Assembly (NCBI GenBank): GCA_044869275.1
Contig: JBIOXB010000029.1
Span: 1-32,578, forward strand
Direction: 5' to 3'
DNA length: 32,578 nt
DNA from: a bacterium
GTDB taxonomy: Bacteria; Zhuqueibacterota; Zhuqueibacteria; Zhuqueibacterales; Zhuqueibacteraceae
Positions 1 to 32,578 of the stretch are shown piece after piece. The position numbers were made by a program, and so were the translations under genes. How positions within the stretch are numbered: the stretch's first letter is position 1; each line of letters starts with the position of its first letter. Below the pieces are notes generated by a model. It worked only from the letters and a program-made list of their open reading frames with translations. It had not been told where the DNA came from and made no database searches.

Positions 1-2
1 AA

Positions 3-539
3 GGCTGGAGCCACGAGGCGATTGTACATTCGCCCGGCATTCTTGTGCCAGAAGTGCCGCAGCAAAGGAATCTTCCTCCGGGCAAAATATGGCAACGGGG
101 TGACTTTTTTTTCACGGCATTGGCGGCATATCGCATTCGTGCGCGTGTTTTGGGCGTGGAGCCCTATTGGTTTGGGCGTGAGAGCAAAGTGTCGCCAGTC
201 GATCTCGCCCTGGGCTGGGGGCCGATGTCGGACCAAAGCATACTGGCGCACATCAAAATCTCACAGCACCACCGCTGGTATTATTGGAAGGCGAAAACAC
301 TGCCGCTGCCGCGCGAGGAGCTGATCGCCAGCAGCGCGAACGTGCACATCATTCCCGCCAATGAAGAAATCGCCGAGCAGCTCGACTTCATTCAAACCGG
401 TAACATCCTACAGTTGCAAGGCCATTTGGTCACCGTACAAACCGGTGAGGGCTGGCGGTGGCGCAGCTCCTTGAGCCGCACGGACACTGGCAATGGCGCG
501 TGCGAGATTTTTTGGGTTGAGCAATTGGTGGTCGAATAG
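3..539 (+). CDS. Conserved hypothetical protein, 5'-partial (frame is open to the window edge)
   Basis: Frame 3 is open from base 3 (GWSHEAIVHSPGILVPEVPQQ...). It contains SPVDLALGWG, SANVHIIPA and SSLSRTDTGNGACE, motifs I recall from a widespread uncharacterised family. Confidence 0.75.
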   Translation, partial: GWSHEAIVHSPGILVPEVPQQRNLPPGKIWQRGDFFFTALAAYRIRARVLGVEPYWFGRESKVSPVDLALGWGPMSDQSILAHIKISQHHRWYYWKAKTLPLPREELIASSANVHIIPANEEIAEQLDFIQTGNILQLQGHLVTVQTGEGWRWRSSLSRTDTGNGACEIFWVEQLVVE

Positions 540-960
540 GCTCAATGCTTCATTACTTCTGTCATCCCGACCCTACAGTATTGCCTCGAGGCAAGCTGGC
601 AAAGCGCTGGTGACGCGACGCCGACAAAAGTCATTGAGTTTTTCGCAAAACTCCTGTGCTTGCGGTATAGATGTATGAAACCTCACGCGCAAAATCGCAG
701 AGTAAGAATATTCTGTGAGGGAAGGATTCCCACCGAGGACGGACCCTCCTTATTTTTCCAAAATCTCCAACGTTGCAAACCATTCTCTCTCTTGGCTGCG
801 AGGGGGAGTATCGTTTAACCCTTTGCGGCGCTCGCTCCATTTTTCCAGCGTAAGTCTTTCTTCCTTTGCTCGAGGGCGCCCGCGCGGTGAATGGCGTTCA
901 AACGAATTCATGTTTACGCCATTCCCTTGATATTCCATGGTTTTCTTTCGGAGGCTTGTC

Positions 961-3900
961 ATGTCAAATGCTACTGGCTGCGCCTATAGCCATCGTAGAT
1001 TCAAATCGCTGGGCTGGGCGGTGTGCAGCGTGCTGTGTTGCCTGCTTTTTTCGCCCGAGCTTTATGCCATATCACAGCCACCGGCGGCGCCGAGCGCGCT
1101 GGCGGCGAACGCTGCAAGCAGCAGCCAGATTGATCTCGTGTGGACGGACAATTCCAACAACGAAGATGGATTCATCATCCAGCGCAGCACAACTTCAGGC
1201 AGTGGCTTTATCGATGTCGACACGGTAGCTGTGAACGAAACGAGCTTCTCAGATGTAGGACTGAGCGAAAAAACCACATATTATTATCTCGTGGCCGCCT
1301 ACAAGACGAATGACAGATCCAACTCCGGCGAAGCGAATGCCACTACACTGCTGGCGGCGCCAAGCAGTCTGAACGCCACGACCGCGAGCAACACGCAAAT
1401 CAATCTCACCTGGACCGACAATTCCGGCATTGAGGACGGCTTCAAAATCGAGCTCAAAACCGGAGCGGGAGGCACATATGCGCAAATTGCGACCGTAGGC
1501 GCGAATGCAATCAGTTATGGCAGCAATGGCTTGAATCCCAACACGACCTACTATTTCCGCGTGCGCGCTTTCGATGGAGGCGACAATTCGGCTTATTCCA
1601 ACGAAGACAGCGCCACGACGCATCCCAATCCGCCGGCTGCGCCTGGCGATTTGACCGCGACCGCCGTGAGCAATAGTCAGATCAATTTGGCGTGGACGGA
1701 CAACTCAAGCAATGAGACCGGCTTCAAAATCGAGCGCAAACTCACGTCGGCGGTCAATTTCACCCAAATCGATACCGTGGCGGCGGGCGTGACCAGCTAT
1801 GCCAGCACGGGTCTGGCCACGACCACGAGTTACACTTATCGCGTGCGCGCCTACAACGCGGGCGGCAATTCGGCTTATTCCAACCAAGCGAGCGCCACGA
1901 CGTTGATTGATCCGCCGCCCGCGCCCAGCGGGCTGACAGCGACGACGGCGAGCAACAATCAAATCAATCTGAGCTGGGTGGATAACGCCTCGACGGAGAC
2001 TGGCTTTCGCATCCAGCGCAAGACCGGTGCCGGCGGCACGTATGCGCTCATCGCGTCGGTGGGCGCGAATGTTACGATTTATGCCAGCACTGGTTTGAGC
2101 GGCAACACGGAGTATTTCTACCGCGTGCGCGCGTACAACGCGGGAGGGCAATCAGCCTTTTCCGGTGAGGACAACGCGACCACGCTCGAAGATCCGCCGG
2201 CGGCGCCCGGCAATTTGCGAGCCACGGCCGTGAGCAATGAACAAGTCGATCTCGTGTGGACGGATCTTTCGGTTAACGAAGCCGGCTTCAAAATCGAAGT
2301 CAAAGCCGGCGCCGGCGGCACCTATGCCCAGCTGGCGACGAACGGCGCGAACGACAGTACGTTTACGAGCACGGGCCTCGAGGCTGATACGGAGTATTTC
2401 TATCGCGTGCGCGCTTTCAATGGCACCGGCAACTCGTCCTATTCCAACGAAGACAGCGCCACCACTCTGCCGGAGCCGCCGGAAGCGCCGAGCAATTTAA
2501 GCGCAACCGCCGTGAGCAATACCGGGATCGATCTCGCGTGGAACGACAACTCGAACAACGAAGACGGCTTCAAAATCGAACGCAAATTGACCTCCACCGT
2601 CACGTTTTCCCAAATTGCCACCGTGGCTGCGAATGTGACAAGTTATGCGAGCACAGGGTTGCTTGCAGACACGAGTTATACATATCGTGTGCGTGCCTAC
2701 AACGCGGCCGGCCATTCGGCTTATTCGGCAGAAGCCAGCGCCACCACGCTGCCGAATCCACCTGCCGCGCCGAGCGGCCTGAACGCCACCACCGTGAGCA
2801 ATACTGAAATCGATCTCGCGTGGAATGATAATTCCGGCAGCGAGACCGGTTTTCGCATCGAGCGCAAAGCCGCGGGTGATGCCGCGTTTACAGAGATCGC
2901 CACGACCGGCGCGGGCACGACGAATTATGCGAGTACCGGCCTGAGCGGCAGCACCGAGTATTTTTATCGCGTGCGCGCCTACAACACCGGCGGCAACTCG
3001 AGTTACTCGAATGGGGCGAGTGCCACGACTCAGCCGGATCCACTGGCCGCGCCGAGCGGCTTGAGCGCAAACACGGTCAGCAGCTCGCAGATCGATCTCG
3101 CTTGGATCGACAACTCGAACAACGACGCGGGCTTCAAGATCGAGCGCAGAATTCCCTCCACACCGAGCTTTACCATGATTGCAATCGTCGGCGCCAATGT
3201 GACGAGTTATGCGAACACGGGCTTGGCAGGGAGTACGATCTACATTTACCGTGTCCGCGCCTATAACGCCTTTGTGCATTCGGGTTATTCCAATGTGGCC
3301 CGCGATACGACCTTGCTCGCGGCACCCGCCGCGCCGGGCAGTCTGATCGCCACGGCGGCAACCAACACGCAAATCAATCTCGCCTGGACGGATAACGCCA
3401 ACGACGAGATTGGTTTCAAGATTGAGCGCAAGCGGGAGAGCGATAGCGCATATGCGGAAATAGCAGCAATCGGCGCGAATATTACCAACTACGCCAGCAC
3501 GGGTTTGAACGGGAATGTCGTCTATCACTATCGTGTGCGGGCTTTCAATGCTGGCGGCCATTCGGCTTATTCCAATGCCGACAGCGCGTTGACCCTGTTG
3601 AAGGCTCCTTCCAATTTGGCGGCCACGGCAATCAGCGGCAGCCAGATTGATCTCACCTGGATCGATGGCATCTCCAATGAATCCGGCTTCAAAATCGAGC
3701 GCAAAACGGGCGTGGCAGGTGTGTATGCCCAGATCGCTATGGTCGCGGCGAACGCGACCAGCTACTCGAACACCGGATTGGCGGCCAGCACTGAGTATTT
3801 CTATCGTGTGCGCGCTTTTAGCGCGATCAATATCTCGCCTTACTCCAACGAGGACGGCGCCACGACTCAGGAGGTTCCGGCCGCACCGGACAGCCTCACT

Positions 3901-5310
3901 GCCACAGCCGTGAGCAACACGCAGATCGACCTCTCGTGGCTGGACCAATCGTCCAACGAGGATAGCTTCAAGATCGAGCGCAAGACCGGAGTTGCAGGCA
4001 CGTTTGCGCAAATTGCAGCAGTGGGGCCGAACGTGACGAGCTATGCCAACACCACCGGTTTGAACGCGAATGTCACGTATTTCTACCGCGTGCGCGCCTA
4101 CAACTCCGGTGATCATTCGATTTATTCCAACCAAGCGAGCGCGAAGACCTTGATGAAGGGCCCCACGAATTTGACCGCCGCGGCGGTCAGCGGCAGCCAG
4201 ATCGACCTCAACTGGGCGGATGGCGTCGCGAACGAGACCGGCTTCAAAATCGAGCGCAAGACCAGCCCGGCGGGCACATATGCGGAAATTGCAACGCTTG
4301 CTGCCAACGCCATAAGCTATTCGAATACCGGATTGTCGGCCGGCACGCAGTACTATTATCGCGTGCGCGCCTTCAACGCGAGCAGCACTTCGGCCTATTC
4401 GAACGAGGATGAAGCGACCACCCTGGGTGTGCCGCTCGCGCCGGACAGTCTCACCGCCACCGCGGTGAGCAACGCGCAGATCAATCTCACCTGGCTGGAT
4501 CAGTCGTCTGATGAAGACGGTTTCAAGATCGAGCGCAAGACTGGAGTCGCGGGCACGTTCGCACAAATTGCGGCGGTGGGCCCCAATGTGACGAGCTACG
4601 CGAACACCACCGGCTTGAGCGCGAATGTCTATTACATTTACCGCGTGCGGGCGCACAACTCCGGCGGCCATTCGAGTTATTCCAATGAAGCTGGAGCGAA
4701 GACTCTAATCAAGGAACCTGCAAATCTAGTGGCCACCGCCATCACCAACAGCCAAATTGATCTGACGTGGAAGGATCAATCCGCGAACGAAACCGGCTTT
4801 AAGATTGAGCGCAAAACCGGACTCGCAGGCACGTTCGCCGAGATCGTCACACTGGGTGCAAACGCGACGAGCTACTCGGATACCGGCCTGGCCACGGGCA
4901 CGCAATATTTTTATCGCGTGCGCGCGTTTAACGCGGTCAACGTCTCAGCCTATTCGAATGAAGATGAAGCCACGACTTCTGGGCCTGCCAAGTCCAGCCC
5001 AGCGGACACCAGTGCGATAGTGGGGGACAAGGGTGCAGCGATTCCCGAGGGCATCGCGCTTGCGCCAAACTATCCCAACCCCTTCAACCCTTCGACCACG
5101 GTTTCCTTTACGCTGGCCGAAGGCATGCACGTGAAGCTCTCCGTGATCAACGTGCAAGGCCAGGTCGTCGAGGTCTTGGTGAATGGCTATCGTGCCGCGG
5201 GCACGCATCGCAAAACTTTCAAGGCGGCAGACTTGCCTTCCGGCGTTTATTACGCAGTTCTCAAGGCAGGCGCGATGACGCGGGTGCAAAGCATGTTATT
5301 GACAAAGTAG
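961..5310 (+). CDS. Secreted fibronectin type III repeat protein (14 FN3 domains) with T9SS/Por-type C-terminal sorting domain
   Basis: GGAGG at 950-954 precedes ATG 961. Hydrophobic signal-like N-terminus, 14 copies of L.W.D.S.NE.GF.I...Y.YRVRA.N, and C-terminal PNYPNPFNPSTTVSF...LPSGVYY...MLLTK. Confidence 0.92.
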   Translation: MSNATGCAYSHRRFKSLGWAVCSVLCCLLFSPELYAISQPPAAPSALAANAASSSQIDLVWTDNSNNEDGFIIQRSTTSGSGFIDVDTVAVNETSFSDVGLSEKTTYYYLVAAYKTNDRSNSGEANATTLLAAPSSLNATTASNTQINLTWTDNSGIEDGFKIELKTGAGGTYAQIATVGANAISYGSNGLNPNTTYYFRVRAFDGGDNSAYSNEDSATTHPNPPAAPGDLTATAVSNSQINLAWTDNSSNETGFKIERKLTSAVNFTQIDTVAAGVTSYASTGLATTTSYTYRVRAYNAGGNSAYSNQASATTLIDPPPAPSGLTATTASNNQINLSWVDNASTETGFRIQRKTGAGGTYALIASVGANVTIYASTGLSGNTEYFYRVRAYNAGGQSAFSGEDNATTLEDPPAAPGNLRATAVSNEQVDLVWTDLSVNEAGFKIEVKAGAGGTYAQLATNGANDSTFTSTGLEADTEYFYRVRAFNGTGNSSYSNEDSATTLPEPPEAPSNLSATAVSNTGIDLAWNDNSNNEDGFKIERKLTSTVTFSQIATVAANVTSYASTGLLADTSYTYRVRAYNAAGHSAYSAEASATTLPNPPAAPSGLNATTVSNTEIDLAWNDNSGSETGFRIERKAAGDAAFTEIATTGAGTTNYASTGLSGSTEYFYRVRAYNTGGNSSYSNGASATTQPDPLAAPSGLSANTVSSSQIDLAWIDNSNNDAGFKIERRIPSTPSFTMIAIVGANVTSYANTGLAGSTIYIYRVRAYNAFVHSGYSNVARDTTLLAAPAAPGSLIATAATNTQINLAWTDNANDEIGFKIERKRESDSAYAEIAAIGANITNYASTGLNGNVVYHYRVRAFNAGGHSAYSNADSALTLLKAPSNLAATAISGSQIDLTWIDGISNESGFKIERKTGVAGVYAQIAMVAANATSYSNTGLAASTEYFYRVRAFSAINISPYSNEDGATTQEVPAAPDSLTATAVSNTQIDLSWLDQSSNEDSFKIERKTGVAGTFAQIAAVGPNVTSYANTTGLNANVTYFYRVRAYNSGDHSIYSNQASAKTLMKGPTNLTAAAVSGSQIDLNWADGVANETGFKIERKTSPAGTYAEIATLAANAISYSNTGLSAGTQYYYRVRAFNASSTSAYSNEDEATTLGVPLAPDSLTATAVSNAQINLTWLDQSSDEDGFKIERKTGVAGTFAQIAAVGPNVTSYANTTGLSANVYYIYRVRAHNSGGHSSYSNEAGAKTLIKEPANLVATAITNSQIDLTWKDQSANETGFKIERKTGLAGTFAEIVTLGANATSYSDTGLATGTQYFYRVRAFNAVNVSAYSNEDEATTSGPAKSSPADTSAIVGDKGAAIPEGIALAPNYPNPFNPSTTVSFTLAEGMHVKLSVINVQGQVVEVLVNGYRAAGTHRKTFKAADLPSGVYYAVLKAGAMTRVQSMLLTK

Positions 5311-5341
5311 ATACGAACTGGATTCTGGTGATAAAAAATTA

Positions 5342-5374
5342 AAGGCAGGTTGTGCCACGCGCGCAGCCTGCCTT
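5342..5374. terminator. Hairpin downstream of the FN3 gene (putative terminator)
   Basis: aaggcaggttgtgc (5342-5355) pairs with gcgcagcctgcctt (5361-5374) using G-U pairs. The U tail is short. Confidence 0.5.
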
Positions 5375-5387
5375 AAGATAGTTGCGC

Positions 5388-5417
5388 TTGACTTTGCGGC
5401 GGGGCTTGCTTTATTCT
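5388..5417 (+). promoter_or_regulatory. Putative sigma70-type promoter for corA
   Basis: TTGACT-N18-TATTCT followed by a strong AGGAGGAGG RBS. The same hexamer pair occurs upstream of nuoA. Confidence 0.45.
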
Positions 5418-5440
5418 CATGTGACAGGAGGAGGCCTTTC

Positions 5441-6505
5441 ATGTCGAGATCGAAAAAACGCAAAGCCAAGCAGGCAGGCTTGCCACCGGGCACGTTGATT
5501 CACGTGGGTGAACAGAAAACCGCGCGCATCAAAATCACGTTGACGAATTACGACGAAACCGGCGTCCGCGAAAAGGAAATAAAGGCGGCGGAGGAATGTT
5601 TTCCGTTTCGCGATCTGTCTGCCGTCACCTGGATCAACATCGACGGATTGCATGACGTAGAGACCATCGCCAAGATCGGCCAGCATTTCGGCCTACATCC
5701 GCTGGTGCTGGAAGACATTGTCAATACCGAGCAACGCCCTAAGCTGGAGGACTTCGGCCAGTATATTTTCATCGTCACGAAGATGCTGAGCTACGATGAA
5801 AAACTGGACAAAATCCAGGCCGAGCAGATCAGCTTCGTGCTGGGCTCGAATTTCGTGATCACGTTTCAGGAGGGCGGCGAAGACGATTTCGCTCCAGTGC
5901 GGGCGCGCTTGAAAAATGAAAATAGCCGCCTGCGCAAGATGGGGGTTGATTATCTCCTTTATACGCTGATCGATGCTGTTGTTGACCGTTATTTTGTGGT
6001 GCTGGAAAAGACCGGCGAGAAAATCGAGGAAGTCGAAGAGCTGCTGTTGTCTCTGCACGCGCAAGCCAACCTGCACAGGATTCACGATCTGCGCCGCCAG
6101 ATGATTCTCTTGCGCAAGGCCATCTGGCCGCTGCGCGAAGTCATCACCGCGCTGGCACGCCGGGAAACGCCGCTGATCCAAGAGACAACGGCGATCTATC
6201 TGCGCGACGTTTACGATCACACCGTGCGCTTGATCGACACCGTGGAAAGCAATCGTGAATTGCTTTCGGTGCTGATGGATATTTATCTCACCAGTCTCAG
6301 CAATCGCATGAATGAAGTGATGAAAGTCTTGACGATCATTTCGACCATCTTCATGCCGCTGACCTTCATTGCCGGCATTTATGGCATGAATTTCGAGCAC
6401 ATGCCGGAATTGCGCTGGCGCTGGGGCTATCCGCTCATCCTGGCGCTGATGTTCTTATTGGGAATCGGGATGCTGATCTTTTTCAAAAAGCGCAAGTGGA
6501 TTTGA
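5441..6505 (+). CDS. corA: Magnesium/cobalt transporter CorA
   Basis: GLPPGTL N-terminus, HPLVLEDI, QRPKLED, and two C-terminal TM helices with the signature GIYGMNF..MPEL. Confidence 0.96.
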   Translation: MSRSKKRKAKQAGLPPGTLIHVGEQKTARIKITLTNYDETGVREKEIKAAEECFPFRDLSAVTWINIDGLHDVETIAKIGQHFGLHPLVLEDIVNTEQRPKLEDFGQYIFIVTKMLSYDEKLDKIQAEQISFVLGSNFVITFQEGGEDDFAPVRARLKNENSRLRKMGVDYLLYTLIDAVVDRYFVVLEKTGEKIEEVEELLLSLHAQANLHRIHDLRRQMILLRKAIWPLREVITALARRETPLIQETTAIYLRDVYDHTVRLIDTVESNRELLSVLMDIYLTSLSNRMNEVMKVLTIISTIFMPLTFIAGIYGMNFEHMPELRWRWGYPLILALMFLLGIGMLIFFKKRKWI

Positions 6506-6515
6506 CTCCTCGCTT

Positions 6516-6869
6516 ATGCCCGCTATGTCAGATTATTTTTTGACCATCGATGTTGCCCATCCGCCGCGGCCACCTGCGCGTGTGGAAGCCGAGCTGCAAG
6601 CCGCGCTGATGCAGGTGCGGAACTCGAAGCAATGGCGGGTGATAAAAGTCATTCACGGCTACGGCAGCCACGGCAAGGGAGGCTCGACCAGGGAAACCGT
6701 GCGCGATTGGGCTTATAGATTCCGCCGCCATTTCCGCGCGATAATTAACGGAGAGGATTACAGCATCTTCGATGACGACACCCAGGCGATGCGTGGAGAG
6801 TGCGGCCAACTTGGCGATACTGACTTGGGCGCCTCCAATCCCGGTATTACCATTTTCTGGGTCAAATAG
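6516..6869 (+). CDS. Small stand-alone Smr-domain protein (start may be 6525)
   Basis: T.IDVAH...VIKVIHGYGSHGKGG...NPGITIFW resembles the Smr motifs (LDLH, IHG.G, G.T.V.L). Confidence 0.75.
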   Translation: MPAMSDYFLTIDVAHPPRPPARVEAELQAALMQVRNSKQWRVIKVIHGYGSHGKGGSTRETVRDWAYRFRRHFRAIINGEDYSIFDDDTQAMRGECGQLGDTDLGASNPGITIFWVK

Positions 6870-7037
6870 CGGAGGGCAGAGGGCATGGCGCATAGCGCAT
6901 AGCGCGGAGGGCAAAGAGCGGGGGGCAGAGCGCAAAGCATGGATCGCTGTCTGCTTGATCTCTGCCCTCAGCCTTTTGCTCTCTGCCCTCTGCCCTCCGC
7001 GCCATGCGCTTTGCTCTCTGCCCCTCCGCCCTCTGCT
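6869..7037. repeat. Head-to-head 7-bp tandem repeat palindrome
   Basis: About 10 units such as gcggagg/gcagagg/gcatggc/gcatagc (6869-6938), a short spacer, then about 10 complementary units such as gccctct/gctctct/gcgccat. Confidence 0.85.
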
Positions 7038-7114
7038 GATTTCCAGCCCAAAATTGGCACATTGAAGTTTCAATTTCGTTTTTGCAATTCGAAATCGCAA
7101 GACTGTCTCACTCT

Positions 7115-7129
7115 GCAAACACATTTTGC
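7115..7129. promoter_or_regulatory. Candidate enhancer (bEBP upstream activator site)
   Basis: Inverted repeat GCAAA-N5-TTTGC about 135-150 bp upstream of the sigma54 motif, a typical UAS distance. Confidence 0.35.
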
Positions 7130-7199
7130 CCACTAAATCTTGCCCCTGTTGCGATCGTAATAGACTATAGGTATGTCCCCGCGTTTTTCATATTCGAAA

Positions 7200-7212
7200 A
7201 AACAATGGTTTG
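7200..7212 (+). promoter_or_regulatory. Candidate IHF site
   Basis: AAACAATGGTTTG has one mismatch to WATCAANNNNTTR. It lies in an AT-rich stretch between the candidate UAS and the sigma54 promoter. Confidence 0.35.
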
Positions 7213-7260
7213 TGGTGGCTGCCACAAAAAACTCTCGTCTAAAGAGAAAATCGGAACGTT

Positions 7261-7276
7261 CGGCACGTCACTTGCT
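7261..7276 (+). promoter_or_regulatory. Sigma54 (RpoN) -24/-12 promoter
   Basis: CGGCACGTCACTTGCT: GG (7262-63)-N10-GC (7274-75) matches TGGCACG-N4-TTGCW at all but the first base. Predicted start is about 7287. Confidence 0.75.
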
Positions 7277-7286
7277 TAGACATAAA

Positions 7287-7874
7287 GTAGATTGGCGCTG
7301 ATCAGGACGGCGAGCGACAGTCTGATGGCGTCCACGGAAATGCGTGGCTGGTTTCAAGATGATTGGAATTGCTTGGGCGAATAAGGATGTTCGCGGTAAA
7401 GCACCACGCAGAGGGACGCTTGGCAATCGCCTGAACGGGCAAATGCCTTTATCAACGCGACAGGATGTTCGCGGCATTCCGTCCGGCCCAATGGCGCGGG
7501 TCAACTCAAACTTGAGTGGCTAGAGCTCCTCCTTCATGGCGAGCAAGGACGTTCGCCGATTCCGCGCCTGAGCCGGACGCCGATTTCAAGATTCACACGG
7601 TCGCGCTGAGAAGGATGATCAGCGCGTTGCTCCTGAGTCCGGCAATGCTGTGCAGGGATGCTATCAGCATTGTGGCATGAACACCTCGCCGCTGAGTGCA
7701 AGCTCAACGGTTCTTTTCCCGAATGCATTGCCGGACAGCCAATCTCGAATTTCTGCGAATCCTGCGGGGTATCGTAGAATTTTCATATAGATTCACGCGC
7801 CTTAACCGGCGCGTGCTGATTGTGGCTCCCCCTCACAGCCAAGAGGCTCGGGTCGAATGACCCGGGCCTTTTTT
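7287..7874 (+). ncRNA. Putative CsrB/RsmZ-like GGA-repeat small RNA
   Basis: No credible ORF. Bounded by a sigma54 promoter and an intrinsic terminator. Eight GGAYG motifs (GG starting at 7305, 7385, 7414, 7463, 7547, 7575, 7613, 7656), six of them at apices of predicted stems. Confidence 0.7.
7844..7874 (+). terminator. Rho-independent terminator
   Basis: aggctcgggtc-gaat-gacccgggcct followed by a T run on the + strand. It abuts the stop codon of the convergent thioredoxin-fold gene. Confidence 0.85.
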
Positions 7875-8436
7875 ATTCTGACGCCTTCCACTTGATATTG
7901 CACCCCATACTCGGCTTTTGCTCCGCACTCACCGGTTTGCCCTCCAGAACGTTATCCAGCGCCGCGCGCATGTCTTTGCCGGTCACGGGGATATTATTTT
8001 TCGGCCGGGAATCGTCACATTGCCCGCGATAGACGAGACGCAGCGCCCCATCAAAAATGTAGAAATCCGGCGTGCACGCGGCTTGATACGCTCGGGCAAC
8101 GTCTTGCGATTCGTCAAACAGATAGGGGAAAGGATAGTTCAGGTGCAATGCGACTTCCTTCATTTTCTGCGGCGAATCTTCGGGATAAGCGACGACATCG
8201 TTTGAGCTGATCGCAATAAATGAAATGCCCCTCGCCTGATAGTCCTGGGCCAAGCGTATCAGTTCGTGCTGCACATGCTTGACATAAGGACAATGATTGC
8301 AGATGAACATCATCACGGTGGCAATGTTCGATTTCAAATCCGCCAATGACAGCCATTTCCCGCTAACGGTATCCGGTAGCTTGAATTCTGGGGCAATGGT
8401 GCCAAGCGGCAGCATGGTGGATGGGGTTTGGGCCAT
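7873..8436 (-). CDS. Thioredoxin-fold / AhpC-TSA (PRX-like) family protein
   Basis: APEFKLPD, FICNHCPYVKH, AISSND, YPFPYLFDESQ.VARAY.AACTPDF, SMGCNIKWK; GGAGG RBS. Confidence 0.92.
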   Translation of the reverse strand: MAQTPSTMLPLGTIAPEFKLPDTVSGKWLSLADLKSNIATVMMFICNHCPYVKHVQHELIRLAQDYQARGISFIAISSNDVVAYPEDSPQKMKEVALHLNYPFPYLFDESQDVARAYQAACTPDFYIFDGALRLVYRGQCDDSRPKNNIPVTGKDMRAALDNVLEGKPVSAEQKPSMGCNIKWKASE

Positions 8437-8476
8437 GATAGCCTCCGCATGTACAGGATAACAGATTTTCAGTCGA

Positions 8477-8549
8477 ACTCTTGCTCTTACTCTCCTGCAA
8501 GACCCTTAAAAGCGAGTAAGAGCAAGAGTAGGAGGGAGAGCACGAGCAT
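8477..8549. repeat. 6-bp-period inverted repeat
   Basis: actcttgctcttactc (8477-8492) and its perfect reverse complement gagtaagagcaagagt (8514-8529), followed by further GAGYAN-like units. Confidence 0.75.
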
Positions 8550-8552
8550 CTA

Positions 8553-10727
8553 CTAATCATTGTTCACCGGCGGGATCACGTTCATCTCCTGCAACAAATA
8601 ATCCGCCCCCGCGAATTTTTGTGTTACCCAGAGCACGTAGCGAATATCCACCGCAATCGAACGGCTGTATTGGTCGCTCCAGCCATAATCATTAATCGTT
8701 GCTTCGAAAGCGCGATCGAAATTCACGCCCACCAACTCGCCGCGCGCGTTGAGCACGGGGCTGCCGGAATTGCCGCCGGTGGTATCCAAGTCATATAAAA
8801 TCGCCACCGGCACGTCATTCAGTTTGGCGTTCTTGAACGCGCCAAAATCTTGGGCTTTGTAAAGATCGATCAGGCGCGAGGGCGTATCGAATGGTTCTTC
8901 GACCGTGGTTTTTTCGATCACGCCTTTGAAGGTGGTGATCGGATGGCAATAAACCGCATCCGCGGGTTGATAGCCGCGAATCTTGCCGAAAGTCAGCCGC
9001 AGCGTGCGGTTCGCGTCGGGAATGAAATCTTTGCCCAAAAACTGGCGCTTGACTTCAATGAGTTGCGCTTGCGATTTTGTCATCGCACCGTCGCGGCGTT
9101 GGCGGGTTTGTTTGAGTTCCTGGTAGGAGGGAAGCAGCTCGCGTGCGAAGATGAGCAGCGGGTCTTTGCTTCTGGCCAGTTGTTCCGGTTTTTGCGCCAA
9201 AGCGTCGAGCACGAATTTCTCATCCTGCAGCTTCGTTTTCGCAAAAGCCTCGTTTAGGAATTTGTCAACGGCTTTTTGCACCTCCTCACCTTTGAACGAA
9301 TGGTCCACCGCCGGAATGCGCTGGCCTTGTGGCAGGCGGGAAGCGCGCAGCAGCATTTCGCGCAAAAAGGTCTTGTCTGTGGTCTCGTAGTATTCCCGCA
9401 ACCCCAATTTCAAGCCTTCCTTGGTCGCTGCAAGATTGCGCTCCATAAAGGGGGAATCGCGCTCGAGATCAGGCTTTTGCAATTCCTCTGCACCCTCGGT
9501 GACGGTCAGTGCCGTGCGCAACAGAATCGAGCTGCTGCGCAGAAGGTCGAGAATCAAGTCATGCTCGGCCTGGCTGCGAATTTCATCATACAGTTTGCCG
9601 AGTTCCGGCAGAACATTGCCGTATTGTTGCTGGCGCGTGGCATCGGCAGCGATGAATTCCTGCAGCGCTTTTTCTTCCGCCTGTTTCTTTGTGACCAAAT
9701 CCAGCCGCTGTAAACCCTGCAATTTGCCGCGAAAGTTTTTCATCACGTTGGCCAGGCTTTTGATGCGGCCCAAATGTTTCAACGCCACCGCACGGTCATT
9801 TTTGCCGATCTCTTCCATCGTACGGATTTGCCAGTCGTACAAATTCGCCACCTCGGGCAAGCGCACCTCTTGCTCATAAGCAAGATAATGCGAAGTGCGG
9901 TGCCGGAAAGTGGAGCCGGGGTAGCCGAGAATAAAGACAAAATCACCTTCATCAACACCTGCGGGTGCGATCTGCAAATGCTTGCGCGGATGGTAGGGGA
10001 TGTTGCTGGCGGAATAGTCCGCGGGCGAGCCGTCGGGCGCAACGTACGCGCGCAAAAAGGAAAAGTCGCCGGTGTGCCGCGGCCAAACCCAATTGTCGTT
10101 TTCCCCGCCGAATTCGCCGATGCCGCGCGGGGGCACATAGACCAGGCGGACATCCTTGATAAATGTGTAAATGAATAATACGTAAGTTTTGCCGATAAAC
10201 ATTTCGGAGACCTCTGCGCGCTTGCCGGGATTCTCCTTTTCCACCTGGGCCACGATTTCCTTTGTTTTCTTTTGAATGGCCTTGGTGCGTTCGGCAAGAT
10301 CCATTTTGTCGCTTAATACGCCGAGCACTTCTGGCGAAACGTCGCGATAGGAATCCGTGATGCGTACGGTGTAGCCATTGGCCGGAATCTCTTCGCTGCG
10401 CTGGGGCGCGAGGAAGCCGTCTTTGATGTAGTCGAGCGCGGCGGTGCTGGCGGCGCGTGCCGCGCCGTAGGCGCAATGATGATTCGTCAGAATCAATCCC
10501 TCCGGCGAAACGAAAGAACCCGTACAACCGCCCACGTTGACGATCGCATCGATCAAGCTCACGCCCTGCGGATTATAAACCTCTTTCGGATCGATTTGCA
10601 GCCCTTGGGCTTGAAGATTCAGCTTGTGAATTTCGCTGATGGGCCACATGCCTTCGTCGGGCGGGGCTGCGCCCAGCAAGAAAATTGCGAAAGACGTGAT
10701 GATGAAATTATGGAAAGTGTATTTCAT
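8553..10727 (-). CDS. S46 family dipeptidyl peptidase, DPP11-like
   Basis: Signal peptide then DEGMW; GGCTGSFVS..GLILTNHHC; DNW.WPRHTGDFS; PDAN.TLRLTFG; TTGGNSGSP...NFDR. Confidence 0.95.
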   Translation of the reverse strand: MKYTFHNFIITSFAIFLLGAAPPDEGMWPISEIHKLNLQAQGLQIDPKEVYNPQGVSLIDAIVNVGGCTGSFVSPEGLILTNHHCAYGAARAASTAALDYIKDGFLAPQRSEEIPANGYTVRITDSYRDVSPEVLGVLSDKMDLAERTKAIQKKTKEIVAQVEKENPGKRAEVSEMFIGKTYVLFIYTFIKDVRLVYVPPRGIGEFGGENDNWVWPRHTGDFSFLRAYVAPDGSPADYSASNIPYHPRKHLQIAPAGVDEGDFVFILGYPGSTFRHRTSHYLAYEQEVRLPEVANLYDWQIRTMEEIGKNDRAVALKHLGRIKSLANVMKNFRGKLQGLQRLDLVTKKQAEEKALQEFIAADATRQQQYGNVLPELGKLYDEIRSQAEHDLILDLLRSSSILLRTALTVTEGAEELQKPDLERDSPFMERNLAATKEGLKLGLREYYETTDKTFLREMLLRASRLPQGQRIPAVDHSFKGEEVQKAVDKFLNEAFAKTKLQDEKFVLDALAQKPEQLARSKDPLLIFARELLPSYQELKQTRQRRDGAMTKSQAQLIEVKRQFLGKDFIPDANRTLRLTFGKIRGYQPADAVYCHPITTFKGVIEKTTVEEPFDTPSRLIDLYKAQDFGAFKNAKLNDVPVAILYDLDTTGGNSGSPVLNARGELVGVNFDRAFEATINDYGWSDQYSRSIAVDIRYVLWVTQKFAGADYLLQEMNVIPPVNND

Positions 10728-10750
10728 GACTGATCTCCGTTTTAATGATT

Positions 10751-10838
10751 GATTTACGATTGAAGATTTGCGATTTTCGATTTACGAACGATTTGTCAAC
10801 ATCTGAACTCGCAAATCGGCGATCGCAATTCGTCAATC
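10751..10838. repeat. Head-to-head 7-bp tandem repeat palindrome (GATTTNC type)
   Basis: gatttac gattgaa gatttgc gattttc gatttac ... then complementary aatcggc gatcgca attcgtc aatc. Confidence 0.7.
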
Positions 10839-10895
10839 ATTTCACTCCTCCCTCTTTTCATAGAACTTTTGACACTACCGGCGGAGCAACAAAAA

Positions 10896-11202
10896 TCAAA
10901 GAATTTGCCCGGGCTTGCGGTATTGCGAGAATGACGAAACCTTGTTAAGCTGCGCCTGCAAATGTTGTTGCAAGGTCGGCGTTTTCACGGTCGCCATGGT
11001 GCGAGGATTTCGCCCAGTTTGTTTTTTGCTCATAATGGATCAGCGCTTCAATGCTATTGCTTTCGAAAACCAATTCTTCGTCATATTGGAAAGGCGCAAT
11101 TGTCGGGAAGCCTCCTGCACCTGTGCCCCGCCACGTTCCTAGGAATGGCGAAAGCTCTTCCATCAGAGCAGAAAAATCGTTTGCTGAGGGCGAGGGGTTC
11201 AT
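10896..11202 (-). pseudogene. Nitrobindin (THAP4-like/DUF1794) pseudogene with internal deletion and frameshift
   Basis: The N-terminal part FLGTWRGTGAGGFPTIAPFQYDEELVF...YEQKT is in one frame. A second frame (10997-10896) gives MATVKTPTLQQHLQAQLNKV, resembling the family C-terminus with the heme-ligand His. The middle of the protein is absent. Confidence 0.75.
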
Positions 11203-11218
11203 GGAACTCTTCCGAAAT

Positions 11219-11803
11219 TTACTTCGCGATCCTTGCTTCTTCGCGGCTCACTTTTTTTTCTTGATAAATTTTTTCAATGAAGTTGTAACTCTGAATGATA
11301 AACCACGCGCACATCAATCCCAGCAGCGCGCCGGCGAGAACGTCCGACGGATAATGTACGCCCAAATAAATGCGCGAAAAGCCGGAGAGAAACGCCAGGG
11401 TATAAGCGGTCCATTTCCAACCGGAAAAATAATGCGTCAACAAAGCCGCCGCGGCAAAGGAATTGGTGGCGTGTGAAGAAGGAAAAGAATACGAGGTATT
11501 CAAACCCGTGAGCATATTCACGTCCGTGAGCGCGACGCACGGCCGCACGCGTTGGAAAAAGGGCTTCAGCACATGTGAGGAAAGTTGATCGCTGAGCAAA
11601 ATCACGAAGATGATCAAAATGGCCGCGATGCGGCCGTTTTTCCCGCCCTTCCACCACAGCCAAATGTAAACGCCCAGGAACAGTGGGAACCATTTTCGCC
11701 CGTCGGTGATGATCGGCATGAGCCAGTCGAAAAAAGGATTTTGCAAATTGTGGTTAACAAAATAGAAAATAGCTACATCGATGGGGTAGAGGAATTCTTG
11801 CAT
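11219..11803 (-). CDS. PAP2 family membrane phosphatase
   Basis: Motifs K...RVRP, SFPSSH and SRIYLGVHYPSDV, with TM segments. Confidence 0.93.
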   Translation of the reverse strand: MQEFLYPIDVAIFYFVNHNLQNPFFDWLMPIITDGRKWFPLFLGVYIWLWWKGGKNGRIAAILIIFVILLSDQLSSHVLKPFFQRVRPCVALTDVNMLTGLNTSYSFPSSHATNSFAAAALLTHYFSGWKWTAYTLAFLSGFSRIYLGVHYPSDVLAGALLGLMCAWFIIQSYNFIEKIYQEKKVSREEARIAK

Positions 11804-11840
11804 GATAACTATTGTGCGAATGGTTTATTAAGGCATTCTG

Positions 11841-11902
11841 GCCGTGAAACCCACGACAAACGCAAAAAGTATCGCTTCGCGTGTTTCGTGTGTTCTGCGG
11901 GC
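11841..11902. repeat. 9-bp-period imperfect inverted repeat
   Basis: gccgtgaaa cccacgaca aacgcaaaa ... ttcgcgtgt ttcgtgtgt tctgcgggc. Confidence 0.5.
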
Positions 11903-11940
11903 AATCTTTGCGGCTTCATCAATCTTCGGCTGGTGCACCG

Positions 11941-12735
11941 TCAGAAGCCGAGCCCCAGACTGAAAACAAAGCCAAACCCGTCCAAATCAACTTCTTGATT
12001 GAACGGCAGGAGCAGTGTGTTTTCGCCTTTCTGCCGTTCGACCGTGGCATTTTGATAAATCACGGAGAGGGTGGAAGTGACATCGCTCACCGTAGTGATG
12101 TACATGCCGATCTCGCCGCCCCACCCCCAGCCTTCATAGCGCCGTTCATCACTGGCAGTAATCGTCACTGGTGTTCCCGGATTCGACGGATCGGCAATTG
12201 CATTAGAAAACTTCTCATCGCTCCAGAGAAAAGTGTAAATGGCCTTGGGGCGGAGTAGAATCCCAACGTCTTTCAAGCCGGAAACGCTTTTCACGCTGGT
12301 GCGCGATAACCAGCCCACCAGCGGAAAATTGGGCAGATTCAATTCCATAAAAGAAACCTTGAGCGAGAGTTCCAACGTAACCGGCACGAGCGTGCGCGAA
12401 AAATCGATCACCGCAGCCGGAATGATATTGGGATCAGCGGATGCGTTGGCGCTGCGGACGGCAGATAGCCGTTGGTAGTCGCGGTGTGAAAATCCGCCGC
12501 CCGCTCCCAGTTCCCATTTCAAGGCGCCGGTTTGGGTCACCGGTTTGAGCAGTTTACCGGCGAGGTAAATTCCGCCCGCACTCTCGGCGGGATAGATCGC
12601 GCCGAAGATGAAATCGAAAGAGGCGAACGGTTCTTGTGCACGAGCTGGAATTGCCGGAATTGCTTGCAGCAAAAAGATAGATGCGAGTATGAGGCGGCGC
12701 CATCTTTGCGTGCCCTGCAATGGAGTTTCCTTCAT
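11941..12735 (-). CDS. Hypothetical exported protein, probable outer-membrane beta-barrel
   Basis: Signal peptide ending ARA-Q, amphipathic Gly/aromatic strands, and C-terminal FGFVFSLGLGF ending in Phe. Confidence 0.7.
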   Translation of the reverse strand: MKETPLQGTQRWRRLILASIFLLQAIPAIPARAQEPFASFDFIFGAIYPAESAGGIYLAGKLLKPVTQTGALKWELGAGGGFSHRDYQRLSAVRSANASADPNIIPAAVIDFSRTLVPVTLELSLKVSFMELNLPNFPLVGWLSRTSVKSVSGLKDVGILLRPKAIYTFLWSDEKFSNAIADPSNPGTPVTITASDERRYEGWGWGGEIGMYITTVSDVTSTLSVIYQNATVERQKGENTLLLPFNQEVDLDGFGFVFSLGLGF

Positions 12736-12762
12736 TCCCTCTCCGGCAGTAGTATGAATAAG

Positions 12763-14265
12763 CTACTCCGCCACGTTCTGTTCAAGGCGGGCGGCTTTGA
12801 CCATCTCGCGGACTTCGCTGAACAATGTCGGCGCATGGTAGGGGATGCCGTCTTTGATCGTCCATTCTATCCCGCCACGGCCTTTGCGCTGCTCATCGAG
12901 CGTAGGGTCGATGCCGGTAGGAAAGAGCACATGCAGGTTTTCCAGCGGATTGCCGTTGACGACGATCACATCCGCAAGATAGCCTGCTTTGAGACGCCCC
13001 AGTTCGTGCGCCTGTCCCAAGACTTTCGCGCCGTTGCCGGTGGCGTGCTGAATCACCTCGAGCGGATGAAAGCCCGCTTCTTCATGCAACTCTAATTCGC
13101 GCAAATAGCCAAAGCCGTACATTTGATAGATGAAACCCGCATCTTCGCCCGCCGTGATCACGCCACCGCGGGCGGCAAAATCGCGCAATGCTTTCATCCA
13201 TAGGCGATAATTCTCTTTCCAGAAAACCTCATCCGTGTTGGTCCAGCCGAAGAAGAACGAGCCATGGTATTCGGGGTTGGGCCGGAAGAAAGCCTGCAAA
13301 GAGGGATGCAAATACTCTTTGAACCATGGTTGCGTAAGGGCGCGCTGCAAATCGCGCGAAGCTTCGTAGATGCACAAGGTTGGGTTCCACGCCACACCGG
13401 CCTCTACCAGCGCGAGCAAGACCTTTTGCAGTTTTTCAGGATTGGCTTCGCGCCACAAACGCCCGGCATAGCGGAAGCGATGCAGCTCGTTGTTGTAGTT
13501 GAAATCCGGCGGAAAATTCTGCACGCCGTCGAGTGCGGCCTCGGGCACGCCGTACCAATGCTCGATGGTCGTTGTGCCGCCGTTGATGTCGTCCCATGCG
13601 TTCGCATCCTCCACGCCGACGTGATGCGCGATTTTCAAGCCGAGCTTTTTGGCCTCCTCGGCAACGATGCGGAACGTCGCGCGATCCATTTGATGGCACT
13701 TGAGCCCGTCCGCGCCTCTGGCCTTGAGCTCGCGCACTTTGTTGCGGATTTCGATTTCATCATTTCCACCGGGGCACCACATGTACAGCCACAGGCGTGG
13801 CGCGGCGATTTCACCGGCGGCGCTTTTGCGTTTTTCCGCGAGCGCCTTGTCATAATCGCTGCCCACGTCGCGAACCGTGGTGATCCCCGCGCCCAGCCAC
13901 AACTTATATTGATACTCGAACGGCATGACTCTGCCCGCGCGCTCGTCCTGCAAATGGCCGTGCATGTTGATGAATCCCGGCAGCACGTATTTATCGGTGC
14001 CGTCGATGATGGCTTCGAAGTTGGCGTATTCGGCGGCGGGCTTGGCGCGGGTAATTTTCAAAATGCGATTTTTTTTGATGATGATATCGACCGGGCCTTC
14101 GGCGGGCGTCGCATTGCCTTCGACCATGAGGGCATTGGTGATGACGAGATTCTCAACGCGCTTGCCGTGCTGCGGAGCTTTGTTTTGCGCCTGTGAGGTG
14201 AGGCAGCAGGGAAGGAGAGAAAACATCGAAACAGCAAAGGGCAGTGAAGCAAAACGAATGAGCAT
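12763..14265 (-). CDS. Amidohydrolase family protein (exported)
   Basis: LPGFINMHGH metal motif, GITTVRD, AHH, IEHW, GEDAG, ATGNGA..LG...G.L..G..AD.IVVNGNPL. Confidence 0.9.
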   Translation of the reverse strand: MLIRFASLPFAVSMFSLLPCCLTSQAQNKAPQHGKRVENLVITNALMVEGNATPAEGPVDIIIKKNRILKITRAKPAAEYANFEAIIDGTDKYVLPGFINMHGHLQDERAGRVMPFEYQYKLWLGAGITTVRDVGSDYDKALAEKRKSAAGEIAAPRLWLYMWCPGGNDEIEIRNKVRELKARGADGLKCHQMDRATFRIVAEEAKKLGLKIAHHVGVEDANAWDDINGGTTTIEHWYGVPEAALDGVQNFPPDFNYNNELHRFRYAGRLWREANPEKLQKVLLALVEAGVAWNPTLCIYEASRDLQRALTQPWFKEYLHPSLQAFFRPNPEYHGSFFFGWTNTDEVFWKENYRLWMKALRDFAARGGVITAGEDAGFIYQMYGFGYLRELELHEEAGFHPLEVIQHATGNGAKVLGQAHELGRLKAGYLADVIVVNGNPLENLHVLFPTGIDPTLDEQRKGRGGIEWTIKDGIPYHAPTLFSEVREMVKAARLEQNVAE

Positions 14266-14380
14266 GAAGATTCTCCCGCGCGAATAGAATGGTTCGTTTT
14301 GAACGCTGCAAGTGTAAGAAAAAAATCATCGAGTTACAACGGCGATTTTTGGCGGGAATTTATCCCCTTGCTCCAGCGGC

Positions 14381-14426
14381 AAAAAAAGAAACCGCCATCC
14401 CGCTCTCTGAAAGCGGAATGGCGGTT
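14381..14426 (-). terminator. Rho-independent terminator of hsp20
   Basis: Stem aaccgccatcccgct/agcggaatggcggtt with an A run at 14381-14387, which is the U tail on the - strand. Confidence 0.85.
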
Positions 14427-14452
14427 GTTGCACCCGGTCATGTTGTGACCGA

Positions 14453-14905
14453 TCAACTGATCTTGATGGGAATCTCCTTGGGTTTCGCCTCTTCGACCTT
14501 GGGCAGGCGGAGCTGCAGCACTCCGTCTTTGAACTTGGCCTCGATCTTGCCCACGTCGATGCGCGTCGGCAGGCGGAAAGAGCGCTCGAACTGCCCGTAG
14601 CTGCGTTCGACGCGATGATAGTTTTTGCCCTTCTCTTCCTTCTCTTGTTTCTTTTCGCCTCTGAGGGTGATCACGCCATCTTCGTAGCTGATCTTGACGT
14701 CGTCTTTGGTCAGCCCGGGCAGATCGGCGGTGACCAGAAAATCTTCCTCGGATTCGCCGATATCCACGGACGGTTCCCACGCGCTGCGGCGATAGGATGT
14801 TTCAAGCGGATCGCGACCGAAAAAGTGATCGAACACGCGATTCACCTCGTTTTGGAAGCCCAAAAGCTCCCGCGCAGGACTCCAACGAACGATTGACATA
14901 GCCAT
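14453..14905 (-). CDS. Hsp20/alpha-crystallin small heat-shock protein
   Basis: W.PSVDI.E, ADLPG, ERSYGQFERSF.LP, A.FKDGVL.L.LPK; GGAGG RBS. Confidence 0.96.
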   Translation of the reverse strand: MAMSIVRWSPARELLGFQNEVNRVFDHFFGRDPLETSYRRSAWEPSVDIGESEEDFLVTADLPGLTKDDVKISYEDGVITLRGEKKQEKEEKGKNYHRVERSYGQFERSFRLPTRIDVGKIEAKFKDGVLQLRLPKVEEAKPKEIPIKIS

Positions 14906-14969
14906 ACACCTCCAATTCAGGTTTATGTTGCTTCGACCAGTTCGTCATTGGACAACCGCAAATGGAGGT

Positions 14970-14985
14970 TGCAACCTCGATGCCA
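14970..14985 (-). promoter_or_regulatory. Sigma54 -24/-12 promoter of hsp20
   Basis: The minus strand reads TGGCATCGAGGTTGCA, with GG-N10-GC spacing, about 65 bp upstream of the start codon. Confidence 0.7.
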
Positions 14986-15182
14986 GGTTTTTGAAATCCA
15001 TAAGTCAAAAATTTTCAAAGCGATTTTTTTTGTTCCCGCTTTTGTCGGTTGCGAAAGTATGAAATTTTGACTATCTAACGGTGACAATTTGAAGGAAACG
15101 TCGTGACAGGATTGCATGACTGGGTGCTATTCAGCTATTGTTTTTGTCAGCGGATTGAGCGGATAACGGGAGAAGAAATACT

Positions 15183-15656
15183 ATGTCTGAAAAAAAACTG
15201 AGCCACCTCAGCCCGAGCGGACAAGCCACGATGGTTGACGTCGGAGAAAAGATTGTCACACGCCGTGAAGCGATGGCGCAGGGGAAGATTTTCATGCAGG
15301 CGGAAACGCTGGCCTTGCTCAGCAGGAATGAGCTGCCCAAGGGCCATGCCATCGAGATCGCTCGAGTGGCAGGAATCTTGGCGGCCAAGCGCACTGGCGA
15401 GTTGATTCCGCTTTGCCATTCCCTGGGACTGGAGTTCGTCGACATACAGATCCAGCCTGCTGCCGATCATTTGGATATCGCAGCGGTCGTGCGTTGCAGC
15501 GGCAAAACCGGAGTGGAGATGGAAGCGCTCACCGCCGTCAGCGTTGCCGCCTTGACGCTCTACGATATGTGCAAGGCCGTCGATAAAGGCATGAGCATCG
15601 GTGAAATTCGCTTGGTGAAAAAGACGGGCGGCAAGAGCGGGGATATTTTCGCTTGA
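15183..15656 (+). CDS. moaC: Cyclic pyranopterin monophosphate synthase MoaC
   Basis: LSHL...MVDVGEK, ARVAGILAAKRT.ELIPLCH, TGVEMEALTAVSVAALTLYDMCKAVD, KTGGKSG. Confidence 0.97.
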   Translation: MSEKKLSHLSPSGQATMVDVGEKIVTRREAMAQGKIFMQAETLALLSRNELPKGHAIEIARVAGILAAKRTGELIPLCHSLGLEFVDIQIQPAADHLDIAAVVRCSGKTGVEMEALTAVSVAALTLYDMCKAVDKGMSIGEIRLVKKTGGKSGDIFA

Positions 15657-15681
15657 CTCTCTGCACATTTTTTTATATTCT
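15653..15681 (+). promoter_or_regulatory. Putative sigma70 promoter for the nuo cluster
   Basis: TTGACT-N17-TATTCT overlapping the moaC stop codon. Confidence 0.5.
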
Positions 15682-15752
15682 ATTCGCACTTTTGCGGAGT
15701 GTTTCCGCATCGTACGGCAGCTTTTGCATCTGCGAGCGAGGGAAGGAGAAAC

Positions 15753-16214
15753 ATGCTCTTCGATTTCAGCGTTGCGTTGACCTTTTTTCTCATCGGCGCC
15801 GCCTTTGCCGGCGTCAACCTGCTCATCTCCCGTCTGTTGCAACCCCGCCATCTCACCGCCGGCAAACTCGACACCTATGAATGCGGCGAACAGCCCATCG
15901 GACAGTCCTGGATTCAATTCAACAACCGCTTTTACGTCATTGCCCTCATCTTTTTGATTTTCGACGTCGAGGTCGCCTTCCTGTTTCCATGGGCGGTGGT
16001 GTTCAAGAATCTCGGGCTTTTCGCGTTCGTGGAGATGGTCGTCTTCGTGGTGATTTTGCTCGTCGGTCTGGCGTATGTCTGGCGCAAGGGCGATCTGCAA
16101 TGGGACAAGCCCGAAACCGGTAAATATGCGCGCGAGGCGGCGCCGGAATTTTATGATGAATCCCCCGCTCCGGCTGTCACCCATCAAGAAGAGCTGGTCA
16201 GTGAACCGGTGTAA
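15753..16214 (+). CDS. nuoA: NADH-quinone oxidoreductase subunit A
   Basis: YECGE.P.G and FYVIALIFLIFDVEVAFLFPWAVV; AGGAG RBS before ATG 15753. Confidence 0.95.
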   Translation: MLFDFSVALTFFLIGAAFAGVNLLISRLLQPRHLTAGKLDTYECGEQPIGQSWIQFNNRFYVIALIFLIFDVEVAFLFPWAVVFKNLGLFAFVEMVVFVVILLVGLAYVWRKGDLQWDKPETGKYAREAAPEFYDESPAPAVTHQEELVSEPV

Positions 16215-16312
16215 CGCTACATTTATGTTGCACGGGTTACTTTTTGAGCATAAATGTTGAGTTCTGGCATTTATGTCAGATGCGTTTTTGCTCAACATAA
16301 ATGTTGAGTTAC
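16211..16312. repeat. REP doublet (REPIN-like) element starting GTAA
   Basis: GTAACGCTACATTTATGTTGCAC (+, 16211-16233) and GTAACTCAACATTTATGTTGAGC (-, 16290-16312) are 19/23 identical. Two degenerate CAT-WW-ATG copies lie between them. Confidence 0.7.
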
Positions 16313-16339
16313 GGTGCAGTGCTCTCAGGAGAATTGTTC

Positions 16340-17389
16340 ATGCAAGAGCTTGTGCGCAGCCTGCAAAGCCTTTCTTTATTCTCCAATTTTTCTCCCACTC
16401 TCTTAAGCGTTCTCGTCATGATTGCCGGCGGCGTGCTGATCGCGGTAGTGCTGGCGATCAATGCGCTGATTTTGGTATATCTCGAGCGCAAAGTTTCGGC
16501 GTGGATGCAGGATCGCCTCGGCCCCATGGAAGTCGGGCCGCAAGGCTTGCTGCAGACGCTGGCGGACGCGATCAAGCTGCTGCAGAAGGAAGACATCGTC
16601 CCACGTGCGGCCGATAAGCCGCTGCATTTGATGGCGCCGCTGCTCGCCTTTGCCGCGCCGTGCGCCGCCTACGCCGCGTTTCCGTATGCGCGCAACCTCG
16701 TCTTTGCCGATTTCAACATCGGCGTTTTCTTTGTCGCCGCGATTACTTCACTCACCGTCATTGCGATTCTGCTCGCGGGCTGGGCTTCCAACAATAAATG
16801 GTCCCTGCTCGGCGGCATGCGCGCCGCGGCGCAAATTGTGAGTTATGAAATTCCGGCGGCGCTGGCGATGCTCGTGGTCATCATGCAGGTCGGCTCGTTG
16901 AGTTTTCAAGACATCAGCCTGGCGCAGGACGGCGGCATTCACAAATGGCTCATCTGGCAATACTTTCCTTTTAACTTGATCGCTTTTATGATTCTGTTCA
17001 TCGCCACGCTGGCGGAATGCAACCGTACGCCATTTGATCTTCCCGAAGCCGAATCGGAGCTGGTCGCGGGCTTTCACACCGAATACAGCGGTTTCAAATG
17101 GTCGATCTTCATGCTCACCGAATACGGGGAAATGCTGATCGTGTCGATTTTGGGCGCCGCGCTGTTTCTCGGCAGTTGGTCCAGCCCCTTCGGGGGATTT
17201 CTCAATGGCGGCGCCTGGGGCATATTCTGGCTGCTGTCAAAGGCCTTTGGATTGGTCCTTTTGCAGATGTGGTTGCGCTGGACTTTGCCGCGCTTGCGCG
17301 TCGATCAGCTCATGTATCTTTCATGGAAAGTGCTCACGCCGTTTGCGTTTGCATGTATTTTCGCCGTCGGTTTGTGGATGTTGATTTAA
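16340..17389 (+). CDS. nuoH: NADH-quinone oxidoreductase subunit H
   Basis: ERKVSAWMQDRLGP, GLLQTLADAIKLLQKE, AQIVSYE, NRTPFDLPEAESELVAGFHTEYSG, PRLRVDQLM. Confidence 0.96.
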   Translation: MQELVRSLQSLSLFSNFSPTLLSVLVMIAGGVLIAVVLAINALILVYLERKVSAWMQDRLGPMEVGPQGLLQTLADAIKLLQKEDIVPRAADKPLHLMAPLLAFAAPCAAYAAFPYARNLVFADFNIGVFFVAAITSLTVIAILLAGWASNNKWSLLGGMRAAAQIVSYEIPAALAMLVVIMQVGSLSFQDISLAQDGGIHKWLIWQYFPFNLIAFMILFIATLAECNRTPFDLPEAESELVAGFHTEYSGFKWSIFMLTEYGEMLIVSILGAALFLGSWSSPFGGFLNGGAWGIFWLLSKAFGLVLLQMWLRWTLPRLRVDQLMYLSWKVLTPFAFACIFAVGLWMLI

Positions 17390-17391
17390 GG

Positions 17392-17445
17392 CATAGCGCT
17401 TGGCGCATGGCGCACAGTGGTCGCTCTGCTGCACGTGCTCTGCGA
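17392..17445. repeat. Short 7-bp repeat element of the same family as 6869-7037
   Basis: gcatagc gcttggc gcatggc gcacagt, then degenerate complementary gctctgc units. Confidence 0.55.
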
Positions 17446-17470
17446 GGATTTTCATGCAAAGGGACAATCG

Positions 17471-17971
17471 ATGACCGCCTTCGATGTTATGTTCTACGTG
17501 ATCGCAGCGCTGACGCTGTTTTCGGCGTCGATTATGGTCTTTGGGCGCAACATTATTTACAACGCGGTGGGGTTGCTGCTCGCGCTCGTGGGCGTGGCCG
17601 GTATCTACGTCATGCTGGGCGCTGATTTTCTCGCCGCGACCCAAATGCTGATTTACGTCGGCGGCATTCTGGTGTTGCTGCTGTTCGGCGTGATGCTTTC
17701 GCAACGCTTCACGGGCACGGAAATGCGCACCGGCACCTTGCGCCTGTGGCCGGCAATTTTGGTGTGCGCCGGCGTGGCGGCCATATTAATTGGCGTGATT
17801 TCCAGCAACCCTTGGAAGGTATTTACCGCCGCCGAAATGGCGCCCACGGTGCAGGCTCTCGGCAATTTGCTGATGACGGATTATCTCATTCCTTTCGAGA
17901 TCGTTTCGGTCTTGTTGCTCGCCGCTTTGGTCGGCGCCGCCTACATTTCGAGAAGGAGGGAAGTGCAATGA
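17471..17971 (+). CDS. nuoJ: NADH-quinone oxidoreductase subunit J
   Basis: GADFLAATQMLIYVGGILVLLLFGVML and YLIPFEIVSVLLLAALVGA. Confidence 0.95.
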   Translation: MTAFDVMFYVIAALTLFSASIMVFGRNIIYNAVGLLLALVGVAGIYVMLGADFLAATQMLIYVGGILVLLLFGVMLSQRFTGTEMRTGTLRLWPAILVCAGVAAILIGVISSNPWKVFTAAEMAPTVQALGNLLMTDYLIPFEIVSVLLLAALVGAAYISRRREVQ

Positions 17972-18279
17972 GCCCGGTGGGTTTGCCTCATTTCCTGATA
18001 CTCGCCGCGATTCTATTCTCGCTCGGTCTGATTGCCGTGATCACTAAACGCAACGCCGTCATCGTGCTCATGGGCGTGGAATTGATCATCAACGCGGCCA
18101 ATATCAATTTTATTGCCTTTGCGCGCTACCTGGATAAGGATTTGGACGGGCAGGTCTTCGGCATCTTCACCATCATTATTGCGGCAGCAGGCGCGGCGGT
18201 CGCCCTCGCGATCGTGTTGAATATTTATCAGCGCATGCTCTCGGTGGATCTCAACGAAGCGGATTCCCTGGCGCGGTAG
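17968..18279 (+). CDS. nuoK: NADH-quinone oxidoreductase subunit K
   Basis: ATGA overlap with nuoJ; LFSLGL.....RNA...LMGVELIINAANINF, GQVF, three TM helices. Confidence 0.93.
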   Translation: MSPVGLPHFLILAAILFSLGLIAVITKRNAVIVLMGVELIINAANINFIAFARYLDKDLDGQVFGIFTIIIAAAGAAVALAIVLNIYQRMLSVDLNEADSLAR

Positions 18280-18293
18280 AAAACTGTATGAAC

Positions 18294-18470
18294 GGATTGG
18301 GGGGATCGATGGATCGATGGATAGATGGATCGGTGGATTGATGGATTGATGGATTGGTGGATTGGTGGATTGATGGATTGGTGAAGGATGAAGACTATGA
18401 ATTCCCATTACTCCAACAATCCAACAATCCAATAATCCAATAATCCAGCGATCCAGCGATCCGGCCATCC
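18294..18470. repeat. Head-to-head 8-bp tandem repeat palindrome
   Basis: 11 GGATNGRT-like units (18294-18381), a spacer, then about 7 NNNNATCC units (to 18470). Confidence 0.9.
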
Positions 18471-18514
18471 GGTTCTCGGACTTTCCCTGTGGCTAATTAT
18501 TTACCGGCTAACTG

Positions 18515-20560
18515 ATGGACACAATCATTCAATACGCGCTTATCATTCTCTTACTGCCGTTGGCCGCGTATGTCATTCAAATCTTCATCGGGCGGCGCTT
18601 GCCACGGCAGGGCGATTGGCTGCCGACCGGCGCCATTTTTCTCAGCTTGATCTTCTCCGTGCTCGTTTTAGGTGATGTGTTCAAGCAATATGATCCCAAT
18701 TTCAAAATCACGCACTCTTTCCAATGGGTGAATCTCGGCACGTACCGCATCGGCTTCGGCATTTTGGTGGATAATCTCACGGCCGTCATGATGTTCGTCG
18801 TCACGCTGGTGAGTGCTCTGGTGCATCTGTATTCGATCGGCTACGTGCACGGCGACGTGCGCTACAGCCGCTACTTCGCCAATCTCGCCTTGTTCTCTTT
18901 TTCCATGCTCGGCTTGGTGCTGGTGGACAGCTTTTTCGGTATTTACGTTTTTTGGGAACTGGTGGGCGTGTGCTCATACTTCTTGATCGGCCACTGGTTT
19001 GAGAAGGATTCCGCCGCCGATGCAGGCAAAAAAGCCTTCATTGTCAACCGCGTCGGCGATATCGGCATGTTTATCGGCATCATGATTATTTTTGCCACGC
19101 TCGGCACGATGAATTTTGCCGAAGTGTTTCAAGGCATTGCCGACGGCAAGTTTACCGGCGGTTGGTTGACGGCCGCAGGCATTTTGATATTCTGCGGCGC
19201 GATCGGCAAATCCGCGCAGTTTCCGCTGCATGTTTGGCTCCCCGACGCCATGGAAGGCCCGACGCCCGTCTCCGCTCTCATTCACGCCGCGACGATGGTT
19301 GCCGCGGGCGTGTATCTCGTCGGCAGAACTTACGTTTTGTTCACGGCGGACGCTCTGCTCGTTATCGCCGTCATCGGCACCATCACCGCCTTCATGGCCG
19401 CAACCATCGCTTTGACCCAGATGGATATCAAAAAAGTGCTGGCGTACTCGACCGTCAGCCAGTTGGGCTACATGATCGCGGCGCTCGGCGTCGGCGGTTA
19501 TTCCGCCGGCCTCTTTCATTTGCTGACGCACGCCTTCTTCAAGGCCTGCCTTTTTCTCGGTTCCGGCTCGGTGATTCATGCCATGCATCATGCCTTGCAT
19601 CATCTGCACGACCATCACACCGACGCGCAAGACATGCGAAACATGGGCGGCCTGCGCCGCAAAATGCCGGTCACGTTTGCGACCATGACCCTGGCCACGT
19701 GCGCGATCTCGGGAGTGCCGTTTTTTTCCGGCTTCTTCAGCAAAGACGCGATTCTGGCGGCGGCGCTGGAACGGGCAATGACCAGCCCTCACCCCGTGCA
19801 CCTAATCGTCTTCCTGGCGCTCGCCGTTTCCGCCGGCCTCACGGCCTTTTATATGTTTCGCATGCTGTATCTGACCTTTGCCGGCCAGCCCGCCCGCAAG
19901 GAAGTATTTGATCATGCGCACGAATCACCAGCGGTCATGACCATTCCGCTCATCGTACTCGGTTTTCTTTCGGTCGTGGGTGGCTACGGCAAGTGGTTCG
20001 AGCATTTGGTGCAAAAACCCGTGCTGCCGAACGGCAGTATGGCCGGCCTGGAAGCGCTCGAGCATGTCACGGAAGCAACCGCCCATTCAGCGCATTTGAT
20101 GGCGATGATTCTTTCCATCGGCATCGCCAGTTTGGGCATTCTGCTTTCGACCTCGGTCTATTTGTGGAAAAGAATTTCCGCCGATGCGGTGGCCGACCGC
20201 TTCCCCAAGCTCTACCAATTTCTTTTGAACAAATGGTATTTTGACGAAATGTATGCCGCGACCATCGTCGCGGGCACATTGGCGTTCAGCCGTGTCGCCG
20301 CCTGGATTGACAGCGTGATCATCGACGGCGTGGTCAATGGCGTCGCTCGCATGACGGTGTTAGGCTCGTGGGCGGCGGGCTGGAACGACAACAAGATCGT
20401 GGATGGTGCGGTGAACGGGGTGGCCAATGCCATTGATTGGTTCGGCCGCAACCTGCGCGAAGTGCAAACCGGCAAAGTGCAATCATACATTTTACTGGCG
20501 CTCGGCGCAGTGGTGCTGTTGTGGGTGTTGCAAATGATGCTTGTCGCAAAACTTATCTGA
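18515..20560 (+). CDS. nuoL: NADH-quinone oxidoreductase subunit L
   Basis: FWELVGVCSYFLIG, KAFIVNRVGD, GKSAQFPLHVWLPDAMEGPTPVSALIHAATMV, HAFFKA, C-terminal lateral helix and QTG.VQ.Y. Confidence 0.97.
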   Translation: MDTIIQYALIILLLPLAAYVIQIFIGRRLPRQGDWLPTGAIFLSLIFSVLVLGDVFKQYDPNFKITHSFQWVNLGTYRIGFGILVDNLTAVMMFVVTLVSALVHLYSIGYVHGDVRYSRYFANLALFSFSMLGLVLVDSFFGIYVFWELVGVCSYFLIGHWFEKDSAADAGKKAFIVNRVGDIGMFIGIMIIFATLGTMNFAEVFQGIADGKFTGGWLTAAGILIFCGAIGKSAQFPLHVWLPDAMEGPTPVSALIHAATMVAAGVYLVGRTYVLFTADALLVIAVIGTITAFMAATIALTQMDIKKVLAYSTVSQLGYMIAALGVGGYSAGLFHLLTHAFFKACLFLGSGSVIHAMHHALHHLHDHHTDAQDMRNMGGLRRKMPVTFATMTLATCAISGVPFFSGFFSKDAILAAALERAMTSPHPVHLIVFLALAVSAGLTAFYMFRMLYLTFAGQPARKEVFDHAHESPAVMTIPLIVLGFLSVVGGYGKWFEHLVQKPVLPNGSMAGLEALEHVTEATAHSAHLMAMILSIGIASLGILLSTSVYLWKRISADAVADRFPKLYQFLLNKWYFDEMYAATIVAGTLAFSRVAAWIDSVIIDGVVNGVARMTVLGSWAAGWNDNKIVDGAVNGVANAIDWFGRNLREVQTGKVQSYILLALGAVVLLWVLQMMLVAKLI

Positions 20561-20568
20561 GGGCAACG

Positions 20569-22116
20569 ATGATTCCCAACGTTCTAAGCTGGCTGATTTT
20601 TTTGCCCATCATTGGCGCCGTGATCGTTCTGCTCCTTCCCAAGAACGAACGGCAGCAGAACCTGGTGCGCTGGACCGCGGCCGCTTTCACCGGCTTGCAA
20701 TTGCTTCTGGCCGTCCTGATTTTTTTCAATTTCGACCGCACCACGACCACGATGCAATACACCGAGCATTATACATGGATTCCTTCCTATAATATTTGGT
20801 ACGAGCTTGGCATCGATGGCTTGTCGGTGACCATGGTTTTGTTGACGGCCTTGCTCTCCTTTATATGTATTTTTGCTTCGTGGAACATCGAGAAAGCGGT
20901 GAAAGGCTATTTCGCGCTGTTCCTGCTGCTCGATGCCGGCATGATGGGCGTGTTCGCCTCCCTGGATTTCTTTCTCTTCTATATTTTTTGGGAAATCATG
21001 CTGCTGCCTATGTACTTTCTCATCGGGGTTTGGGGCGGCCCGCGGCGAGAATATGCGGCCATCAAGTTTTTTCTCTACACTTTGTTCGGCTCGGTGCTGA
21101 TGTTGATTGCGATGCTGGTGCTTTACTTCAATGTGAAAGATCCTGCGACTGGCGGCCATACGTTCAACATGCTGCACATGATGGATCAGGCCAATCATTT
21201 CGGCTTGATGTCCAACTTTACGGTTCGACTCTTGCTGTTTGCGGCGCTCTTCGTCGGTTTCGCGATTAAAGTGCCGGCGTTCCCCTTTCACACCTGGCTG
21301 CCCGACGCTCACGTCGAGGCCCCGACCGCCATCAGCGTGATTCTGGCCGGGGTGCTGTTGAAGATGGGAACCTACGGCATGCTGCGCATCAGCTTCCCCA
21401 TGCTGCCGGATGCCGTGAAATACCCGCCTTTTGCCTATGGCTTCGCCACGATCGCCGTGATCAGTATTGTCTACGCGGCGCTGTGCGCCATGGCGCAAAA
21501 GGATTTGAAGAAGCTCGTGGCGTATTCCTCCATCGGGCACATGGGCCTGGTGATGCTCGGCATGATTGGGCTCACGCCTCTCGGCATGAACGGCGCCGTG
21601 CTGCAAATGTTCAACCACGGCACGATCACGGCAATGTTGTTCCTCTTGGTGGGCGTGATTTATGATCGTGCGCATCATCGCGACATCGACGGCTTCGGTG
21701 GGTTGGCGCAGAGCATGCCGATTTACACCGGCATCGTCACCGTCGCCTTCTTCGCGAATCTCGGCTTGCCCGGTCTTTCGAGTTTCATCAGTGAAGCGTT
21801 CAGTTTCCTTGGCGCCTTCAGCTCGAATGCCTTTGATTTGCGCGTGTTTACGATCATCGGCACGCTGGGCATCGTGCTGGTGGCGGCCTACATGTTGTGG
21901 ACGCTCCAGCGCATGTTTCTGGGCAAGCTCAATCCCAAGTATGCCGATCTGCCCGATATCGATCGACGCGAGTTGTTCACCCTGGTGCCGCTCGCCGCGA
22001 TCGTGATTTATCTCGGCATTTACCCCACGGCGATTTTGAACATGATGGAAGTTTCCTTGAACAATTTGGTCACCGTGGTCAAGGACGCGGCGCCGGCGAT
22101 GTGGGGAATGCAGTAA
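20569..22116 (+). CDS. nuoM: NADH-quinone oxidoreductase subunit M
   Basis: GIDGLS, FYIFWEIMLLPMYFLIGVWG, AIKVP.FPFHTWLPDAHVEAPT, LLKMGTYG, GLPGLSSF.SE. Confidence 0.97.
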   Translation: MIPNVLSWLIFLPIIGAVIVLLLPKNERQQNLVRWTAAAFTGLQLLLAVLIFFNFDRTTTTMQYTEHYTWIPSYNIWYELGIDGLSVTMVLLTALLSFICIFASWNIEKAVKGYFALFLLLDAGMMGVFASLDFFLFYIFWEIMLLPMYFLIGVWGGPRREYAAIKFFLYTLFGSVLMLIAMLVLYFNVKDPATGGHTFNMLHMMDQANHFGLMSNFTVRLLLFAALFVGFAIKVPAFPFHTWLPDAHVEAPTAISVILAGVLLKMGTYGMLRISFPMLPDAVKYPPFAYGFATIAVISIVYAALCAMAQKDLKKLVAYSSIGHMGLVMLGMIGLTPLGMNGAVLQMFNHGTITAMLFLLVGVIYDRAHHRDIDGFGGLAQSMPIYTGIVTVAFFANLGLPGLSSFISEAFSFLGAFSSNAFDLRVFTIIGTLGIVLVAAYMLWTLQRMFLGKLNPKYADLPDIDRRELFTLVPLAAIVIYLGIYPTAILNMMEVSLNNLVTVVKDAAPAMWGMQ

Positions 22117-22190
22117 GCCCTCATTCGTGATCCGTAAGCAGAATGCACCGGTCATAGGTCATGCTGAAAGTATCAGCCTGTGTGGCAACT

Positions 22191-22240
22191 CTCGTTCCAC
22201 CGCTCCGCGGTGGAACGCATGCGAAGACGCTCTGCGTCCG
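22191..22240. repeat. REP-like palindrome (CGTTCC...GGAACG type)
   Basis: cgttccaccgctccgcggtggaacg hairpin followed by a gacgctctgcgtc hairpin. Confidence 0.65.
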
Positions 22241-22331
22241 AAAAAGTTAGGCTAATAAGTACTGCCAAAACTAAATGGATGCGACAAGAGCGCGTTTTTG
22301 AATTCGAAAGTTTTTGTAGGAGCCGGGGGAA

Positions 22332-22985
22332 ATGGAATACGCTGTCGTAAAAAAACGAGCCGTTACAAAGCCGCAGCGAGCCGCCAAAGATGAAGTCATC
22401 ACCTTCGAGAAGTTTCTGGAGATCGCTCCTGAAAGCAAGAAAGCAGATCTTCTCGACGGCAAAATAATTCGGGATTCATCTCCTGTTCCCAAACATGGCC
22501 GTATCGTGTCCTGGCTCGTTCAGGTATTGGGTCTCTATGTGGAGAAAAAGAATCTTGGCGAGGTTTTCACCTCTCCGATTACCGTGCGTTTATCGACGTA
22601 TCAGGGACCTGAGCCGGATGTTTTCTTTATAAGCAAAGAGCGCGCAGCGGTCGTCGTTGAAACCCATGTCGATGGACCGCCGGATTTGTGCATTGAAGTC
22701 ATCTCCAAAAGCAGTCGCAAATATGATCGCGGCCGCAAATTCGTGCTGTATGCCGATCACGGCGTGAAAGAATATTGGATTGTGGATCCACTGGCCGATA
22801 CGATTGAATTGTTCGAGAATCGCGCGGGTGCATGGCAAATGCTCACAGCCGATGAACTGGGCCGGATTCGCTCCAAAGTCTTAAACGGTTTCTGGATCAA
22901 ACCGGAATGGCTGGGACGGAAAACGTTGCCGCCGGTTCTGCAAGCACTGCAAGAGATATTTGGCGACGAGAAGCGCTTGATTTGA
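22332..22985 (+). CDS. Uma2/DUF820 family putative endonuclease
   Basis: SP...HG.I, PEPDVFF, GPPDLCIEVISKSSRKYDR..KF.LYA..GVKEYWIVDP. Confidence 0.93.
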   Translation: MEYAVVKKRAVTKPQRAAKDEVITFEKFLEIAPESKKADLLDGKIIRDSSPVPKHGRIVSWLVQVLGLYVEKKNLGEVFTSPITVRLSTYQGPEPDVFFISKERAAVVVETHVDGPPDLCIEVISKSSRKYDRGRKFVLYADHGVKEYWIVDPLADTIELFENRAGAWQMLTADELGRIRSKVLNGFWIKPEWLGRKTLPPVLQALQEIFGDEKRLI

Positions 22986-22998
22986 AAGGTGCCTTTTT

Positions 22999-24504
22999 AT
23001 GGATTTTTCCGAACGCCTGCAAGACAATGTCGCCAGCATGAGCCATTTTCTACCAGAGCTGGTGTTGGCCGGGCTGATGTTGGCGTTGATGGTCATGGAC
23101 ATGTTCCTGAAGCGCGAGCAAACGCCCTGGTTGGGCCTGGTCACTCTGGCGGGCAGTATCGTGACGCTGATCGCGCTGATGACACAATTCAACGAGCCGG
23201 CGCGCGGCATTTTCAACAACATGATGGCGGTCGATCCCTTCGCGTTTTTCTTCAAATTGATTTTCCTCGCCAGCATGATTTTCGTCGTATTTATGTCTTT
23301 TTCCTCTCTGGAGCTGGCCGGTAGAAATGTCGGCGAATACTTCATCTTGCTCACCGCCACCACGCTCGGCATGTTCTGGATGGCCTCGGCCACCAGCTTG
23401 CTTACCATCTTCATCGCCATTGAAACGGTGAGCATCACGTCTTTTGCGCTGGCGACTTATCTCAAATCCGTGAAGCGCTCCAGCGAAGCCGGATTGAAAT
23501 ACACCATCTACGGCGCGTTCTCTTCGGGACTGATGTTGTACGGCTTTTCTTTGCTTTACGGTCTGACCGGCACTCTCAATATCCATCAAATCGCGCAGCA
23601 GCTTGCCGGGGGCTCGCCCAATCCACTCACCCTGTTCGTCGCCTTCTTGTTGATTCTCGCTGGTTTCGGGTACAAAATCGCCTCCGTGCCTTTTCATTTT
23701 TGGGCGCCGGATGTTTATGAAGGCGCGCCGACGCCGATTACGGCTTTCTTCAGCGTCGGCCCGAAAGCGGCTGGCTTCGCCTTGCTCATTCGCTTTGTCA
23801 CGACCGGTTTGTCGGTAAGCGACGGCCAGGATTGGGCTGCCATTGCGGGGGTAAATTGGCAGCAATTGCTCGCCGTCGTGGCCGCGGCCACCATGACGCT
23901 GGGCAATCTCGTCGCGATTTCTCAGAACAACATTAAACGGCTGCTGGCATATTCCAGCATTGCACATGCGGGCTATGCCTTGATCGGCGTCGTGCTGCTC
24001 ACGCACGAGGGCCTGAACGCCACGATGTTCTATCTCGTCGCCTATTATTTGATGAACCTGGGTGCTTTTCTCGTCGTCATCATTGTGCAGGAATTGATCG
24101 GCAGCGAGCGCTTGGAAGACTATAAGGGCCTCGGTTTTCGCGCACCGGTGGTGGCGGCATGCATGACGCTCTTTCTGTTTTCGCTCACCGGCCTGCCGGT
24201 GACCGTCGGATTCGTCGGTAAATTCTATTTGCTGGCCGCCGTCATTCGCGGCAGCGAGCAGTTTTACTGGCTCGCCCTGGTTGCGGTGATCAACACCGTT
24301 ATTTCATTGTACTATTATGCCCGCATTTTCAAGGCCATGTATCTTGAAACGCCTGAGCCCTCTGCGCTTTCAGTTTTGCCCGTTTCCACCTCGGCAGTTG
24401 TTTTGCTGGCGGCCTTGGCGGTGCCGACTTTTGTTTTGGGCATCGCTTTCTCACCGCTTTTGCGTCTTGCCCGCGAGTCCGTGAAGTTCTTCGCCGGGCT
24501 CTAG
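22999..24504 (+). CDS. nuoN: NADH-quinone oxidoreductase subunit N
   Basis: GEYF, SSEAGLKY, KIASVPFHFWAPDVYEGAPTP, NIKRLLAYSSIAHAGY, GF.GKFY, ISLYYY. Confidence 0.97.
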   Translation: MDFSERLQDNVASMSHFLPELVLAGLMLALMVMDMFLKREQTPWLGLVTLAGSIVTLIALMTQFNEPARGIFNNMMAVDPFAFFFKLIFLASMIFVVFMSFSSLELAGRNVGEYFILLTATTLGMFWMASATSLLTIFIAIETVSITSFALATYLKSVKRSSEAGLKYTIYGAFSSGLMLYGFSLLYGLTGTLNIHQIAQQLAGGSPNPLTLFVAFLLILAGFGYKIASVPFHFWAPDVYEGAPTPITAFFSVGPKAAGFALLIRFVTTGLSVSDGQDWAAIAGVNWQQLLAVVAAATMTLGNLVAISQNNIKRLLAYSSIAHAGYALIGVVLLTHEGLNATMFYLVAYYLMNLGAFLVVIIVQELIGSERLEDYKGLGFRAPVVAACMTLFLFSLTGLPVTVGFVGKFYLLAAVIRGSEQFYWLALVAVINTVISLYYYARIFKAMYLETPEPSALSVLPVSTSAVVLLAALAVPTFVLGIAFSPLLRLARESVKFFAGL

Positions 24505-24770
24505 TGTTCTATCCAGCACTCCCTCACCAGCACACAGATTTTAGCGAATTTTAACTTGCTTGCGATTGCAGGCTTTCGTATGTTGCCGCCACTTTACCCT
24601 GGTGCAATTTATGATGCCATTCGGCAAGAATTTTTGAAGGAGGAATTTGCCGTCGCAGCTTCGTGATTTTCGTAAAGGTATGAAACCTGGGGAAGCTCTA
24701 AAGGAAGCATTGCCAACTTATTTGACGCCGTGCCGCCGATCACGACAACTCGTTTCTTGCGAGGGGATTC

Positions 24771-26303
24771 ATGTGGAACAATGCGGTTCAAATCTTCTTG
24801 CGTCTTTGGCTCGCCCTTGCCGGCCGTGTGCGTCGCCGCCCGCGACTGAGCGGCATTACCTGCAGTGTGATCGCTTTATTCACGTTGGCGGTTGTTGTGC
24901 AAACGGATTTTTTGCGCCCGCTGACAACACGATCGCCCATCTCACTCACTGAAACCACAGACCATTTGCCGCCAGCGCCCGGGCCCTGGCCCTTGCGTTC
25001 GCTGCTTTCCTTCTTTTCTGCGCCCCACAAAACCGAAGATCAGAGCTCGCTCGCTGTGCTGACCCACGCCGGTTTGCTGCCCAACCTGGCGTCGCGGCGC
25101 GAGCGCACGGTCATCGTGCCCGAAGCTTATCCCGCACTCGCGGATTGGGAACGACAATTCACCGAATTTGCTCAAAACTTTCCGCACCTCGTGACGCTGC
25201 ACCACATCGGCACCAGCACCGCACGCCAACATCCGATCCTCGCGCTCCGGGTTTCAGATCACCCCGAACGCAACGAGGATGAACCCACGGTCTTGTTCAC
25301 GGCCTTGCATCACGCGCGTGAACCGGCCGGCGTGTTCATCTGCAAAGCGATCGTGCAAGAACTGTTGCTGAATTATGATACCAGCGCACGCCACCGGCGC
25401 TTGGTGGATAGCCTGGACATTTGGCTCGTGCCGCTGGTCAATCCGGACGGCTACGAATATCTCATGGCCAGCCAGCGGCAATTCCCGTGGTGGCGAAAAA
25501 ACTTGCGCGACAATGACAACGACGGCCAGTTCGATCCGCACGTCGATGGCGTTGACTTAAATCGAAATTATGATTACAATTGGGAAGAAGGCGGAGAGGG
25601 GGAAATTGGAAGCTGGTTTTATCGCGGCCAATCCGCTTTTTCAGAAGCGGAGATTCAGGCTTTGCGTGACCTCGAAGCGCAACGCCATTTTGTCATCGGC
25701 GTTTCGTATCACAGCTATGGCGAAGCCGTGCTGTACCCCTGGGGCAATTTTCATCGCGCGCCGGATCAGGATTTGATTTTGGATATCGCGCGCCAGTATG
25801 CGTCACGAATTGTCCGCCTTTCCGGCCAGGGCGCTTATCATGTTCTGCCGCTCAATGGCCGCGTGGGGCAAAGCTCGGTGTGGATGTACGGCGCCGGGGG
25901 CGTCATCGATTTTATCTGTGAGACCGGCGAAGAGTATTTTCCGCCGGTGGAGGATTTGTTTCCGATCGCCCATGAGAACGTCAACGGCGCGATGTTTTTG
26001 CTGGAGCGTGTGTTGCGCTCCGGCCTCAGCGGCCACGTGGTGGACGCGGAAAGCGGCGCGCCATTGGAAGCAGAAATCATCGTTCATGGCTTCGAGCGTG
26101 ACTACGTGAAGCCGCGACGCTCGCTCCCCGAGAACGGGCGTTTTGATCGCTTGATTCTGCCGGGCGTCTATGAGGTGGAGATACAAAAGAAAGGCTATGT
26201 GGCTGCGCGCTTCGAGAAGGTCGTCGTGCGGGCCGAGGCTTTGACGTTGCTGGAAGTGGCGCTGCGGCGCGAGCTGCCTGAAAATGTCATGAGCAATGAA
26301 TGA
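24771..26303 (+). CDS. M14 zinc carboxypeptidase with C-terminal carboxypeptidase regulatory-like domain
   Basis: HHARE (zinc ligands), P.VNPDGY, WRKN, GVDLNRNY, SYHSYG, catalytic E in ICETG, and C-terminal G.V.DA.SG.PL.A...PG.YEV. Confidence 0.92.
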   Translation: MWNNAVQIFLRLWLALAGRVRRRPRLSGITCSVIALFTLAVVVQTDFLRPLTTRSPISLTETTDHLPPAPGPWPLRSLLSFFSAPHKTEDQSSLAVLTHAGLLPNLASRRERTVIVPEAYPALADWERQFTEFAQNFPHLVTLHHIGTSTARQHPILALRVSDHPERNEDEPTVLFTALHHAREPAGVFICKAIVQELLLNYDTSARHRRLVDSLDIWLVPLVNPDGYEYLMASQRQFPWWRKNLRDNDNDGQFDPHVDGVDLNRNYDYNWEEGGEGEIGSWFYRGQSAFSEAEIQALRDLEAQRHFVIGVSYHSYGEAVLYPWGNFHRAPDQDLILDIARQYASRIVRLSGQGAYHVLPLNGRVGQSSVWMYGAGGVIDFICETGEEYFPPVEDLFPIAHENVNGAMFLLERVLRSGLSGHVVDAESGAPLEAEIIVHGFERDYVKPRRSLPENGRFDRLILPGVYEVEIQKKGYVAARFEKVVVRAEALTLLEVALRRELPENVMSNE

Positions 26304-26380
26304 AATTCAGCTACGTCCCGTTGTGAAGACATGGTCTGAAGGCTTGTTTCAAACTTGATTGTTTTAGGAGGAAGAGGAAT

Positions 26381-26923
26381 ATGAAGAAGTTTGTTGCCGG
26401 GTTTTTGAGCGGTTTGGTGCTGGGCGCCACGGTTTTGGTGATTGCGCAGGAAGCATTCTATAAAGGCAAAGTGGTTTTTATCAAAGTGCCGGAAGAGAAT
26501 TTGCGCGCCAAGCCGGGCGGCGAAAAAGTCGGCGCGCTGGTCAAAGGCACGGCCATGCAAGTGATGGCGGCGCAGGACAAGTGGCTGCAAGTTGCGGTTG
26601 TCGGGTTTGTTTGGAGCGAGTCGGTGACCGGCAATGAAAGTGCGTTCAAGGGCACGCCTTTCCGTGCCGCCATGATCTTGGTGAAAACCCAGGCCGAAGC
26701 CGATGCCATTCTGCAGGAATTGAAGGCCGGTGGTGATTTCCAGCAACTCGCCGCAAAAAAATCAATCAGCGCGACCGCGGCAAAAGGCGGTGATCTCGGC
26801 GACGCCTATCCCGGCGATTTTTCGCCCGCCTTTGAAAATGCCATCCTTCCGCTCAAAGTGGGGGAAGTCAGTGCGGTGGTGAAAACCGAGAATGGGTTTC
26901 ACATATTCAAGCGTTTGAAATAG
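26381..26923 (+). CDS. Exported SH3b-like plus parvulin (PpiC-type PPIase) domain protein
   Basis: Signal peptide; NLRAKPGG.KVG.L.KGT...WLQV...GFVW (SH3b-like); ILVKT..EA..., F..LA.K.S, GGDLG, FENA, GEVS.VVKT.NGFHI. Confidence 0.85.
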   Translation: MKKFVAGFLSGLVLGATVLVIAQEAFYKGKVVFIKVPEENLRAKPGGEKVGALVKGTAMQVMAAQDKWLQVAVVGFVWSESVTGNESAFKGTPFRAAMILVKTQAEADAILQELKAGGDFQQLAAKKSISATAAKGGDLGDAYPGDFSPAFENAILPLKVGEVSAVVKTENGFHIFKRLK

Positions 26924-26930
26924 ACGCCTT

Positions 26931-27344
26931 TTACCTTATTTCCTCCCGCGATTCCCGCCGGTGGCGCGGCCTCTGCCTCTTTAAGGTATCAAACTTTTCG
27001 CGTTGTTCCGGAGTGAGGATCGATAAAATTTGCTGGTCCAAAGAATCGCGTAGCGCGGAAAAGCGCGGGTGCAGGCCGCGGCGCAGCGCGTCAAACTGCT
27101 GCCGATTGCTGCTCAGAATGCTGTCCAATTGGGTTTGCTGGCGTGGCGTGAGCTCGAGCTGATCGGCAAAATGCCGCATGAAAAATCTTCCCGAGGCCGG
27201 CCGGTTTTCGAATGGGCGCATCTCGCCAAACGGCGGCGCGCGCAGCAGCAGGGTGCGATCCACGACCACTCCGATCAGGATGCCGAGCAGCAAAGTACCA
27301 ATGAACAAACCGGCTGCAGCGGCTTTCGTGTTTTGCAAGTTCAT
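26931..27344 (-). CDS. Spy/CpxP-like periplasmic helical protein
   Basis: N-terminal TM segment with LTPRQ and LTPEQ (LTxxQ) motifs. Confidence 0.75.
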   Translation of the reverse strand: MNLQNTKAAAAGLFIGTLLLGILIGVVVDRTLLLRAPPFGEMRPFENRPASGRFFMRHFADQLELTPRQQTQLDSILSSNRQQFDALRRGLHPRFSALRDSLDQQILSILTPEQREKFDTLKRQRPRHRRESREEIR

Positions 27345-27352
27345 GTTCCAAC

Positions 27353-27823
27353 CTATTCTGGTGCGGAGGCAGAACTCAACACCACCAGTTCCAGTACTTC
27401 ATCTTTCGTTAATGCGCCGTTGTTTTCGGCAAGCAAAGCGATGTCCGAACCGGCGCCGGCCGCCGACAAATAATCATTCTCCTCGAACTGAGACTCCTGC
27501 GACTCAAACGGCCCCCAAGCCAGAAAAATCGCCAGCATTAAAGCCAATGCCGGCACCAAACGTTTTCCCAGCCAAACGAAATCCGCCGGCAAGCTCTGCT
27601 GGCGCTGCGCTTTGATGGTGTTTGTCAGCCGTGCCGCAAAAAAAGGCGGCACTGGAACAGGCGGTTGTTGCCGCAGCACCGTGCTGACGCGCTGCAAAGC
27701 CTCCCAATGCAGGCGGCAGCTCGAACATTCGGACAAATGCAGCGCGGTTTCTCGCATCTCCTCCGGCCGCAAAGCGCCATCGAGATAAGCAGAAAGATTT
27801 TCGGAGGGGATGTGATTTTTCAT
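27353..27823 (-). CDS. Zinc-finger (zf-HC2/ZAS) membrane anti-sigma factor
   Basis: LSAYLDGAL...HLSECSSC (HxxxCxxC), one TM helix, and an ATGA overlap with the sigma gene. Confidence 0.88.
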   Translation of the reverse strand: MKNHIPSENLSAYLDGALRPEEMRETALHLSECSSCRLHWEALQRVSTVLRQQPPVPVPPFFAARLTNTIKAQRQQSLPADFVWLGKRLVPALALMLAIFLAWGPFESQESQFEENDYLSAAGAGSDIALLAENNGALTKDEVLELVVLSSASAPE

Positions 27824-28428
27824 CGGTTTTTCTCCCAATAAGGCGCGAGCAACTCGCGCAGACGTTGCCGGCCGCGGAAGATGCGCGATTTCACCGTGCC
27901 GAGCTGGGCGCCCGTAAGCGCCGCAATCTCATCGTAATCCAAACCCTCTATTTCGCGCAGGATCAGCGGCTGACGGAACTCTTCCGGCAATTGCGCCAGG
28001 GCGTGTTGAATCCGCGTGCGCAGATCGCTGTTTTCCGCTTCCCTGTGCGGAGAAGCCGGCGCCGTGTTTCGCATAGAAAGCCTGTCTTTGGCCCATTCGC
28101 TCAGGCTTTCCAAAGATAGCATGCGGCGCAGCTTTTGTTTGCGGCCATGGTCGATGCACACGTTCAGAGTGATCCGGTACAGCCAAGTGCGAAACGACGC
28201 CCGCCCTTGAAAAGAATTTAAGTTCGCGAAGACTTTGAGAAAGACCTCCTGAGCCAGGTCTTCCACCTCCGCGCGCGGGCCCGCATGGTGAAAAATCAAG
28301 TTGAAAACGTGCTGCTGGTATTTTTGCACCAGCGCGGTAAAGGCCGTTTCGTCGCCTGCGCGGAAAGCCTGGATCAGCTCGAAATCCGCCGCAGTCGTTG
28401 TCTCTGTTGTCGATAGCTCTGCCGGCAT
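27820..28428 (-). CDS. ECF RNA polymerase sigma factor (RpoE/SigW-like)
   Basis: EDLAQEVFLKVF, F.TWLYRI..N.CID, LP..FR...ILREIEGL.Y.EIA...GTVKSRIFRGR. Confidence 0.95.
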   Translation of the reverse strand: MPAELSTTETTTAADFELIQAFRAGDETAFTALVQKYQQHVFNLIFHHAGPRAEVEDLAQEVFLKVFANLNSFQGRASFRTWLYRITLNVCIDHGRKQKLRRMLSLESLSEWAKDRLSMRNTAPASPHREAENSDLRTRIQHALAQLPEEFRQPLILREIEGLDYDEIAALTGAQLGTVKSRIFRGRQRLRELLAPYWEKNR

Positions 28429-28440
28429 TTTTTGCGACAG

Positions 28441-28468
28441 TTAGACGGATCAAAGCGCGCAAAGTTCC
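28441..28468 (-). promoter_or_regulatory. SigmaE-type ECF promoter (likely autoregulatory)
   Basis: The minus strand reads GGAACTT-N16-TCTAA, immediately upstream of the sigma start codon. Confidence 0.75.
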
Positions 28469-28470
28469 GG

Positions 28471-29202
28471 TTACACTTTGCGGCCATATACAAAAATCGC
28501 GGTCGCGAAACAGGCGAGACGCGTCGTGTCTTTACCGAATAAGGTGGCGCGCGCGTAACGTTTGAGCGTGGGTGAGTTCAACATATCCAGCGGTGCGGTC
28601 ATATATGCGGCGCGCAAAATCTCGAAACGATGCCGTTGCAACAACGTCACCACGTCACGCTTGCGATAGATGCGGGCTTTGGCAAAGCGGCTGTGCACGC
28701 GGTGTGGCAGCCATGAGAAGAAGGGCACGCGATTCCATTTCAATAGCGGCAGGCGAGCACCATGCGTTTCGAAAATCCACCACTTGTTGGGCACGGAAAA
28801 GATGATCTCGCCGCCGGGCTTCAAAACGCGATGAATCTCGCGCAGCGCGGCGGATTCCTCCGGTACGTGCTCGAGCACCTCGAAGCTGGTCACGAGGTCC
28901 ACCGTGCCGCTGGCCACCGGTAGATTCTTGCCATCATATTGCACCGGCAGAATCTCGCCATGATTCTGCGCGCGCACAAAATTGCGCAAGATCTGCAAAT
29001 CGCCGAAGTCGATGTCGATGGCAACGATCTTTGCGCCCGAGCGGTGAAATTGCACGGTTTGCGCACCATTACCGCAGCCGAAATCAAGGACGATTTTTTT
29101 CTCGAATGACGCGATGCCGAGCGCGAGTCGTGCACGCCGCTTGACGATTTCTTGGCCATAATCCGCGGGCTTGCCGCGCGCCGGATGCATTGCAGAGGAC
29201 AT
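28471..29202 (-). CDS. Class I SAM-dependent methyltransferase
   Basis: VLDFGCGNG, AIDI, D.VTSFEVLEHV, EIHRVLKPGG. Confidence 0.92.
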   Translation of the reverse strand: MSSAMHPARGKPADYGQEIVKRRARLALGIASFEKKIVLDFGCGNGAQTVQFHRSGAKIVAIDIDFGDLQILRNFVRAQNHGEILPVQYDGKNLPVASGTVDLVTSFEVLEHVPEESAALREIHRVLKPGGEIIFSVPNKWWIFETHGARLPLLKWNRVPFFSWLPHRVHSRFAKARIYRKRDVVTLLQRHRFEILRAAYMTAPLDMLNSPTLKRYARATLFGKDTTRLACFATAIFVYGRKV

Positions 29203-29326
29203 GTCAAGAATTTTTGGTCATGGATGATCACCCGCCCGGCGCTTGGCGCGCCTCGCGCGTTTTTGGATTTCTTTTCAACTCTGGGGCTTAAGCTTTGAGC
29301 ATTGTGCTTTGTACCTTCGATCTCCA

Positions 29327-30793
29327 CTATTTGCTCGTCCATTGCTCCGCGCCGTACTCTTCCAGTATGCCGCGCTCAGCCATGATTTTTTCAATGCGCG
29401 CGCGATCTCGTGGTACAAAATCGGATAGAACTTCTTTGCCGTTCGTGGTGATGACGATCACATCCTCGAGGCGGATATAGATTTTTTCCTCGGGCACGCG
29501 TAACGCCGGCTCGATCGTGAAAACCATTCCGGGTTGCAGCGGGCCGGTGGGCGATCCCACATCATGCGTGGCCATCCCGATCCAATGCCCCAAAGAGGTG
29601 TTGGGATTCATCGCGCCGGCGCGGTACGAATCTACGAACTCGCGCGCCGCTTTTTGGAAGTGCGGTTTGGAGAATCTACTTGTGGCAAGCAAATCGCCCA
29701 TGACCTTCGCGGCTTCCTGCTTGATGGTGGCAGCCGTCACATTAGGGCGAATCGCATTGAGAATGGCTTCATAGCAGCCCTGGTAAAAATCATAAAGCTC
29801 GGCTTGCCATGAGTTGAATCTGCCATTCACCGGCCACATGCGGGTGACGTCGCTCATGTAATAGCCCACGTCCGGCGCGAAATCCATTAACAAGAAATCT
29901 CCCTCTTGCATGCGGCGCTGGTTTATTTTGTAATGCGGGAACCATGCGTTCGAGGCACTGGCGACGATGGCTTCGTAAGCCTCACCTTGCGCGCCGTTGC
30001 GATAGAAAATGAACCTGGCCATCGCCTCCAATTCATATTCGAACATTCCGGGCTTGGTCGAGCGCATGCCTTCCAGCAGCGCCAGGCCGGAAAGGCGCGC
30101 AGCCTTGCGCATCAACGCGATTTCCGCCGGGCTTTTGATGAGCCGCATCCCATCCAAAACCGGCGTCAGGTTCTTGAGCTCGAAGTGCGGAAAGCGCATG
30201 CGTAAGAGATCGATAAAATGCCCCTCGCGACTGGGGCGGCCATCCCAGGGATCGGAGGCGATATCGCCGATGGTGCGCAGCGCGTGATCGCGGCTGGTAG
30301 ATAATCCTTCTGCCGGACTGAACGGAACAAAGAGCGCTTGCTTGTCCGCCGTGCGCGCAAAACGCGCCAGATGCTCGCCCAGCAGTTCGATCCCGTAAAC
30401 CGCGTCCATCCCGCTCAATTCCATCACCAGCGCCGCGTCTTCCGCCGCGAGTAATTTGCCGTCCACGCGTTCCCGCGCCTCGTTGCGATGCAACAAATAC
30501 AGCGAAGCCCGCCGTGCGGCGCCGTCCAACAATAGGTAGGCGTGTGGCACCTCGAGGCCGCAAAGATAATAGAATTCATTCGATTGCCGAAAACCCACCG
30601 AGCCCGTCGGTTTGGGCGCCCCTTGCACGATCGCCAGCGCATTTGCACCCAGCGTGTCATAGACTTTGTTGCGCCGCTGCGCAAATTCTTCCGGCGTGAA
30701 ATCCTTGGTGAAAAGCGGCACGCCGTCTTGGGCGCGGACGAGGATGGTCATGACGAATATGCAAAGAAGGCACATGAGGTTGTGTTTTTTCAT
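29327..30793 (-). CDS. Exported Xaa-Pro aminopeptidase (M24B), copy 1
   Basis: FRQ..EFYYLCG, RLIKS.AEI, metal ligands in MDFAPD...SDVTR, GHWIG..THDV, TIEP and RLED; signal peptide from MKKHNL. Confidence 0.93.
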   Translation of the reverse strand: MKKHNLMCLLCIFVMTILVRAQDGVPLFTKDFTPEEFAQRRNKVYDTLGANALAIVQGAPKPTGSVGFRQSNEFYYLCGLEVPHAYLLLDGAARRASLYLLHRNEARERVDGKLLAAEDAALVMELSGMDAVYGIELLGEHLARFARTADKQALFVPFSPAEGLSTSRDHALRTIGDIASDPWDGRPSREGHFIDLLRMRFPHFELKNLTPVLDGMRLIKSPAEIALMRKAARLSGLALLEGMRSTKPGMFEYELEAMARFIFYRNGAQGEAYEAIVASASNAWFPHYKINQRRMQEGDFLLMDFAPDVGYYMSDVTRMWPVNGRFNSWQAELYDFYQGCYEAILNAIRPNVTAATIKQEAAKVMGDLLATSRFSKPHFQKAAREFVDSYRAGAMNPNTSLGHWIGMATHDVGSPTGPLQPGMVFTIEPALRVPEEKIYIRLEDVIVITTNGKEVLSDFVPRDRARIEKIMAERGILEEYGAEQWTSK

Positions 30794-30825
30794 GTTTTGA
30801 TTCTCCACAGTTATGGATAGTCTTT

Positions 30826-30922
30826 CTGTCATCCCGAAACTTCGGGATCTTCCCTTGCACGATGCACCATCTTCGATCATAAAAGAAATGCAGGAGCCTG
30901 GGAAGATTCTTACAGAATGACA
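30826..30922. repeat. TGTCAT...ATGACA REP-like element
   Basis: Left end tgtcatcccgaaacttcgggatct; right end agattcttacagaatgaca. Confidence 0.65.
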
Positions 30923-30949
30923 CTTTGTGATGTCTGTGCAATATTCATT

Positions 30950-32416
30950 TCACCTGCTCGTCCACTGCTCGGCGGCATACTCTTCGAGCATGCCGCGCTC
31001 CGCCATGATTTGCTCAATGCGGTCGCCCTCTCTCGGCACAAAGTCGGACAAAACTTCCTTGCCCTGCGCGGTGATGACTACCACGTCTTCCAGGCGAATG
31101 TAAATCTTTTCTTCCGGCACGCGCAAAGCCGGCTCAATAGTGAAAACCATGCCAGGCTGCAGCGGGCCAAGGTGCGTACCGACATCGTGCGTGGCCATGC
31201 CAATCCAATGTCCTAAAGAGGTGTTGGGGTTCATGGCGCCGGCGCGATAAGAATCGACAAACTCGCGCGCCGCTTTCTCATGATGCGGTTTGGAGAATCT
31301 GCTTTTGGCAAGCAATGTCTCCATGGTCTTCACGGCTTCCTGTTTGATCGTTGCGGCGGTCACACCGGGACCGATCGCAGCGAGAATGGCTTCATAACAA
31401 CCGCGATAAAAATCGTACAATTCCGTTTGCCAGGTGTTGAACTTGCCGTTCACCGGCCACATGCGGGTGACGTCGCTCATATAGTAGCCGACGTCCGGCG
31501 CGAAATCCATCAACAAGAAATCGCCGTCCTGCATTTTGCGCTTGCCGGCATTATAATGCGGATACCAGGCGTTGCTCGCGCTGGCAATAAGCGAATAATA
31601 AGCCTCACCTTGCGCGCCGTTGCGATAAAAGACAAATTTGGCCATGCCATCCAATTCGTACTCGAACAAACCGGGCCTGGTCGAGCGCATGCCCTCCAGC
31701 AGCGCCAGGCCGGACAGCCGCGAGGCCTTGCGGATCAGCGCGATCTCCGCGGGACTTTTGATCAACCGTAGTTGATCCAGAATCGGCGTGAGATTTTTGA
31801 CCTCGAAGTGCGGAAAGCGCGTGCGCAACAAAGCGATAAAGCAGCCTTCACGCGAGGGGCGGCCGTCCCAAGAATCGGAAGCAATGTCGCCGACGGTGCG
31901 CAACGCCAGATCGCGGCTGGTGGCAAATCCTTCTGCCGGACTGAACGGGACAAAAAGGGTCTGCTGGTCTGCGGTGCGCGCGAAGCGTGCGAGATGTTCG
32001 CCCAGAAGCTCTGCGCCATAGACGGCGTCAATGCCGCTCAGCTCCATCACCAATGCGGCGTCCTCTGCTGCAAGCACTTTGCCTTCGCTGCGCTCGCGGC
32101 CTTCGTTGCGATGGGGGAGATAGACTGCAGCGCGCCGCGCTGCACCATCGAGCAGGAGATACGCATGCGGCGCCTCGACCCCGCAGAGATAGTAAAACTC
32201 ATTGGACTGCCGAAAGCGTACATAGCCCACGGGGCTGGGGGCGCCTTGCACCACGGCCAGCGCATTCGCGCCCATCGCGTCGTAAATTTTGTTGCGCCGT
32301 TGCGCAAATTCTTCCGGCGTGAAATCTTTGGTGAAGAGAGGCAGGCCGTCTTGGGCGCCGACGAAGCTTGCCAGCGCAAACGCATAGATGTAGAACGCGA
32401 AGAAGACTTTTTTCAT
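30950..32416 (-). CDS. Exported Xaa-Pro aminopeptidase (M24B), copy 2
   Basis: Same motifs and identical length (1467 nt) to copy 1; GGAGG RBS before MKKVFF. Confidence 0.93.
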   Translation of the reverse strand: MKKVFFAFYIYAFALASFVGAQDGLPLFTKDFTPEEFAQRRNKIYDAMGANALAVVQGAPSPVGYVRFRQSNEFYYLCGVEAPHAYLLLDGAARRAAVYLPHRNEGRERSEGKVLAAEDAALVMELSGIDAVYGAELLGEHLARFARTADQQTLFVPFSPAEGFATSRDLALRTVGDIASDSWDGRPSREGCFIALLRTRFPHFEVKNLTPILDQLRLIKSPAEIALIRKASRLSGLALLEGMRSTRPGLFEYELDGMAKFVFYRNGAQGEAYYSLIASASNAWYPHYNAGKRKMQDGDFLLMDFAPDVGYYMSDVTRMWPVNGKFNTWQTELYDFYRGCYEAILAAIGPGVTAATIKQEAVKTMETLLAKSRFSKPHHEKAAREFVDSYRAGAMNPNTSLGHWIGMATHDVGTHLGPLQPGMVFTIEPALRVPEEKIYIRLEDVVVITAQGKEVLSDFVPREGDRIEQIMAERGMLEEYAAEQWTSR

Positions 32417-32502
32417 ATTGATCCTCCGATTGCGATTTAACACAGTTTGTCATTCTGTAAGAATTGCCATGTCCGGATTGACACCCTATCATGATGAAAA
32501 CC

Positions 32503-32572
32503 TGTCATTCCCGCGAAAGCGGGAATCCAAGTTCCTCGTGCTCCCTGGATTCCCGCTTGCGCGGGAATGACG
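32503..32572. repeat. GTCATTCCCGC...GCGGGAATGAC REP doublet
   Basis: tgtcattcccgcgaaagcgggaatcca and an inverted copy tggattcccgcttgcgcgggaatgac; core ATTCCC-N8-GGGAAT. Confidence 0.85.
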
Positions 32573-32578
32573 GCATGC

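Follow-up and report, generated by a model that had tools for sequence, protein, structure and literature searches.

In the textbook division of CsrA control, sRNA sponges act in the Gammaproteobacteria and FliW acts elsewhere. The locus described here raises the question of whether an RNA with repeated GGA-loop hairpins could titrate CsrA in a bacterium on the other side of this division, and under a sigma-54 promoter. The window, meaning the whole stretch of 32,578 nucleotides that was analysed, belongs to the genome of an uncultured soil bacterium of the phylum KSB1 (Zhuqueibacterota). A first-pass annotation, made from the letters alone, had proposed at 7261-7874 a sigma-54-driven sponge RNA of the CsrB/Rsm kind in an FCB-like lineage. 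The lineage was rightly guessed, since KSB1 is placed in the FCB superphylum (PMC11683472), and the window also encodes a T9SS sorting domain.

The transcription unit

The unit opens with a -24/-12 element of sigma-54 type, CGGCACGTCACTTGCT, having its GG at 7262-7263 and its GC at 7274-7275, with a GG-to-GC spacing of 12 bases, and differing from TGGCACG-N4-TTGCW at the first base only. At the other end, the stem of the intrinsic terminator occupies 7841-7872 and its U run reaches 7874; over 39 copies of the RNA family described below, pairing of the helix amounts to 99.5%, against 17-54% for slid controls, and four of its pairs are changed on both sides. Both elements had been proposed by the first-pass annotation, as had the lack of a credible open reading frame between them, and all three claims stand: the longest ORFs within 7261-7874 span 54-78 aa, no reading frame conserved across genera was found in 7287-7874, the mismatches to the same-genus orthologue are spread over the codon positions as 26/21/18, without 3-periodicity, and the indels are of 1, 2 and 3 bases. 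No protein explaining 7287-7874 was found. Regarding known RNAs, Rfam gave no family at the gathering score in the window, and on 6850-7950, at E-values up to 10, neither a Csr/Rsm model nor anything else relevant (RF00018, RF00084, RF00166, RF00195 and RF02144 being the CsrB/CsrC and RsmX/Y/Z models). No Rfam family explains the region, an outcome in favour of the first-pass annotation. The miRNA-like Rfam matches at 6867-7036 were discarded, as they merely reflect a long palindrome.

The RNA unit is separated by a palindrome of ~170 nt from an upstream 117-aa ORF, for which only a weak Smr match below the cut-off was obtained (E 0.0049). The gene downstream of the RNA is convergent. As for the factors needed by such a promoter, rpoN is present in the genome, together with 48 matches to the activator family PF00158, representing ~46 strongly matching genes, none of which adjoins any of the three sRNA loci of this genome. 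An AT-rich near-palindrome followed by a short box (Table 1) sits ~165-195 nt 5' of the -24 element, and related AT-rich near-palindromes are seen 150-200 nt upstream of the promoters in most members of the family; judging by their position and conservation, they may serve as binding sites of the activator. A scan of the genome with a guessed palindrome for this element was uninformative, as no site other than that of the window itself was close to a promoter.

Table 1. Features of the locus, in positions of the window
Feature	Position	Strand	Basis or remark
117-aa ORF, synteny anchor, may be outside the mechanism	6516..6869	+	tblastn synteny
AT-rich near-palindrome TTGCAATTCGAAATCGCAA (7082-7100) and CTGTCTCAC box (7103-7111)	7082..7111	+	candidate sigma-54 activator site
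Sigma-54 type -24/-12 promoter	7261..7276	+	start predicted near 7286-7288
Predicted non-coding RNA of ~588-590 nt, long family member	7287..7874	+	frame conservation absent, RNA-library contigs, orthologues
H1, CAGGA in loop	7296..7312	+	local fold; counterpart hairpin in orthologues
H2, loop AAGGAU	7377..7394	+	local fold; 10/12 SELEX consensus positions (E. coli CsrA)
H3, CAGGAUG in loop	7456..7473	+	local fold; pair counts
H4, loop AAGGAC	7538..7557	+	local fold; pair counts
H5, loop GAAGGAUGA	7602..7626	+	local fold; pair counts; RNA-contig variants
H6, long hairpin with GGGAU	7643..7672	+	folds well, z -3.4; kept only in close relatives
3' module: stem GGC/GCC (7824-7826 with 7838-7840), 11-nt C-rich loop UCCCCCUCACA, then AAGAGG	7820..7846	+	
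Intrinsic terminator, 10-bp stem, GAAU loop, U6 (14 pairs, 8 of them G-C, with the stem taken as 7841-7872)	7845..7874	+	sequence and pairing counts

GGA motifs and local hairpins

The eight GGAYG motifs counted by the first-pass annotation are present, at 7305, 7385, 7414, 7463, 7547, 7575, 7613 and 7656, and dinucleotide shuffles of 7287-7874 hold 1.85 on average and reach eight in 1 of 5000 cases. For AGGAYG, five are observed against 0.34 expected, a number reached in 0 of 5000 shuffles, and plain GGA is not enriched in 7287-7874, with 11 occurrences and a shuffle expectation of 11.4. The longer sequence AGGAYGTTCGC does occur three times, as had been reported, at 7384, 7462 and 7546. Within the genome of 6.67 Mb, 7261-7874 is the sole non-repetitive non-coding cluster with at least seven GGAYG per 360 nt; the six other clusters at this density (at least seven in 360 nt) proved to be simple tandem repeats or an acidic ORF. 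Moreover, the E. coli CsrA SELEX consensus RUACARGGAUGU (PMC7652899) is matched at seven sites in at least 8 of 12 positions with the GGA fixed, when shuffles give 0.91 such sites and reach seven in 0 of 2000.

All six hairpins of the first-pass annotation (H1-H6) were confirmed by local folding, but the second genus does not conserve H6, which leaves H1-H5 as the conserved set. Hairpins with GGA in the loop number eight against 3.7 in shuffles, 4 of 200 of which are as high, and the second-genus orthologues behave similarly. In the minimum free energy fold of the whole RNA, to which little weight was given and which was kept out of the pair counts, only four GGA have an unpaired probability of at least 0.9 and several others are paired.

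Conservation of the hairpins

Orthologues of the long form, 574-615 nt in length, occur both in a second genus and among metagenome contigs, the long forms being those of the window, of G001 (an unpublished genome), G010 and G004, and of the metagenome contigs L124, L163 and L175. Hairpins H2-H5 are kept in all of them, and H1 stands at the same RNA position in all except L163. Along the RNA, H1-H5 lie at positions 20/100/178/262/328 in the window, with a spacing of ~80 nt, and at 27-28/97-112/168-189/256-280/315-352 in three orthologues of the second-genus type. As for H1, the orthologues have an AGGA-loop hairpin at RNA position ~20-28, and most paralogues have one close to their 5' end; its stems differ and the register alignment failed, for which reason no pair counts are given for H1.

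Pair counts of the remaining hairpins were made on seven orthologues, with parallel figures leaving out the G001 row, and the full-length MAFFT alignment was excluded from them because it misaligns H3. Paired cells amount to 42 of 42 in H2 (36/36 without G001), where two pairs show one-sided variation, and to 46 of 49 in H4 (39/42), where the changes are likewise one-sided. H3 has 33 of 35 cells paired, with two of its five pairs changed on both sides (29/30 and 2/5 without G001), and H5 has 54 of 56, with four of eight pairs changed on both sides (47/48 and 4/8), compared to 17-52% paired in slid controls for H2-H5. The GGA is invariant in H2, H3, H4 and H5 across the seven orthologues. The orthologues, to which the first-pass annotation had looked for confirmation, thus keep the GGA loops and carry compensatory stem changes in H3 and H5, with few independent events behind the covariation because essentially two deep lineages are involved. 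Conservation is looser in other respects: the H4-like hairpin of the genus-g3 orthologues is without GGA, H6 is kept in orthologues of 84-89% identity but has been replaced in the second genus, and GGAYG is not fixed at its Y, close orthologues having GGAAG.

Regarding synteny, tblastn places an orthologue of the 117-aa ORF directly upstream of the positional orthologues in four genera. The lengths of these RNAs by genus are 249-252, 341-376, 574-575 and 586-589 nt, which makes the long form an expansion, seen in two of the genera. The same-genus orthologue (87-89% identity) and two paralogues come from the unpublished G001 (L005, L029, L096).

A multi-copy sRNA family with a common 3' module

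One family-level clade of KSB1 has a multi-copy sRNA family, with 3-8 copies per genome, in which the window RNA is the longest. The ~590-nt unit wired to sigma-54 in the first-pass annotation stands, with its promoter, but it is not a lone locus, a point which that annotation had missed. Among 61 related genomes, the whole RNA is matched only in the same-genus G001, at 87% identity; its last ~60 nt, in contrast, recur at 90-98% identity throughout the taxonomic family (18 of 18 genomes), and more than once in each genome. The genome of the window holds three copies (window, C45 and C217), of ~589, 147 and 250 nt, each behind a sigma-54 element. Across the family, predicted lengths cluster at ~94-111, 141-167, 229-257, 341-383 and 574-615 nt, and short copies stand in tandem in some genomes. 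The copies have no terminal repeats and their bodies differ in sequence. Most short members consist of one AGGA hairpin and the C-rich loop, and GGA is missing altogether from the ~95-nt paralogues (94-98 nt).

The promoter pattern GG[CT]A[CT]-N5-TTG[CT] is present in 62 of 67 distinct copies with enough upstream sequence (0 of 69 when these stretches are read as their reverse complement), and in 57 of 63 when the loci of the unpublished G001 and G014 are left out, G014 supplying one tandem pair and one copy (L013, L031). A sigma-54 promoter was also found in 20 of 20 further, more divergent copies and in 49 of the 58 metagenome copies whose upstream sequence extends to at least 400 nt, these three sets sharing organisms and not being independent. 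In the sister family, the strict pattern is carried by only one of four copies (L023-L025, L027).

In the 3' module, 39 distinct copies show little or no variation at the columns CCCCUCACAGCCA and none in the loop UCCCCCUCACA, which occurs in every copy, including those without GGA. Scores of at least 50 bits with a covariance model of the module are confined to this family (13 of 13 sampled genomes plus that of the window) and to three genomes of the sister family. Beyond the order, only weak matches of at most 41 bits are obtained, several of them on both strands of one place, and therefore they are probably generic terminators. As seen by the loop enrichment of trinucleotides in 61 sRNA bodies, AGG (z 10.6) and GGA (z 9.9) come out at the top of the 64, followed by CAG (z 5.6), with z-scores that are inflated by the relatedness of the members. 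Public records with the exact 21-mer of the module belong to candidate division KSB1, Candidatus Zhuqueibacter and Candidatus Coneutiohabitans. By its promoter, structure, paralogy and presence in RNA libraries, this is a new, well-supported sRNA family for KSB1.

Presence in RNA libraries

Parts of 7200-7900 occur in the 24 runs listed, from 14 studies, 22 of which are on record as RNA. Contigs from four RNA libraries (four studies) cover 7313-7532, 7328-7656, 7341-7598, 7341-7617, 7328-7685 and 7686-7836, so that the transcript coverage which the first-pass annotation had anticipated is seen on 7313-7685 and 7686-7836. The contigs attest presence rather than strand, ends or level, and none of their ends marks an end of the RNA. 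Several differ from the window at 2-4 positions only, and among these differences are variants of the closing pair of H5: 7602 C>A together with 7626 G>T, which turns C-G into A-U, and 7602 C>G together with 7626 G>T, which turns it into G-U. RNA contigs were missing from 6400-7312 and from the downstream gene, apart from a conserved piece of 35 nt that belongs to other organisms; this is not to be read as silence, because the stretch itself was the basis for choosing the runs and rare sequence is lost from contigs.

CsrA, FliW and the flagellar genes

As the first-pass reading supposed, csrA and rpoN are both found in the genome. The single csrA (85.2 bits) lies at C243:38177-38329, with fliW directly upstream at C243:37781-38134. 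The CsrA protein has 95 aa, with N55 and a C-terminal extension of ~40 aa, both of which are given as marks of the FliW type of CsrA in a recent paper (PMC13407953). As csrA adjoins fliW, the sRNA and FliW coexist in this genome, and the contrast drawn by the first-pass annotation, between lineages that antagonise CsrA by a sponge and those that use FliW, does not apply here. Both csrA and fliW are present in 15 of the 18 genomes of the family, the three others being 59-79% complete, and csrA in 45 of 61 relatives.

Meanwhile, flagellar genes are rare in this clade. Flagellin (PF00669) was not found in the genome of the window, which is 94% complete, and is present in 1 of 18 family genomes, compared to 8/10, 4/4 and 5/5 in three related families. 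The rod/hook family PF00460 was likewise not found in this genome and is present in 1 of 18 family genomes, against 8 of 10 in a related family. In all seven loci scanned in family f1, that of the window's genome included, and in two loci of non-flagellated genomes of the sister family, fliW-csrA is surrounded by unrelated and variable non-flagellar genes, and in one flagellated relative it follows flgK-flgL. An HD/OB-fold gene lies upstream of the genome's own fliW but is not conserved in the six other family-f1 loci scanned. A search of this genome, 94% complete, gave no Hfq.

Possible mode of action and alternative readings

That 7287-7874 is a sigma-54-driven CsrA-titrating RNA is the reading that we favour, at about even odds. 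The sigma-54 promoter, together with an enhancer-binding activator, would give rise to an RNA of ~590 nt ended by the intrinsic terminator, on which five conserved hairpins, ~80 nt apart, would each show A(A/G)GGA(N)G in the loop, the recognition element of CsrA/RsmA. When the activator fires, the RNA would accumulate and bind dimers of the genome's single CsrA, lowering the free protein and relieving the CsrA-controlled mRNAs. It would then be an sRNA input alongside FliW, in a clade that appears to be without flagellin, the usual FliW input, and the short paralogues would be versions of lower capacity. From the motifs and their conservation we infer the binding and sequestration of CsrA by the RNA and titration as its main function; the signal, too, is presumed, and any role of the C-rich 3' loop is read from its invariance. 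Against a sponge, plain GGA is not enriched, some paralogues and the H4-like hairpin of genus g3 lack it, several GGA are paired in the whole-RNA fold, the density of five conserved sites in ~590 nt is far below that of CsrB, the most conserved element of the family, the C-rich loop, is left without a role, and the host CsrA is of the FliW type, which is treated as the sRNA-independent type in one paper (PMC13407953).

The invariant loop would be better accommodated if the family consisted of base-pairing sRNAs, with UCCCCCUCACA as the seed for G-rich, Shine-Dalgarno-like sites in mRNAs and the GGA hairpins as handles for CsrA acting as matchmaker or protector, a role with a reported precedent in SR1 of B. 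subtilis (PMC6546359). The long RNA would then be a multi-handle version, or a sponge and a base-pairer at once. Across paralogues and four genera, nothing but the loop with its flanks is invariant, the presence of the loop in every copy, GGA-free members included, would be explained, and most short members join one AGGA hairpin to it. However, no conserved target was found, by a search unsuited to short seeds. The genome offers one site with loop complementarity at 19 of 20 positions, at 789-808 of the window, and it is missing from all 18 family genomes. Few 12-mers complement the loop, and they are not in excess, with 13 at no more than one mismatch, four of which are the RNA genes and the 789-808 site; nor was a special duplex with 16S rRNA found (-26.0 kcal/mol, compared to a shuffled mean of -27.8). 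Since Hfq was not found, such sRNAs would need another helper, and five regularly spaced, conserved GGA hairpins exceed the needs of a handle. We consider this reading the main rival, though rather unlikely as the main account, yet the sponge and the base-pairing readings are compatible, and both imply a link between CsrA and an sRNA in a FliW-bearing lineage.

It is improbable, in our view, that CsrA is a bystander and the AGGA loops are bound by another partner, either the anti-Shine-Dalgarno tail of 16S rRNA, making the RNA a ribosome decoy, or a different RNA-binding protein. The 16S rRNA of this genome does end in CCUCC, partly complementary to AAGGA, and CsrA sites by nature resemble Shine-Dalgarno sequences. 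The co-occurrence of csrA and the sRNA is uninformative here because csrA, present in most relatives, reaches well beyond the strong module matches, which are confined to one family and part of its sister. What speaks for CsrA is the motif itself, which exceeds the Shine-Dalgarno core, being a CsrA-type A(A/G)GGA(N)G displayed in loops of 5-9 nt on short stems, with the seven sites that match at least 8 of 12 positions of the E. coli CsrA SELEX consensus; display in a closed hairpin loop is the signature of CsrA, according to a review (PMC7652899). Far less probable still is that the interval holds no RNA of its own and is a long 3' UTR or leader, the mRNA of a small protein, or a repeat or mobile element. 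Such a view could draw on the synteny of the upstream 117-aa ORF in four genera, on the ORFs of 54-59 aa on the forward strand and on the multiple copies of the module, but the RNA has its own sigma-54 promoter, recurring in paralogues (62/67) whatever their neighbours, the ~170-nt palindrome separates it from the 117-aa ORF, the next gene is convergent, frame conservation is absent with indels of 1, 2 and 3 bases, and the copies differ in their bodies and have no terminal repeats.

Significance of the locus

Returning to CsrA titration by the window RNA, a wider scenario can be put forward for this flagellum-less family of KSB1, although we hold it only tentatively. An ancestral flagellin-FliW-CsrA switch may have been rewired, with sigma-54-driven GGA-hairpin sRNAs (3-8 per genome, ~95-590 nt) as the signal input to a FliW-type CsrA and with the C-rich loop as another active site, be it a seed for base pairing or a handle for regulated decay. 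If so, a single CsrA would be subject to antagonists of both kinds, sRNA and FliW. Their joint action in any species "remains to be determined" according to a 2020 review (PMC7652899), and a 2026 paper assigns FliW-type CsrAs to bacteria in which such sRNAs are absent (PMC13407953). In the literature covered, mostly titles and abstracts, no CsrA-binding sRNA in a FliW-type or FCB lineage, no sigma-54-driven CsrA-binding sRNA and no sRNA work on KSB1 was found. The locus is a testable candidate: a CsrA of the FliW type occurs together with a conserved family of RNAs bearing GGA hairpins, the sigma factor is a different one, and the host phylum, of the FCB group, is uncultured. A clade in which flagellin is hardly found also raises the question of what role FliW-CsrA plays without the flagellum.

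Comparison with known systems

With CsrB/CsrC and RsmX/Y/Z of the Gammaproteobacteria, the window RNA shares its non-coding nature, its own promoter and intrinsic terminator, the repeated hairpins with (C/A)AGGA(N)G loops, the presence of several paralogues of differing length and a cognate csrA in the genome. It differs from them in having no sequence or structure match, a sigma-54 promoter instead of one dependent on BarA-UvrY/GacA, far sparser sites, an invariant C-rich 3' loop, and an FCB-group host with a CsrA of the FliW type. CsrB has 22 GGA in one sRNA, as stated in a review (PMC7652899). The window RNA therefore resembles the CsrB/Rsm RNAs in its proposed working but is no member of them, failing in homology, promoter type and site density.

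Regarding the promoter, there are likenesses elsewhere. CrcZ and CrcY of Pseudomonas are protein-sponge RNAs driven by sigma-54 and CbrB, which present A-rich motifs to Hfq/Crc. Like them, the window RNA is a sigma-54-dependent RNA of several hundred nucleotides with repeated candidate protein-binding motifs and a proposed titration; unlike them, it bears GGA loops, and Hfq was not found in its genome. Qrr1-5 of Vibrio are multi-copy sRNAs under sigma-54 and LuxO, which work through base pairing that depends on Hfq and are not known to bear arrays of GGA hairpins. The family described here is similar in its several sigma-54-driven paralogues per genome, the invariant segment beside the terminator and the short members of ~100 nt, but its long member carries an array of GGA hairpins, and the likeness is one of description.

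The remaining comparison is with the FliW-CsrA-flagellin switch, known from the hag mRNA of B. subtilis and the flaA mRNA of C. jejuni. Shared with it are the position of fliW beside csrA, N55 and the C-terminal extension of CsrA, and hairpins with GGA in the loop, which are a CsrA ligand there and a putative one here. In contrast, neither flagellin nor rod/hook genes were found in the genome of the window or in 17 of the 18 family genomes, fliW-csrA stands in variable contexts that are not flagellar, and the GGA hairpins are carried by dedicated non-coding RNAs rather than by the leader of a flagellin mRNA.

Genomic neighbourhood of the RNA

Regarding the region upstream of the RNA (predicted, about 588 nt), an orthologue of the 117-aa ORF is located directly upstream of one member of the sRNA family in four genera, and this synteny is independent of the RNA length, which ranges from 249 to 589 nt. 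An imperfect palindrome lies between this ORF and the upstream element of the RNA, and related pieces are present on other contigs, C170, C117 and C172 among them. The miRNA-precursor matches obtained in Rfam are spurious, being produced by this palindrome.

A site in the window is complementary at 19 of 20 bases to the C-rich module shared by the family, being the only such site in the genome, and it was absent when sought in the 18 family genomes. It is found about 130 nt upstream of a 1457-aa ORF.

Locations of the features described

Feature	Location	Strand	Remarks
Site complementary to the module	window 789-808	+	
1457-aa ORF	window 937-5310		FN3/T9SS-tail
117-aa ORF	window 6516-6869	+	weak Smr-domain match (E 0.0049)
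Imperfect palindrome	window 6867-7036		~170 nt; G/C-rich short repeats
fliW-csrA pair	G000:C243:37781-38329		outside the window
Tandem arrays of short members	G008:C72, G016:C111, G017:C651, G004:C109/C128		relatives
Tandem array of short members	L130		metagenome

Variant and repeated elements

Relatives carry a class of family members of about 94-98 nt (loci L089, L090, L097 and L098) without any GGA, whose module is slightly different, having GGCA in place of GGCU. Some short members are also arrayed in tandem, two or three genes together, at intervals of 130-510 nt. As for simple tandem repeats, gene-end hairpins composed of (TGGATGG)n followed by the complement (CCATCCA)n are seen outside the window on contigs C74, C128, C165, C170 and C244 of the genome that holds the window (G000), and are apparently an intergenic element that recurs in this genome.

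Regulatory context

The fliW-csrA pair is intact in this genome and kept in the family, and its neighbouring genes are non-flagellar and variable. Neither flagellin (PF00669) nor rod/hook (PF00460) domains could be found in the own genome, and the search of the 18 family genomes found them in only one. Concerning the promoters, copies from genus g2 (e.g., L019, L021, L046 and L052) have TTGT, not TTGC, as the -12 element, being otherwise canonical (TGGCAC-N5). PF00158, the sigma-54 activator domain, is matched at 48 places in the own genome (strongly at 46), an unusually large sigma-54 regulatory repertoire for a genome of 6.7 Mb.
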